64,000 nt of DNA, from assembly GCA_965223545.1 (NCBI GenBank), contig OZ245006.1:7680001-7744000 (forward strand), read 5' to 3'. Below, in pieces: positions 1 through 64,000 of the stretch. Positions within the stretch are counted from its first letter, which is position 1; each line of letters begins with the position of its first letter. The DNA is from Planctomycetota bacterium (lineage in GTDB: Bacteria; Planctomycetota; UBA1135; UBA2386). The notes beneath the pieces are model-generated. The model was not told the origin of the DNA and did not search any database. It saw only the letters and a list, made by a program, of their open reading frames with translations. The position numbers and the translations under genes are program-made.

Positions 1-1
1 G

Positions 2-496
2 GCAGGCGTCCTCCGAGAGGTCAAAGAGCGCATCGAGAAGCTGTCTCACGGGCAGAAGATCCAGCCGGTCTTGATCGTCGACGATGCGCACCTGCTGCCG
101 ACCCACGTGCTCGACGACCTGCGACTACTGACCAACTTCGAGACCGACAGTCGCGACGAGCTGACGTTGGTGCTGTGTGGGCATCCACAGCTCGAGAGCA
201 ATCTGAGGCTCGCGATCAACGAGGCCATCGCCCAGCGCATCGTCATGCGCGTCCGGCTGCGTTCGCTACACACCGACGAGGTCCGGCAGTACCTCGAGCA
301 CCGCCTGCAGGTGGCGGGGCGCACTGCGCCGCTGTTCCTCCCCGAAGCCACCGAGGCCATCGCGCGGGCCGCGCGCGGGATCCCACGCCTCGTCGATCGA
401 CTGGCCGAGCACAGCTTGCTCGTTGCCCTGCGCGGCAAACGCAAGGAGATCGACGCGGATGTCGTGACCGAGGCCATCGACGAGGTCGCCCCGTGA
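2..496 (+). CDS. ExeA-like AAA+ ATPase (transposon helper type), 5' end outside window
   Basis: Open frame from base 2; Walker B-like LIVDDAH, LRLLTNFETDS..LTLVLCGHPQL and ARGIPRLVDRL, typical of ExeA/AAA_22 ATPases. Confidence 0.8.
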   Translation, partial: AGVLREVKERIEKLSHGQKIQPVLIVDDAHLLPTHVLDDLRLLTNFETDSRDELTLVLCGHPQLESNLRLAINEAIAQRIVMRVRLRSLHTDEVRQYLEHRLQVAGRTAPLFLPEATEAIARAARGIPRLVDRLAEHSLLVALRGKRKEIDADVVTEAIDEVAP

Positions 497-838
497 GGAA
501 GCGACCTGATCCGCCCCGACCCGATCTGGTGCGAAGGCCGCACGGGTCGTTCGGCTGGCTCGATGCACACCTGCTCCATGAGCATTGGTTGGGTCGGCTC
601 GGTCCCGACGCCGTCGCCGTGCTCGTCCTGCTGGCGATCGCCGCGGACCCGCGCGGTAGCTCCTACTACAGCAGGGCGCGCATGGCAGTGGCGCTGGACA
701 TGGACGTCGGCAGGGTGGATGCGGCGTTGGAGCGGCTGACGGACCTGGGTCTCGTTGCCTTCAGACCTTGGCGAGCGCGCTGTCGCGATGTAACTGTTCC
801 GGCAACCACGTCTGCAAACGCTCGAGTCGTTCGCCACG

Positions 839-1177
839 ATGGCGGCCATGTCGAAGCGAGCAGGTCGTCGCCGTGAGATCCGGCAGGTTCTCGCGCTCCG
901 CGAGCAGGAAGGGTTTTCGCTGCGTGCGCTCTCGGAGCGGTTCGGTATCCCGATCGGTACGCTGAGTTGGTGGTCGCATCGGTTGCGATCAGAGGAGAGC
1001 ACTGGGTTCGCGGAGGTCCGAGTTGTCGATCACGATGGTCGGGGTCGGACGACTAGCGACGAGGGCGAGAGTTCGAGCCTTGTGCGGCTCAGGTTCCCGG
1101 CGGGCGTCGTCGCGGAGTTCGAGGGCGCGATTGCTCAGGACATCGCGTACCGCTTGCTGGACTCTGTGACTGACTGA
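839..1177 (+). CDS. tnpA: IS66 TnpA (HTH accessory protein)
   Basis: HTH SLRALSERFGIPIGTLSWW; first ORF of the element. Confidence 0.85.
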   Translation: MAAMSKRAGRRREIRQVLALREQEGFSLRALSERFGIPIGTLSWWSHRLRSEESTGFAEVRVVDHDGRGRTTSDEGESSSLVRLRFPAGVVAEFEGAIAQDIAYRLLDSVTD

Positions 1178-1590
1178 TGCTGGCCTTCCCAGCGGGCGTG
1201 CGCGTGTACGTCGCCAACGAGCCAACCGACATGAGGAAGTCGTTCGACGGGCTGAGCGCGATCGTCCAGCACAGCTTTCATCGGGATCCGTTCGATGGCG
1301 ACGTCTTCGCGTTCTTCAACCGGCGTCGCGATCGCGTGAAGATCTTGTTCTGGGATCGCAACGGGTTCTGGATCTCGATGAAGCGACTCGAGCGCGGCAC
1401 GTTTGACAGCTGGCGTCCCAAGAGCGGCGACGCCACACATGTCGAAGTCGAGCGCGCACAGCTCGTGATGTTGCTCGAAGGGATTGATCTGAAATCCGCC
1501 AAGTTTCGTCGGCATTACTCACGCTCTGTTCGTATCAATGGTCGCGATGGGCGGTCGCAAGCAAACGGTCAACGTCGACGCACTGGATGA
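1177..1590 (+). CDS. tnpB: IS66 accessory protein TnpB
   Basis: PTDMRKSFDGL...FFNRRRDRVKILFWDRNGFW signature. Confidence 0.92.
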   Translation: MLAFPAGVRVYVANEPTDMRKSFDGLSAIVQHSFHRDPFDGDVFAFFNRRRDRVKILFWDRNGFWISMKRLERGTFDSWRPKSGDATHVEVERAQLVMLLEGIDLKSAKFRRHYSRSVRINGRDGRSQANGQRRRTG

Positions 1591-3160
1591 GGCGCAGCTA
1601 CGTGCCTTGATCCCGGATCTGCTCACGCAGATCTCGTCGCTGAAGTCGCAGATGTCCGACCTTCAGCGCATGCTGTTCGGTCGCCGCTCGGAGAAGAGCC
1701 GCTACATCGACCCGCGACAGCTGCTGCCGTTCGCACAAGAGGCGGTAGAGGAAGCGAGAGCCGACGCCAAGGCGGCCGAAGAAGAGGCCGAAGAGATCAC
1801 CGTCCCCGAGCACAAGCGCAGGCGCACCAAGCGACGCAAGGACTTCCCAGAGCATCTCCCGCGGCAACGCTCCGTATTCACGATCGAGGGCGAGGACCTG
1901 CTGTGCCCTTGCTGCGGCAACGGCCGTCGGGAGTTCGGCGAAGAGGTCTCGCAGGAGCTCGAGCGCATCGAGCTCTCGTTCGTCCACCAGATCGTGAAGA
2001 AGAAGTACTCCTGCGCGACCTGTCAGGGCTACGTCGTCGTCGCCGCCGGCCCCACCCGAGTCCTCGACAAGAGCATCCTCGGCCCCGGCTTCCTGGCGCA
2101 GATCATCTTCGACCGGTTTGCCAACCACATGCCGTACGCGCGCCTGGAGAAGAAGTACGCAGCCGAGGGGCTCAGCCTGTCGCGTAGCGTCTTATGCACT
2201 TCGGCGATGCGCTGTGCCGAGCTCTTGAAGCCCGTGTTCGATGCCCATGTCGAGCAAGTTCTCGAGAGCCTCGACACCTCCGTCCTGCAGGTGGACGACA
2301 CCTACGGCAACCAGCGCAACGGCCGAAACCCCGGACAGAAAAAGATCCACGTGTGGGCGTGGCGCGATCAACACGCCGGGGTTTTCTACACCGCTACGGA
2401 CTCACGCAATCGCGGCAGCCCCAAAGAGGTCTTGGGCGACCGCGGTGGTCGGTTGCAGTGCGATGGCCATGACTGCTACAGCGATCTCGATCCAACCAGC
2501 ATCGCGCGCATCGGATGCTGGGCACACCTTCGTCGCTACTTCGTGAATGCGCGGAAGCTCGGCGACTCGACCACGGAGAAGGCTCTGGGCTGGATCGGCA
2601 AGCTGTTCGCGATCGAGAGCGTCGCCAAGAAGGGCAAAGAGGGTCGACCCCTCACGGATGACGAGCTGGTCAAGGTTCGTCAGCGCGACTCTCGTCCGAT
2701 CGCGAACGCGCTCAAGGCCTGGCTCGAGCAGGTGCACATCGACCAGCCGAGCCTCCCGAAGGGTCCGTTCATGGAGGGAGTTCGCTACGGGCTCAACCAG
2801 TGGCCTGCTCTCGAGCGCTTCCTGACCGATGGCCGCATCCGCGAGATCTCAAACAACGGCTGCGAGCGTGCTCTACGTGCAGTCGTGATCGGCAAGAAGA
2901 ACTGGCTCTTCTTCGGATCCGAGGACGGCACCCAAGCTTCACTCATCCTCTTGAGTCTCGTCCAGTCGTGTCGAGAGCATGGCATCAGCCCGCTGCTCTA
3001 CCTGCGGGATGTGCTTCACGCGATCTCGACCACTCCTGCCTCCCAGGTCGGTCAGCTGACTCCGCGTGGCTGGATGCTGGGACGGCAACGGCGTGCCCAG
3101 ATCGCCGAAGCCGACAACGCGATCGACAACGTCGTGCGTCAGTTGTTCGTGGGCTCGTAG
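1538..3160 (+). CDS. tnpC: IS66 transposase TnpC
   Basis: LFGRRSEK, CPCC zinc ribbon, LQCDG, GCWAHLRR, ISNNGCERALR..GKKNWLF. Confidence 0.93.
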   Translation: MVAMGGRKQTVNVDALDEAQLRALIPDLLTQISSLKSQMSDLQRMLFGRRSEKSRYIDPRQLLPFAQEAVEEARADAKAAEEEAEEITVPEHKRRRTKRRKDFPEHLPRQRSVFTIEGEDLLCPCCGNGRREFGEEVSQELERIELSFVHQIVKKKYSCATCQGYVVVAAGPTRVLDKSILGPGFLAQIIFDRFANHMPYARLEKKYAAEGLSLSRSVLCTSAMRCAELLKPVFDAHVEQVLESLDTSVLQVDDTYGNQRNGRNPGQKKIHVWAWRDQHAGVFYTATDSRNRGSPKEVLGDRGGRLQCDGHDCYSDLDPTSIARIGCWAHLRRYFVNARKLGDSTTEKALGWIGKLFAIESVAKKGKEGRPLTDDELVKVRQRDSRPIANALKAWLEQVHIDQPSLPKGPFMEGVRYGLNQWPALERFLTDGRIREISNNGCERALRAVVIGKKNWLFFGSEDGTQASLILLSLVQSCREHGISPLLYLRDVLHAISTTPASQVGQLTPRGWMLGRQRRAQIAEADNAIDNVVRQLFVGS

Positions 3161-3406
3161 CCCAGCCGGCTACGGACGGTCACCGTCGTGCCCAGCGCCG
3201 GCGCCGACACGCGGTGGCGGAAATCTCTGTTCATGCGCCGGTTCGGCGCGGCGCGAAGAACGTGCGTGCCGGAACAGTTACGTCGCGATGGCGTGTGGCA
3301 GCTGCTTCCGGTCGAGTCGCAGCGGGCGCAGCGCGCGGAGCAGACCATGACTGCTGCGGATCTGCTGCGCAACATGGGGATGGTGCCGCCCCACGGCGGC
3401 ACGTAG

Positions 3407-3562
3407 CACGTCGCGTGGACCGAGTCGTCAACGGACGGAGTCCGGGCCGACTCGGTCGCTCGCTTCCGTCACCGGGATAATCCGGTCGCCGAGGTCGCAT
3501 CGTCACTTTGACGCACCGGAAGAACGTGACTGTGGGCCACCGGGGCTACGTGACCGCTGACA
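3407..3562 (+). mobile_element. Right end of ExeA-ATPase/HTH transposon (terminus ...GTGACCGCTGACA)
   Basis: Ends in TGACA, has repeated ACGTGAC motifs and an internal GACCGAGTCG/CGACTCGGTC hairpin; the homologous copy at 21579-21870 stops at the same base. Confidence 0.7.
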
Positions 3563-3708
3563 GTATTCGTCGAGGAACTCGCGGATGGCCTTCTCGAGTT
3601 GCCGCGTGCTGCGATGGACCCCACGGCGTGTGACGTTGCGATCCACGATCCAGAAGAAGCTCTCAGCCAGATTCAACCACGAGGAGTACGTCGGTGTGAG
3701 GTGTGAAG

Positions 3709-3845
3709 GTAAGCGTCCGGTGACGCCATGGCGGTCAGCGGTTGAAAAGCGACCGCCGACGCGTCTCAGCAGGATTGGCCGGCAGCGCGTGCCTTCGCCC
3801 AGCCCCAGGGCGTGAGTTCGGCGATGCGCGACGACGGCGTGGTGG
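3709..3845 (-). mobile_element. IS66-B right-end remnant
   Basis: Near-identical reverse complement of the last ~137 bp of IS66-B (IR GTAAGCGTCCGGTGA); truncated inside the tnpC tail. Confidence 0.85.
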
Positions 3846-5028
3846 GGTGGCGTACGTAGGTCGGCGACCGGCGCTCTGGATGACCTGGAGTCATTGGAAA
3901 AAGCGGCTGCGAGCGGTCCAGGGCTTGGATCTGCGACTATTCGTCGACGCACAAAACCAACGCGTTGTCCGCCGGCGACATGTAGAGCCCAACGATGTCG
4001 CGAACCTTCTCGATGAACTGTGGATCCGTCGACAGCGAGAACGACTCTGCTCGGTTGGGACGTAACCCGAAAGCCCGCCACGTACGCCGTACAGCGTTTG
4101 GAGACACTCCGAGCTCCTTGTCGAGTTTCCGTGAGCTCCAGTGCGTACAACCTCGCGGTTTCTCGTGCAGTGTGACGTCCACGATCCGCTCGACGTCGGC
4201 GTCGGTCACCGGTAACTGTTCCGGCACGCACGTTCTTCGCGCCGCGCCGAACCGGCGCATGAACAGAGATTTCCGCCACCGCGTGTCGGCGCCGGCGCTG
4301 GGCACGACGGTGACCGTCCGTAGCCGGCTGGGCTACGAGCCCACGAACAACTGACGCACGACGTTGTCGATCGCGTTGTCGGCTTCGGCGATCTGGGCAC
4401 GCCGTTGCCGTCCCAGCATCCAGCCACGCGGAGTCAGCTGACCGACCTGGGAGGCAGGAGTGGTCGAGATCGCGTGAAGCACATCCCGCAGGTAGAGCAG
4501 CGGGCTGATGCCATGCTCTCGACACGACTGGACGAGACTCAAGAGGATGAGTGAAGCTTGGGTGCCGTCCTCGGATCCGAAGAAGAGCCAGTTCTTCTTG
4601 CCGATCACGACTGCACGTAGAGCACGCTCGCAGCCGTTGTTTGAGATCTCGCGGATGCGGCCATCGGTCAGGAAGCGCTCGAGAGCAGGCCACTGGTTGA
4701 GCCCGTAGCGAACTCCCTCCATGAACGGACCCTTCGGGAGGCTCGGCTGGTCGATGTGCACCTGCTCGAGCCAGGCCTTGAGCGCGTTCGCGATCGGACG
4801 AGAGTCGCGCTGACGAACCTTGACCAGCTCGTCATCCGTGAGGGGTCGACCCTCTTTGCCCTTCTTGGCGACGCTCTCGATCGCGAACAGCTTGCCGATC
4901 CAGCCCAGAGCCTTCTCCGTGGTCGAGTCGCCGAGCTTCCGCGCATTCACGAAATAGCGACGAAGGTGTGCCCAACATCCGTAAGCGTCCGGTGAAGGCA
5001 TCTCGAAAGCCGCTGGCGGATCGGCAGG

Positions 5029-5373
5029 ATGCGGCGGATGACGAAGAGAATCCCCGTGTGGGCTCGGGCGGAGATGCGCGAGCTGCTTCAAGAGCTGGAC
5101 ACCTCAGGCGTGACGGTCGCCGAGTTCGCGCGCCGGCGTGGCGTCAACGCAAACCGCATCTACTGGGCGAGGCGGCAAGCCCGAGCTGCGGCGGCGCCGA
5201 CCTCCGCGCAGGCGATGTCGGACTTCGGGGAGCTGGTGGTCTCTGCAGACCCGTCTCCGCGACGAGCAGCGGCCATTGAGTTGCGGGTGCCGTCGGGCGC
5301 GGTTGTCGATGTGCAGCGCGACTTCGACGAAGCGACGCTCCGACGGCTGCTCGGAGTCCTGCTGCCATGCTGA
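5029..5373 (+). CDS. tnpA: IS66 TnpA
   Basis: SGVTVAEFARRRGVNANRIYW HTH; C-term DFDEATLRRLL. Confidence 0.85.
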   Translation: MRRMTKRIPVWARAEMRELLQELDTSGVTVAEFARRRGVNANRIYWARRQARAAAAPTSAQAMSDFGELVVSADPSPRRAAAIELRVPSGAVVDVQRDFDEATLRRLLGVLLPC

Positions 5374-5747
5374 GCTTTCCTCCCTCGCCGCAAGTCAAGA
5401 TCTTCGTTTGCCGGAAGCCGGTGGACATGAGGAAGAGCTTCAGCGGTCTGTCCGGTGCGGTCATCGACGTGGTCGACCACGACCCGCAATCTGGTCACCT
5501 CTTCCTCTTCTTCAACAAGCGCCGGACCATGATGAAGGCACTGGTATGGGAGCCGTCCGGTTACTGGGTGCTGGCGAAGCGACTGACGAGCGGCCGCTTT
5601 CAGGTCTTCGATCGCTCGGCCGAGAACAGCAGCCGATTCGAGATTGCGAGTAGCGATCTCGCGCTCTTGTTGGACGGCATCGACCTCCGTGGCGCGCGAC
5701 GCAGAGAAGTTCGCGATCAGGTGCTGCAACGACTGGCCGCGACTTGA
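5367..5747 (+). CDS. tnpB: IS66 TnpB
   Basis: PVDMRKSFSGL..LFLFFNKRR..LVWEPSGYW. Confidence 0.92.
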   Translation: MLSFPPSPQVKIFVCRKPVDMRKSFSGLSGAVIDVVDHDPQSGHLFLFFNKRRTMMKALVWEPSGYWVLAKRLTSGRFQVFDRSAENSSRFEIASSDLALLLDGIDLRGARRREVRDQVLQRLAAT

Positions 5748-5777
5748 TCCGTCTCCGGTTTGTGTTAATCAGAGGGA

Positions 5778-7331
5778 GTGACGCCGCTCACGGACCTCGA
5801 CGAAGCCAACTCGACGATCGTCAAGCTGCGCGCCGAGATCGAGCGCCTTCGCGGGCAGCTCGAACTGATGAAGCAGCGCACGTTCGGACGGCGCCGCGAG
5901 CACATCAATCCGAACCAACTGCTGCTGTTCGAGGCCGGCGTCGCGCAGCTCGAAGAGCTGCGGAAGCAGGCGCAGGAAGCGGAGCAGTCGAGCGAACTCG
6001 CGAAGCCTGACCCGAAGAAGAAGCGGAAGCGCGGTCACGGTCGCGGTCAGTTCGCCGAGCACCTGGATCGGCATGTCGTCGAGGTCGACGTGCCGGAAGC
6101 GGAGCGCTGCTGCCCCGAGTGCGGCGAGGCCATGCACTGCATCGGGACTGACGTCACCGAGCGTGGCCACATCATCCCAGCGCGGTTGGTCGTGAAGCGC
6201 TACGTACGCAACAAGTACGCGTGCCCGCACGGGCACAGGATGAAGATGGCGTCGATGCCTGCCGGCGTCGTCGAGAAGGCGAAGTACGAGCCCTCCGTCT
6301 ACGCGCATCTCGTCACAGCGAAGTACGGCGACCACCTGCCGCTGAACCGCCTGCAGGGGATCTTCCGCCGCTTCGGGGCGCACGTCCCGAAGCAGACCAT
6401 GTGGGACATGCTGGCGCGCTTCGACGAGATCGCGGCGCGTCCGATCCTGGCCGAGATGCGGCGCCAGCTGCTTCAAGAAGATGTTCTTCAAGCCGACGAG
6501 ACCCCGATCAGGGTGCGACTGGAAGGCCAGAAGGGCACCCGGCGCGGTGTGCTCTGGGCCTGGCGGAGCGCTCGCGGCAGCCCCAACGAGATGGTCGTGG
6601 CCGACTTCAGGGACAATCGATCCGCGAAGGGGCCCAACGCTTTTCTCGGCGCGTGGTCCGGGACCTTGTTGACCGATGGCTACGACGGTGTGAACCCGAA
6701 AGCGCAGCAGAACGCGATCACGCGGGCTGGGTGCTGGGCGCACGCCCGTCGGAAGTTTCGGGATGCGCTCACTGCTGGTGCATCACGGGCTGGTTTGGCG
6801 CTGCGACCGATCCAGAGGCTTTTCTGGATCGAGCGCGCCGTACTGTCCCGAGCGAAGGACCGGAACCTGACCCGTGAAGCCCTCATCGAACTGCGTGAGA
6901 CCGTTCGTAGCCGCAGATCCAAAGCGGTGCTCCACGGCCTCTACGAGATCGTGTTCGGCCTCCAAGAGGACCCGGCGACCGCGGGCAACGAGCTGCTTCG
7001 CAAGGCGGTGAACTACGCCATCCGGCAGCGGGACCCGTTGCTCGCGCACCTCGACGACGGCCGGCTGCCGATCCACAACAACGACACCGAGCGTGACCTG
7101 CGCCACGTCGTGACCGGCCGGAAGAACTGGATGACGCTCGCCAGCGAGAAGGGTGGCAACGTGGCAGCTCGCCTCTACTCGATCGTGCTCAGCTGCAAGC
7201 TGGCGAAGGTCAACGTCGAGCGCTACCTCGAGGACGTCCTGGTCGCCGTCGCCACCACGCCGTCGTCGCGCATCGCCGAACTCACGCCCTGGGGCTGGGC
7301 GAAGGCACGCGCTGCCGGCCAGTCCTGCTGA
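5778..7331 (+). CDS. tnpC: IS66 transposase TnpC
   Basis: CPECG, LQADET, LLTDGY, GCWAHARRKF, NNDTERDLR..GRKNW. Confidence 0.93.
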   Translation: MTPLTDLDEANSTIVKLRAEIERLRGQLELMKQRTFGRRREHINPNQLLLFEAGVAQLEELRKQAQEAEQSSELAKPDPKKKRKRGHGRGQFAEHLDRHVVEVDVPEAERCCPECGEAMHCIGTDVTERGHIIPARLVVKRYVRNKYACPHGHRMKMASMPAGVVEKAKYEPSVYAHLVTAKYGDHLPLNRLQGIFRRFGAHVPKQTMWDMLARFDEIAARPILAEMRRQLLQEDVLQADETPIRVRLEGQKGTRRGVLWAWRSARGSPNEMVVADFRDNRSAKGPNAFLGAWSGTLLTDGYDGVNPKAQQNAITRAGCWAHARRKFRDALTAGASRAGLALRPIQRLFWIERAVLSRAKDRNLTREALIELRETVRSRRSKAVLHGLYEIVFGLQEDPATAGNELLRKAVNYAIRQRDPLLAHLDDGRLPIHNNDTERDLRHVVTGRKNWMTLASEKGGNVAARLYSIVLSCKLAKVNVERYLEDVLVAVATTPSSRIAELTPWGWAKARAAGQSC

Positions 7332-8318
7332 AACGCGTCGGCGGTCGCTTTTCAACCGCTGACCGCCATGGCGTCACCGGACGCTTACCAACATCCGATG
7401 CGCGCGATGCTGGTTGGATCGAGATCGCTGTAGCAGTCATGGCCATCGCACTGCAACCGACCACCCCGGTCGCCCAAAACCTCTTTGGGGCTGCCGCGAT
7501 TGCGTGAGTCCGTGGCGTTGTAGAAAACCCCGGCGTGTTGATCGCGCCACGCCCACACGTGGATCTTCTTCTGTCCGGAGTTTCGGCCGTTGCGCTGGTT
7601 GCCGTAGGTGTCGTCCACCTGCAGGACGGAGGTGTCGAGGCTCTCGAGAACTTGCTCGACATGGGCATCGAACACGGGCTTCAAGAGCTCGGCACAGCGC
7701 ATCGCCGAAGTGCATAAGACGCTACGCGACAGGCTGAGCCCCTCGGCTGCGTACTTCTTCTCCAGGCGCGCGTACGGCATGTGGTTGGCAAACCGGTCGA
7801 AGATGATCTGCGCCAGGAAGCCGGGGCCGAGGATGCTCTTGTCGAGGACTCGGGTGGGGCCGGCGGCGACGACGACGTAGCCCTGACAGGTCGCGCAGGA
7901 GTACTTCTTCTTCACGATCTGGTGGACGAACGAGAGCTCGATGCGCTCGAGCTCCTGCGAGACCTCTTCGCCGAACTCCCGACGGCCGTTGCCGCAGCAA
8001 GGGCACAGCAGGTCCTCGCCCTCGATCGTGAATACGGAGCGTTGCCGCGGGAGATGCTCTGGGAAGTCCTTGCGTCGCTTGGTGCGCCTGCGCTTGTGCT
8101 CGGGGACGGTGATCTCTTCGGCCTCTTCTTCGGCCGCCTTGGCGTCGGCTCTCGCTTCCTCTACCGCCTCTTGTGCGAACGGCAGCAGCTGTCGCGGGTC
8201 GATGTAGCGGCTCTTCTCCGAGCGGCGACCGAACAGCATGCGCTGAAGGTCGGACATCTGCGACTTCAGCGACGAGATCTGCGTGAGCAGATCCGGGATC
8301 AAGGCACGTAGCTGCGCC

Positions 8319-8732
8319 TCATCCAGTGCGTCGACGTTGACCGTTTGCTTGCGACCGCCCATCGCGACCATTGATACGAACAGAGCGTGAGTAATGCCGA
8401 CGAAACTTGGCGGATTTCAGATCAATCCCTTCGAGCAACATCACGAGCTGTGCGCGCTCGACTTCGACATGTGTGGCGTCGCCGCTCTTGGGACGCCAGC
8501 TGTCAAACGTGCCGCGCTCGAGTCGCTTCATCGAGATCCAGAACCCGTTGCGATCCCAGAACAAGATCTTCACGCGATCGCGACGCCGGTTGAAGAACGC
8601 GAAGACGTCGCCATCGAACGGATCCCGATGAAAGCTGTGCTGGACGATCGCGCTCAGCCCGTCGAACGACTTCCTCATGTCGGTTGGCTCGTTGGCGACG
8701 TACACGCGCACGCCCGCTGGGAAGGCCAGCAT
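8319..8732 (-). CDS. tnpB: IS66 TnpB (IS66-A copy 2)
   Basis: Protein identical to 1177-1590. Confidence 0.92.
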   Translation of the reverse strand: MLAFPAGVRVYVANEPTDMRKSFDGLSAIVQHSFHRDPFDGDVFAFFNRRRDRVKILFWDRNGFWISMKRLERGTFDSWRPKSGDATHVEVERAQLVMLLEGIDLKSAKFRRHYSRSVRINGRDGRSQANGQRRRTG

Positions 8733-9070
8733 CAGTCAGTCACAGAGTCCAGCAAGCGGTACGCGATGTCCTGAGCAATCGCGCCCTCGAACTCCGCGAC
8801 GACGCCCGCCGGGAACCTGAGCCGCACAAGGCTCGAACTCTCGCCCTCGTCGCTAGTCGTCCGACCCCGACCATCGTGATCGACAACTCGGACCTCCGCG
8901 AACCCAGTGCTCTCCTCTGATCGCAACCGATGCGACCACCAACTCAGCGTACCGATCGGGATACCGAACCGCTCCGAGAGCGCACGCAGCGAAAACCCTT
9001 CCTGCTCGCGGAGCGCGAGAACCTGCCGGATCTCACGGCGACGACCTGCTCGCTTCGACATGGCCGCCAT
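8732..9070 (-). CDS. tnpA: IS66 TnpA (IS66-A copy 2)
   Basis: Protein identical to 839-1177. Confidence 0.85.
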   Translation of the reverse strand: MAAMSKRAGRRREIRQVLALREQEGFSLRALSERFGIPIGTLSWWSHRLRSEESTGFAEVRVVDHDGRGRTTSDEGESSSLVRLRFPAGVVAEFEGAIAQDIAYRLLDSVTD

Positions 9071-9464
9071 CGTGGCGGACGACTCGAGCGTTTGCAGACG
9101 TGGTTGCCGGAACAGTTACGGTCACCGTGCGCGGACGCCCGACGCGGGGCTCGTCCAAGAGGCCGTCGAGTCGTTGCTCAACGAAGCGCTTGCGCCACTT
9201 GCCGACCATTGCCTGGCTGACACCAAGTTCTTCCGCAACATGCTGGTTCTCCGCACCCGTGGCGCATCGCAGAACGATCTTCGCCCGAATCGCGGATGCC
9301 GCACTACCAGACCGACGCCGTACGAGGCGCTGCAGCACGCCCCGTTCGTCGTCCGTGAGCTTCAGAACCGCCTTCGGTCTACCCATCGCGCCCATGCGAA
9401 CAGATACGGAACGACCGGGGAACCTGTGAAACTAATCCCCCGAACTTTTGGCGCGACCCACTAG

Positions 9465-11026
9465 GAGTCTGCGCCACGGCAGTCGAGCAGCGGTTTCTCC
9501 GGGGCTCGCCTGCGTGATCGCGGCGACTTCCCGGATCGGACTCCCGTTGTTCGCTACGCGAGTGACCGATGTCCCCAGTGGTCGATGGGGCGTCCAGAGT
9601 GACGAATGGGGCCTCCTGCGGCCTTCTTCCTCATCGTGAGGCAGCCATTGCCGCCATTCGGCGGATGTTGAGCGCCATGCAGACGAGGTTCCACTCGCCC
9701 TTCACCTTGCGGAGGCCGCGGAGGTGGAACGATCGGAAGCCGATCACGTGCTTCACCCACCCGAAGACGGGTTCGACGATTGCCTTGCGTTTTCGGTAGC
9801 GCGCCCGCCCGCGCTTGGTCCCCAACTTCCTTCTCATCGCAGCGGTATGCGGCTGCTCTTTCGCCGGTCGCTTGGCTTGCTTGCTCTCGCGCCCAACGGA
9901 TACGTAGCCGTCGATTGCCATCGCGTCGAGCAACTCAAAGTCCTCCTCGTTCCTGTAGCCAGCGTCCGCCAACACCCGCTTTGCGGTTTCACCGGTGTTC
10001 TCAAAGCTCGCGCTCAGCACCGGGAGCAATTGGTTGTGGTCGTTGGTCGACTGGGTCACCGTGGTCGCGACGACGATCTGCTTCTTCGCGTCTACCGCGA
10101 TCTGGGTGTTGTAGCCCTGCTCGAAGGACTTGCCGGATGTCGGCATGATCCGGCTGTCGGGGTCGGTGAAGTTCTCTTGGTCCTTGGGCTTCGGCAACAC
10201 GGGCCCTCCGGGGCCAGGCCTGTCGTCGTCGTCTGCCTTTGCCTGCCGCTTGGCCTCGGCCTCCGCGGCCTTGCGAGCCTCGAGCCGTTCCTTCGCTTCC
10301 TTGATCTTCGCCAGGCGTGACTTCCGCCGGCTCAGCTCTTCCGGAAGCTCGTCGCCGCGGAAGTCCGGGCCGAAGGCTTGGTCATCGAGATCGTCCTGCG
10401 CCCGCGCAGCCCTCGTCAACTTGCGGATCTCGCTGCGAAGCTTCTTCTCCTCGCTCAACATGCGGTCGTAGCTCATCGCTTTCCGCTTGCTCGCGTTGCC
10501 CTTCACCTTGCTGCCGTCGATCGCAACCGTGCCCATCTTGACCAGTCCCGACTCCTTCGCGATCTGGACGACTTGCACGAACAGTCGCTGAAACTCGTCC
10601 AGATTAGTTTCGCGGAAGCGGCAGATCGTCCGGTGGCTGGGCGTCAGGCCCGCTGCGATCACCCGAAAGGCGATGCTGTCCTCAATCTGGGCGGCGATCT
10701 TGCGCGACGAAAACGTCCCCGTGCAGTACCCGTAGATCAGCAGCGAGAGCATCACGCGGGGCGGATAGGCCAACTCGCCCTTGCCCGACACCCGGTACTT
10801 GTCGAGCAAGTCGTCGATGTCCAACTGATCGACCGCATCGATCACGAACCACGCGAGATGGCCTTCGGGCAGCCAGTCACTTGGCGACGGCGGCAGCAGA
10901 AAACCCTGGCGGCGATTCTCTTGCTTGCGGAACTGACCCATGTCCTCTCTACGAAAGGAGAGGTCGCTCTGCCTACTGCTTCTGCCGAAACTTCTGGGCT
11001 AGCGCGTCATCCCGTGGCGCAGACTC
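9465..11026 (-). mobile_element. IS1182-like element
   Basis: Perfect 15-bp IR GAGTCTGCGCCACGG (9465-9479 and 11012-11026), flanked by CTAG on both sides. Confidence 0.9.
9631..10941 (-). CDS. IS1182 family DDE transposase
   Basis: LLPPSPSDWLPEGHLA, FSSRKIA, VAIDGSKVK, NFTDPDSRIM, LADAGY, RKAIVEPVFG. Confidence 0.9.
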   Translation of the reverse strand: MGQFRKQENRRQGFLLPPSPSDWLPEGHLAWFVIDAVDQLDIDDLLDKYRVSGKGELAYPPRVMLSLLIYGYCTGTFSSRKIAAQIEDSIAFRVIAAGLTPSHRTICRFRETNLDEFQRLFVQVVQIAKESGLVKMGTVAIDGSKVKGNASKRKAMSYDRMLSEEKKLRSEIRKLTRAARAQDDLDDQAFGPDFRGDELPEELSRRKSRLAKIKEAKERLEARKAAEAEAKRQAKADDDDRPGPGGPVLPKPKDQENFTDPDSRIMPTSGKSFEQGYNTQIAVDAKKQIVVATTVTQSTNDHNQLLPVLSASFENTGETAKRVLADAGYRNEEDFELLDAMAIDGYVSVGRESKQAKRPAKEQPHTAAMRRKLGTKRGRARYRKRKAIVEPVFGWVKHVIGFRSFHLRGLRKVKGEWNLVCMALNIRRMAAMAASR

Positions 11027-13774
11027 CTAGAGTAGGTGTGGCAATTCAGTCGTGGTGGCGCTGACCCGCGGGCATTCGAACGCATCGTTCTGATCCCATC
11101 CCCCGAGCGTGAAACGGGCCGCCAGACCCCGAGCCCGTACCTGTTCGAGCCACCGTCCGGCCACCTCCGCGGAAGCTCCGGAGTCGAGCATTGCGTCGTA
11201 GAGCAGGGTGTACTCCTGTGGCAGGCGGGTTGCGAACGTGACGGGATCGTCAGACCCGATGCAAACAGCGATGCGGTGTTCTCCGGACCCGTCTAGCGAG
11301 CAAAGCCGCCACAGTGGGTGGTCTTGAAGGTCGCCCAGATTGTCGATCAGAAGGTTCGACGATGGGTTCACCTCGACCGTGAGCCCGCGACTAGCCACTT
11401 TCCTGCGCAACCCACGCTGGAGCTCTCTGATGATCTTGCCCTCGGGTCGTGTGTCGACCCACTCGGTCTCCTGGCCTCGCGAGTAGATGTCTCTGCTCGT
11501 GAGATAGCCCAAGAGCCAGCTATCGGCGCCTCGTCCCTCGGCCGCGCCATCCGGAAAACCGAGGCTTCGCAGTGTGTCGTCGGAATGCAGATCGCGGTAG
11601 TGGCGCGCTAGAAAGGATGGCCGGAGTTCCTCCGCGAAGACTGCCATCGATAGCCGAGCGATCTCGCGTTCCACGAACGATGCACGATCGGCCTGAGGGA
11701 CGACACTTGTTGCGGCGTACATTTTCCATTCCCACACGAGGTCCCAGAGTCTCTCCTCTCGTGTGACGATTACACCGCCCGCTCGCTCTCCCCAGGATTC
11801 GGCATCCAGACCGAGAGCGAGGCCGTGCCCAATGCGATCCCCTTCTCGCAGGCCTAGGTAGTCAATCGCCTCTTCGAGTCTGCGCAGCCCTCCCAGAAGG
11901 TGTACGTAGTCTTCGCCTGCATGGACGGTCTTGTGGAGGGGACTAGATATGTCACCGAGTTTCGGTGCAAACCGTCGCGCGACCAAATCGCTGGTTGTCT
12001 CCAGGTACCGGAATACTGGAGCGAATACCCAGATCGGAACGGCCAGCTCGTCGCCTGCGATGTCGATGCCCCGGATCACGCGCATAGACAGTGGAAAGTG
12101 CCATAGGACCCAGGCCAGGGACTTTGCATGGGATCGCAGTTGGTTGTAGTAGGCTGCGAACCGATACCCTGTTGCATTGTTGATCGACGACGGGTCTGCT
12201 TCGGAGTCTGCTCCGCTTGCTCGAGGCGTGCCCGTTTCGGCTCCCCCGCCGCGTCGTTTTAGGAAGTGGAAGACCAAACCGAACTCGGTGACTCCAGTCC
12301 GCTTCGCCGCAGATATAGCCTCCCGGACTGTGCTGAGAGTGCTCGACACAGAGTCCTTCGGCGATGTCCGAACTTCCAGTGACCGGAGGCCACCAGGCGG
12401 CCTCAGTCCCTCAGTCGTCTGCAGTCCCTGGTTGTCCGCGCGCGCGGGAGCTTCGCTCATCGTGGTCAGAGCATTCGACTCTGAGTTTGGGTTGCGCGCC
12501 CCGGCGCCCCGGAAACGAGAGCCGTCGGCGAGGCCGCAAACGGAGGCGGCGGCCTCGACTCGGGCACCGATTCCGATATAGCGCTTGCTGGGTGCCAATC
12601 GTCCAAATGCGCGGACGAACCACTGCAGGCCGGGCGTCATCGGACGTAGGACGATGTTCCGATAGAAGATGCTCTGCACCCGGACAAGCTGCCAGAACAA
12701 GCGGCCGAAGGCCGTGTCGTGCTCATTGCGGTGCAGATAGCCCATCGCTGTGTGCAGGAACCGGATGTCGGAGCTCGCTTCGTCTGCAGAGGTTACGGGA
12801 AAAAAGTGGCCAATAGGGTCGCGCGACAACCATTCTTCGAGTGAGTCTGACCGCTCGCGAGGGCGCACTCCGGTAATCGACGAGTACGCGTACCGGAGCT
12901 CCGCGTGCTGAGATGAGTCGGTATCCAGGCTCCCGCGTTGTAGTTCCAGTAGGGCGTCGCGTACGCGGAGCCCGTGCACAGCGTCGAATTCTCGAACGAG
13001 AGCAGGGTTGACGATCTGGGTCAGGTAGTGTGCCATGCCCCTATCTTGCTGCCGGTCAGGTTGGGAGAGGTATGCGGCAAGCAAGTAGCGGGCGAGAGCA
13101 GCACGGAGGAGCCACGCGGAAAGATCTTTACCCTCTCGCATTGCCGCGCCGGGAGCTCGACAAGCGTCTGGTCCCCAGTCCGGATCCGCGATTCCGCACG
13201 TGGCGGCGATCCAGAGGTGACCAAACTCCAGCGCAGCGCCAAGGTGCAGGTGTGTTTCAGCGAAGCCCCTATCCGCAAGCGATCGGAGCACGAGCGGTGA
13301 TACGCTCTGAACCGATGAGGGAGGTGGTGTAACGGGCAGGGCCGCAAGGAGTAGTTCTGGTGGCATTGCGAAGGAGATCCAACGCCATGCGCGCCGCGCC
13401 GCGACCTCGCTGGGGACCGACAACACGCCGGCAAGTCGCTCGTCGACTCCGCTCAAGGCTGGGCGGGCCTTGGCGCCGTCCGGAACTAGGAAGCGCTGCG
13501 ATAGGGTGGAGACGTAGCTGGCCAGAGGGCGCGACGAACGATTAGCGTCAAACCACAGTCGGTCTCGCACTCGCACCATGTCGTCGATGGAATGCGCCGG
13601 CGTTGCGTGAATTAGGTCGCGTTCGGTGGCTCGCCAAAGCGTGCGTGTGGGTCGCGACATTCGTGGGTCGAGTCGTGTTGCGCCGATCGCGAGCGATGCC
13701 TCTGACGCTATGGGGGCAGCTGCGACTTCGGCCAGCACATAGAAGGCCGGAATTCCGGTCTGTCTACTTGTCAT
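11027..13774 (-). CDS. Large adenosine-deaminase-fold protein, RADAR RdrB-like
   Basis: Metal-binding motifs ETHLHLG, GIDIAGDE, TVHAGEDY, DRIGHGLALG, VEVNPSSN, IGSDDP; ~915 aa; ATG at 13774 overlaps the end of the ATPase gene. Confidence 0.8.
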   Translation of the reverse strand: MTSRQTGIPAFYVLAEVAAAPIASEASLAIGATRLDPRMSRPTRTLWRATERDLIHATPAHSIDDMVRVRDRLWFDANRSSRPLASYVSTLSQRFLVPDGAKARPALSGVDERLAGVLSVPSEVAARRAWRWISFAMPPELLLAALPVTPPPSSVQSVSPLVLRSLADRGFAETHLHLGAALEFGHLWIAATCGIADPDWGPDACRAPGAAMREGKDLSAWLLRAALARYLLAAYLSQPDRQQDRGMAHYLTQIVNPALVREFDAVHGLRVRDALLELQRGSLDTDSSQHAELRYAYSSITGVRPRERSDSLEEWLSRDPIGHFFPVTSADEASSDIRFLHTAMGYLHRNEHDTAFGRLFWQLVRVQSIFYRNIVLRPMTPGLQWFVRAFGRLAPSKRYIGIGARVEAAASVCGLADGSRFRGAGARNPNSESNALTTMSEAPARADNQGLQTTEGLRPPGGLRSLEVRTSPKDSVSSTLSTVREAISAAKRTGVTEFGLVFHFLKRRGGGAETGTPRASGADSEADPSSINNATGYRFAAYYNQLRSHAKSLAWVLWHFPLSMRVIRGIDIAGDELAVPIWVFAPVFRYLETTSDLVARRFAPKLGDISSPLHKTVHAGEDYVHLLGGLRRLEEAIDYLGLREGDRIGHGLALGLDAESWGERAGGVIVTREERLWDLVWEWKMYAATSVVPQADRASFVEREIARLSMAVFAEELRPSFLARHYRDLHSDDTLRSLGFPDGAAEGRGADSWLLGYLTSRDIYSRGQETEWVDTRPEGKIIRELQRGLRRKVASRGLTVEVNPSSNLLIDNLGDLQDHPLWRLCSLDGSGEHRIAVCIGSDDPVTFATRLPQEYTLLYDAMLDSGASAEVAGRWLEQVRARGLAARFTLGGWDQNDAFECPRVSATTTELPHLL

Positions 13775-16700
13775 ACCCCAAGTCAACCGTAGGGAGATGC
13801 CCGGTCTGGTGTAGGAGATCGTCTATGTCGTCGTCCGTGAGCATCAGTTTTCCGTCGGCGAGAGTGTGTAGTGGGTGTTCTCTGCGCTTCTCTAGGTCTA
13901 CTCTGAACTGGGTGAGCTGATCGTGTTGGCTTCGTAGGTTCCTGAAGTCAGCTTGGGCCATTTGTTCGGTCAGGTCTTTTTCGATTGTCTTGAGGTCGTC
14001 GTTGATCTTTCTCAATGTCTCTTCCACAGCTTGGTTTGTGCTATTGTGCGGGGGATCGGAGGCTTCCTCTGTGAGGGGCGGTGTCTCTGGCGCAGGAGCA
14101 TCGTTTATGTCCGTGGCGCGAAGCTTGGCGACTTGCGCTTTGAGAAGGCGCGTACTGTTCTCGAGTCGCCTGAGGACTCTGGTGGGAGCAAATAGCCACC
14201 AGGCGAAAAAGCTGTCCGATTCCTTGTTGCTATAGTGATGGCAAAACAGCTTGCAGCATTGGCGGCGTTGGGTGCGTACGGAGTCGAGCAGCGCATCTGT
14301 CCATAAACTGCATAGTGACGGGTTATTCCGTGGTTCGCAGAAAATCTGTGCAACGGTAGGTGATAGTTCTCCTTTGTCGTTGGGCAGATCTAGGCCCCCT
14401 TCCGGCGCCAGGAGGGAAACGAGGCTGACGAGCCAGTCTTCCGCTAGCATTACCCAGCTGGTTTGACCATGAGCTCGGTGTGTCTCAACGGCCTTGGCTA
14501 GCTCTTCTACGCGCGCAGCTAGCTTCTCCCATGGCAATGCGTCGACGTTCGGGTTGCCGGCGCTGTCCAGTGCCTTGAAGCGCTCTGTTCCCGTCAGGAC
14601 AGCTGTAGATGCGGCGATCCAGGTGAAGGCGAGGTATTCGTAACGTTTGCCGCCTGATGCCGGATGCCGGCGCATTTGCTGAACGGCTCGATTCCATACA
14701 TGTCGGAGGTAGTTGAACTGCCAGAAACTTCTCCATCGGGGTGGGTACCACGGAACATCGACTGTGACTTCCGGCTTGAGTCTCCATCGCGTCGTCGCCC
14801 AGACCGAGTCAGGTGTCTCCCTCGGGTGCGAGTTGTCGTAGCCCTCCACGAAGGCCGCCCAGTCCCGCTTTGGGTCCGGGGTCAGGTACGGTCCCGCAAT
14901 GCCTGTTGGGGTTCGGAGGGCGAGTAGATCGTGCAGGATGATGATTGTTGCTGTGGATCGATCTGAGAGGCAGCGCCAAGATTGCTCCATGCCTTGTTGC
15001 TCGGGGTTGGACACTCTGTCGCCGGGACCGAGACGCTCAGGTCGGAAATCCCAGTCCTTAACCTGCCAGGCGAGGAGCGTGTTCTTTCGCTTCTTCTCCT
15101 CTGGGATCTCGAGCTCTCTCCCCTTGCCCCGAAGGGGCTGGAGGCTGTCGGTGTGGAATTCCCATCCTCCGAGGAAATCGCGGCGCACTGCCCGCAGGAG
15201 TCGCCGCTTCTCGGTTGGGTTGAGGTCTCGCTCCTCCTCTATGGCTTCAGCGTAGAAAGTCGCGAATGCGCCAATCGCGGGAATCGTAGCGTCGCGTACG
15301 TTCTCGATTGGCTTCTGAATCGTGTCGAGCTCTCCGAGTAAACCGCGCACGTCGGTTTCAGTGCTTGCGTCCTGGATGTTGTCACGAATGGACGCATACT
15401 CAGATTCTGCCCGCAGGAGCACGTACCAGATGTCGGAAGCGTAGCGTGGAGTTGCGACGAAGAGGGCTGCGCCGCTGTAGATTCCCTGACCCCAGCGCTC
15501 GGCGTGGCTGTCCCGTTCCGGGTCGAAAAACAGGAACTCGCTCATGTTTCTGATCTTTTGACCGCATACACACTGGTACCGCGGCTGGTGGTCCGGCGCG
15601 CGCTTGTCGTCCTCGCCGATGTGGGATTCGGGGGCCGTATTAATGATGACCGGGAGCGCCGTTAGGAGGCCATCAATCGATTTGGAATCTGCGAGGTCGG
15701 GTGGCTTGTAAGCGCGAGCTTCGCCTACGCGCATGGGTTCCAGCCGGATGCGTCGAGACGGCGCAATCAGTTTGCGCATGGTGTAGTGTGCTGTGCCGCC
15801 CAGCAGGCCAGCGAGCTCCTCTCCGTGGACCGCAGATCCGGGTCCAATTTGTCTCGCGATGTCCACAAACTCGCCGGTGAGTTTGAGCTGCATCATTGTC
15901 GTGGCAGTAGAGATGCTGCCTAGGATCACGACCAGCAGCCGCGGGCCGGATAGCAGTCTCAGCATCTGCAAGAGTTCAACCGACCTGGCAGGGTTTGTAT
16001 CGAAATCATCGATAGGTAAGACAAAGATCGGATCCTTGATATCGGGCCACCGATAACCCCTTGCCAGGTTTGCCAGGGTAGATGACAGTCGCTCACCGAA
16101 TTGCAGGCGCGCAACTTCCGCCCGCCGCGTCTCCACTTGATACACATCCGGGTCGAGAGTAGCGGCTCGTTCTCGGAGGTTGCCTTCCCAGGCAATCGCG
16201 ACATCGCGCTGAATTCTGCCCAGGTCAGCGAGAGGGTCTGAGTCCTGTGGGTGGTTGTGGCGAAGGAACCCACGCTGGTCGGGGTCACTGAGCCTCAGTT
16301 GATCGAGTGGTTCCACGCGCCGCTGGATTCGTGCGAGAATTGCAGCCAGGAGGTTGGTGGGGCGTGGCAAGACTTCCATATCGAGCGTCTCGAGCCAGCA
16401 GAGGCGTTCCCGAAGGGTTCCGATGTCGCGCCTGAGTTCGTCATAGAACGCCAAGCCATGACCGTCGCCACGGTCACCGTTGACGTCTTGGAGCTTCTCG
16501 ATCTCTCGGTCCCAATGTTCGGAAGTGCTGGCTGTGCAGCACTGGAGCAGGGACAGCAGGAGCGATGTCTTTCCTGTTCCTCGATCACCGGACACCATGA
16601 CATTGGAGCTACAGCGTCGGGCGTCGAGCTTGATCGGTGCGCCGGGAGCTGGTGTTACGTCCCCATGATCGTCTAGCAGGTCCACAGCGCGAGCCAGGTG

Positions 16701-16808
16701 CTTCACGAGGTCAAAGAAGGCGGTGCGCTGAGCTTGGTCGAAAAGACGCCATCGGAAAGGTCGCGCTTCTGGGTGGGGGAAGAACCGGGTGTCGCGGGTC
16801 TTGGACAT
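13764..16808 (-). CDS. Large P-loop NTPase, RADAR RdrA-like
   Basis: Walker A VSGDRGTGKTS, Walker B VLPIDDFD in the N-terminal third; long helical C-terminus; directly upstream of the deaminase. Confidence 0.75.
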   Translation of the reverse strand: MSKTRDTRFFPHPEARPFRWRLFDQAQRTAFFDLVKHLARAVDLLDDHGDVTPAPGAPIKLDARRCSSNVMVSGDRGTGKTSLLLSLLQCCTASTSEHWDREIEKLQDVNGDRGDGHGLAFYDELRRDIGTLRERLCWLETLDMEVLPRPTNLLAAILARIQRRVEPLDQLRLSDPDQRGFLRHNHPQDSDPLADLGRIQRDVAIAWEGNLRERAATLDPDVYQVETRRAEVARLQFGERLSSTLANLARGYRWPDIKDPIFVLPIDDFDTNPARSVELLQMLRLLSGPRLLVVILGSISTATTMMQLKLTGEFVDIARQIGPGSAVHGEELAGLLGGTAHYTMRKLIAPSRRIRLEPMRVGEARAYKPPDLADSKSIDGLLTALPVIINTAPESHIGEDDKRAPDHQPRYQCVCGQKIRNMSEFLFFDPERDSHAERWGQGIYSGAALFVATPRYASDIWYVLLRAESEYASIRDNIQDASTETDVRGLLGELDTIQKPIENVRDATIPAIGAFATFYAEAIEEERDLNPTEKRRLLRAVRRDFLGGWEFHTDSLQPLRGKGRELEIPEEKKRKNTLLAWQVKDWDFRPERLGPGDRVSNPEQQGMEQSWRCLSDRSTATIIILHDLLALRTPTGIAGPYLTPDPKRDWAAFVEGYDNSHPRETPDSVWATTRWRLKPEVTVDVPWYPPRWRSFWQFNYLRHVWNRAVQQMRRHPASGGKRYEYLAFTWIAASTAVLTGTERFKALDSAGNPNVDALPWEKLAARVEELAKAVETHRAHGQTSWVMLAEDWLVSLVSLLAPEGGLDLPNDKGELSPTVAQIFCEPRNNPSLCSLWTDALLDSVRTQRRQCCKLFCHHYSNKESDSFFAWWLFAPTRVLRRLENSTRLLKAQVAKLRATDINDAPAPETPPLTEEASDPPHNSTNQAVEETLRKINDDLKTIEKDLTEQMAQADFRNLRSQHDQLTQFRVDLEKRREHPLHTLADGKLMLTDDDIDDLLHQTGHLPTVDLGYDK

Positions 16809-16883
16809 GGTTGGTCTCCGGCAATCAGTGGATTTCGTCTGCCCTTGCTACCAGTCTACGTGAGTATAGTGGCTCATTTCTAG

Positions 16884-18361
16884 CAGACCGTTGAAAAACT
16901 TCGAGATCGAGCTGCCGTGAACTGATCGACGTACGTAGGGATGACATCCTGATCAGCGGAGGTGGATTCCATGGCACTCGGTAAGCGACGCGCAAAGCAA
17001 CAGGAGCTCTTGGTCGCGACGACGGCCCTGCCGCGATCGCCCGGCCATCCTTTCTACTCGAAGCTGAACGAGCTTCTCGCCGACGCGAAGTTTGACCGTC
17101 ACGTCGAGTCGCTGTGTGAGCCGCACTACAAAGAGGGGGGGCGGCCCTCGATCCGACTGGGCCTCTACTTTCGGATGTTGCTGGTTGGCTACTTCGAGGG
17201 AGTGGATTCGCAGCGCGGAATCGCGTGGCGTTGCAGCGACAGTCGCTCGCTGCAGGACTTTCTCGGACTGCTCCCGACCGAGCGCACCCCGGATCACTCG
17301 AGCCTGACCGTGATCCGCAAGCGGTTGCCGGTGGAGGTACACGAGGAAGTGTTCGCGTTCGTCGTCAAGATCGCGAAGTCCAAGGGCATTGTGAGGGGCA
17401 AGGCGCTGGCCGTGGACACGACCACGCTGGAGGCCAACGCGGCGATGAAGTCGATCGTTCGCAAGGATACCGGCAAGGGTTGGAGCGACTACGTGCGTGA
17501 ACTTGCGAAGGAAGCAGGCATCGAGGGCCCCACGGAGGAGGACCTGCGGCGATTCGATCGCAAGCGCCGCGGGAAGAAGACTTCGAACAAGGACTGGGGG
17601 TCGCCATCTGACCCCGACAGTCGAATCACGAAGATGAAGGACGGACGGACGCACCTCGCGTACAAGGCCCAGCACGCGCTGGACACCGAGTCCGAGATCC
17701 TCGTCGCCGCAACAGTCCACCATGCCGACACTGCTGATAGCGAGGCGCTGAAAGAAGCAGTCGTCGAGGCCGAAGCCGCGCTGGTCAGTGCCGAGCACGA
17801 CACCCCGTACGAAGAGGTCGTCGCCGACAAGGGCTACCACAAGACCGAGACCCTCGCTTGGCTGGACCAGCGCGGTATTCGCTCCTACATCCCGCAGCCG
17901 GGATCACGACGGAACCGCAAGTGGACTGACAAGCCAGCGTCCTGGCAGAAAGCGTATCGAGCCAACCGACGACGAGTTGCAGGCCCGCGGTCGAAGGTGC
18001 TCCAGCGACACCGGAGTGAGCGCGTCGAACGCAGTTTCGCTCATACCTGCGAGTCAGGAGTAGTCCGACGGACATGGCTACGCGGGATCGAGAACATCAA
18101 GAAGCGGTACGTGGTCCATGCCGCAGCAGGCAATCTGGGGACCATCATGCGGAGCTTGTTCGCGGTCGGGACGCCGAAGGCATTGCAGAGGGGGGGCTGC
18201 GGCCTTCTTGAGGTCTGTTTCGAGATCCACGACCCGTTCCGACATCGAATCGACTGCTGGGTCGTCCGGATCGTCGGTTTCGTTCGGCGGATCGGTGATT
18301 CGCGGCCGCACGGCATACGTCTCTTCCCGCGAGACCAGATCTCCCCTTCTTCAACGGCCTG
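16884..18361 (+). mobile_element. IS1182/IS5-like element
   Basis: IR CAGACCGTTGAAAAA / CAGGCCGTTGAAGAA; flanked by CTAG at 16880-16883 and 18362-18365. Confidence 0.85.
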
Positions 18362-18365
18362 CTAG
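16971..18365 (+). CDS. DDE transposase (IS1182/IS5-like)
   Basis: GRPSI..YFRMLL, TPDHSSL, AVDTTTLEANA, DPDSRI, VADKGY, VERSFAH; stop codon lies in the flanking CTAG. Confidence 0.88.
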   Translation: MALGKRRAKQQELLVATTALPRSPGHPFYSKLNELLADAKFDRHVESLCEPHYKEGGRPSIRLGLYFRMLLVGYFEGVDSQRGIAWRCSDSRSLQDFLGLLPTERTPDHSSLTVIRKRLPVEVHEEVFAFVVKIAKSKGIVRGKALAVDTTTLEANAAMKSIVRKDTGKGWSDYVRELAKEAGIEGPTEEDLRRFDRKRRGKKTSNKDWGSPSDPDSRITKMKDGRTHLAYKAQHALDTESEILVAATVHHADTADSEALKEAVVEAEAALVSAEHDTPYEEVVADKGYHKTETLAWLDQRGIRSYIPQPGSRRNRKWTDKPASWQKAYRANRRRVAGPRSKVLQRHRSERVERSFAHTCESGVVRRTWLRGIENIKKRYVVHAAAGNLGTIMRSLFAVGTPKALQRGGCGLLEVCFEIHDPFRHRIDCWVVRIVGFVRRIGDSRPHGIRLFPRDQISPSSTAC

Positions 18366-18482
18366 CTCGACGAAGCGCGGCAGGTCGCCGCGGTCGGGGT
18401 CCACCTCGACCCGGGCGCGGAAGGTCTCGAGATGCTCCGCCGTGTTGTGACCGAACTGCAGCTTCAAGCCGCTCTGACCGAT

Positions 18483-18519
18483 GTCAAGGATTGCTAATCT
18501 TTGACGGGTGTGCTAGGCT
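18483..18519 (+). promoter_or_regulatory. sigma70-like promoter with overlapping operator palindrome, leaderless parD
   Basis: TTGCTA-17bp-TAGGCT, ATG 6 nt downstream; inverted repeat GTCAAGGATT-gct-AATCTTTGAC over the -35. Confidence 0.6.
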
Positions 18520-18642
18520 CTACCAATGAACGTCAACCTCACGCCCGAGCTCGACGAGCTCGTGCAGAAGAAGGTCGCCTCCGGCCTCTACAACGTAAGC
18601 GTCCGGTGAAGGCATCTCGAAAGCCGCTGGCGGATCGGCAGG

Positions 18643-18987
18643 ATGCGGCGGATGACGAAGAGAATCCCCGTGTGGGCTCGAGCGGAGATGCGCGAGCTGC
18701 TTCAAGAGCTGGACACCTCAGGCGTGACGGTCGCCGAGTTCGCGCGCCGGCGTGGCGTCAACGCAAACCGCATCTACTGGGCGAGGCGGCAAGCCCGAGC
18801 GGCGGCGGCGCCTACGTCCGCGCCGGCGGTGTCGGACTTCGGGGAGCTGGTGGTCGCCGCAGACCCGTCGCCGGGACGAGCAGCGGCCATTGAGTTGCGG
18901 GTGCCGTCGGGCGCGGTTGTCGATGTGCAGCGCGACTTCGACGAAGCGACGCTCCGACGGCTGCTCGGAGTCCTGCTGCCATGCTGA
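18643..18987 (+). CDS. tnpA: IS66 TnpA
   Basis: Near-identical to 5029-5373. Confidence 0.85.
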   Translation: MRRMTKRIPVWARAEMRELLQELDTSGVTVAEFARRRGVNANRIYWARRQARAAAAPTSAPAVSDFGELVVAADPSPGRAAAIELRVPSGAVVDVQRDFDEATLRRLLGVLLPC

Positions 18988-19361
18988 GCTTTCCGCCCTC
19001 GCCGCAAGTCAAGATCTTCGTTTGCCGGAAGCCGGTGGACATGAGGAAGAGCTTCAGCGGTCTGTCGGGTGCGGTCATCGACGTGGTCGACCACGACCCG
19101 CAATCTGGTCACCTCTTCCTCTTCTTCAACAAGCGCCGGACCATGATGAAGGCACTGGTGTGGGAGCCGTCCGGTTACTGGGTGCTGGCGAAGCGACTGA
19201 CGAGCGGCCGCTTTCAGGTCTTCGATCGCTCGGCGGAGAACAGCAGCCGATTCGAGATTGCGAGTAGCGATCTCGCGCTCTTGTTGGACGGCATCGACCT
19301 CCGTGGCGCGCGACGCAGAGAAGTTCGCGATCAGGTGCTGCAACGACTGGCCGCGACTTGA
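18981..19361 (+). CDS. tnpB: IS66 TnpB
   Basis: Protein identical to 5367-5747. Confidence 0.92.
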   Translation: MLSFPPSPQVKIFVCRKPVDMRKSFSGLSGAVIDVVDHDPQSGHLFLFFNKRRTMMKALVWEPSGYWVLAKRLTSGRFQVFDRSAENSSRFEIASSDLALLLDGIDLRGARRREVRDQVLQRLAAT

Positions 19362-19391
19362 TCCGTCTCCGGTTTGTGTTAATCAGAGGGA

Positions 19392-20945
19392 GTGACGCCG
19401 CTCACGGACCTCGACGAAGCCAACTCGACGATCGTCAAGCTGCGCGCCGAGATCGAGCGCCTTCGCGGGCAGCTCGAACTGATGAAGCAGCGCACGTTCG
19501 GACGGCGCCGCGAGCACATCAATCCGAACCAACTGCTGCTGTTCGAGGCCGGCGTCGCGCAGCTCGAAGAGCTGCGGAAGCAGGCGCAGGAAGCGGAGCA
19601 GTCGAGCGAACTCGCGAAGCCTGACCCGAAGAAGAAGCGGAAGCACGGTCACGGTCGCGGTCAGTTCGCCGAGCACCTGGATCGGCATGTCGTCGAGGTC
19701 GACGTGCCGGAAGCGGAGCGCTGCTGCCCCGAGTGCGGCGAGGCCATGCACTGCATCGGGACTGACGTCACCGAGCGTGGCCACATCATCCCAGCGCGGT
19801 TGGTCGTGAAGCGCTACGTGCGCAACAAGTACGCGTGCCCGCACGGGCACAGGATGAAGATGGCGTCGATGCCTGCCGGCGTCGTCGAGAAGGCGAAGTA
19901 CGAGCCCTCCGTCTACGCGCATCTCGTCACAGCAAAGTACGGCGACCACCTGCCGCTGAACCGCCTGCAGGGGATCTTCCGCCGCTTCGGGGCGCACGTC
20001 CCGAAGCAGACCATGTGGGACATGCTGGCGCGCTTCGACGAGATCGCGGCGCGTCCGATCCTGGCCGAGATGCGGCGCCAGCTGCTTCAAGAAGATGTTC
20101 TTCAAGCCGACGAGACCCCGATCAGGGTGCGACTGGAAGGCCAGAAGGGCACCCGGCGCGGTGTGCTCTGGGCCTGGCGGAGCGCTCGCGGCAGCCCCAA
20201 CGAGATGGTCGTGGCCGACTTCAGGGACAATCGATCCGCGAAGGGGCCCAACGCTTTTCTCGGCGCGTGGTCCGGGACCTTGTTGACCGATGGCTACGAC
20301 GGTGTGAACCCGAAAGCGCAGCAGAACGCGATCACGCGGGCTGGGTGCTGGGCGCACGCCCGTCGGAAGTTTCGGGATGCGCTCACTGCTGGTGCATCAC
20401 GGGCTGGTTTGGCGCTGCGACCGATCCAGAGGCTTTTCTGGATCGAGCGCGCCGTACTGTCCCGAGCGAAGGACCGGAACCTGACCCGTGAAGCCCTCAT
20501 CGAACTGCGTGAGACCGTTCGTAGCCGCAGATCCAAAGCGGTGCTCCACGGCCTCTACGAGATCGTGTTCGGCCTCCAAGAGGACCCGGCGACCGCGGGC
20601 AACGAGCTGCTTCGCAAGGCGGTGAGCTACGCCATCCGGCAGCGGAACCCGTTGCTCGCGCACCTCGACGACGGCCGGCTGCCGATCCACAACAACGACA
20701 CCGAGCGTGACCTGCGCCACGTCGTGACCGGCCGGAAGAACTGGATGACGCTCGCCAGCGAGAAGGGTGGCAACGTGGCAGCTCGCCTCTACTCGATCGT
20801 GCTCAGCTGCAAGCTGGCGAAGGTCAACGTCGAGCGCTACCTCGAGGACGTCCTGGTCGCCGTCGCCACCACGCCGTCGTCGCGCATCGCCGAACTCACG
20901 CCCTGGGGATGGGCGAAGGCACGCGCTGCCGGCCAGTCCTGCTGA
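19392..20945 (+). CDS. tnpC: IS66 transposase TnpC
   Basis: Near-identical to 5778-7331. Confidence 0.93.
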   Translation: MTPLTDLDEANSTIVKLRAEIERLRGQLELMKQRTFGRRREHINPNQLLLFEAGVAQLEELRKQAQEAEQSSELAKPDPKKKRKHGHGRGQFAEHLDRHVVEVDVPEAERCCPECGEAMHCIGTDVTERGHIIPARLVVKRYVRNKYACPHGHRMKMASMPAGVVEKAKYEPSVYAHLVTAKYGDHLPLNRLQGIFRRFGAHVPKQTMWDMLARFDEIAARPILAEMRRQLLQEDVLQADETPIRVRLEGQKGTRRGVLWAWRSARGSPNEMVVADFRDNRSAKGPNAFLGAWSGTLLTDGYDGVNPKAQQNAITRAGCWAHARRKFRDALTAGASRAGLALRPIQRLFWIERAVLSRAKDRNLTREALIELRETVRSRRSKAVLHGLYEIVFGLQEDPATAGNELLRKAVSYAIRQRNPLLAHLDDGRLPIHNNDTERDLRHVVTGRKNWMTLASEKGGNVAARLYSIVLSCKLAKVNVERYLEDVLVAVATTPSSRIAELTPWGWAKARAAGQSC

Positions 20946-21214
20946 GACGCGTCGGCGGTCGCTTTTCAACCGCTGGCCGCCATGGCGTCACCGGACGCTT
21001 ACTCTACAACAACCAGAGTGAGGTGGTGCGCGAGGCGCTGCGGTTGCTGGCCGAGCAGGACCGGCTGCGCGAGGCGCACCTCGAGAGGCTCAGGACGGCA
21101 CTGGCGGCGGGGCTCAAGGAAGCGGACCGCGGCGAGCTGCTGGACGGTCCGGAGGTCGTCGGCGAGATGCGCGAGTTCTTGCGGCAGCGCGGGAAGTCCG
21201 GGGAGAGGGGCTGA

Positions 21215-21405
21215 GTGGCCTACCGACTCAGCCCGCAAGCACGACAGGGATTCCAGAGCATGCTCGACTACGTGGATCGTGAGTTCGGCGTCCGCGTTGC
21301 CGGTCGCGTCCTCGACGAGTTGGAGGCGGCGTTCGAGAGCTTGGCTGAGAACCCGCGCATCGGGGACCGCCGCGAAGACCTCACTGCCGACGATGAGATA
21401 CGGCT
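21215..21405 (+). pseudogene. parE: ParE/RelE toxin, C-terminally truncated
   Basis: MAYRLSPQARQGFQSMLDYV..LAENPRIGDRREDL..IR, then similarity is lost; the usual Y-x-I-x-Y and VLH C-terminus is absent. Confidence 0.75.
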
Positions 21406-21578
21406 CGCCGCTCGGCATCCGCATTCAGCTGCGCCGGCCACGTTCACATCGAAGACTACACGACTATTGGTGGGATTGAGCACCAATTCCGACCAGCCGT
21501 TCTCAAACGGCGGCGTGCCGGACATCGGGCTCGAGTGCGCCGGCAAAGGTGGGGGTGGGCGACGAGGTGGTGGCGCTC

Positions 21579-21870
21579 GGCGAGCGCGCTGCCGCGACGG
21601 CGTGTGGTAGCTGCGTCCGGCCGAGTCGGAGCGGGCGCAGCGCGAGGAACAAGCCACGACCGCTGCGGATATGCTGCGTAACATGGGGCTGGCTCGCCCC
21701 GCGGCGACACGTAGCACGTCGCGTGGACCGAGTCGTCACCGGACGCGGCCCGGGCCGACTCGGTCTCTCGCTTCTGTCACTGGGATAATCCGGTCACCGA
21801 TATCGCATCTTCAGTTTGCTGCACCGGAAGAACGTGACAGTGGTCCACCTGGGCTACGTGACCGCTGACA
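21579..21870 (+). mobile_element. Second, diverged right end of the ExeA/HTH transposon
   Basis: Aligns with 770-789 + 3290-3562 without the IS66; same TGACA terminus; HTH tail has an internal TAG. Confidence 0.8.
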
Positions 21871-22130
21871 TCTACCAACAGGTGGGTTTGGTGCTGGGCG
21901 AGGCCAACCGCATCCAAGGCCTCGGCGACATCGCGCTGGCGGGGTCGGGGCGCGACGCCGCGCCGGGGGGCCCACGAAGAGGCACTAACGCTCTACGAGC
22001 GAATCCCGGAGCCCTGCAGACGAATGCACGAAAGCACGAGCGATCCGCGGTGTCCGCGTGGTGTGCCATTGGCCGCGAGGATCTGATCCAGCAATACGGC
22101 TTGACCGACTGCGGAGAGGGAGCTGATTGA
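21871..22130 (+). pseudogene. Degraded 3' fragment of a TPR-repeat protein
   Basis: YQQVGLVLGEANRIQGLGDIAL, then after a frameshift HEEALTLYERIPEP; TPR-like pattern starting at the transposon end. Confidence 0.55.
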
Positions 22131-22186
22131 CCGGTCGTCTGTGGCGCTTCGTCATCGCGAGGAGCGTCGACGACGTCCGCGCCCGC

Positions 22187-22438
22187 CTACTCCGCCCGGC
22201 GCACGAAGCTCGCGAGCAACAGCAAGACCACCGCACCCAACAACGCCGTAAAGATCGCGCCGACGATGCCCTCGCCGAGGTGTAGGCCGAGCTGGCCGCA
22301 GAGCCAGCCGCCGACGATGCCGCCGAGGATGCCGACGATGATGTTGCCGAGGAGGCCGAAGCCGCGGCCCTTCATCAGTTGGCCGGCCAGCCAACCGGCG
22401 ACGGCGCCGACGAGGAGGAAGACGATCCAGTGTTCCAT
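22187..22438 (-). CDS. GlsB/YeaQ/YmgE family small membrane protein
   Basis: LLVGAVAGWLAGQLMKGRGFGLLGNIIVGILGGIVGG. Confidence 0.9.
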   Translation of the reverse strand: MEHWIVFLLVGAVAGWLAGQLMKGRGFGLLGNIIVGILGGIVGGWLCGQLGLHLGEGIVGAIFTALLGAVVLLLLASFVRRAE

Positions 22439-22548
22439 GCCGGCAGTCGATCCGGCCGGAGCCGCCGTGGCCATCGGGAAACCCCGGATTTGGCCGGCGG
22501 GGAATGCCCTCGGCAGGCGGTGCAGCCTCCCGGGCGTGGGGGAGCGCC

Positions 22549-23979
22549 TCAGAGGTCGCCGAGCACGGCGATCGCGAACACCGGTGGCAGCAGCGCGCGC
22601 AGCGCCGCCGGCTCCCGCTCTCGGTCGCGCAGGCGCCAGGCGCGCAGCAGGCGCGCGCGTTCCCCCGCCCCGAGGCGTTCGTCCTGCAACGCCGCCACCA
22701 GCCGCGCGCCGCCCTGTGGGTGCCGGGCGCGCAACAGCGCTTCGATGCGCACCGCCTGCAGTCTGCGGTCGCTCGCCGTCGCCGGGGCGTCGAGGTCGGT
22801 GGGCAGGGCCGTGCGCGGCGCGAGCAGGGCCAGCCCGGCGGCGGCGCGGGTCAGGCTGTGGCTCTCCTCGAGCTCCAAGAACAGCTCTTGCAGGGTGATC
22901 ACGGCCTCGCGGTCGCCGGTGCGCGCGGCCAGCGCGGCCGCTGCGCTGCGCACCGCGCCGCTGTTGCGCCGGTCGCGCGCGACCTGCAGGCAGGCATCGG
23001 AGAGATCGGTTGGCAGGGCGCGGCCGCGGTCATGCGCCGCCAGCATTGCCTGCTGCACGCGCTCGGTGGGATGCTGTAGGGCGCGCAGCAGCAGGTCGCG
23101 GCGCGCCACCTGGGCGCCGAACGCGCGCACCGCGGCGACCGCCGCCGCCACCTCGACCGGCGCAGTGCTCTTCAGCGCGTGCTGCGCTGCGACCAGCGCA
23201 GCCGGCGCCCGCGCCGCGGTCAGCGCGCGCAGCGCGGTGCCGCGCACCTCCGGACTCGGATCGTCGGTGGCGAGCGCCAACACCAGCGGCGCGACCTCGG
23301 CGGTCAGCGCCTGCGGGCGCCGGAGCACCGCCTCCAGAGCGCCGAGGCGGTCGTGCTCGGCCTCGGCGCGCAGCCACTGGCGGAGGTCGAGCGCCCGCCC
23401 GTCGCAGGCGGCCCACGCGCGCAGGGTCAGCCGGCGCAGCAGGGGATCGCGATAGCTCTTGTCGCCGAGCAGCCGCTCCAACGCCGGTGCCCGGCTGGCG
23501 TCGCCGCGGCGCGCGATGCCGTGCAGCAGGGCGGCCAGCGGCTCCCGGTGCCGCCGATGGCCACCGCCGCTGATCCGCCGCAGAAAGCCGTCGACGGCGC
23601 GGGCGCCGCGATCGTCGGGCAGGATCGCGAGGGCGTAGGCGGCGGCCGCGCGCCGCGCGACCGAGTGCCCCGGGCGCAGCAGCACGTCGCCCAGCAGCGA
23701 TTCCGCGCCGGCCGTGCCGAGCTCGCCGAGGGCGACCAGCGCCCGCACCGCCGCCTGCGGGTCGCGGTGGCGGGCCAGCGCGAGTAGGCGGGGATAGTGG
23801 CGGGAGTCGCCGCTCACCGCCAGCGCCAGGGCGGCCTCGCCGCGCACCTCGCCGTCGTCGTGGGCCAGCATCGCCGCGATCGAGGCCTCGACCGGCGGCG
23901 CCGCGTCCTGCGCCACCACTCCTGCGGCGACCACCACGCCGGTCACGAGCCGGACGAGTCGGTGTGCGCAGGCGCTCAT
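22549..23979 (-). CDS. Exported HEAT-repeat protein
   Basis: Signal peptide; repeats DGEVRGEAALAL and DPSPEVRGTALRAL. Confidence 0.7.
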   Translation of the reverse strand: MSACAHRLVRLVTGVVVAAGVVAQDAAPPVEASIAAMLAHDDGEVRGEAALALAVSGDSRHYPRLLALARHRDPQAAVRALVALGELGTAGAESLLGDVLLRPGHSVARRAAAAYALAILPDDRGARAVDGFLRRISGGGHRRHREPLAALLHGIARRGDASRAPALERLLGDKSYRDPLLRRLTLRAWAACDGRALDLRQWLRAEAEHDRLGALEAVLRRPQALTAEVAPLVLALATDDPSPEVRGTALRALTAARAPAALVAAQHALKSTAPVEVAAAVAAVRAFGAQVARRDLLLRALQHPTERVQQAMLAAHDRGRALPTDLSDACLQVARDRRNSGAVRSAAAALAARTGDREAVITLQELFLELEESHSLTRAAAGLALLAPRTALPTDLDAPATASDRRLQAVRIEALLRARHPQGGARLVAALQDERLGAGERARLLRAWRLRDREREPAALRALLPPVFAIAVLGDL

Positions 23980-24136
23980 GGCTGTGCGTTCTTGCCCATG
24001 GATTCGTCGTCGGATTCCCGCACCCGATGGCGGCGGCGTGGTGCCCCCCCCATGGGAGCTTGGGAAAGTCTACCGGACCGGCGGCGCGAACGTCGCTGTC
24101 ACCGCCCGGCCGAGGCCCCCGCAAAGGGGTGTCGCG

Positions 24137-24152
24137 TGCGATGCAAAGGCCA
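24137..24152 (-). promoter_or_regulatory. Possible sigma54 promoter for the HEAT-repeat gene
   Basis: TGGCCTTTGCATCGCA has GG-N10-GC spacing but an imperfect consensus. Confidence 0.3.
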
Positions 24153-24195
24153 TTCCATGCGACGCGCGGCCGGCCGATGATGTTCCGACGTCGCG

Positions 24196-25365
24196 ATGAA
24201 GATCGGCTACTTGGACTGCTGTGCCGGCGTCGCCGGTGACATGTGGGTCGGCGCCCTGCTGGACGCGGGGCTGCCGTTCGCCGCCGTCGAGCGCACGGTC
24301 GCGGCGCTGCCGCTGCCCGGAGTGAGCGTGCGGCAGCACCGCGTGCTGCGCGCGGGCCTCGGCGCGGTCCAGTTCGAGGTGTGCCGCGCGCCGGGGCCAC
24401 GACCGCACCGTCATTTGGCCGACATCGTCGCCATTCTCGAACGCGCCGCGATTCCCGCCCGTGTCCGGCAGCGCGCCGTGCAGGTGTTCACCGTGCTGGC
24501 CGAGGCCGAGGCCACCGTGCACCGGACCTCGGTGGACGCGGTGCACTTCCACGAGGTCGGCGCCGAGGACACCATCGTCGATGTGGTCTGCGCCTGCGCC
24601 GGCATCGAGGAGCTCGGCCTCGAGCGGCTCTATGCCTCGCCGGTCGCGGTCGGCAGCGGAGTGGTGCACTGCGAGCACGGCACCCTGCCGGTGCCGGCGC
24701 CGGCGACGGCCGCGCTGTTGACCGGGGTGCCGGTGGTGGCCGGCAGCGTGGCGGGCGAAGCCACCACGCCGACCGGCGCCGCGCTGCTCAAAGTGTGGGT
24801 GGCCGAGTTCGCCCCGGCGCTCACGTGGGTCCCCGAGCGCTCGGGCTACGGCGCCGGCGAACGCGATCCAGACGCACTCCCCAACGTGCTGCGGCTCACG
24901 GTGGGCCACACCGCCGCCGCCCCCGCGCACGCGGTGGAGACCGTGCTCGAGCTGCAGTGCACGCTCGACACCGCCTCCGGCGAGCAGCTCGCCTACCTGA
25001 TCGACGGCGCGCTCGCGCGCGGCGCGGTCGACGCCCACGTGCAGGCCGTGCACATGAAGAAGGGGCGGCCGGGCCAGCTGCTGTCGGTGCTCTGTCCGCC
25101 CGCGCAGCGCGATGCGCTGCTCGAGTTCCTGCTCGAGGAGTCGACCAGCTTGGGGGTCCGTTGGCGTTCTCTGCAGCGCGCGGTGCTCGAGCGCTGGGGC
25201 GAGGCCGTCGACACCGAGTGGGGTGTCGTGCGCTACAAGGTGTGGCGCGCGCCCGGCGGCGACGTGCTGCGCCGGCCGGAAGAGGACGAGGTCCGCCGTC
25301 TGTTGGTCGAGACCGGGTTGTCGCGGCGGGCGTTGCTGTCGCGGCTGCCGGGCGACAAGCCCTGA
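24196..25365 (+). CDS. larC: Nickel pincer cofactor biosynthesis protein LarC
   Basis: YLDCCAGVAGDM, VHFHEVGAEDTIVDV, HGTLPVPAPAT, TPTGAA, MKKGRPG, STSLGVR. Confidence 0.92.
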   Translation: MKIGYLDCCAGVAGDMWVGALLDAGLPFAAVERTVAALPLPGVSVRQHRVLRAGLGAVQFEVCRAPGPRPHRHLADIVAILERAAIPARVRQRAVQVFTVLAEAEATVHRTSVDAVHFHEVGAEDTIVDVVCACAGIEELGLERLYASPVAVGSGVVHCEHGTLPVPAPATAALLTGVPVVAGSVAGEATTPTGAALLKVWVAEFAPALTWVPERSGYGAGERDPDALPNVLRLTVGHTAAAPAHAVETVLELQCTLDTASGEQLAYLIDGALARGAVDAHVQAVHMKKGRPGQLLSVLCPPAQRDALLEFLLEESTSLGVRWRSLQRAVLERWGEAVDTEWGVVRYKVWRAPGGDVLRRPEEDEVRRLLVETGLSRRALLSRLPGDKP

Positions 25366-25383
25366 GGCCTCAATCCCGGCCTC

Positions 25384-26829
25384 TCAGAACTCCTTGCGCC
25401 GGCTGGAGGAGGCGATGCTCAGCGCCTTGCGGTACTTGGTCACCGTGCGCCGGGCGATGTGGATGCCGTGCTGGCCGAGCTCCTCGACCAGCTGATCGTC
25501 CGACATCGGCTTGGTCTTGTCCTCGGCGTCGACGATCTCCCGCAGCTTCTGTTTGATCGCCTGTTGGCTGACCATCTCGCCGCTGTCGGTCACCGTGCCG
25601 CCGGAGAAGAAGCGCTTCATCTCGAAGATGCCCTGCGGCGTCTGGATGAACTTGCCCGAGATCGCGCGGCTCACCGTCGAGATGTGCACGCCGACGGCGT
25701 CCGCCACCTCCTGCATCTTCATCGGCTTGAGGTGTTGGATGCCGTGGCGGAGGAACTCGGCCTGGCGGTCGACCACCTCGCGCGCGATGCGCTGGATCGT
25801 GTTCTGCCGCTGGTGCACGGCCTCGATGAACCACTTGGCGGCGTCGATCTTGCGCCGCAGGTACTCGTAGACCTTGGGGTCTTCGCGCGCCTCCTTGAGC
25901 AGCTTGCGGTAGACCGGCGAGAGCGACAGCTCGGGGATCGAACCGCGCTCGGTGCGCACTTCGAAGCGACCCTCGACCTCGTCGACGGTGACGTCGGGCA
26001 CCACGGTGGCGTTGCGGATCGGGGTGAAGTCCCTTCCGGGGTGCGGGTTGAGGTGGTGTCTGAGGAACTCCCAGCTCTCCTTGATCTCCTCCATGGTCGC
26101 GCCGGTGGCGCGCGCGATCTTCGGCAGCCGGTTCATCGCCAGGTCGTCGAGGTGGTCGCCGACCAGGCGGACGGTGAGCGGGCGGGTGTAGCTGAGCCGT
26201 TCGAGCTGCAGCAGCAGGCAGTCGCGCAGGTCGGCGGCGCCGACACCGGCCGGGTCCAGGTCGCGCAGCAGCGCGATGGCCTCCTCGGCCAGCGGCAGCG
26301 GCACGACCAGATCGGCGGCGACCTGCTCGGCGGTCTCCTGCAGGCGCCCGTCATCGTCGAGGCTGTAGACGAGGTGCTCGATGACGCGAAACAGGGCGTC
26401 GGAGACTTCCATCATCCGCACCTGCTCGAGCAGGTGCTCGGCCAGCGAGCTGTGCGGGCCCGGCGTGTTGTTGAGGACCTCGATCTTGCGGTCGCCGTCC
26501 TCGCCGTACTCGCGCGCCGGCCGCGAGCCGCGGTCGGCGCGCGCCTCGAGCTGCTCGAGCTCGCTCGCGTACTGATTCTGCAGCTTCTCCTCGAGGGAGA
26601 GCGACGACTCGCCGTCCGCCTCGCCGCGTTCCGGTTCGCTCCGATCGTCGCGCTCGCGCTCGCCCTCGCTCAGCTCGAGGAAGACGTTCTCCTGCAGCTC
26701 GGTCTCGATCTGATCCTGCAGCTCCATCATCGGGCACTGCAGGATCTGCATCGCCTGGATCATCTGCGGCGACTGGACCAGCCGCTGCTCGGTTCTCAGG
26801 CTCTGGTTCAGACCTAGGCGCATCGACAT
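25384..26829 (-). CDS. rpoN: RNA polymerase sigma-54 factor
   Basis: Q-rich N-term QMIQAMQILQ, DPAGVGA.DLRDCL, HISTVSRA, RpoN box ARRTVTKYR. Confidence 0.95.
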   Translation of the reverse strand: MSMRLGLNQSLRTEQRLVQSPQMIQAMQILQCPMMELQDQIETELQENVFLELSEGERERDDRSEPERGEADGESSLSLEEKLQNQYASELEQLEARADRGSRPAREYGEDGDRKIEVLNNTPGPHSSLAEHLLEQVRMMEVSDALFRVIEHLVYSLDDDGRLQETAEQVAADLVVPLPLAEEAIALLRDLDPAGVGAADLRDCLLLQLERLSYTRPLTVRLVGDHLDDLAMNRLPKIARATGATMEEIKESWEFLRHHLNPHPGRDFTPIRNATVVPDVTVDEVEGRFEVRTERGSIPELSLSPVYRKLLKEAREDPKVYEYLRRKIDAAKWFIEAVHQRQNTIQRIAREVVDRQAEFLRHGIQHLKPMKMQEVADAVGVHISTVSRAISGKFIQTPQGIFEMKRFFSGGTVTDSGEMVSQQAIKQKLREIVDAEDKTKPMSDDQLVEELGQHGIHIARRTVTKYRKALSIASSSRRKEF

Positions 26830-26920
26830 CGGGGACTCGCGTGGTTGCGGACCACCGCGAGTATACCGGCGCCACGGTTGGACACCTGCTGGCAACCGGC
26901 ATCCCCGTGCCGGAGTCTGG

Positions 26921-28675
26921 TCAGCGCATGTCGACGCGGACCGACTGGCGGGCGCGATAGGTCTGCGCGCCGATCTGCACCAGCGGTCCATCGCCCAACG
27001 ACAGCGGCTGGTTGTTGGCCAGGGGGCCGGTGTGCCCCAGGTTGGCGGTGTGCTCGGCCGACAGGTAGAGGTCGCCGCCGGTCTTGGCCTCGGTGGCGTG
27101 CCGCTTTGGTGGCGACGAGTAGGTCAGGTCGACGCGCAGCTCGGCGGCGGGTCCGCTGGCCGTGGGGTAGACCATCATCGTGTTCTGCGTGCCCGAGAAC
27201 ACCGGCATCACGATCGGGTTGGCGACCGCCGACTTCTGCGCGATCTCGACGTCGAAGTCGCGCACCTGCGTGGTCTCATGACCGCGCACCACCGCGTGCT
27301 GGCGCTCGATGAGCATCGGCAGCGTGATTTCGTGCAGCGTCGCCGGCAGGCTGTCGGCCGCGCCCTGCGCTGCCGTGGCGAACGCGGCCGCGGCGTGCGC
27401 CGGCACCAGCGCGGTGTGCAGGCGGACGCGGGCGGTGCGCAGCTGGCGGTCCTGCATGGCGGCCAGCAGCTGGGCGGCGTCGCGCTGCACGTCGGCGCCG
27501 GCGCGCAGCAGCAAGAAGTTGCCGGTGAGGCGCAGGCCGTCGTGGTCTTCGAGCTGCAGCAGGCTGCGCACTTGGTCTTCGAGAGACGACTCGTCGAGCC
27601 GATCCTCCGCGCCCCAGTCCTCGGCGGCGACCATGCTCTCGGGCTGGTCGTAGTCTTCGCGTACCTTGAGCACGCGCGCGGTCAGGGCGTCCGTCAGCAT
27701 CGCCGACACCGGCAGCACTGCCGTGCCGCCGCCAGCGGGCGGCGCGTCGGCGGACGCCGACAGCGCCAGAACGAAGCGCGAGCCGGCTTCGGGCGCGCCG
27801 CGCACGGTGACCAGCAGGGCGCCGCCGTTGGGGATCCGGCCGGAGAACGCACCCGACGTCGTGTTCACGTGGGGCACGTGGAGCGACGGCATGTCGTCGA
27901 CGCCGATGTTGCGGGTCTCGATCGGCCCGCGCAGCTCGCCGACGCAGAACTGGGCGAACACCGCCAGCTCCTCGGTGCCGATCAGCGCGTGCGGCTCGAC
28001 CGTGAGCTGGACTCCCTCGAGCAGCGAGCGCGTCTTGGGGTCGCCGATGTTGGAGGACTGCGCCACCTCGACGTCGTAGTCGTAGACGTAGCCCGTCGCC
28101 CGCGTGTTGTGCAGGGCGGCCGCGTTGCCGGACACGCAGGTCGAGCGGCCACTCCAGAGCTCGGGCAGCCCGGCGGTCACGGCGGCGAACTGCTCGGCGG
28201 TGGCGACGATCGGAACCTCGCGTTCGTCTTCGATCCCGTACAGCGTCGCTCGTAGGCGGACGTGCCGGACCATCGCGGATGCGATCCGCTGCAGCTCGCG
28301 TTCGACCTCGGCGACGCGGTCGCGGGGACCGGTGAGCCGCAGGGTCATGCCTTGCAAGGACACGGTCATGGTCTCGTCATCGAACTCCTCGGGGGCTTGC
28401 TCGTAGGCGATGTCCGTGATGAAGTCGGGGTCGATCAGCCGTTCGTTCTCTTCGCGTAGACCCAGCAGGTCGGTGGTCTGGTCGCGGAAGCCGAGCAGCG
28501 AACCCAGCCGTGGCGGGGGCACCGCGTCGGCCACGCCGAGCCAGTCGCGGATCGGGATGTCGCGCACCACGCGCGCGGGGTTCGGGTCGGCCTGCGGCAG
28601 CAGGTTGGCGAGGGTCATGCAGGTGGTGACTAGTAGGCTCATGGCAGTCGTCGGTCGGTACGGAGTCCTGGCCAT
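26921..28675 (-). CDS. Exported hypothetical protein with two secretin-like repeats
   Basis: Internal repeat YDYDVEVAQSSNIGDP / RDFDVEIAQKSAVANP; start codon uncertain. Confidence 0.55.
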   Translation of the reverse strand: MARTPYRPTTAMSLLVTTCMTLANLLPQADPNPARVVRDIPIRDWLGVADAVPPPRLGSLLGFRDQTTDLLGLREENERLIDPDFITDIAYEQAPEEFDDETMTVSLQGMTLRLTGPRDRVAEVERELQRIASAMVRHVRLRATLYGIEDEREVPIVATAEQFAAVTAGLPELWSGRSTCVSGNAAALHNTRATGYVYDYDVEVAQSSNIGDPKTRSLLEGVQLTVEPHALIGTEELAVFAQFCVGELRGPIETRNIGVDDMPSLHVPHVNTTSGAFSGRIPNGGALLVTVRGAPEAGSRFVLALSASADAPPAGGGTAVLPVSAMLTDALTARVLKVREDYDQPESMVAAEDWGAEDRLDESSLEDQVRSLLQLEDHDGLRLTGNFLLLRAGADVQRDAAQLLAAMQDRQLRTARVRLHTALVPAHAAAAFATAAQGAADSLPATLHEITLPMLIERQHAVVRGHETTQVRDFDVEIAQKSAVANPIVMPVFSGTQNTMMVYPTASGPAAELRVDLTYSSPPKRHATEAKTGGDLYLSAEHTANLGHTGPLANNQPLSLGDGPLVQIGAQTYRARQSVRVDMR

Positions 28676-28725
28676 TGGGCGACACAGGACGGTGAGTTGG
28701 TCGGGTGGCCGGGTCGGCCGGGGCG

Positions 28726-30312
28726 TCAGCGCTCCGGTTGGCTTCCCCGCCGAAACAGGGCCGCGGCGATCGGCAGCTGGTGCCGGTCGAAACCGCCTGC
28801 GGCGAGAAACGCGCGCTCTTCGTCGGTGGCGTCGAGGGCGTGGATGCGGCGCTGCACCCCGTCGGCGCGGCTGCTGGCCAGCGCCGCCAACAGCAGCTCG
28901 GGGCGTCGGCCGCGGCGCAGCTCGACGAGCAGCGCGCGCTCGATCTCATCGGCCGGCCGTCGGCCGAGGGCACAGGCGGCCAGCTGCGCCAGCTCCAATC
29001 GCGGGCCGAGCAGGGTCTGCACCAGGTAGCGGAGGCTCGCGGGTGTCTGGCGGCGGGCACCCAGCGCGAGGATGCAGCGGTGCTGCTCGCCGGCATGGCG
29101 GGAGGCGCGCGCCAGATCGACGAGCGTGGTCGTGGCCGGCGCCGGCAGGGGGCCGAACCAGCGCTCGGCGCGATCCGCCGCGCGCGGCGCGTCCGGTGCG
29201 ACGAGGCCGCGGGCCTGCACGGTGCCCCACAGCGACAGCAGCAGACGCACGCGGTCGGGGCGCCGCGCCGGCCGCTGCACGGCGGCGACCAACTGCTCGG
29301 TGGCGTCGGGGTCGTCGGTGGCGTCGTCGGCCAGCACGACATCCATGCGCGGGTCGCCGATCCAGGCGCAGACCGTGCGCAGCGCGGGATAGGGCCGGCG
29401 CTCGAGCGCGCGGCGCAGGCGGTTGCGCAGCTCGGGGCGGTGGCGGCAGTGCTCGAGCACGCGCTCGAGCACCGCGCCGTCGGGCAACCCGGCGACGTGC
29501 TCTGCCCAGCGCAGCGTGCCGCTGCTCGCGCCGTCGGCGTCCACCGCGCCCAGCGAGGCCGCGATCAGCGATGCCGCGCTCTCCTCGGCGGCGCGCCGTG
29601 TGGCATCGACCACCCGCAGGCCGAGACCGTGGCGCCGCAACAGGCCGGTGGCCTGCAGCGCGGCCAGAGCCGGGGGGCCGGCGTCGAACGAGGGATCCCG
29701 TCGGCTCTCGCTCCTGGAGCGCGCGGTCGCGTCGCGCTGCGTGCGCCGCGGTGGCAGGACGTGCTCGAAGCTGCCATAGCCGTCCACCGCGGCGGGAATG
29801 GGAATCTCGACGGCGGCTTCCGGTTCCGGTGGCGCGATCGCCACGACCGGTTCGGCCGGCGCCACCGCCATCGGCCCCGGCGCGTGCTCGGCCACGGTGG
29901 GGGTCTGCTGGGGGGGCTCCTGCGGCTCGTCCCCGCCACCCGCCCGCGGCAGCACCAACGCCGCGGCAAAGCCGGCGGCGACCAGGGCCGCGCGGCGCCA
30001 TGTGCGTCGCAGTGCAGGTCGGCGCCGCGGCGGCATGCTCTCCTGCGCCGCGACGGCGCCGGCGAGCAGCCGGTCGGCGGTGCGGCGATCGACCGGCACG
30101 GCCGCGCTGGTGGCGATCACCGCGTCCAGCCGGCGCGCCATCGCCAGCGCGCGCTGGCACTCCGGGCAGCTCTGCCGGTGACGGCTGAGCCCGTCACCGG
30201 GCGCCCCCGCCTCGCCGTCGAGAAAGTGCGCGATCACGAGATCGGTTTGCGGGCACGGGTGCCGCTCCGGCTCGGCCGGCGACGGGCCGTGGGGTGGTTG
30301 GCCGGTTGTCAT
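28726..30312 (-). CDS. Probable anti-sigma factor (zinc finger, TM helix, HEAT-like C-terminus)
   Basis: HRQSCPEC (HxxxCxxC) motif followed by a hydrophobic segment; ATGA overlap with the ECF sigma gene. Confidence 0.75.
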   Translation of the reverse strand: MTTGQPPHGPSPAEPERHPCPQTDLVIAHFLDGEAGAPGDGLSRHRQSCPECQRALAMARRLDAVIATSAAVPVDRRTADRLLAGAVAAQESMPPRRRPALRRTWRRAALVAAGFAAALVLPRAGGGDEPQEPPQQTPTVAEHAPGPMAVAPAEPVVAIAPPEPEAAVEIPIPAAVDGYGSFEHVLPPRRTQRDATARSRSESRRDPSFDAGPPALAALQATGLLRRHGLGLRVVDATRRAAEESAASLIAASLGAVDADGASSGTLRWAEHVAGLPDGAVLERVLEHCRHRPELRNRLRRALERRPYPALRTVCAWIGDPRMDVVLADDATDDPDATEQLVAAVQRPARRPDRVRLLLSLWGTVQARGLVAPDAPRAADRAERWFGPLPAPATTTLVDLARASRHAGEQHRCILALGARRQTPASLRYLVQTLLGPRLELAQLAACALGRRPADEIERALLVELRRGRRPELLLAALASSRADGVQRRIHALDATDEERAFLAAGGFDRHQLPIAAALFRRGSQPER

Positions 30313-30899
30313 GGCGCGAGGTGCCTCCCCATGCGGGTCATGATCCGCCGGCGCGCCTCGAGCACCAGCATGCGCGCGGCGCCGGTCGAGCACTGCAGTG
30401 CGCTGGCGATGGCCTCGTAGTCGAGTCCCTCGAACGCGCGCAGGTGCAGCGCGGTGCGCTGGCGCGCGGGCAGCCGTTCCATGGCCTCCTCGATGCGGTC
30501 GTGCAGCTCGCGCATCACCGCCGGCTCGTCCGGCGCGGCGCCGAGGTGGTCGGGCACTTCGATGTGCGCCAGCGGGGTGGCGCGGTCGCGCCGGCGCCAG
30601 CGCGCGGGCTCGCTGGCGAGGCGGACCTGGATGCGGAACAGCCAGGTGCGGAACGACGCTTCCCCGCGAAACTGACCGATGCCGCGGAGGGCCCGGACGA
30701 GGGTCTCCTGGGTGAGGTCTTCGCCCCACTGGTGGTCGCCGGTCAGCCGGCGGCCGAGGGCCAAGAGCGATCCCAGATGCGGCCGCAGCAGCTCTTGGAA
30801 CGCGGCCGTGTCTCCGGTCTGGCTGCGCTGCAACAGCGCCAGCTCGTCGTCGGAGGGCTCGGGAGAGTGCGGGCGGGTCTGTTTCAGGTCCAGTCTCAT
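30309..30899 (-). CDS. ECF sigma-70 family factor
   Basis: GDTAAFQEL, EDLTQET, FRGEASFRTWLFRI, LPARQR..EGLDYEAIA. Confidence 0.9.
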   Translation of the reverse strand: MRLDLKQTRPHSPEPSDDELALLQRSQTGDTAAFQELLRPHLGSLLALGRRLTGDHQWGEDLTQETLVRALRGIGQFRGEASFRTWLFRIQVRLASEPARWRRRDRATPLAHIEVPDHLGAAPDEPAVMRELHDRIEEAMERLPARQRTALHLRAFEGLDYEAIASALQCSTGAARMLVLEARRRIMTRMGRHLAP

Positions 30900-31044
30900 G
30901 GTTGCAGACGACCGGCGCGGCCGCCGCACGGCCGCTCGACGGAGGTGCAGACCCCCGCGACGGCGGCCCCGTCAGGTGGATTTTGCCGTACTCCTCGCTC
31001 GCGCGCCGCGGCCGCGATGGACGAACGCAACCCCGGCGCGCGGT

Positions 31045-31941
31045 TCAGCGCAGCATAGAGAAATACCCGGAGTAGAACGACAGCACCCGCCAGCCGATCC
31101 ACACCGCCGTCAGGGCGTACACGGTGCCGCCGAGGCCGACGACGAGCGCCGTCGCGGTGCGCTGCAGGACGTCCCGGCGGCGGCCCGCGGCGCGGCGCAA
31201 CGCATCCTCGAGCTCGCCCGACATCTCGCCGGGTCGCAGCAGCGAGAGGGTCTCGGCGTCGAGCGCCGCACTCGCCCCCAGGGCGTCGGCCAGCGAGGTT
31301 TCGCCCCCGGCCAGCAGCTGGCCGGCCTGCGCCAAGCGCAGCCGGACCCAGGCGATGCGCACGGTCTTGGTCGCCAGGTCGTGCGCCTCGACGATGCCGA
31401 CGCCGGCGCCGTACAGCATCTCCATCGCGTCGAGGTACGCGGTCTGGCCGACGTCGTGCGACAGCCGGCGGAGACCGGGTATCGGACTGCTGGTGAAGGC
31501 GGGATCGGTCGCCGCGCGGTGGGCGAAGAACGCCACCGCGAGCACCAGGGCGACGATCGCCAGCGGACCGGCCAGCGCCACCCAGACCCGGCCGTTGCCC
31601 ACGGCGGCGAGCAGGCCGAACGCCGCCATCGACAGGGCCAAGAGCAGCGCCGGGTAGGCCAGTCGGCCGAGGAGTCGCCGGGCGAGGGTGGCGTCCGCCG
31701 TGCGGCGCGCGGCGATCGTGCGCAGCACCCGCGGCAGCTCGCCGACTTGCTCGGCGGCTTCGGCGGCGCGCACTTCCGCCGGCGACAGCGCCAGCCCGGC
31801 CGCGGTCAGCCGCGCGGTGAGCGGGCCGCCGCCGGCATCGGCCAGGATGCCGTCGGCCGGCAGGCCGGCGTCCAGCGCCGAGGCCAGGTCTTCGAGGCGC
31901 ATCGCCAGCCGCCGGTCGGCGCGCGGAGTGAGTCGGAGCAT
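31045..31941 (-). CDS. Type II secretion F / PilC-like membrane protein
   Basis: LASALDAGLP, AEQVGELPRVL, LAYPALLL, GEMSGELEDAL: two GspF-like domains. Confidence 0.75.
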   Translation of the reverse strand: MLRLTPRADRRLAMRLEDLASALDAGLPADGILADAGGGPLTARLTAAGLALSPAEVRAAEAAEQVGELPRVLRTIAARRTADATLARRLLGRLAYPALLLALSMAAFGLLAAVGNGRVWVALAGPLAIVALVLAVAFFAHRAATDPAFTSSPIPGLRRLSHDVGQTAYLDAMEMLYGAGVGIVEAHDLATKTVRIAWVRLRLAQAGQLLAGGETSLADALGASAALDAETLSLLRPGEMSGELEDALRRAAGRRRDVLQRTATALVVGLGGTVYALTAVWIGWRVLSFYSGYFSMLR

Positions 31942-32034
31942 CGAAACGGAATTGCCGGGTGGGGCGGTTGGGATCGGGTTTTGGGCGGCCCGCTCGCGGG
32001 TGCTTGTGATAAGCCAGGGCTTGTGAGTGAAGCG

Positions 32035-32472
32035 ATGCGAGAGGCGCGCGACCCGGTGCTGGACGACGTCGGCCAGGCCGCCTTGCGGCTGATGGCGGGA
32101 ACCGTGAGCCGAAAGCAGCTCGCCGCGCTGCGCAAGGAGCTGTTGCGGAGTCCCGAATCCTATCCATGGCGCGAGACCACCGACGCGATCCTGCGCGTGG
32201 AGGTCGACGACGAGCGCCTGCTCCAGCAGGGGCTGCGCGCGCAGCGGGACTGGGTGGTGCGCGGCGGGCGCGAGACCCCCAAACCGTCGGTGAAGCACCG
32301 CTCCAAGAACTTCGTCGCCTATCTGCTGTCGCGGGCGATCTTCTTCGTGCTCTACACCGGCGCGGTCGTCGTGTTGTTGGTGTTGTTGAAAGCAAAGTGG
32401 CCGCAGATCGACATCTACGCTGCCAACGACTGGCTCAGCGGGGTCCTGCCGGCGGTCTTCGGGCCGCGCTGA
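32035..32472 (+). CDS. Hypothetical membrane protein
   Basis: Coding-like codon usage; C-terminal TM helix AIFFVLYTGAVVVLLVLL. Confidence 0.7.
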   Translation: MREARDPVLDDVGQAALRLMAGTVSRKQLAALRKELLRSPESYPWRETTDAILRVEVDDERLLQQGLRAQRDWVVRGGRETPKPSVKHRSKNFVAYLLSRAIFFVLYTGAVVVLLVLLKAKWPQIDIYAANDWLSGVLPAVFGPR

Positions 32473-32589
32473 GGCGGGCCGGTGTAGCGCTGCGGCGGCC
32501 GCGGAGGGGCCGCGTCGCGCTGGGTGCCGTGCCAGCGGGCGCTCGCGCCGCGCCCGGCCGAGCGGCGGTGCAAATTTGTGGAAGAGGTG

Positions 32590-32618
32590 TTGAAACCCGG
32601 GGGAGACCCGGGCACACT
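32590..32618 (+). promoter_or_regulatory. sigma70-like promoter
   Basis: TTGAAA-17bp-CACACT. Confidence 0.5.
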
Positions 32619-32624
32619 ATTCCG

Positions 32625-32824
32625 CAGTTGGCAGACGCGGGGCCGCCCGCGCGCGCCACTGCCGAAACCGCGGCAACCCGCAGCAGTTTCTTCTGTCCGA
32701 ATCTGGTACACCGGAGGGAACGCTGTGGGGTGGAGACTGAAATCCCCCTCCCTAACCGCCCTCTCCATTCCATAGCATTCCCCTTACGGGCCTCAGCACT
32801 GACCGGCTGAGGCCCGGTTTTTTT
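32625..32824 (+). ncRNA. Candidate structured RNA (sRNA or tyrS leader)
   Basis: Lies between a promoter-like site and an intrinsic terminator; 24-bp G-U-rich stem (32713-32736 with 32762-32785) with a C-rich loop. Confidence 0.55.
32787..32824 (+). terminator. Intrinsic terminator
   Basis: CGGGCCTCAGC-8nt-GCTGAGGCCCG followed by GTTTTTTT. Confidence 0.85.
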
Positions 32825-32838
32825 AACCCCTGCGCTCC

Positions 32839-34125
32839 ATGCCCCACGACCTCGTCGCCGACTTACAGCAGCGAGGGCTTCTCTACCAGACGACCAGCCC
32901 CGAGCTCGCCGATTGGTTGGCGGCGCAGCCGGTCACCGGCTACATCGGCTTCGACCCCACCGCCGACTCGCTGCACGTCGGCAGCCTGCTGCAGGTCGTG
33001 CTGTTGCGCCGGCTGCAGCGCGCCGGCCACCGGCCGATCGCGTTGATCGGCGGCGCCACCGGCATGGTCGGCGACCCGAGCGGCAAGCAGGGCGAGCGCT
33101 CCCTGCTGGACGCGGACGCGCTGGCGCACAACACGCGCGCGCTGCGCGCGCAGATCGCGGGTCTGCTCGACTGCGAGGGCGAGCGCGGTGCGGTGCTGGT
33201 CGACAACCTCGATTGGTTCGCGCGCATGCCGCTGCTCCAGTTCTTGCGCGACGTCGGTAAGCACTTCACCGTCAACCAGATGGTGGCGCGGGACTCGGTG
33301 AAGCCGCGGCTCGAGGATCCCGAGCGCTGGATCTCGTACACCGAGTTCAGCTACGTGCTGCTGCAGGCCTACGACTTCTTGGCGCTGCACGACCGCCACG
33401 AGTGCCGGTTGCAGCTCGGCGGCAGCGATCAGTGGGGCAACATCGTCTCGGGTTGTGATCTCGTGCGGCGCCAGCGCGACACGGTGGTGCACGGCATCAC
33501 CGTTCCGCTGCTGACCAAGGCCGACGGAACAAAGTTCGGCAAGAGCGAGGCCAGCAACGTCTGGCTCGATCCCGCGCGCACCAGCGCTTACGAGTTCTAC
33601 CAGTTCTGGCTCAACGCCGCCGATGCCGACGTCGGCCGCCTGCTGCGCTACTGCTCGTTCCGCACCGTCGAGGAGATCGAAGGGCTCGAGCTCGAGGCCG
33701 CGCGGCAGCCGGCCGCGCGCGCGGCGCAGCGCGCCCTGGCCGAGGAGATGACCGATCTCGTGCACGGCACGGCGCTGCGGCGCCAGGCCGAGGCGACCAG
33801 CGCGGTGCTGTTCGGCGGCGGCGATTGGCGCTCGCTGTCGGCGGACCAGCTGGCCGACGCGCTGCGCGGCTCGCCGCGCACCCGCGTCGACCGGCAGCGG
33901 CTGGCGGGACCCGACGGCGGCTTGGTCGCACTGTTGGCCGAAACCGGCCTGTGCCCGTCGCGCGGCCAGGCGCGGCAGGCGGTGAGCAGCGGCGCGGTGG
34001 CGGTCAATGGTGAGCGGATCACCGACCCGCAGGCGCGCCTGAGCGCCGGCGATCTGTTGGCGGAGCGCTTCGTCGTACTGCGCCGCGGCAAGAAGGCCTA
34101 CCACGTGCTCGAGGTCGAATCGTAG
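32839..34125 (+). CDS. tyrS: Tyrosine--tRNA ligase
   Basis: YIGFDPTADSLHVG, GGSDQWGNI, KFGKS, C-terminal S4 domain RRGKK. Confidence 0.96.
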   Translation: MPHDLVADLQQRGLLYQTTSPELADWLAAQPVTGYIGFDPTADSLHVGSLLQVVLLRRLQRAGHRPIALIGGATGMVGDPSGKQGERSLLDADALAHNTRALRAQIAGLLDCEGERGAVLVDNLDWFARMPLLQFLRDVGKHFTVNQMVARDSVKPRLEDPERWISYTEFSYVLLQAYDFLALHDRHECRLQLGGSDQWGNIVSGCDLVRRQRDTVVHGITVPLLTKADGTKFGKSEASNVWLDPARTSAYEFYQFWLNAADADVGRLLRYCSFRTVEEIEGLELEAARQPAARAAQRALAEEMTDLVHGTALRRQAEATSAVLFGGGDWRSLSADQLADALRGSPRTRVDRQRLAGPDGGLVALLAETGLCPSRGQARQAVSSGAVAVNGERITDPQARLSAGDLLAERFVVLRRGKKAYHVLEVES

Positions 34126-34227
34126 CGAGCCGCGGCGGCCGGCGGCCGATAGAGAAGCAAGCGTGCGGCCGGGCAGGGTCTTGTCGCCGCGCGGTGCTTC
34201 GGGCAGGGTGAGGTCACAGCACAAGCG

Positions 34228-34914
34228 ATGACGAGGGGCTTTCGCAGCAGTGCCGGCGCGCCGGCGAGCAGTGGGGGCGGCGGCGGCCGGATCGCCGGTC
34301 GCTTCGCCGCGAGTACGGCCAACGCCGCCGCCGAGGCGCCGTTCTCGCACGCCCAGATCCTGCGGCTGATGAAGGGCGAGTTCGCGCGCGGCCGGCGGCA
34401 CGGCTTCGCCGTCTCCTGCGTGTTGATCCGGCCGGACGGCTTCGCCGCTCTGCTCGCGACCCACGGGCGGCCGCTGATCGACGCGGTGCGAGGTGAGCTC
34501 GCCAAGCTGGTCAACGAGCGCACGCGGACTGCGGATCAGCTGGGCATTCTCGGTGAGGACCGGCTGCTGCTGTTGCTGCCGCACACCGACGACCGGCAGG
34601 CCTGCGCCGTCGGCCATCGGCTGCGCGCCGAGTTCGGCAGGCTCGAGGTGTCGGTGGGGGGCGAGCCGGTGGCGCTGAGCTTGAGTCTGGCGGTGGCGAC
34701 CTGCGACGACCGCGACACGATGTTCTTCGACACCATGCTGGCCCGCGCCGAGGTCGCGCTCGAGTGGGCGGCGGAGACCGGGGGCGACCGCGTGGTCTCT
34801 TTCAACGCCGAACGCTACGTGGCGGAGACCGGCGAAGACGAGCCGTCGCCGCCGCCCGCGCTGGCGACCCCGACTCCCGCGCGGCGCGCCACCGACCGGC
34901 CGGGCGCGGAGTAG
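34228..34914 (+). CDS. Degenerate stand-alone GGDEF-like protein
   Basis: GGDEF-fold pattern with RTAD (RxxD) and GEDRL in place of GG(D/E)EF. Confidence 0.7.
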   Translation: MTRGFRSSAGAPASSGGGGGRIAGRFAASTANAAAEAPFSHAQILRLMKGEFARGRRHGFAVSCVLIRPDGFAALLATHGRPLIDAVRGELAKLVNERTRTADQLGILGEDRLLLLLPHTDDRQACAVGHRLRAEFGRLEVSVGGEPVALSLSLAVATCDDRDTMFFDTMLARAEVALEWAAETGGDRVVSFNAERYVAETGEDEPSPPPALATPTPARRATDRPGAE

Positions 34915-34988
34915 GCGCCCCGCGCGCTGCCGGCGCGCCCGGTGCTCGAGGCGAGCGTCGAGGGCTCCGCTCCGGTAGCCTGGCCTTC

Positions 34989-36332
34989 ATGAAGCTGTTG
35001 TTGGTCGAGGACGAGAAGACGATCGCCCTCACCTTGGGGGACGATCTGCGCGCCGCCGGACACGACGTGACGGTGACCGGTGACGGGCGGGAGGCGCTGT
35101 CGATCCTCCACGAGCAGGTGTTCGACGCGGTGATCACCGACGTGCGGCTGCCCGGCGCGGATGGTCTGCAAGTACTGGAAGCCGCCAAGCGCGGCCGGCC
35201 CGACACCGAGGTCTTGGTGATGACGGCCTACGCGACGATCGAGCACGCGGTGGCCGCGATGCGCGCCGGCGCGGACGACTACATCCAGAAGCCGTTCTTG
35301 AACGACGCCCTGATCGAGCGGCTCAACCGGATCTCGCAGCTGCGGTCGCTGCTCGACGAGAACCGCAAGCTGAAAGAGGATCTGCGCGGCGACGGCGGTC
35401 TGCCCGGGATGATCGGCCAGAGCCGGGCCATGCAGGACGTGATGCGGGTGGTGCGGACCGTCGCGCCGACCGACGCGTCGGTGTTGGTGGAGGGCGAGAG
35501 CGGTACCGGCAAGGAGTGCGTGGCGCGCGCGATCCACAAGTTGTCGTCCCGGGCCGAGCAGCCCTTCGTCGCCCTGTCGTGCGCGGCGTTGCCGGAAACA
35601 CTGCTGGAGACCGAGCTGTTCGGCCACGAGCGCGGCGCGTTCACCGACGCGGGCAAGCTGCGGCGCGGCCGGTTCGAGCTCGCCAGCGGCGGCACGATCT
35701 TTCTCGACGACATCGACGACATGCCGCTCGTCACTCAGGTCAAGCTGTTGCGCGTGATCCAAGAGCGGGAGTTCGAGCGCGTCGGCGGCGAGCAGACCGT
35801 GCAGGTGGACATCCGCGTCATCTCGGCGACCAAGGCTCGGTTGCTGGACCTGGTGCGGGAGGGCAAGTTTCGCGAGGACTTGTTCTACCGGCTCAATGTC
35901 GTGCCGATCCAGCTGCCGCCGCTGCGCGACCGCGAGGGCGACGTGCCGCTGCTGGCGCAGCACTTCGTGCGCAAGCTGGGAGACCACTCGCGCTACACGA
36001 TCAAGACCAGCGTGCTCGAGGCGATGAGCGGCTATGCCTGGCCCGGCAACGTCCGCGAGCTGGAGAACCACGTCGCCCAGGCGATCGCGATGTCGGGCAC
36101 GTCGACCGTGCTGAAGAAGGAGCACTTGCTGCCCGTCGACAAGTCGCGGCGCGCGGCGCTCGAGCCACCGACGGCGCTGGAGACGCTGCGCGAAGTGTTG
36201 GTGCGCGCCGAGCGACAACACCTCGCCCACGTGCTCAAGGCGGTCGGCGGGCACCGCACCAAGGCCGCGTCCGTGCTCGGCATCAGCCGCAAGGTGTTGT
36301 GGGAGAAGCTCAAGGACTACGGGATCGAGTGA
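34989..36332 (+). CDS. sigma54-dependent response regulator (NtrC/AtoC type)
   Basis: REC domain, GESGTGKE, GAFTDA, FREDLFYRLNV, WPGNVRELEN, Fis-type HTH. Confidence 0.93.
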   Translation: MKLLLVEDEKTIALTLGDDLRAAGHDVTVTGDGREALSILHEQVFDAVITDVRLPGADGLQVLEAAKRGRPDTEVLVMTAYATIEHAVAAMRAGADDYIQKPFLNDALIERLNRISQLRSLLDENRKLKEDLRGDGGLPGMIGQSRAMQDVMRVVRTVAPTDASVLVEGESGTGKECVARAIHKLSSRAEQPFVALSCAALPETLLETELFGHERGAFTDAGKLRRGRFELASGGTIFLDDIDDMPLVTQVKLLRVIQEREFERVGGEQTVQVDIRVISATKARLLDLVREGKFREDLFYRLNVVPIQLPPLRDREGDVPLLAQHFVRKLGDHSRYTIKTSVLEAMSGYAWPGNVRELENHVAQAIAMSGTSTVLKKEHLLPVDKSRRAALEPPTALETLREVLVRAERQHLAHVLKAVGGHRTKAASVLGISRKVLWEKLKDYGIE

Positions 36333-38446
36333 TGCCGGCGTCTGCCGAACGCCCTTGCGCGCGCTTTGTGGCGTGCGTGGCCACCGTGGCCTTCGTGGTG
36401 GGGGGCGCGGCGGCACAGGCGCCCGCGGTGCCCGAGTGGACCGGCTTCGAGCGCATCCTGTGGCTGCACGGCGGGCCGCCGCGCGACGCCGCGCTGTTCG
36501 ACACGGTCCGCGCGCTCGGCTTCACCGCGGTGAGCGTCGCCGCGGAGGAAGATGCCTCGGTGCCGGCGCGCCACGGCCTGCGCTTCTACCGCGACCAGAT
36601 CGCCGGCAAGGGCGTGCTCGAGCTGCGCGACGCCGAGTGGCTCGATTGTCAGAAGGCCTATCAAGAGCACCGCCGCAGGGACGCCCTGCAGCGGCCGGCG
36701 TGCTTGGCCAGCGACGCCGCCCGCGCCGCCCTGGACGAGACCACGGCGCGGCGTCTGGCGGCGGTGCAGGCGCACGGTCCGATCGCGGTGTCGCTCGGCG
36801 ACGAGATCTCGGTGACGCGTCGCGGCAACCCGCTCGACTTCTGCTTCGGCGAAGACTGTTTGCGCGCGTTCCAGCGTTTTGCCGCCGCCGCGCACGGCGA
36901 CGTCGACCGGATCAACCGGGAGTGGGGCACCGAGTTCGCCGCGCTGGACCAGGTGCGCCCGCTGACCACCGACGAGGTGCGCGAGCGCGCGCTGATCACC
37001 GGTGCGCTGCCCGGTGGGCTGGCGGTGTGGCACGACCACTTGCGCTTCAAGGAGCAGCAGCTCGCGGCCGCGGTGGCACGGGTCGCGGCGATGGTGGACG
37101 CAGCCCTGCCCGGCGTGCCGCGCGGGCTGACCGGGATGCAGCCGCCGGCGGCCTTCGGTGGGCACGACTACCGGTTGTTGCTGCCCGACGCCACGTTCTA
37201 CGAGGTCTACGACATCGGCGGCGCGCGCGATTTGGCGATGTGCCTGGCGCCGCGGGGAGCGCGCCAGGTGCGCACGCTGTTCGCCGACGAGTGGGCACGC
37301 GCGCTCATGCCGGCGCGCGTGTTCGACCTCGTCGCGCACGGCATGTCCGGGATCATCATCTGGAGTGCCGGCGACGCGATCGCGCCGGCCGGCGAGCCGA
37401 CCGCTTTCGGCTTGGCCGTGCGCAACGCGTTCGCGGCCTTGGGCGCGGCGGCCGCGGCGGCCGCCGGCAGCGAGCTGCTCCGCGATCCGGTGTGGCTGGT
37501 CGAATCACAGGCGTCGGTGCGCGCGCACTGGATGCTGGACTCTGCCGCCGACGGTGGCTCGTGGCTGCGGCGGCTGTCGAGCTACGAGGCCGAGCACAGC
37601 ACCAGCCAGGCGGCGCGGCACTCGTGGACCAAGGTGTTCGAGGACCTCGGCCTGCAACCCCGCTGGGTGCTCGTCGAGCAGCTCGCCGAGCGGCTGCAGG
37701 TCGCCCCGCCGCGCCTCGTCGTGCTGCCCGCGTTGCTGGCGCTGAGCGATGCCCAGGCGGCGGCCATCGAGAGCTATGTCGCCGCCGGCGGCACGGTGCT
37801 CGCCGACCACGGCACGGGGGTGTACGACGAGCGGCTGCGGCCCCGCCGGCAGGGCGTACTCGACGAGGTGTTCGGCTTGCACGAGCGCAGCGCGCGCCTG
37901 GCCGATCTGAGCGTGCGCGGTGGTCGGGCCGACGCCGCGCGGCTGGCCAGCGGTGTCGGCGTGGCCGAACCCCGGCTGCGGGGCGCCCTGGGCGAGCCGC
38001 ACGGCGAGAACCACGTGCACTTCGAGCACCGGCACGGCGACGGCCGCGCCGTCTACTTCAACCTCGCCGTCTGCGAGTATGGCCGGCTCCGGCTCGACCC
38101 CGATGCGGTGGCCGCCGCGCGCGACCTCCGCGCGCGGGTGCGCCGGGTGACCCGCGACGCCGGCGTGCGGCCGCCGGTCGAGGTCGTCGGCGATGGGTTG
38201 CCGACCTTGATCGAGCGCACCCGGCTGCGCACTGCCGACGGCCGGATGCTGGTCGCGGTGCGCATCAACGCCCTGGACGAGCCGGCGCAGATGGCGGCGA
38301 TCGTCGCGCGCGGCCCCCGGCCGGTGCGCCTGCATTTCCCCGAGCCCGTGGATGCCACGGATCTCGTGTCGGGCGAGGAGCTCCGTGGCCGGGTGCTCGC
38401 CACTCGGCTGCCGCCCTTGACCGGGCTGTTGCTCGAGATCCGCTGA
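36332..38446 (+). CDS. Exported GH42/beta-galactosidase-like protein
   Basis: Signal peptide; HGDVDRINREWGTEF and LVVLPALLALSD..YVAAGGTVLAD resemble GH42 and its trimerisation domain. Confidence 0.6.
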   Translation: MPASAERPCARFVACVATVAFVVGGAAAQAPAVPEWTGFERILWLHGGPPRDAALFDTVRALGFTAVSVAAEEDASVPARHGLRFYRDQIAGKGVLELRDAEWLDCQKAYQEHRRRDALQRPACLASDAARAALDETTARRLAAVQAHGPIAVSLGDEISVTRRGNPLDFCFGEDCLRAFQRFAAAAHGDVDRINREWGTEFAALDQVRPLTTDEVRERALITGALPGGLAVWHDHLRFKEQQLAAAVARVAAMVDAALPGVPRGLTGMQPPAAFGGHDYRLLLPDATFYEVYDIGGARDLAMCLAPRGARQVRTLFADEWARALMPARVFDLVAHGMSGIIIWSAGDAIAPAGEPTAFGLAVRNAFAALGAAAAAAAGSELLRDPVWLVESQASVRAHWMLDSAADGGSWLRRLSSYEAEHSTSQAARHSWTKVFEDLGLQPRWVLVEQLAERLQVAPPRLVVLPALLALSDAQAAAIESYVAAGGTVLADHGTGVYDERLRPRRQGVLDEVFGLHERSARLADLSVRGGRADAARLASGVGVAEPRLRGALGEPHGENHVHFEHRHGDGRAVYFNLAVCEYGRLRLDPDAVAAARDLRARVRRVTRDAGVRPPVEVVGDGLPTLIERTRLRTADGRMLVAVRINALDEPAQMAAIVARGPRPVRLHFPEPVDATDLVSGEELRGRVLATRLPPLTGLLLEIR

Positions 38447-38535
38447 AGCAGCCACGAGCCCGAGGCTTTGATCGTGCGGAGACGCTACACTGCCGGGCTG
38501 CCGTGGCGGCGCTCAGGCCGCCGCAAGACGTTCGC

Positions 38536-39252
38536 ATGAGCAAGTCCCCATCCTCATCCCCGTGTGATCCACAGACGCTGCGCGATGTGGTCGCCATCGA
38601 CGGTCCGTCGGGCGCCGGCAAGAGCACGGTGGCGCGGGCGTTGGCGTCCGCGCTGGGCTACGCCTACCTCGACACCGGCGCGATGTACCGGGCGGTGACG
38701 TGGGCGCTGCTCGAGCGCAACGTCGACGCCGCGGACGGCGCGGGGGTGCAAGCCGTCGTCGCCGATCTCGACCTGCGGCTCGACGCCTGCGGGGCGCTGC
38801 GCATCGGCGAGCGCGACGTGCGCTCGCACCTGCGCTCGCACGAGGTCGAGTCGCGGGTCTCGGCGGTCTCGGCGATCCCGGCGGTGCGCTCCCGCATGCG
38901 CGAGCTGCAGCGCCGCGTGGCGTTGGCCGGACCGGTGGTCGCCGAGGGACGCGACATGGGGTCGGTGGTGTTCCCCGCGGCGCGGTGGAAGCTGTATCTG
39001 GACGCCTCGGCCGACGAGCGCGCCCGCCGGCGACACCGGGACTTTCTCGCCGCCGGCCGCGACGTGTCCGAGGAGATGGTGCGCGAGGAGATGGCCGTGC
39101 GGGACTCTCTCGACAGCACGCGCCGAGACGCGCCGCTGCGGCGCGCCGACGACGCCACCTACTTCGATACCACCGGCCTGAGCATCGCGGAGGTCGTGCA
39201 AGCGTTGGTGCGCATGGTGCGCGGGCAGGGGGAGGCCGGGGCGGAGTCGTGA
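38536..39252 (+). CDS. cmk: Cytidylate kinase
   Basis: AIDGPSGAGKST, YLDTGAMYR, VAEGRDMGSVVFP. Confidence 0.95.
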   Translation: MSKSPSSSPCDPQTLRDVVAIDGPSGAGKSTVARALASALGYAYLDTGAMYRAVTWALLERNVDAADGAGVQAVVADLDLRLDACGALRIGERDVRSHLRSHEVESRVSAVSAIPAVRSRMRELQRRVALAGPVVAEGRDMGSVVFPAARWKLYLDASADERARRRHRDFLAAGRDVSEEMVREEMAVRDSLDSTRRDAPLRRADDATYFDTTGLSIAEVVQALVRMVRGQGEAGAES

Positions 39253-39938
39253 ACCGCTGGCTGCATGAGGTGAGCAAGCCGGTGACGCGCGGCATCCTGC
39301 GCGTGCTGTTTCGCTTCCGGGTGGAGTCGCCGATGCCGGCCACCGCGGGCCCGACGGTCATCGTCGCCAACCACTCGAGCTACCTGGATCCGGCCATCGT
39401 CGGCTCCACCTGCCCGCGGCAGTGCCACTTCTTCGCCCGCGAGAGCCTTCGCCGCATCCCCTTGGTAGGGCGGTGGATGGCGGCGGTCGGCACGGTCTTC
39501 GTCGACCGGGATGCGCCGGCGACGGCCGCGCTCCAGCAGCTGCTGGACGTGCTGCGTGAGGGCGGTGCGGTGATCGTCTTCCCCGAGGGCACGCGGTCGG
39601 TCGACGGGAGGGTGGCGCCGTTCAAGCGCGGCGTCCTCCTTTTGGTGAAGAAAACCGGTGCCACCGTTGTGCCGGCCGGAGTCCGCGGTAGCTTCGAGGC
39701 CTTTCCCCGGGGCCGCAGGTTCCCGAGGCTGTTCCGCCGGTGCTCCATCGCCTATGGGGCGGAGATGCGCGCCGACGAGGTCACAGCCGACGGAGGACTG
39801 GACGAGCTGCGCCGGCGGGTCGCTCTGCTGAGCGGCTACCCGCAGTCCGATGCCGTTCCGCCCGCGACTCCGACGCCCCGACCGTCCTCGACGGATCCAG
39901 GTCCGCAGCGGCGGGTCTTGGACTCGCCGGCGCGGTGA
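39249..39938 (+). CDS. plsC: 1-acyl-sn-glycerol-3-phosphate acyltransferase
   Basis: NHSSYLD, FPEGTRS, FKRG. Confidence 0.88.
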   Translation: MNRWLHEVSKPVTRGILRVLFRFRVESPMPATAGPTVIVANHSSYLDPAIVGSTCPRQCHFFARESLRRIPLVGRWMAAVGTVFVDRDAPATAALQQLLDVLREGGAVIVFPEGTRSVDGRVAPFKRGVLLLVKKTGATVVPAGVRGSFEAFPRGRRFPRLFRRCSIAYGAEMRADEVTADGGLDELRRRVALLSGYPQSDAVPPATPTPRPSSTDPGPQRRVLDSPAR

Positions 39939-39998
39939 CCCCGGGGTGGTCCCGATCACTGTCTTCCCTTCGTTCTCAGCTGGCCCCCATTCTCATTG

Positions 39999-41894
39999 AT
40001 GCACGGTAAGCAACTCGTCAAACGATTCGCCATGGACCCCGACGAGCTGGACAGGCTCACCAACGAGGCCATGGGAGTGCAGACCCTGGACGACCTCGAC
40101 GCCGCGATGGCGGACACGGTCAACGAAATCGCCCCCAACCAGATCATCAAGGGCACGGTGTTGAGCGTGCTCGAGGACGGGGTCGTCGTCGTCGACGTGC
40201 GCTACAAGGCCGAAGGTCGCATTCCGCTGGACGAGTTCGAGGATCCCTCCCAAGTGCAGCCGGGGATGGAGATCGAGACCCTGGTCGAGGAGATCGTCGA
40301 TGCCGAGGGCCACATCGCGCTGAGCAAGCGCAAGGCCGATCGCATCCGCGGCTGGGAAAACATCATCGAGACCCACAAGGAGGGCGACGTGGTCAAGGGC
40401 GTCGCCCAGCGCAAGATCAAGGGCGGCCTCTTGGTCGACATCGGCGTGCCGGTCTTCTTGCCCGCCTCGCAGGTCAACATTCGCCGCACCGGCGACATCG
40501 GCGAGTGGATCGGCAAGGAGATCGAGGCGCGGATCATCAAGATCGACGAAGAGCGCATGAACATCGTCATCTCGCGGCGCAAGCTCATCGAAGAGGAGCG
40601 CGAGAAGCAGAAGGCGAAGTTGATGGAGGAGATCGACGAGGGCCAGGTCCGGACGGGCGTGGTCAAGAACATCGCCGACTTCGGCGTGTTCGTCGACCTC
40701 GGCGGCATCGACGGTCTGCTGCACATCACCGACATGACCTGGGGGCGCATCAACCACCCCTCGGAGATGGTCGCGATCGACGACGAGGTCGAGATCAAGA
40801 TCCTCAAGGTCGACCGCGAGCGCGAGCGCATCGCGCTCGGCATGAAGCAGAAGGAGCCCAGCCCCTGGGAGAACATCGAGGGCAAGTACCCGGTCGGCGC
40901 GCGCGTCACCGGCGAGGTCGTCAACCTCATGTCGTACGGCGCCTTCGTCAAGCTGGAAGACGGCGTCGAGGGCCTGGTGCACATCTCCGAGATGTCCTGG
41001 ACCAAGCGCGTCAACCACCCCAGCGAGGTCGTCAACGTCGGCGACCACGTCGAGGTCGTGGTGCTCGAGGTCAACCAGGAGAAGCAAGAGATCAGCCTCG
41101 GCATGAAGCAGACCGAGGTGAACCCGTGGGACATGGTGTCCCAGAACTACCCGCCGGGCACGGTGATCCGGGGTCGGGTGCGCAACCTGACCAACTACGG
41201 CGCGTTCATCGAGCTGCAGGAAGGCATCGACGGCCTGCTGCACATCACGGACATGTCGTGGACCAAGAAGATCACGCACCCTTCCGAGGTGGTGAAGAAG
41301 GGCGAGGAGATCGAGTGCGTCGTGCTCTCGGTCGATCAGGAGAAGAAGCGCATCGCGCTCGGTCTCAAGCAGCTGCAGCCTGATCCGTGGGCCGGTGACA
41401 TCCCGGCGCGCTACCACATCGGCGACAGCGTCCCCGGCACCGTCACCAAGATCACCAACTTCGGCGTGTTCGTCGAGCTCGAGTCCGGGCTCGAGGGCCT
41501 GCTGCACATCTCGGAGCTGGCCGACCACAAGGTCGACAACCCCGAAGACGTGGTCAAGGTCGGCCAGAAGGTCGAGGTGCGGGTGATCAAGATCGACCCC
41601 GACGAGCGCAAGATCGGCCTGACGCTGATCCAGGCCCACTTCGAGGGCGAAGAGCTCGAGTCGGCGGCTCCGGTCGAGGAGGAGGCGTCGACCGCTGCCG
41701 CGCCGGCGCCGCTGGGCACGTTGGCGACGCAGCTCAAGGACTTGGGCCAGCGCATGAGCGAGCGCGAAGCGGCGGCGTCCGGCGATCCCGAGCCGGTCGA
41801 GGCCGCCGAGGCGGCCGCCGAGGAGGGCGCGCCGGCGCCCGAGGCCAGCGCGGAGGGCGAGAGCGCGGCCGAGCCGAAGCCGGACGAGGCCTGA
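39999..41894 (+). CDS. rpsA: 30S ribosomal protein S1
   Basis: Six S1 repeats (FGVFVDLGGIDGLLHITD etc.); downstream of cmk-plsC. Confidence 0.96.
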   Translation: MHGKQLVKRFAMDPDELDRLTNEAMGVQTLDDLDAAMADTVNEIAPNQIIKGTVLSVLEDGVVVVDVRYKAEGRIPLDEFEDPSQVQPGMEIETLVEEIVDAEGHIALSKRKADRIRGWENIIETHKEGDVVKGVAQRKIKGGLLVDIGVPVFLPASQVNIRRTGDIGEWIGKEIEARIIKIDEERMNIVISRRKLIEEEREKQKAKLMEEIDEGQVRTGVVKNIADFGVFVDLGGIDGLLHITDMTWGRINHPSEMVAIDDEVEIKILKVDRERERIALGMKQKEPSPWENIEGKYPVGARVTGEVVNLMSYGAFVKLEDGVEGLVHISEMSWTKRVNHPSEVVNVGDHVEVVVLEVNQEKQEISLGMKQTEVNPWDMVSQNYPPGTVIRGRVRNLTNYGAFIELQEGIDGLLHITDMSWTKKITHPSEVVKKGEEIECVVLSVDQEKKRIALGLKQLQPDPWAGDIPARYHIGDSVPGTVTKITNFGVFVELESGLEGLLHISELADHKVDNPEDVVKVGQKVEVRVIKIDPDERKIGLTLIQAHFEGEELESAAPVEEEASTAAAPAPLGTLATQLKDLGQRMSEREAAASGDPEPVEAAEAAAEEGAPAPEASAEGESAAEPKPDEA

Positions 41895-42991
41895 TGACGG
41901 CGCGGGCGGGGCGGCGAGCACGCGTGCGCGGCCTGCTCGCCGCGCCCGTGCTGCTGGCCGGCGGCGCCTGCGTCACCACGCCGCTGGAGTTCGAGCGGTC
42001 GACTGCGCCGCTCGACCTGACCCCCGTCGTGGTGCCGATGGCCGGTGGCGGTGGGATGGGCGCCGGTCCGGCGGTGACCCAGTACTACACCAGCGTGCTG
42101 GAGCAGATGCAGGAAGCGCTGCTCGAGCGGGACGACGCCTGGCTGCGCCAGCTGGTGCGCAGTCACCGGCGCGACGACGCGCCGGCGTGGGCGCGCGAGC
42201 GCATCGATGGCTTTCGTGCGGCGGAGCGCGGCCTGGCGTTCGAGCGGTGGCTGCGGTCGTCGGCGCGGGTCGTGCCGCTGGCCGCGCCGGGCAACCTCGG
42301 CGCCGATCTCCAGCTCGCGCTACAAATCGGCGGCCGGTGGCCGCCGCACGAATCCGTCGTGCTGGGGGCCGACGGCGCCGGCTTCCTGGTGCGGATCACC
42401 GTGCGCGACACCGACGTGCTCGGCACGGTCACGATGCGCCGCAGTAGCGCCGTCCTGCGGGTCGAGCAGGCCGTCGACCTGATGGCAGAGGAAGTCCTTT
42501 CGCTGCCCTTCGGCGTCGCCTCGCCGTCCGACACCGCCGTCTTGCGCGACGTCGCGGTGGCCGCCTACGCGCTGCCGGGCGCCGTGCTCATCGATGGCGA
42601 GCGTTGTCCGTTGGCCGGCAATGTGCCCGCCGAACAGGCCGCTGATGGCGTCGACGACGCCGCGGTGGCGATCTGGTCGCTGCGCCAAGTCCCGGCCGGC
42701 GCCGAGCCGATCCGCGCCGAGCCCCTGCGCACCCTGCGCAACACGCTCCGCCTGCGGCGGCCCGAGTACGCCCGCCAGCAGTACCTCGCCGCGCTGTGGA
42801 TGCCGGCAGCCGATCGCGAACCCGCCGCCGAGCTGCTCATCGACCGCGTTCGCCTCGGCGAGCCCGATGAGGCCCGGCTGGCCATGGCCTGCCTCGCCGT
42901 CCTCACCGGCGAGTCGATCTCGGTCGAAGAGCGCGACGCATGGCTCCAGTGGTGGCAACACCGCGCCACGGTCCAAAGTCCGCGCCGCTGA
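41894..42991 (+). CDS. Hypothetical probable lipoprotein
   Basis: LLAGGAC lipobox-like segment; start overlaps the rpsA stop. Confidence 0.65.
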   Translation: MTARAGRRARVRGLLAAPVLLAGGACVTTPLEFERSTAPLDLTPVVVPMAGGGGMGAGPAVTQYYTSVLEQMQEALLERDDAWLRQLVRSHRRDDAPAWARERIDGFRAAERGLAFERWLRSSARVVPLAAPGNLGADLQLALQIGGRWPPHESVVLGADGAGFLVRITVRDTDVLGTVTMRRSSAVLRVEQAVDLMAEEVLSLPFGVASPSDTAVLRDVAVAAYALPGAVLIDGERCPLAGNVPAEQAADGVDDAAVAIWSLRQVPAGAEPIRAEPLRTLRNTLRLRRPEYARQQYLAALWMPAADREPAAELLIDRVRLGEPDEARLAMACLAVLTGESISVEERDAWLQWWQHRATVQSPRR

Positions 42992-43094
42992 ACGTACGGA
43001 GTCAGGCTCGATTTTCTCGCTTCGCGGTGCTGCCCGGCCAACGGCCGGGCAGCACCGCGAAGCGAGAAAATCGAGCCTGACTCCGTACGTTCAG
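42988..43094. repeat. Perfect 107-bp palindrome (52-bp arms, AAC loop), REP/REPIN-like
   Basis: 42988-43039 is the exact reverse complement of 43043-43094. Confidence 0.92.
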
Positions 43095-44470
43095 TGCTTG
43101 ATCGCCTGCCAGCGTTCGGCGTAGTTGGCGCCGAAGTCCGGTGACTGCTCGAGGTCGTGGCAGGTCAGGCAGGTGTTGTGGTCGCTGCGTTCGATCAGGG
43201 TCGGGTCGCCGTCTTCGATGTGCTTGCTGCCCGGACCGTGGCACTGCTCGCAGCCCACGTCGGCAAGCCGCGGGGTTTGCTTCGGGTTGACGAAGCCCGA
43301 CTCGTAGCCGTAGCCGACGGTGTGGCAGCGCACGCAGTCGGGGTAGCGGGTCACCGGCCAGCCGTAGCGATCGCCTTGCTCGGCCTCCTCCAAGGTGCGC
43401 CAGGCGTGCGCGTGCGCGGTGGTCTTCCAGACCTCGACCGCGTCCTCGTGGCAATCGACACAGGCGTCGTTGCCGACGTAGTGGGCGCCGTTCTCGGTGG
43501 GGATCACGCCCGCCATCTGCTCGAGCACGCCGCCCTCGGCGACCATCTGCCGGTGGGCGAGTAGGGCGAGCTTGGCGTCGCGGTCCTCGAGCGCGCCCTT
43601 GGCGGTCTCGCTGCCCTGCAGCCGGATGACTCGGTAGCGGGTGACCACCGGGGCGTCGTCCTTGCGGGTCAAGGTGACGTCGAGCAGCATGCGGCCGCGG
43701 GTGCCGACGAAAACCACCGGGACCGGATTGCCGGGTTCGAGCGCGGGTGGCGGCTCGGCGATTTCGGCGCAAACGCCGACGACGAGATCGGGTGCCGGCT
43801 GCAGCGCGGCCTGGGCGCGCACGTCGGCGGGGCTGCCGTGTACCAGCAGGATCCTCAGGGCATCGCTGGGCACGCCGGCCATCGCCGCGCTCCACGCGGC
43901 GGCCGGCGGCACGAGCTCGAGGCGCGCGGCGGCCGGCTCCGGCACCGACAGTGCCAGCGCACCGACCCGCACCGACACCTCGCCGGCTTGCAGGTCGAGG
44001 TGTGTCGGCACGGCCCAGGGCGAGCCCTCGGGCGAGGCCAGGTCGGAGCAGACGAACGGAAACGCGCTGGTGTACGCCGCCAGCTCCTCGAGCGGCAAGT
44101 CCAGCTCGTTGGGGCCGACGCCGATGGCGTGGTACTCGGACTGCGGCATCGCCAGCAGGCTGAGCGCGGTCATCAGCTTCATGCTGTCGAGGGGCGTGCC
44201 GCCGGTCACCAAGTTGCCGCCCTCGAGCAGCAGGTCGAACTCCTTGTCCTGGCGCAGATGGAATACCCGTCGCGGCAGGCCGCCGAGTTGGGCGGCGGCG
44301 CAGCCGCAGGGCTCGAGCCGCCCCTGCATCGCCCCGCTCAGCCGCAGCCGCACGCGCGGCTCGGTCGCCGCTGGCGCGGCCTGCGCCTGCTCCGCCGGAG
44401 GGGTACAGGTGGGCGCGAGGGTGAGGCCGGCGACTGCGACCATGAAGGTGGACTGGGCCAGACGAGGCAT
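43091..44470 (-). CDS. Tetraheme c-type cytochrome (c554-like) with UshA-like N-terminal domain
   Basis: CVDCH, CVRCH, CEQCH, CLTCH; N-term GRLEPCGC...LGGLPRR. Confidence 0.85.
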   Translation of the reverse strand: MPRLAQSTFMVAVAGLTLAPTCTPPAEQAQAAPAATEPRVRLRLSGAMQGRLEPCGCAAAQLGGLPRRVFHLRQDKEFDLLLEGGNLVTGGTPLDSMKLMTALSLLAMPQSEYHAIGVGPNELDLPLEELAAYTSAFPFVCSDLASPEGSPWAVPTHLDLQAGEVSVRVGALALSVPEPAAARLELVPPAAAWSAAMAGVPSDALRILLVHGSPADVRAQAALQPAPDLVVGVCAEIAEPPPALEPGNPVPVVFVGTRGRMLLDVTLTRKDDAPVVTRYRVIRLQGSETAKGALEDRDAKLALLAHRQMVAEGGVLEQMAGVIPTENGAHYVGNDACVDCHEDAVEVWKTTAHAHAWRTLEEAEQGDRYGWPVTRYPDCVRCHTVGYGYESGFVNPKQTPRLADVGCEQCHGPGSKHIEDGDPTLIERSDHNTCLTCHDLEQSPDFGANYAERWQAIKH

Positions 44471-44485
44471 CGGGGCTCCGCGATT

Positions 44486-45646
44486 TCAGTGATCGGCCTT
44501 GCGAAAGCCGTAGAAGGGAATCTCGACCACGACCTTCGGTGACGCCGGCTTGCCGACCCGGACGACACCGCGGAAGCTGTCCCCGTCGAGGGTGCCGAGG
44601 TAGCGCAGGGTCAGGCGGGCCTGATGGGGCGCGCCGACCAACGGGTCCAGCCTGGCCTCGAAGTGCTCGGCCAGCGACACGCCTTTGCGGTCGATGATCC
44701 CGCGCACTTCGAAGCCGGGCTCGCGGTCGGCGTGGTCGGTGAGCAGCAGGAACTTGTCGTCGCCAGTGGGTTCGTCGAACGGGATCCTGCCGAAGCTCAG
44801 ATCGGGCCACGGCTCGACCTGGATCTCGGGAATCACCTGTCCGGAGACGGGGATGCGCAAGGTGTAGGCGGGCTCCAGCGTCGAGCTGACGGTGATCGTC
44901 GCGGTGAGCGGCCCCAGCGCGCCCGTGCCGGCGCGGGGATCGATGTGCAGGTCGAGCTTCTGCCGGCCGTTCTCGACGCCGTGCAGGGTGGCCACGACGC
45001 GGCCGTTGTCGACCAGGGCGGGGCCGAAGACCACTCCCGGCGTGTCGGCGATCAGCTCGACCGTCCGGGTCAGCGTCTTGGCCAGCGGCAGCGTGCCGAA
45101 GTCGACGTGCGCCGCGGGTTGGACCGAGACCGGAGAGTCGATCGCGAAGTGAAAGCGCACCGGCAGTGGCACGTGTGGGTGGTCTTCGTCGCCCTCCGCG
45201 CGTTGCAAGATCGCGGCGCCGTCGAGCGTGCGGCGCTCCTGGTCGACGGCCTCCTTGAGGTTGGTGTCGATGGTCAGACGGAGCAACAGCCGGTCGCCCT
45301 GCTGCAGGGTCTTGTAGGCGTGCGGCAGGTGGTCGACCTCGCGCTCGGAGCCGAGGCGGTCGATGATGACGAAGCGATGGCCCGCGCACGAGCAGCCGGA
45401 GCGAAAGCCGATCGGCGCGTAGCCGACGGCGTCGTGCGCGGCGGTGATGTCGAAGTCATGCGTCACCACGTCCCCGTGCCGCAGGCTGCCGAAGTCATGC
45501 TCCAGGACGATGTCGCCGGGATCCAGCTGCCCAGCGATGGGCGCTTCCGCCGTTCCGGTCGCCGGATCGGCGGTGGACGCGTCCGATTTGCTGCAGCCGA
45601 CTCCGGCAAGAGTGGCTGCCAGCAACGGAAGACCGGTGCGAAACAT
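44486..45646 (-). CDS. Hypothetical lipoprotein with Ig-like (DUF1573-like) repeats
   Basis: LAGVGC lipobox; HDFGSL..GCSCA, VDFGTL, LSFGRI. Confidence 0.65.
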   Translation of the reverse strand: MFRTGLPLLAATLAGVGCSKSDASTADPATGTAEAPIAGQLDPGDIVLEHDFGSLRHGDVVTHDFDITAAHDAVGYAPIGFRSGCSCAGHRFVIIDRLGSEREVDHLPHAYKTLQQGDRLLLRLTIDTNLKEAVDQERRTLDGAAILQRAEGDEDHPHVPLPVRFHFAIDSPVSVQPAAHVDFGTLPLAKTLTRTVELIADTPGVVFGPALVDNGRVVATLHGVENGRQKLDLHIDPRAGTGALGPLTATITVSSTLEPAYTLRIPVSGQVIPEIQVEPWPDLSFGRIPFDEPTGDDKFLLLTDHADREPGFEVRGIIDRKGVSLAEHFEARLDPLVGAPHQARLTLRYLGTLDGDSFRGVVRVGKPASPKVVVEIPFYGFRKADH

Positions 45647-45785
45647 CGCGCGGGCAAGGATCATGGGGGGGCGTGCCGGGGCGGTCGGTGGACGTCGGGG
45701 GCCAAGCATGCCGCAGGATAGTCGTCTCACCCCGGCCTGCAACGCGCGGGTCGCCCGACAACTCCACCGCGGTCCCGATTCGGCT

Positions 45786-45848
45786 TAAATGACCGGGGGC
45801 CGCGGCCGCGGCCCCCGTATCGTCCATTCGCAAGCAAGGAGGTGAGTC
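45786..45848 (-). ncRNA. Candidate sigma54-dependent small RNA (~60 nt)
   Basis: Starts at the predicted +1 of the sigma54 promoter; 5' CUCACCUCCUU; ends in a GC hairpin (45794-45817) plus GUCAUUU. Confidence 0.5.
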
Positions 45849-45859
45849 ATGCTCCTCGT

Positions 45860-45875
45860 AGCAATGACCTTGCCA
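45860..45875 (-). promoter_or_regulatory. sigma54 (-24/-12) promoter
   Basis: TGGCAAGGTCATTGCT, close match to TGGCAC-N5-TTGCW. Confidence 0.75.
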
Positions 45876-46052
45876 GCGCCGACAAAAAATCGCGGCCGCC
45901 GGCACTCTCCGCGCTGCCAAGGGCATCTCCCGAGCCCTCCCCCGCAACCGCAGCCGCCGCCCCGGCAGCCAAACCATGGCACGCCTGCCACGGTCGGTGG
46001 CGCCGGCACCATGGTCACCCGCAAGATGATGGTACGGAGCCTGACCTGAAAC

Positions 46053-47435
46053 TCACCCAGCCTCGACGATCGGTATGAGCTTGTACCCGAGGGATTTAGC
46101 GTTCTGTCGGAGTCCGACGATGCGTCGCTGGGTGAAGCGCTCCTCGTAGGCCTTGGCGCCTTCGTCTACGTAGTCCTGGCCGAACTTCAGCATGCGGTAG
46201 ATGAGCAGGGCCAGTTTGCGGGCGATGGCAAAGATGGCGACGTTGCCGTCCTTCGCGCGGGCGATCTTGCGGAAGTGTGCGCCGAGAGCTGTCTGAGTAC
46301 GTTGGAGGGACAGGGCGGCCATCCGGAGGACCGTGGCGATCCTGCTGACCGCGATGTTGTTGCGGTGCTTCTTGATGCGCTTTCCACCCGAGACGGCTTG
46401 ACGTGGGCACAGGCGTAGCCAGGAGACGAAGTGCTTCTCGGTCGGGAAAGCATCGAGGTCGTAGCCGACCTCGGTGAGCACGATCATGGCCGTGCTCGGG
46501 CTGATACCGTCGATTCGCGTGAGATCACACCCGACGAGCCGGCAGAGGGCATCGCGAAGCTCCCGGCCGCCCTTCGTTCGGATGCTCCTCTCCTTGCGGG
46601 GGTCTGGATGCTCGGGGACGTCGGCCGTCTTGGCTTCCTCCGGTTGCAGGTCCTCGATCATCGCCATCAATCGCTTCTCGACCGACTCGATCTCGTGGTC
46701 GGTGTGCTCGAGCATCCGCAAGCCCGAAGCGAGAGTGAAGATGTGCTCCTCGATCCAGGTCCCTTGCAAGTGATCCGCGAGCTCCTTCTCGGAGATCTTG
46801 CAGCGCGGATCACGCAGTCTGGCGAGCGCTCGAGGGTCGCGTTCACCAGCGAGAATCGCGCGGATGATCGCGAGGCCGGTCTTGCCGGTGATGTCCGTTA
46901 CCGCGCGATGGATCGCCACGTTCATCTGATCCAGTGACCGCTGCATCAACTGCGTGTGGCGCGTGCGCTGCGCGATCAAAGACGCGGCATGGCGTTGCAG
47001 GGTCCGCAACGCACAGATGTCCTTCGGAGGCCGGAACGAAGCGCGAATGAGGCCATAGGTGTGTAGCTTCTGCAGCCAACTGCAATCGCTGGCATCGGAC
47101 TTGGAGCGGCCCGGCACGTTCTTCACCTCGCGGGCATTCGCGAGGATGACCTCGAAGCCTCTCGACTCGAGTAGCTCGTAGACGGGAATCCAGTAGACAT
47201 AGGTGCTCTCCATCGCGACGGATCGCACTCCGAGCTCCTCCAGCCAGTCCGCGAGCGCCTCTAGTTGGGGCGTCGTCGTTCCGAATCGCTTGATCGGACG
47301 ACTGCCGTCGGGTGCTGCTGCGCACACCCAGTGCTCGCGGCTGCCGATGTCGATTCCGGCGGCGTTGGGCTTCACGACTGGTAATACTTCCGCTGCGGGC
47401 TTCTTGCCCTTCCTCGTTCTGCCCTTCCGAGCCAT
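46053..47435 (-). CDS. IS110 family DEDD recombinase/transposase
   Basis: GIDIGS, AMESTYVYW, KSDASD, IDGISP, PRQAVSGG, AIARKLA. Confidence 0.93.
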   Translation of the reverse strand: MARKGRTRKGKKPAAEVLPVVKPNAAGIDIGSREHWVCAAAPDGSRPIKRFGTTTPQLEALADWLEELGVRSVAMESTYVYWIPVYELLESRGFEVILANAREVKNVPGRSKSDASDCSWLQKLHTYGLIRASFRPPKDICALRTLQRHAASLIAQRTRHTQLMQRSLDQMNVAIHRAVTDITGKTGLAIIRAILAGERDPRALARLRDPRCKISEKELADHLQGTWIEEHIFTLASGLRMLEHTDHEIESVEKRLMAMIEDLQPEEAKTADVPEHPDPRKERSIRTKGGRELRDALCRLVGCDLTRIDGISPSTAMIVLTEVGYDLDAFPTEKHFVSWLRLCPRQAVSGGKRIKKHRNNIAVSRIATVLRMAALSLQRTQTALGAHFRKIARAKDGNVAIFAIARKLALLIYRMLKFGQDYVDEGAKAYEERFTQRRIVGLRQNAKSLGYKLIPIVEAG

Positions 47436-47444
47436 ACTTCATCC

Positions 47445-47640
47445 TCCTTGTTGTGGTGGGCCCGGCCCGAGGCGGCGATCAAACGAATCTGACCTGCGGG
47501 AGTGGGCACGGCGACGTGCCCCTCACCAGTGAAGGATGGCCAACTCGGACCCAGACTGGCTCTGGGGCAAACGTGCTCCAGTGGCTATTGGGGGCGTAGC
47601 TGCCGGGCCCCTCACACGTTCCCCGCCCCCTTCCTCAGCG
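47445..47640 (-). ncRNA. Candidate IS110 bridge RNA (boundaries approximate)
   Basis: Non-coding left end containing GAGCCAG (target+core) and CAGGTCAG (donor+core) plus hairpins. Confidence 0.6.
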
Positions 47641-47700
47641 GCTAGTTTCCTGCCCTGAAGGGCCGACAAAATCTGTCGGGGCAGGACTGGCTCCGTACCG

Positions 47701-49059
47701 TCAGATGCCGTGGCGCCGCAGTTTGCGATAGAGCGTGGTCACGTCGATCTGCAGCGCGCGCGCGGCCGCCGTCTTGTTGCCGCCGGCCTCGGCCAGCGCC
47801 TCGCGCAGCAGCCGGCCTTCGAGCTGCTCGGTCGCGGCGCGCACCCGGTCGGCGAGCGAGCCCGAGGTCGCGGAGGTGACGCCGTCGCTGGTGCCCGGGC
47901 CGTGCAGACCGAGGTCGGCGACGTCGATCTCGCGCCCGCCGCAGACCAGCACCGCCCGTCGCACCGCATTGCGCAGCTCGCGCAGGTTGCCGGGCCAGGG
48001 ATGCGCCTCCAGCGCTGCCATCGCGGCCGCGGTCAGGCCGGTGACTTGGCAGCCGAGCTCGGCGGTGGCCTCGCCCAAGAATTGCTCGACGAAGTGGTGC
48101 AGGTCCGTGGGGCGGGTGCGCAGCGGGGGGATCTCGACGCGGAACTCGGCCACGCGGTGGTAGAGGTCGATGCGAAACGCGCCGGCGCCGATGGCGTCCT
48201 CGAGCTGGGCGTTGGTGGCGCACAGCAGCCGCGCCTCGAACGGCACCGGCTCGCCGCCGCCGACCGGCGCCACGACGCGTTCTTGCAGAGTGCGCAGCAG
48301 CTTGGCCTGCAGCGCCAACGGCAGGTTGCCCAACTCGTCGAGGAACAGCGTGCCGCCGTGCGCGGTGCGAAACAGACCCGGGCTGGCGCTGTCGGCGCCG
48401 GTGAATGCGCCCTTCTTGTGGCCGAACAGCTGGCTCTCCATCAGCGGCTCGGGCAGCGCGCCACAGTCGACGGCCACGAACGGGCCGCTGGCGGCCGGCG
48501 AGCGCCGGTGGATCTCGCGGGCGACCACCTCCTTGCCGGTGCCGGACTCGCCCTGGATCAACACCGACAGCGTGGGTTGTGGCGCGACCAGATCGATCGC
48601 GCGCTGCAGCTCGAGGGCCGCCGGGCTGCTGCCGAAACCGACCTTCTGGCGCGCCAGCCGCGTCTTCAGCGTGGCGACTTCGCGCCGCAGCGCACCGCGC
48701 TCGGCGGCCCGCCGCACCGTGGCCAGCAGCCGGTCCGCATCGAACGGCTTGGACAGGTAGTCGTAGGCGCCGTCGCGCATGGCGCCGACCGCGGTGTCGA
48801 CGTCCTCGACCGCCGAAAGCAGGATCACCGGCATGTCCGGCTTGCTCTCGGCCAGCGCGCGCAACATCGCCACCCCGTCCATCTCCGGCATGCGGATGTC
48901 GGACAGCACGACGTCGGGCGGCGTGTCGCGCACCGCGTCGAGCGCGGCGGCTCCGTGCTCGGCTTCGCGCACGGCGAAACCGTGGTCGCGCAGCAGGCGC
49001 CCGAGCACCCAGCGCATGTCGGGCTCGTCGTCGACGATCAGGACGGTAGATTCGCGCAT
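47701..49059 (-). CDS. sigma54-dependent response regulator (NtrC type)
   Basis: REC, GESGTGKE, GAFTGA, WPGNLRELRN, Fis-type HTH. Confidence 0.93.
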   Translation of the reverse strand: MRESTVLIVDDEPDMRWVLGRLLRDHGFAVREAEHGAAALDAVRDTPPDVVLSDIRMPEMDGVAMLRALAESKPDMPVILLSAVEDVDTAVGAMRDGAYDYLSKPFDADRLLATVRRAAERGALRREVATLKTRLARQKVGFGSSPAALELQRAIDLVAPQPTLSVLIQGESGTGKEVVAREIHRRSPAASGPFVAVDCGALPEPLMESQLFGHKKGAFTGADSASPGLFRTAHGGTLFLDELGNLPLALQAKLLRTLQERVVAPVGGGEPVPFEARLLCATNAQLEDAIGAGAFRIDLYHRVAEFRVEIPPLRTRPTDLHHFVEQFLGEATAELGCQVTGLTAAAMAALEAHPWPGNLRELRNAVRRAVLVCGGREIDVADLGLHGPGTSDGVTSATSGSLADRVRAATEQLEGRLLREALAEAGGNKTAAARALQIDVTTLYRKLRRHGI

Positions 49060-50318
49060 GCCAAACTCCGGTGGCGGGGTGCGGGGGCGGGCTCGAGCTG
49101 CGCCGGCAGCAACAGCAGCGCGCGCGCCCCGCCGCAAGCGCGCGGAAACAGCCCGACGCGGCCGCCGAGTTCCTCGATCCCGCGCCGCGTCGACAGCAAT
49201 CCCAGCCCGGACCCCTCTCGCTTGGTGGTGAAGAACGGTTGGAACAGCTTCTGCCGGGTGTTTTCGTCGATGCCGGTGCCGCGGTCCTCGATGCTCACCG
49301 CGGCCAGCGCCGCGCCGCCGAGGCGGAACGGCCGGCAACGCAACGCGACCGCGCCGCCCTCGGCCGATGCCTGCAGCGCATTCATCAGCAGATTGACCAG
49401 CGCCTGCAGTAGACGCTTGCGGTCGGTCTCGACCACGAGCGGTGGGTTGCCGCTGGCGTCCACCGCCACGCCGCGCCGGCGGGCCTCGGGCGCGACCAGC
49501 GCGGCGAGCTCGCTGAGCGTCGCGGCGAGATCGAGCCGCCCGGCCTCGCCACTGCGCGGCTGACCGACCTCGAGCAGCCCGGCGATCGTGCGCTCGGCAC
49601 GGTCGACGTTGCGCTGCATCACCGACAAGTGGTCGGCGATGTCACCATCACGGCCGTGGCTCGTGTGCAGCGCTTGCGCCGCGGCCTTGATGATCGCCAG
49701 CGGGTTGCGCAGATCGTGTGCCAAGCCGGCGGACAGCTCGGCGATCGCGTGCACCCTCTGGGTTTGCTCGAGGCGCTGCTCGATGCGCGCCCGGGCGTGC
49801 TCGGAGCGCTGCAAGCGGCCCTTGGTGCGGTCGTAGCGCTCGCGCAGGAGTTGCTGGCCGGCGAGCAGTTCGGGGATCCACAGCACGATGCCGTAGGAGA
49901 CCATGCTCAATCCCAGTAGGAACACCGCGCCGCGTTCCAGCGTCGCCACCCAGACCGATTCGACCCATGGCTGCTCGGACGCCAACCAGCGGGTGGCCGC
50001 CGCGAGCACGTAGCCCAGGGTCAACACCGCGAACCCACCCTGCACCAGGAGGAAGGGCAGCACCCGGATCTCCGGTTGCCGGCGTCCCAACCAGTGGAAG
50101 AAGCCCCAGAGCACCGCGAAGTACAGCGGCCGCAACAGCGGATCCGTGGCGGGGTCGCCGGCGAACCAGGCGACGAGGATGGTCATCACCGTGATCGCAG
50201 CGCACGCCGTGACGGTGCCGGGGACCGCGGGGCGTGGTGGGGCGGCCGGCTGGGTGAGGCTCCCCGCCACGTCCTGCGCATGACCGTCGGCCGCGGAGAG
50301 AGCGGTGGTGCGAGACAC
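49038..50318 (-). CDS. Membrane sensor histidine kinase
   Basis: About four TM helices; LAHDLRNPL, NLLMNA, DRGTGI, PFFTTK..GSGLGL; GTG start inferred. Confidence 0.88.
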   Translation of the reverse strand: MSRTTALSAADGHAQDVAGSLTQPAAPPRPAVPGTVTACAAITVMTILVAWFAGDPATDPLLRPLYFAVLWGFFHWLGRRQPEIRVLPFLLVQGGFAVLTLGYVLAAATRWLASEQPWVESVWVATLERGAVFLLGLSMVSYGIVLWIPELLAGQQLLRERYDRTKGRLQRSEHARARIEQRLEQTQRVHAIAELSAGLAHDLRNPLAIIKAAAQALHTSHGRDGDIADHLSVMQRNVDRAERTIAGLLEVGQPRSGEAGRLDLAATLSELAALVAPEARRRGVAVDASGNPPLVVETDRKRLLQALVNLLMNALQASAEGGAVALRCRPFRLGGAALAAVSIEDRGTGIDENTRQKLFQPFFTTKREGSGLGLLSTRRGIEELGGRVGLFPRACGGARALLLLPAQLEPAPAPRHRSLACANLPS

Positions 50319-50380
50319 GGCCCTCTTGCTATCGGCAATTCGGGGGCCGCGAGAGCAGCGTTCGGCGCCTTTGGGACGCC

Positions 50381-51433
50381 CTACTCTTCGTCGAGGGCCA
50401 GCGCCAAGTCGCCGGCACCCCACGCCTGGCGCAGGCGGTCGACGACCGACTGCAAGCGGTCGCCGGGGCACGCCGTCGCGCGCAGCTCGCGGTGGGTGTG
50501 GATCTGCGACGGCCGGATCCGGTGGTCGGTCGACAGCTGGACGAGCAGGCCGCGCAGGGCGTGCAGCTGGCGCGGTGGGGGGTCCTGCCCCTCGCGGCCC
50601 CGGACGAAGTTGCCCAGCAGGCAGATGCCGATGTTGCCGCGGTTGCGCGCGGCGTCGCCGGCATGGGCTCCCTGCCACGCCAGTGGCCGGCCGGTCCAGA
50701 TGCGGCCGTCGGGATCGATCAGGAAGTGGTAGCCGATGTCGCCCCAGCCGTTGCCACGCATGTGCGCATCCTGAATCGCGCGCACCGCGGCGGCGGCGTT
50801 GGCGCGGGACCCGGGGCGGGTGATGCGCGCCGAGTGATGCACGGTGATGCGGTGCGCCCGCCCCATCCGCGACATGTTCTGCTGGCGGCCGGCGGCCGCA
50901 CTCCAGGCCGAACGCGCCAGCACGGCGGTGCTGGCCACCGGGGTTGGAGTGACGACCACCGGCCGCGTGCGCGCCTCGATGCGACGGCGCAGATCCGGGT
51001 CGCTGGCCACTTGCTCGGCCTCCTGTAGGTCGAGGCCGGCGCGCTCATGGTCTCCGCGGCGCTCGTGCGCCAGCGCCCGCACGTAGAGCGCGAGCGCCTG
51101 CACGTCGGGGGACGGCGTGAGGCGGCCGAACAGCAGCTGGTTGAGATCGCGCAGGGCGCGGTCGGTGCTGCCGTTCTCGATCAGCAGGAACGCCCGCCGC
51201 AAGCGCACCGCGGGGGACTCGGGCAGGGTGTCGAGGTCGCGCAGCTCGCGGTGTGCTGCGGTCGCCGGGGCGGTCAGCGCCGCCACCGACAGCTTGGGCA
51301 CCGGCATGCGGGCCTTGGGTTCGAGCGGCGGCGGGGGCGCGATGCAGGCCGCCAGCAGCGTGGTCAGCAAGACCGCTCGCGCCGCGGCGCCCTGCCCGCC
51401 CAACCGGCGGCCGGCCGGCCGGCCGGTGCTCAC
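50381..51433 (-). CDS. Lipoprotein N-acetylmuramoyl-L-alanine amidase (PGRP/Amidase_2) with TPR-like helices
   Basis: LLAAC lipobox; ITVHHSA, GWGDIGYHFLID, GAHA, IGICLLGNF, HREL..TACPG. Confidence 0.85.
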   Translation of the reverse strand: MSTGRPAGRRLGGQGAAARAVLLTTLLAACIAPPPPLEPKARMPVPKLSVAALTAPATAAHRELRDLDTLPESPAVRLRRAFLLIENGSTDRALRDLNQLLFGRLTPSPDVQALALYVRALAHERRGDHERAGLDLQEAEQVASDPDLRRRIEARTRPVVVTPTPVASTAVLARSAWSAAAGRQQNMSRMGRAHRITVHHSARITRPGSRANAAAAVRAIQDAHMRGNGWGDIGYHFLIDPDGRIWTGRPLAWQGAHAGDAARNRGNIGICLLGNFVRGREGQDPPPRQLHALRGLLVQLSTDHRIRPSQIHTHRELRATACPGDRLQSVVDRLRQAWGAGDLALALDEE

Positions 51434-51707
51434 GACGGGCCCGTTCGGGGTTCGAGTGCGGCCGCGCCGCGGTGTCAGTGCTGTGGTGGTCAATGCGCCC
51501 CTCCCGGCAGCGGTCCAACCACTCGAGACCGTAGCCCCGCGCCCCGATGCGGTAAAGCCCGAAGGCCCGGTGGGGTCGGCGTTCCGGCGCGGCAGCAGCG
51601 TCCGCGCCGGCGCCCGACGCGCGGCGGGTTCAGCCCGGCGCCGCGGTTGCCGATAGGGGAGCTGTTGGGGTCGCCACGAAACGCGAGAAGAGGAGAGCCG
51701 GGACCCG

Positions 51708-52148
51708 ATGAGTGCCAAAGTCGAACTGCTCCTGCGCGGGGCGATGGATCACTTGCGCATCGCGTGGCAAACGGGCGAGACGCTGCTGGCCTCGATTCCG
51801 TTCGAGGAGGATCCCGAGGGAACGCGCTACAACGTGCTGCTGGCCATCCAGGAGATGGTCACCAACATCCTGCGGCACGGCTACCGCGGCGATGAGCAGC
51901 AGCCGGTCGCCGTCCACTTCGAGGTCGATGGCGATGGCATGACCGTCACCCTGCGTGACCAGGGGCCGGCGTTCGACCCGACCGCCAGTACCCCCGAACC
52001 CGCCGGGGAGGAGTTCCCGGAGAGCGAGGGCGGCTACGGCATCATGATCGCGCGGATGGTGATGGACGAGCTCGACTACCGCCGGGACGGCGAGTGGAAC
52101 GTCCTGAGCATGACCAAGCACACCCGCGTCACGGCGCAGCAGGGGTAA
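51708..52148 (+). CDS. RsbW-like anti-sigma Ser/Thr kinase
   Basis: EMVTNILRHGY, DQGPAFDP, EGGYGIMI. Confidence 0.88.
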   Translation: MSAKVELLLRGAMDHLRIAWQTGETLLASIPFEEDPEGTRYNVLLAIQEMVTNILRHGYRGDEQQPVAVHFEVDGDGMTVTLRDQGPAFDPTASTPEPAGEEFPESEGGYGIMIARMVMDELDYRRDGEWNVLSMTKHTRVTAQQG

Positions 52149-53788
52149 TGCCGGTGCTTGCCAACGCCAAGACCACGGGTGCGTTGAGCGCCATGCCGGT
52201 CGTGGTCGCCGGTGAGCTCTCGATCTCGGTCTTCGACGCGACCGGCGCGCGGGTGATGCACGCCGGTACCGACGACGGCTCGGAGATCACGGTGAGCGAC
52301 GGCCGTGCGGTGGTCGAGGCCGCCGCCGGGCGCGCGGCGCTGCAGTGCGCACTGCCGGAGCAGGGCGCGGTGGCGGTGATCACCTACGACGCGGCGGTGG
52401 GGACCGGGGTCGAGCCGTTCTTGTCCGGCTTCTTCGATCTGTTGATCGAGCAGGATCGCTTCGACGGCGACATGGAGAGCATCAACAAGAGCTCGCTGGC
52501 GTTGCTCGAAGAGGTCTCCATGGTCGGCGACACGCTGCCGAGCCTGCCCACCGGGCGCTCGGTGCACGAGGTCGCCGAGATGGGGCTCAAGGCGCTGGTC
52601 GTCGCCGCCAGCGTGCACCGCGCGCTCTACGTCCAGTACGACCAGGCCACCGGCTACGCCGAGGTCCTGGTGCAGGTCGGCATGGATGCGAGCGGCCGCA
52701 GCGCGGTCGGCATTCCGTACCGCGGCACGACCGTGATCGGCGACGACGCGCGGGTCGTTTGGGACGCGATCCAGGGACCGGGCGACGCCGTCCTGCGCAG
52801 TGTCGGCGACGGTCCGCGGCTGGGGCCGCCGGGCACGCCGGAGCACCTCGCCGAGCACGAGCTGATCGCGGTCCCCGTGCACTACGGTCAGGACGACAAG
52901 CGCGTCGTGCTGGGTGTCGTGCTGGTGATGGACAAGCGCGAGAACGCGTACTCGACGTCGGACCACCTCGGCTCGCAGGAGACCAAGCTGGCGACCTCGA
53001 TCGCGTCGATGCTCGGCTCCGTGCTCGGCACCCGCAAGGTGGCGGAGCTCGGCAACGAGCTGCGCATGGCCAACGAGATCCAGCAGCAGATCCTGCCCGC
53101 CGGCACCGTCGCCGTGCCGGGCTTCGACATCGCCGGGCGCTGCACCAACTCGGGCGCCGTCGGCGGTGACTACTTCGACTACTTGCCGATGGCGGACGGC
53201 AGCACGCTGGTGGTGGTCGCCGACGTGTCGGGCCACAACCTGGCGAGCGGCATGATCATGGTCGGAGCGCGGGCGACGCTGCGCGCGTTGGCCAGCTCGA
53301 GCGGTGGGGTCGATCGCGTGTTCGACGCCCTGGCGCGCACTCTCTACCAGGACCTGGTGCGCACCGAGCGCTTCATCACCGCGGTCGGTGCCGCCATCCG
53401 CCCCGACAGCGGCCGGGTCAGCCTGAGCAACGCCGGACACAACGACACCATGGTCTACCGGGCGGCGACCGGCGCCATCGAGCGGATCCCGAGCGACACG
53501 ACCGTGCTCGGCTTCCTGCCGGAGCCGGACCACCCGCTGCAGACTCTGGAGCTGCAGCCGGGCGACGTCATGGTGCTCTACACCGACGGCGTCGTCGAGG
53601 CGACCAACGACGGAGACGAAATGCTGGGTGAAGAGGGACTGGAACGCGTCCTCATCGGCGCCGCCAGTGGTAGCGCCGAGCAGATCCTGCGCACGGTGTT
53701 CGAGGCAGTCGACGCATTCGCCGACAAGAAGGTCGCTGGTGACGACATCACGGCTGTGGTGATCAAGGTTCCGCCGACCGGCGCTTAG
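52148..53788 (+). CDS. GAF-like + SpoIIE/PP2C phosphatase (RsbU-like)
   Basis: VGGDYFD, ADVSGH, NAGH, LYTDGVVE, DDIT. Confidence 0.88.
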   Translation: MPVLANAKTTGALSAMPVVVAGELSISVFDATGARVMHAGTDDGSEITVSDGRAVVEAAAGRAALQCALPEQGAVAVITYDAAVGTGVEPFLSGFFDLLIEQDRFDGDMESINKSSLALLEEVSMVGDTLPSLPTGRSVHEVAEMGLKALVVAASVHRALYVQYDQATGYAEVLVQVGMDASGRSAVGIPYRGTTVIGDDARVVWDAIQGPGDAVLRSVGDGPRLGPPGTPEHLAEHELIAVPVHYGQDDKRVVLGVVLVMDKRENAYSTSDHLGSQETKLATSIASMLGSVLGTRKVAELGNELRMANEIQQQILPAGTVAVPGFDIAGRCTNSGAVGGDYFDYLPMADGSTLVVVADVSGHNLASGMIMVGARATLRALASSSGGVDRVFDALARTLYQDLVRTERFITAVGAAIRPDSGRVSLSNAGHNDTMVYRAATGAIERIPSDTTVLGFLPEPDHPLQTLELQPGDVMVLYTDGVVEATNDGDEMLGEEGLERVLIGAASGSAEQILRTVFEAVDAFADKKVAGDDITAVVIKVPPTGA

Positions 53789-53797
53789 AGAAGAGCA

Positions 53798-54172
53798 ATG
53801 AGTACACCCAAGGTCCTGGTCGTCGACGACGAGCCGTTCATCTGCCGGTCGCTGACCTTCGTGTTGCGCAAGGAGCGCTTCGAGGTGTTCGAGGCTCGCA
53901 ACGGCGAGGAGGCGCTGGCGCTGATTCGGGAGCATCGCCCGGACCTCGTCTTCCTCGACGTGATGATGCCCAAGCTCAACGGCTTCGAGGTGACCAAGCA
54001 GGTGCGTGCCGACCCGAGCCTGAGTGGCGTGAAGATCATCCTGCTCACCGCGAAAGGGCAGGATTCGGACCGCGCCACCGGCGAGGAGGCGGGCGCGGAC
54101 GACTACATGACCAAGCCGTTCTCGCCCACCCGCGTGCTCGAGCGGGCGCGCAACATGCTCGGCGTCTCCTGA
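53798..54172 (+). CDS. Single-domain response regulator
   Basis: VVDDE, LDVMMP, LTA, KPF. Confidence 0.92.
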   Translation: MSTPKVLVVDDEPFICRSLTFVLRKERFEVFEARNGEEALALIREHRPDLVFLDVMMPKLNGFEVTKQVRADPSLSGVKIILLTAKGQDSDRATGEEAGADDYMTKPFSPTRVLERARNMLGVS

Positions 54173-54205
54173 ACGCCGCCCGCGGTCGGCTATAGTCGGC
54201 CGCCG

Positions 54206-55645
54206 ATGATCACCGCAACGACGCTGTTGCTGCTGGCGGCGAGCGCGCCGCAGCGCCCGGTGGAGCACGGCGCACGGCCGGACACTCTGGAGATCAAGAA
54301 CGCTCACGTGATCCGCGGCGACGGCTCGCCGCCGGAGGGCCCGCGCAGTGTGTTCGTGCGCGACGGCCGCATCGTCGCCGAGCGCATCGAGCGGCCGGCG
54401 GCGTTCATCGACGGCACCGATTGCTACGTGATGCCGGGTCTGGTCAACACCCATGGCCACCTGCAGGACGTGATGGCCGGCATTCCGATCCCTGCCGAGT
54501 ACCACCTCGGGCTGTGGTTGGCGTCCGGGGTCACCGCGGTGCGCGACAACGGCAGCAACTTCCGCCGCACCCAACGCCTGCGCGCGCGCGCCGCGGCGTT
54601 CGAGATCGAGAGCCCGCGCATCTTCGTCTACCGCATGTTCGGCGGCGTCAGCAGTGCCGAGGAAGCGGAGCAGCGGGTGCGCAGCTTCGCGACGCAGGGG
54701 GCCGACGGCATCAAGCTGTGGTCCAACTTCAGCTACCGGCGCGAGCACCTGCAGGCGATCTTGAAGACCGCGCGGGCGGTCGGGCTGCCGTGCACTGCGC
54801 ACATCGGCGTCGGCCCGACCAACGCCCTCGACTACGCCGAGCTCGGCGTGCGCAGCATCGAGCACTGGTACGGAATCCCGGACGCCGCGCTGCGCGGTCT
54901 GCAGCGCTTTCCCGCCGACTTCAGCTACAGCAACGAGGTCGACCGCTTCCGCTACGCCGGCAGGTTGTGGCGCGAGACCGACCCGGAGCTGCTCGCCGAC
55001 GTGCTCGCCGGCATGGTCGATCACGACGTCGCGTGGAGCCCGACCCTGGCGATCTACGAGGCCAGCCGCGACTTGCAGCGCGCGCAGAACAAGCCGTGGT
55101 TTCCGACCTACCTGCATCCGGCGCTCGAGCAGTTCTTCAAGCCGAGTCTGGACAGCCACGGCAGCTACTTCATCGGCTGGACCACCACCGACGAGGCCTA
55201 CTGGCGCGAGAACTACCAGCTCTGGTTCGACGCCTTGCGCCGCTTCGCCGAGCTCGGTGGTGTGATCACCACTGGCGAAGACGCCGGCTACATCTACGTG
55301 ATGCCGGGCTTCGGCTTGGTGCGCGAGCTCGAGCTGCAACACGAGGCGGGGTTCTCGCCGCTCGAGGTGATCCGCCACGCGACCTACAACGGGGCCCGGG
55401 TTCTCGGGCGCGCCGATGAGTTCGGCCGCGTGCTGCCGGGGCTCGCCGCCGACCTGGTCGTCGTGCACGGCAACCCCTTGCACAACCTCAAGGCGCTGTA
55501 CCCCACCGGCTGTGACTTCTATGTCGACGGCGAGAGCGTGCGCGGCGGCGGCGTGCGCTACACCATCGTCGACGGCCGGGTGTACCACGGCCCGACGATG
55601 CTGCGCCGGGTCGAGGAGCTCGTCGCCAAGGCGCGCGAGAAGTAG
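54206..55645 (+). CDS. Amidohydrolase family protein
   Basis: MPGLVNTHGH, SIEH, GEDAG, ADLVVVHGNP; TATAGT 9 nt before the ATG. Confidence 0.88.
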   Translation: MITATTLLLLAASAPQRPVEHGARPDTLEIKNAHVIRGDGSPPEGPRSVFVRDGRIVAERIERPAAFIDGTDCYVMPGLVNTHGHLQDVMAGIPIPAEYHLGLWLASGVTAVRDNGSNFRRTQRLRARAAAFEIESPRIFVYRMFGGVSSAEEAEQRVRSFATQGADGIKLWSNFSYRREHLQAILKTARAVGLPCTAHIGVGPTNALDYAELGVRSIEHWYGIPDAALRGLQRFPADFSYSNEVDRFRYAGRLWRETDPELLADVLAGMVDHDVAWSPTLAIYEASRDLQRAQNKPWFPTYLHPALEQFFKPSLDSHGSYFIGWTTTDEAYWRENYQLWFDALRRFAELGGVITTGEDAGYIYVMPGFGLVRELELQHEAGFSPLEVIRHATYNGARVLGRADEFGRVLPGLAADLVVVHGNPLHNLKALYPTGCDFYVDGESVRGGGVRYTIVDGRVYHGPTMLRRVEELVAKAREK

Positions 55646-55651
55646 CGGCGC

Positions 55652-57034
55652 TTGGCCGCCGCGGCCGAGAGTCGATCCGCCGGCGGCAGAACGCGCCGGC
55701 CGCTGGCCGCGGTGGTCGCCACCGGGGTTCCGCTGGCGTTCGCGTTCGCTTCGCACGCGCTGATCAACCTGGTGGATCTGGCGTTGGTGGGGCGGCTCGG
55801 CGCCGATGCGGTCGCCGGCGTGCACGTCGCCACCGCCGTCAACTTCCTGCCGATGATCCTCGGCAACGGCGTGTCGGTGGCGACCATGGCCCTGCTGGCG
55901 CAGCGGATCGGTGCCGGTGATCACCTCGGCGCCGCGGCGCTGAGCGCGCGCGCGCAGCTGTGGATGCTGGTCCTGGGCGTGGTCGTGGGCGTCGTCGGCG
56001 CGGTGCTCGCCGGTCCATCGGTGGACCTGCAGGGCGTGGGTGGCGGCGCGCGCGCCATCGGCGTGCACTACACGGTGGTCGTGCAGCTGGGCACGGTCAC
56101 CATGTTCGCGTTGATGCAGTCGACCGCGGCGATGCGCGCGGCGGGGGAGACGTGGATGCCGGTGGTCCTGCTGCTGGCAGCCAACGGCCTCAATCTGTTG
56201 CTGGACGTGGTGCTCTTGTTCGGCGTCGACGCGCTGGGAATCCCCGCCTTCGGCGCGGTCGGTGCGGCGTACGCCTCGGTCATCAGCCGGGCGCTGATGG
56301 CGATCGCCGGCTACGCCTGGCTGGCGCGGCCGGCCGCGCCGTTGCGTCTGTGCTGGCACGGTTGGCGGGGGCCGGCGGGCGAGTTCGGGCGGTTGGCCCG
56401 CGCGGCCTGGCCGCCGTCTGCCCAGCTCGCGGTGCGCGCCACCGCAGTGCTCGCGCTGACGCGGGCGGTCGCCGAGGTCGGCGGTGACTCCGCGGTGGCG
56501 GCGTTCTCGGTCACCACGCGGTTGGACACGTTGGTTCTGTTCGCCGCGGCCGGCATCGCCAGCGCCGGCACGACGCTGACCGGCGCGGCGACCGGTGCCG
56601 GCGATGGGCGCGTGGCGCAGCGGTTGGCGTGGGCTTCGGGCGCGGTCGCCGCGGCGCTGGGATTGGTGCTCGCGGTCGCTTTGGCGGCGGGCGGCGGGTG
56701 GCTGGTCGAGCTGTTCGTCGCCGGCGCGACCCCGGAGGTCTCGGCTGCAGGAGCGTCGTATCTCCGCTGGGCGGTGTGGGCGCACCCGCTGGCGGCGTTC
56801 TGCATTGGGGTGACCGGGGCGTGGCACGGCGCCGGCTGGTTTGTCACCCCGCTGGCGCTGGATCTCGGCGGTCACGGGGTCGTGCTGCTGCCGGCGGTGG
56901 TCGGGGCCGTGCTCTGGGCGGGCGCCGGCGGCTCCCTTACGCTTGTCTGGTGGGCTCTGCTGTTGGGCCACGCAGCGTTGGCGGCTCTGTTCGCGGCGGT
57001 GCTGTGGCGATGGCCGCTGTCGGCGCGAAGCTGA
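55652..57034 (+). CDS. MATE family efflux transporter
   Basis: VDLALVGRLG, RAAGET..P, NLLLD, FGAVGAAYAS; many TM helices. Confidence 0.85.
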   Translation: MAAAAESRSAGGRTRRPLAAVVATGVPLAFAFASHALINLVDLALVGRLGADAVAGVHVATAVNFLPMILGNGVSVATMALLAQRIGAGDHLGAAALSARAQLWMLVLGVVVGVVGAVLAGPSVDLQGVGGGARAIGVHYTVVVQLGTVTMFALMQSTAAMRAAGETWMPVVLLLAANGLNLLLDVVLLFGVDALGIPAFGAVGAAYASVISRALMAIAGYAWLARPAAPLRLCWHGWRGPAGEFGRLARAAWPPSAQLAVRATAVLALTRAVAEVGGDSAVAAFSVTTRLDTLVLFAAAGIASAGTTLTGAATGAGDGRVAQRLAWASGAVAAALGLVLAVALAAGGGWLVELFVAGATPEVSAAGASYLRWAVWAHPLAAFCIGVTGAWHGAGWFVTPLALDLGGHGVVLLPAVVGAVLWAGAGGSLTLVWWALLLGHAALAALFAAVLWRWPLSARS

Positions 57035-57151
57035 CACTCTGACAGAGCCCGCTGGCGGCGGTGCTGTCAGATTGGCGCGCCGAGGGCGCGTCCGATCGGT
57101 CCGGATGCTCTAAGTAACGGAGACACAACGCCTTGGGTGCTACCTGCCGGT

Positions 57152-57167
57152 TGGCACGAGTCTTGAA
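57152..57167 (+). promoter_or_regulatory. Probable sigma54 promoter of dnaK
   Basis: TGGCACGAGTCTTGAA: consensus -24, with -12 GC changed to GA. Confidence 0.55.
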
Positions 57168-57172
57168 CATGA

Positions 57173-59167
<1,995 letters not shown>

Positions 59168-59251
59168 GCGGGTCCTCCTGGACCGCGCGCGGGCGGACAG
59201 CGCCAGGAATCTACGACGCGCTTTGTCAGCCTCCGGGGGGGGAGAGAGAGT

Positions 59252-59599
59252 TCAGCACTCTCCTTTGCCGGGTGGTTGCCAGCCACCGAAGTCCTCCGCA
59301 CGGCTGAGCTGCCGACCGTGGCGCGCGTGCATCACCCACACCGCCTGGTCTTCCTCGACGATCGTGAAGAAGAGAACGAACTGCCCGATCGCGATGGCCC
59401 GCACCTCGAAGTCGCACCACGCGTCCTCCGGAGCAACCGCATAGCGTCGCGGCATCGTCTCCAGTCCCTGGATCAAGTCGTAGACCCGTTGGAGCCACTC
59501 GACTGCGCGCTGTGGCGCATCTTGCTCGGTGGCGATCCACTCGGCTTGCTCGCGGATGCGGTTCCTGGCTCCTGGTGTGACGAAGACCTCGTAGGTCAT
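59252..59599 (-). CDS. RelE/ParE family toxin
   Basis: MTYEVFVTPGA..LETMPRRY..FVLFFTI..VWVMHARHG. Confidence 0.82.
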   Translation of the reverse strand: MTYEVFVTPGARNRIREQAEWIATEQDAPQRAVEWLQRVYDLIQGLETMPRRYAVAPEDAWCDFEVRAIAIGQFVLFFTIVEEDQAVWVMHARHGRQLSRAEDFGGWQPPGKGEC

Positions 59600-59910
59600 C
59601 GGTCGAGCTTGAGTCCAAGCTCTTCAGCGATGCCGGCCAAGGCTTCTCTCATCGGTTCGCCGCGACCAGCTCGGACGTCGTCCATGCCGATCTCTATCGC
59701 AGCCAGATTCTCCGCGAGTTCTGCCGCGCCTTCGGCGCTGAGTTCGGGGTCGCGCTCCTGCAGGTGGGCGGCCGTCCGACGGACGACCTCGGCCAACACT
59801 GCCTCACCGACGAAGCTCGAGAGGTCCCCCTTCTTCATGCCCGTTCGGGCCAGGAACACGCGCACCAGCCGGTCCGTTCGGTCGGGGATGGTCACGTTCC
59901 ACTTGGGCAT
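59596..59910 (-). CDS. RHH antitoxin
   Basis: KWNVTIPDRTD..GDLSSFVGEAV N-term; AIEIGMDDVRAGR C-term; ATGA overlap with the toxin. Confidence 0.75.
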   Translation of the reverse strand: MPKWNVTIPDRTDRLVRVFLARTGMKKGDLSSFVGEAVLAEVVRRTAAHLQERDPELSAEGAAELAENLAAIEIGMDDVRAGRGEPMREALAGIAEELGLKLDR

Positions 59911-60039
59911 GTCAATCTCTCTTGCTAGTTGGGCGCATAGGAGCTCATCCTCCTATTCTGTGGCTGATCGGCCAGAGAGATCAACCCCTTGAGTGGGGTC
60001 CGCCAACGCCACGAGTCTGGGGCGCGACCCGATGTCGCA

Positions 60040-61245
60040 TCACCATGCGAGCAGCGGGGCCGGATTGGTGAGAGCCAGAGAGCCTGAGGTCGCGACTTGT
60101 GCCCCCTGCAACCAGACCGTCGAGCCGGGGGCCGAGGTGAACGGCAGCGTCAACCCGAACCCGCGCTCCCCGGCGCTGTTCAGCAGGCCGACGTCGATCA
60201 CGAACTGCCGCCCGGGAGCGAGATAGAAGGTCTCGCTGAGCAAAGTGAACGGCGTCGCCGCTGGGAACCCGAGAACGAGCGCCGCAGTCGCTCCCGGATC
60301 GCCGTAGCTCGTCGCCGCCAGCGTCGTCGGCGAGCCCCCGATCGACCAGCTCAGCGCCGGGATCGACTGCGTCGTGACGTTGGCCCCAACCGCGGGGCCG
60401 ACGTTCGAACGCGGGTCGGCGACCAACTCCGTCGTCGCCGTGCACGTGCCGCCGGTCGGTAGGACCGCCACCCCGGGCACCGTCGAACCCAACACCGTGC
60501 CGCCGACGACCACCGACCCGGGTCCCGCCACGAGGATCCGCGCATCGCAGTGCGCGATCGCGGCCCCGGGTGTCCCGAGGTTCGGCGAGCCGAAGACGGT
60601 CGAATCGACCAGGACAAGCTCCGAGCGGATGAGCTCCACCGTGTGAAAGCCGCCGAACGCGATCGGCACGAAGGCGGATTGGTCGGCAACGACCCTGGTG
60701 TTGTCCGTGAGAGCCAAGCGTCCGTACAGCGCACTGTTGGCCACGGCGAGCGAGCATTGCGAGATGGTGACCAGCCCGCTGTGCGCGATCGTGAAGCGAT
60801 CGAACAGGGTCGCGGCGGGATTGGGCCCGGGGTTGGTCCGCACGATGTTGATCAAGTGCACGGCGCCCACGTTGTCGGAGACGAGCAGCCCGCCGCTGGT
60901 CGGCCCGCCGTTGGTGTCGAATGGCGACAGCCTCAGATTGGCGAGAAACACCTCTTCGCCGGTGGGAACCAGCACGACGTCGAGCCGGCCGTCGATTCCC
61001 GGCCGTCCCGGGCCCTGGCCGATCACCGAGAGTCCACGGGTGATCCGAGCCGCGGTGTACTGCATCAGCGTCGGGTCGACGTAGTGCACCAGCAGAATGT
61101 CACCGGGAGCCGCCGCCGCCACGGCGGCCGGCAGGTCGGTGAAGTCGGTCCCGGGCCGGTTCAGCAGATCGACGTTCCAGGTGGTCTGCGTTTGTCCTGG
61201 GGCGGCGCAGGCAACGACCGAGCATGCGACGAGGAATGGGCGCAT
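60040..61245 (-). CDS. Exported hypothetical beta-rich protein
   Basis: Signal peptide; GTDFTDLPAAVAAAAPGDILLV (beta-helix-type N-term); C-term WLQGAQ..LTN. Confidence 0.65.
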   Translation of the reverse strand: MRPFLVACSVVACAAPGQTQTTWNVDLLNRPGTDFTDLPAAVAAAAPGDILLVHYVDPTLMQYTAARITRGLSVIGQGPGRPGIDGRLDVVLVPTGEEVFLANLRLSPFDTNGGPTSGGLLVSDNVGAVHLINIVRTNPGPNPAATLFDRFTIAHSGLVTISQCSLAVANSALYGRLALTDNTRVVADQSAFVPIAFGGFHTVELIRSELVLVDSTVFGSPNLGTPGAAIAHCDARILVAGPGSVVVGGTVLGSTVPGVAVLPTGGTCTATTELVADPRSNVGPAVGANVTTQSIPALSWSIGGSPTTLAATSYGDPGATAALVLGFPAATPFTLLSETFYLAPGRQFVIDVGLLNSAGERGFGLTLPFTSAPGSTVWLQGAQVATSGSLALTNPAPLLAW

Positions 61246-61598
61246 GTCCGAGAATCGTAGTGCAAGACGGGGGTGGATCGGCGCAGGGGCGACCGGGCGT
61301 TTGGCGCTGGTCCGGCCAATTGCAGTGAGGCGCACGAGACACGCTTCCTCGGGTCGGGGTCCCAGAGTGAGACCGGCGTCCGATCGGTCGCGAGTCGGAG
61401 CGCTCCCGCGTGGCTCAGCGCCCGATGGCAATGGCAACCGCGGCCCTCTGGCGCTGCTCCTACACCCCGGCTGCGCCACCTACACCGCCGCGTCCCGCAT
61501 CGATCCCCGCTCAACCCGGCCCGGGTCCCGCGACGATACGCGCAAGATGGGCCCCGGTGCCGCGCCGGTGCCCTACGCATCCGCACAAGAGGGGCAAC

Positions 61599-62141
61599 AT
61601 GGGGAAGCAGTTCAGAAGGCGCCGGCTGATCGTCGACCGGCAGATGCAGTCGCGCATCATTGCGCAGGTCGCCTGGCCGGCGGCGCTGTGCGTGATGGTC
61701 TCGGTCACGTTGATGGGGCTGTTTTGTGCCCGGGTCACTGCCAAGGCGATCGAGGCCAACGTCGAGATCGACGGCGTCGCGACGATGCTGCTCGCGTGTC
61801 TTGGCTTCTTGTTGGTGTCCTCGGGGCTGTTCTTGTTCAACTGCCTGAAGGTGTCGCACCGCGTCGCCGGGCCGATCTACCGGATCCGCGCGGTGCTGGC
61901 CGCGGTGCGCGCTGGCGAGCCGACCCTGCGCATTCGCTTGCGCAAGGAGGACTTTCTCGGTGACTTGGCCGAGGACCTGAACACCTTCCTGGCCTGGGCC
62001 GAGCCGCACCTGCCGCAGAACGAGGTGCCGGAAGAGGTGCAGGCCGCGGAGGCAGAAGCCCGCGAGCAGGAGGCCGAGGCGCGGCGCGAGTTCGAAGCCG
62101 CCTGCGCCGGCGAGCCCGACAAGATCGTCCCGGTGCCGTAG
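61599..62141 (+). CDS. Two-TM HAMP-like membrane protein
   Basis: RRRRLIVDRQMQ; SHRVAGPIYRI..LRKEDFLGDLAEDLN. Confidence 0.75.
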   Translation: MGKQFRRRRLIVDRQMQSRIIAQVAWPAALCVMVSVTLMGLFCARVTAKAIEANVEIDGVATMLLACLGFLLVSSGLFLFNCLKVSHRVAGPIYRIRAVLAAVRAGEPTLRIRLRKEDFLGDLAEDLNTFLAWAEPHLPQNEVPEEVQAAEAEAREQEAEARREFEAACAGEPDKIVPVP

Positions 62142-62257
62142 GGCCCTGGCGCGGGCTGGCGTGCCGGTGTGGCGTGCGTGGCGCTCGGCGCGCCGCACGC
62201 TTCGGCTGGGAAAGCGGTTACCGCGGCCGACGCGGCGCGATACAAAGGCCGCACCGC

Positions 62258-63223
62258 ATGATCCTCGTCGACAACCTGATCAAGGAGTTCGGCGCGACGC
62301 GCGCCGTCGACGGTGTGTCGTTCGCCGTCGAACGCGGCGAGGTGGTCGGTTTCCTCGGTCCCAACGGCGCTGGCAAGACCACGACGCTGCGGGTGCTGAC
62401 CTGCTACCACCCGGCCACCCGCGGCCGCGCCGAGGTCGCCGGCTTCGACGTCTTCCGGCAGCCGGTCGAGGTCCGCCGGCAGATCGGCTATCTGCCCGAG
62501 AACGTGCCGATCTACCCCGACCTGCGGGTCGAGGAGTACCTCCGCTACCGCGCCGCGCTCAAGGGCGTGCCGCGCAATGAGCGGCGCGCCGCGGTGGGGG
62601 CGGCGATGGAGCGCTGCGGCGTCGACGACGTCCGCCGCAAGCTGGTCGGGCACGTCTCGCGCGGCTACCGGCAGCGCGTCGGCCTGGCCGACGCCCTGGT
62701 GGCGCGGCCGCCGATCCTGATCCTCGACGAGCCGACCTCGGGGCTGGACCCCAACCAGCGCCGGCGGATGAAGGCACTGGTGCGCGAGCTGGCCGCCGAG
62801 CACACGGTGCTGTTCTCCAGCCACATCCTGCCCGAGGTCGAAGACGTCAGCTCGCGCATCCTGGTGATCCACCGCGGTCGGATCCGCGCCGACGGCACCC
62901 CGCGGCGCCTGCTCGAGGAGAGCAGGGGCCGGCGGCTGGTGGTCTGCGCGGCGGCGCCGGCCGACGACCTGGCGGCGTGGCTCGGTGCGATCGAGGGCGT
63001 CGAGGCGGCGGAGGTCCGCCCGGTCGGCGAGGGCTACCACCACGCGACCGCCGTCGTCGAGCGGGACGTCGACCCGCGCGATCAGGTCGCCGCGACCCTG
63101 GCGTCGCACGGCGTGGCGCTGCGCGAGCTGACGATCCAGCAACCGACCCTGGAGGACTTCTTCCAGCAGATCACCGAAGGAGCGGAGTCCGCGGCTTCGC
63201 CCGACGCCGAGGGGGTGGCGTGA
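62258..63223 (+). CDS. ABC transporter ATP-binding protein (GldA-like)
   Basis: GPNGAGKTT, SRGYRQRVG, LDEPTSGLD. Confidence 0.92.
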   Translation: MILVDNLIKEFGATRAVDGVSFAVERGEVVGFLGPNGAGKTTTLRVLTCYHPATRGRAEVAGFDVFRQPVEVRRQIGYLPENVPIYPDLRVEEYLRYRAALKGVPRNERRAAVGAAMERCGVDDVRRKLVGHVSRGYRQRVGLADALVARPPILILDEPTSGLDPNQRRRMKALVRELAAEHTVLFSSHILPEVEDVSSRILVIHRGRIRADGTPRRLLEESRGRRLVVCAAAPADDLAAWLGAIEGVEAAEVRPVGEGYHHATAVVERDVDPRDQVAATLASHGVALRELTIQQPTLEDFFQQITEGAESAASPDAEGVA

Positions 63224-63990
63224 GCACGATCGTCACCACCTTGAAGAAGGAGCTGACCTCCTACTTCTACAACCCGGTCGCCTACGTCATCGCGGTGCTC
63301 TTCTATCTGTTCCGGGGTGCCGAGGTGCAGGCCATCGCGCAGGTGATGGCCGACCAGGGCGGCGATCGAGATCTGTTCTCGAGCTACTACATCTTCATGC
63401 GCAGCACGAACTTCATGATCGTGCTGGTGCCGCCGATCTTGACCATGCGGTGCTTCGCGGAGGAGCGTCGGACCGGCTCGCTCGAGGTGCTGATGACGGC
63501 GCCGGTGCGCGACTACGAGGTCGTCCTCGGCAAGTGGCTCGCCGCGGTGCTGTTCTTCGCCGTCCTGTGGCTGCCGACCCTCGTCGTGCTGTGGGTGCTG
63601 ACGACGGGACCGTTCATGGCGACCAGCCTGGCGTTCGGTCCGGTGCTGTCCGGCTACCTGGGTCTGTTCCTGCTCGGCGCGCTGCTGTTGGCAGTCGGTT
63701 GCTTCACCAGCAGCACCACCGACAACCTGCTGCTGGCCGCGCTCAGCGCCATGCTGTTCAACACCGCGCTGTTGGCCGGGCCCGACCTGCTGCGGCCGCT
63801 GCTGCCGCCCGAGGTCCTCGAGCTGCCCTGGGTGCAGACGCTGTTGTCGCAGCTCAACGTGTACGAGCACCTGAGCAGCTGGTTCGCCCGCGGCCTGATC
63901 GACACCAGTCAGGTCGTGTTCTATCTCGGCGGCGCCGCGTTCTTCTTGTTCTTGACGGTGAAGGCACTGGGGTCGAAGCGATGGCGGTGA
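63220..63990 (+). CDS. ABC-2 permease (GldF-like)
   Basis: KKELTSYFYNPVAY, TMRCFAEERRTGSLEVL.TAP, VLGKW. Confidence 0.88.
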   Translation: MSTIVTTLKKELTSYFYNPVAYVIAVLFYLFRGAEVQAIAQVMADQGGDRDLFSSYYIFMRSTNFMIVLVPPILTMRCFAEERRTGSLEVLMTAPVRDYEVVLGKWLAAVLFFAVLWLPTLVVLWVLTTGPFMATSLAFGPVLSGYLGLFLLGALLLAVGCFTSSTTDNLLLAALSAMLFNTALLAGPDLLRPLLPPEVLELPWVQTLLSQLNVYEHLSSWFARGLIDTSQVVFYLGGAAFFLFLTVKALGSKRWR

Positions 63991-64000
63991 CCGGTCGGCA

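Follow-up and report, generated by a model that had tools for sequence, protein, structure and literature searches.

A possible folded, single-strand donor in a long IS110 bridge-recombinase element of Planctomycetota

INTRODUCTION

Which DNA does a bridge RNA read when one side of its donor loop does not match the end of its own element? The question is raised by a locus within a window of 64,000 nucleotides (the whole stretch of DNA analyzed here, from contig OZ245006.1 of a Planctomycetota bacterium, assembly GCA_965223545.1), where a recombinase gene and its upstream non-coding region interrupt a REP-like palindrome. An earlier note, made from the sequence alone, had read the locus as an IS110 element with a bridge RNA, had assigned it two target guides and one donor guide and had described the second donor guide as not clearly identifiable. 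The obvious reference is IS621 with ISCro4 (PMC11208160, PMC11208158; PDB 8wt6, 9t56), and in the available text of these sources the likeness is extensive: DEDD and Tnp domains with a catalytic serine, an RNA upstream of the gene, a target loop followed by a donor loop, right guides made of the core plus 5 nt, a CT core on the exchanged strand, a handshake base and a REP target. The canonical left target guide of IS621, as given there, is 8-9 nt long and pairs with the opposite target strand.

RESULTS AND DISCUSSION

A recently expanded element at the centre of a REP family

The boundaries are given by two CT dinucleotides and the two arms of the target:
46043-47686, element between the CT cores
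46041-46042, plus strand, CT core at the 3' end of the gene, present in 23/23 copies
47687-47688, plus strand, CT core at the 5' end of the gene, present in 23/23 copies
46027-46040, plus strand, left REP-target arm (the left target by the CT-strand convention), with GGTACGGAGC at 46031-46040
47689-47703, plus strand, right arm of the REP target (right target)

This is an intact IS110 bridge-recombinase element that has recently expanded. The host genome carries 23 full copies, at least 99.3% identical and representing six distinct sequences, together with one fragment that has an internal deletion. Both ends are identical in all 23 full copies, with CT on either side; the 2-nt core is common to both ends with no further target duplication in any of them, and empty sites hold a single CT. 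The core lies on the strand opposite the recombinase gene (in the gene sense it reads AG), and only 10 nt separate the stop codon of the recombinase from it. The right flank starts with GGCTC in 23/23 copies and the left flank ends with GGAGC in 22/23. One event in this genome, the copy at C1:4827873-4826231, is one-ended. The predicted circle junction, GGCAGGA-CT-GACCTGA, is absent from the assembly, and no circle joint was found in the contigs of three sequencing runs, which can show presence but not absence.

Nearly all the copies (22/23) sit at the centre of one REP family. Its empty 12-mer occurs 86 times in the genome, versus 0.8-1.9 expected, each time within a longer palindrome, and these 86-site palindromes are a true REP family. 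The 11-nt arms flanking the element in the window are exact reverse complements of each other, and at its far end the right arm shares bases with the stop codon of the gene for a sigma-54 response regulator (49338-47701). Because they differ from copy to copy and are found empty 86 times, these arms were rejected as terminal inverted repeats belonging to the element. The copies show no replichore bias (12/23, compared with 30/86 for empty REPs; p 0.15). A Y1 (RAYT-like) transposase gene was found between two occupied REPs.

All the motifs listed in the earlier note were recovered at the same positions. Its boundaries are those of every full copy, with both ends and CT shared by 23/23, and its placing of an IS110 bridge-recombinase element in a REP is upheld by these common ends and by the protein domains (PF01548 and PF02371). 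The flanking CT core was correctly recognized and is present in 23/23 copies, whereas the fact that it lies opposite the gene, as AG in the gene sense, had been missed.

A recombinase of the IS621 fold

47435-46053, minus strand, IS110 DEDD/Tnp recombinase, 460 aa, with D29, E76, D114, D117 and S349 intact

The 460-aa open reading frame carries PF01548 and PF02371, scores 248 bits against NF033542 (cut-off, 140) and aligns D29, E76, D114, D117 and S349 with the catalytic residues of IS621. Its structure model (pLDDT 86.7) matches IS621 (8wt6) with an E value of 3.6e-13, and IS621 and ISCro4 are the best structural matches. The present protein is about 20% identical to them and exceeds them by about 130 aa; for the inserted segment, single-sequence modelling gave a poor model (pLDDT 58). 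The protein had been taken as unusually long, a view that did not survive comparison: the best 120 relatives by closeness range from 443 to 493 aa, and the available text of PMC11208160 gives 300-460 aa for bridge recombinases. Every feature of the IS110 bridge family that could be tested is present, and the element is a new member of this known family.

A predicted bridge RNA with two loops

For the comparative analysis, 170 loci were gathered and grouped in 119 clusters at 93% identity. A profile built from 12 hand-picked leaders matched 146 of the 170 loci, and 106 could be parsed. The first set consisted of the 56 cluster representatives with a strong profile match; the second, of more distant elements, retained 35 of 56 clusters, 21 having been dropped for want of an anchor motif, and in it the best of three spacings was allowed for data and control alike. 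Element ends were located through end motifs, independently of the guides, and a few parse errors remain in the covariation counts of the first set. It should be noted that both covariation sets were viewed by eye before the parsers were written and that the relatives are not independent. We refer to the sides of the target loop as A and B and to those of the donor loop as C and D:
47459-47609, minus strand, predicted bridge RNA core (closing stem, target loop and donor loop) from the consensus fold, ends approximate
47582-47590, minus strand, segment A, 5' side of the target loop in the position of a left target guide; only AGC-C matches the REP
47575-47579, minus strand, GGAGC, scaffold, target-loop apical stem
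47556-47562, minus strand, target guide B (GAGCCAG), on the target loop's 3' side, pairing with the core and right target on the CT strand
47530-47537, minus strand, donor guide C (ATCCTT-CA), on the donor loop's 5' side, covarying with an internal left-end site
47505-47520, minus strand, donor-loop apical hairpin
47489-47496, minus strand, donor guide D (CAGGTCAG), on the donor loop's 3' side, pairing with the core and right donor on the CT strand
46043-46047, plus strand, right donor, 5 nt, read by guide D
47680-47686, plus strand, left donor top arm GGCAGGA, whose last base pairs with the target-loop handshake position and which guide C leaves unmatched

The consensus fold of 55 relatives has a closing stem and two hairpins, each with a large internal loop and with compensatory pairs, and the predicted bridge RNA keeps by this criterion the IS621 topology, target loop before donor loop. 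It has no Rfam match, and no sigma-70 promoter match was found within positions 45900-47800.

Guides B and D are the clearest. Guide B equals the flank adjoining the 5' end of the gene at 212 of 235 bases in 47 elements with 30 distinct guides (94.1 in shuffles, z 16.5), and guide D equals the short (right) end at 206 of 210 bases in 42 relatives (151.1 in shuffles, z 11.2), with 13 concordant and 0 discordant changes in 24 independent pairs. The cross controls (B versus end and D versus flank) were null. Moreover, the base next to guide B covaries as a handshake guide (37/44 vs 27.4), while a second handshake base is not significant (22 vs 17.6). Given this covariation and the mechanism of IS621 in the available text of PMC11208158, the CT strand would be the one that is cut and exchanged.

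The 5' side of the target loop behaves differently. GGAGC belongs to a near-invariant CA(C/T)TGG(A/T)GC common to relatives with unrelated targets, and because it is so conserved and forms the apical stem we rejected it as a target guide; its match to the REP is coincidental. In shuffles of 165 nt from the non-coding region, GGAGC arises by chance in 23%, GAGCCAG in 1.7% and CAGGTCAG in 0.3%. Segment A matches the left target on the opposite strand weakly across relatives (79/250 vs 57.6, z 3.3), with 9 concordant and 35 discordant changes. In comparison with IS621 and ISCro4, the CT strand is here antisense to the gene and the left target guide is weak or absent. A 55%-identical relative has 81 matches in another genome, of which 60 were retrieved and 57 parsed: 43 distinct B-side flanks track guide B closely, and segment A has no counterpart in the 35 distinct flanks opposite, so that target choice in this relative is, from its flanks, one-sided. 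In the host genome of our element the 7-mer read by guide B occurs 1,959 times, and the 10-mer that adds the matching bases of segment A occurs 104 times, 86 of these being empty REPs. Specificity for the REP may then come from guide B plus the 4-base match of segment A, the REP hairpin or both.

Covariation across homologues, which the earlier note had proposed as a check of its guides, came out in favour of GAGCCAG (z 16.5) and CAGGTCAG (z 11.2) and against GGAGC, a scaffold stem shared by relatives whose targets are unrelated. The RNA folding that it had also proposed returned a two-loop fold with compensatory pairs in 55 relatives and, with it, the claimed order of target loop before donor loop; the GGCACG/CGTGCC hairpin that it had described is in place (47520-47505, minus strand) and is the donor-loop apical hairpin.

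Guide C matches an internal site on the same strand

The donor guide that had escaped recognition by eye was found by covariation at 47537-47530. Its partner is not the end of the element:
47656-47663, plus strand, internal site TG-AAGGGC on the CT strand, read by guide C

Across 52 relatives guide C matches this internal site at 277 of 312 bases, versus 211.7 +/- 5.0 in shuffles (maximum 234, z 13.1). Against the canonical left donor, i.e., the element end, the same guide gives 38/288 in 48 elements versus 35.6 shuffled (z 0.6). The internal site is mostly 28-39 nt from the core, on the same strand as that read by B and D. Of the departures from the consensus (n=51), 44 affect guide and site identically and 5 affect them differently, while 12 are confined to the guide and 12 to the site. 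Among the 24 closest pairs, 12 changes are concordant and 1 discordant with the internal site (6 guide only, 14 site only), compared with 0 concordant and 12 discordant at the canonical position. The second set behaves likewise, with 152/210 versus 92.2 +/- 6.0 for the internal site (z 10; 27 distinct guides) and 45/168 versus 39.5 for the canonical position (z 1.2), although about ten of its 35 elements match the internal site at no more than 3/6. Transition mismatches of guide C favour wobble with the CT strand 13 to 3, a bias that counted on distinct combinations is 8 to 3 and not significant (p 0.23). The guide C of the element under study matches its own internal site at 4/6 plus one wobble. 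A CA follows guide C in 56/56 elements, which is partly built into the parser.

By covariation, the missing donor guide is guide C, and it is predicted to read an internal site on the same strand instead of the element end; the corresponding guide of IS621 pairs at the end itself, with the opposite strand. Sequence and covariation together establish the CT strand as the one that the predicted guides B, C and D all read, guide B covering the core and 5 nt of the target, guide D the core and 5 nt of the short end, and guide C 6 nt plus TG or CG some 30 nt into the left end. The guide layout is new as far as these comparisons go and has strong comparative support, and the mechanism developed below is a proposal. 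An internal AG as the real left end was considered and rejected, because the 23/23 copies and all the multi-copy relatives begin directly after the outer core.

These results bear on the most conventional interpretation, in which four guides would pair with both strands of a double-stranded target and donor as in IS621, with GGAGC as left target guide and a left donor guide that has simply gone unrecognized. The fold of the protein, the topology of the RNA and the weak opposite-strand covariation of segment A (z 3.3) agree with it. However, GGAGC is conserved whatever the target and is paired, no canonical left-donor match is seen for the donor loop on its 5' side (z 0.6 and 1.2; 0 concordant changes), and target choice in the relative with many copies is one-sided. 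The tests at the canonical position largely refute this interpretation, which we consider the least credible of all those discussed here.

The likeness of guide C to the internal site could also have a cause at the RNA level, each of them pairing in turn with an antisense RNA such as Asr9 or with some third segment of RNA, or be a leftover of a module duplication. The available text of PMC12288879 describes an antisense RNA covering this region in ISPpu9, and the junction folds equally on the sense strand. Against this, a third RNA segment complementary to guide C was not found (287 vs 288.8), nor was one found downstream of the repeat described below, and the concordant changes recur over 41-100% protein identity, which drift following a duplication would not maintain. 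We regard these explanations as improbable.

The left end has a hairpin and a subterminal inverted repeat

Read from the core inward, the left end consists of 7-8 nt, a hairpin, the internal site, CA or CG, 4-6 nt and finally GAAAC; at the short end, GTTTC is separated from the core by 5 nt. The additional features are as follows:
47663-47679, no strand assigned, DNA hairpin between the internal site and the core, with its fold kept in relatives
46048-46053, plus strand, short-end half of the subterminal inverted repeat
47644-47649, minus strand, left-end half of the subterminal inverted repeat

The sequence of the hairpin is free among relatives, but its fold (median, 6 pairs) is more stable than in shuffles, with a median z of -2.0 and z < -1 in 35/44. 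The CT strand gives the more stable fold of this segment in 35/44 and the opposite strand in 8, a bias that composition could cause, and the whole junction folds equally well on either strand. In the host genome, the hairpin formed by the CT strand contains one A.C mismatch in 17 of 23 copies. The subterminal repeat, of 6-9 bp, is asymmetric, with one half about 40 nt inside (in IS621, by its available description, 2-3 bp), and shows compensatory changes at two outer positions (35/46 vs 16.9 and 43/46 vs 30.1). When junctions are folded as a single DNA strand, the repeat pairs in 37/41, whichever strand is used. The distance from the internal dinucleotide to its repeat half is 5 nt in 34/51 relatives and never outside 4-6 nt, a mirror image of the 5 nt found at the real core.

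A proposed donor folded on itself

The best reading of this arrangement, to which we give a probability of roughly 60%, is that the donor is one strand folded on itself and inserted by single strand exchange. The bridge RNA would be written antisense to the CT-core strand and would read almost only that strand. C and D would be antiparallel sides of one loop and the donor strand would double back to fill both, since two sites on the same strand can fill a single loop only in this way when its sides run antiparallel. The left-end hairpin would close one side of a bubble and the subterminal repeat the other, leaving open about 6-8 + 2 + 5 nt, a size that matches the 14-nt donor of IS621; from this open bubble follows the proposal that the CT strand at the circle junction folds back to serve as the donor, in either a single-stranded circle or a cruciform that a double-stranded circle extrudes. 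The recombinase would cut after CT and exchange that one strand into the CT strand of the target. At the core the folded arm would bear TG or CG, versus AG in a duplex or in the target, which fits the CA following guide C, and a second exchange would be disfavoured because of this core mismatch; were it to occur, it would leave hairpin-capped broken ends. Replication or repair would then fix the insertion, in a copy-out, single-strand paste-in cycle.

The main competitor keeps the DNA double stranded. Guide C would pair with the internal site in a duplex, where it would either load the complex at the left end when the element is excised or repress an internal promoter beside the inverted repeat, and D alone would drive a half-match strand transfer. 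This accounts equally well for the covariation and the wobble bias; half-match, donor-only excision has been reported for IS621 in the available text of 10.64898/2026.08.31.748434; ISPpu9 has an internal promoter and, in the available part of PMC12288879, still forms circles without the left-end repeat; and one-ended events are present in the host genome of our element. What it leaves unexplained is the constant hairpin of free sequence between site and core, the spacing of 4-6 nt from site to repeat next to that of 5 nt from core to repeat, and the covariation of the repeat; furthermore, no promoter consensus was found at a fixed spacing from the subterminal repeat. We judge pairing in a duplex to be unlikely, though well ahead of the explanations at the RNA level. 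Some observations also go against a donor folded on itself, namely, the mismatch of guide C in ISPpu9-like loci (see below) and its low matches in about ten second-set elements, the lack of replichore bias, the equal folding of the junction on either strand, the A.C mismatch in 17/23 hairpins, the minicircles still formed by ISPpu9 with a mutated left-end repeat and the preference of CazIS110 for double-stranded donors (both described below).

More tentatively, and at a little under even odds, the folded donor could be obligatory in a branch of IS110 that is widespread and has long recombinases, with the core mismatch limiting the reaction to one exchange, which would make this branch an RNA-programmed single-strand integrase. 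It would then be the RNA-guided counterpart of integron attC recombination. Integron attC sites and IS200/IS605 ends recombine as folded single strands, with exchange of only one strand; these systems use a tyrosine recombinase or an HUH enzyme, with protein or DNA-DNA recognition and no guide RNA. The likeness exists in the proposed model only and involves no homology. The branch seems to carry sequence evidence of a donor built to be read as a folded single strand and, if the model is true, would offer programmable insertion of single-stranded donors without a double-strand break, with a target specificity set by the guide of only about 7 nt, to which the structure of the target could add. 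Related protein clusters in the group number at least 7,951, a part of which may share the layout. Published guide prediction, as far as available descriptions go, uses 25 nt around the core, and would thereby miss the fourth guide.

Relationship to other IS110 elements

The nearest studied element is ISPpu9 of Pseudomonas putida (PMC12288879; PMC8450116, both available in part). It is alike in its AG core in the gene sense, its REP target and its modular arrays (PMC12288879), and also in a 43-bp left box with an inverted repeat and a 16-bp right box; as interpreted here, the published boxes (Table S2) have a repeat half, 5 nt and a dinucleotide at both ends, as in our element. In the tree table of PMC11208160, as available, ISPpu9 falls in a cluster with the same long-type motifs. 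Its authors describe a group without end repeats and map no guides in the available text of PMC12288879; when the left-end repeat was mutated, minicircles were still seen by end-point PCR, and they suggest a role in integration. We analyzed seven ISPpu9-like loci, 37-40% identical to the present recombinase. Guides B and D match in them, but guide C matches the internal site at 2-3/6 and the canonical position at 1-3/6, contrary to the match that we had predicted in advance. Viral contigs yielded no match to a short motif from the ISPpu9 left box.

A same-strand or folded donor is not described in the available text of PMC11208160, PMC11187229, PMC13626964, PMC13604230, 10.64898/2026.03.19.712850, 10.64898/2026.08.14.744561, 10.1101/2025.05.14.653916 or 10.64898/2026.10.21.760802, although guide maps for the clade may exist in the supplement of PMC11208160. 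No published folded or same-strand IS110 donor was found in the searchable literature, subscription papers being outside its scope, and within the literature searched the reading of a same-strand donor by a bridge RNA appears new.

Other parts of the proposed model have precedents. CazIS110-1 (10.1101/2025.10.25.684509) and the half-match excision of IS621 (10.64898/2026.08.31.748434) resemble it, in their available descriptions, in a single-strand copy-out with a circular single-stranded product, in insertion dominated by the top strand and in one-sided matches; they differ in that four guides pair canonically with both strands, and a donor that folds from one strand is not described in those texts. 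CazIS110 favours double-stranded donors about 20-fold at one junction (10.1101/2025.10.25.684509, available part), and the choice between single- and double-stranded IS110 intermediates is called open in the available text of 10.64898/2026.08.31.748434. The IS1111 group (PMC11187229, as available) also has subterminal inverted repeats and, in the gene sense, a top-strand match placed ahead of the one on the bottom strand, but its RNA is downstream of the gene and its repeats are near both ends, whereas here the RNA is upstream and one half lies about 40 nt inside. Finally, ISPpu10 (10.64898/2026.03.19.712850, in its available text) is another IS110-group element that resides in REPs and in which a DNA stem-loop assists recognition; there, it is the target that contains the stem-loop, and guide pairing involves opposite strands.

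Irregular copies and REPs in the source genome

The IS110 element and ca. 170 bp of its right flank are duplicated in tandem at one locus of the source genome (G000:C1:4826231-4829691), with the short end (the gene 3' end side) of the second copy abutting an unrelated CT, an arrangement that looks like a one-ended (half-match) event. The first five bases of the short end are also found at the core of three unrelated REPs (G000:C1:6715159, 7558344, and 6469846), and these remnants look as if the element had been excised imprecisely, at a second CT, and had left a scar. On the same contig there is an element fragment with an internal deletion (G000:C1:988112-988240), in which the flank before the short end is left-donor-like, not REP-like. 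A Y1 (RAYT-like) transposase gene of 333 aa (G000:C1:3914465-3915547) has a REP on each side, both filled by the IS110 element, with the two copies oppositely oriented; another RAYT-like gene, 45% identical to it, lies at G000:C1:1729868-1730797. Other IS110 families are also present in this genome (e.g., at G000:C1:2861513, 614549, and 7064730), one with 11 copies, a second with 3, and one single match.

Among the 23 near-identical full copies, 17 have a single-base change in the ribosome-binding site (window 47441-47447), linked with a variant left-end hairpin. Upstream of the element, on the minus strand, there are two large ORFs (window 43091-45742), one of 418 aa without a Pfam match and the other of 459 aa with several CXXCH motifs close to its C-terminus.

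Depth of the element in sequencing runs

In run X1, summed contig depth reached 4,000 to 28,000 on the element (window 46032-47700) versus 0 to 3 on the far flanks, far above what 23 copies would give, summed contig depth not being equivalent to copy number. By the same measure, likewise not a copy number, the element was ca. 25-fold in run X4.

Relatives of the element

Several relatives (loci L022-L036, L037-L055, and L207-L264) form tandem arrays and carry a target guide that fits the short end either of the element itself or of a sister element. In G679, a genome with a 55%-identical relative, small non-coding modules similar to ssr9 of ISPpu9 recur between the element copies in an alternating arrangement. 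A sister subgroup (L003, L004, L166, L173, and L267-L276), to which the copy often found on plasmids of enterobacteria belongs, apparently uses an AA core and is inserted at an A-run resembling the frameshift signal of IS3-type elements. For one more relative (L121 and L155), the insertion point lies close to a tRNA-like sequence's 3' end, and the displaced bases recur in the left end of this relative.
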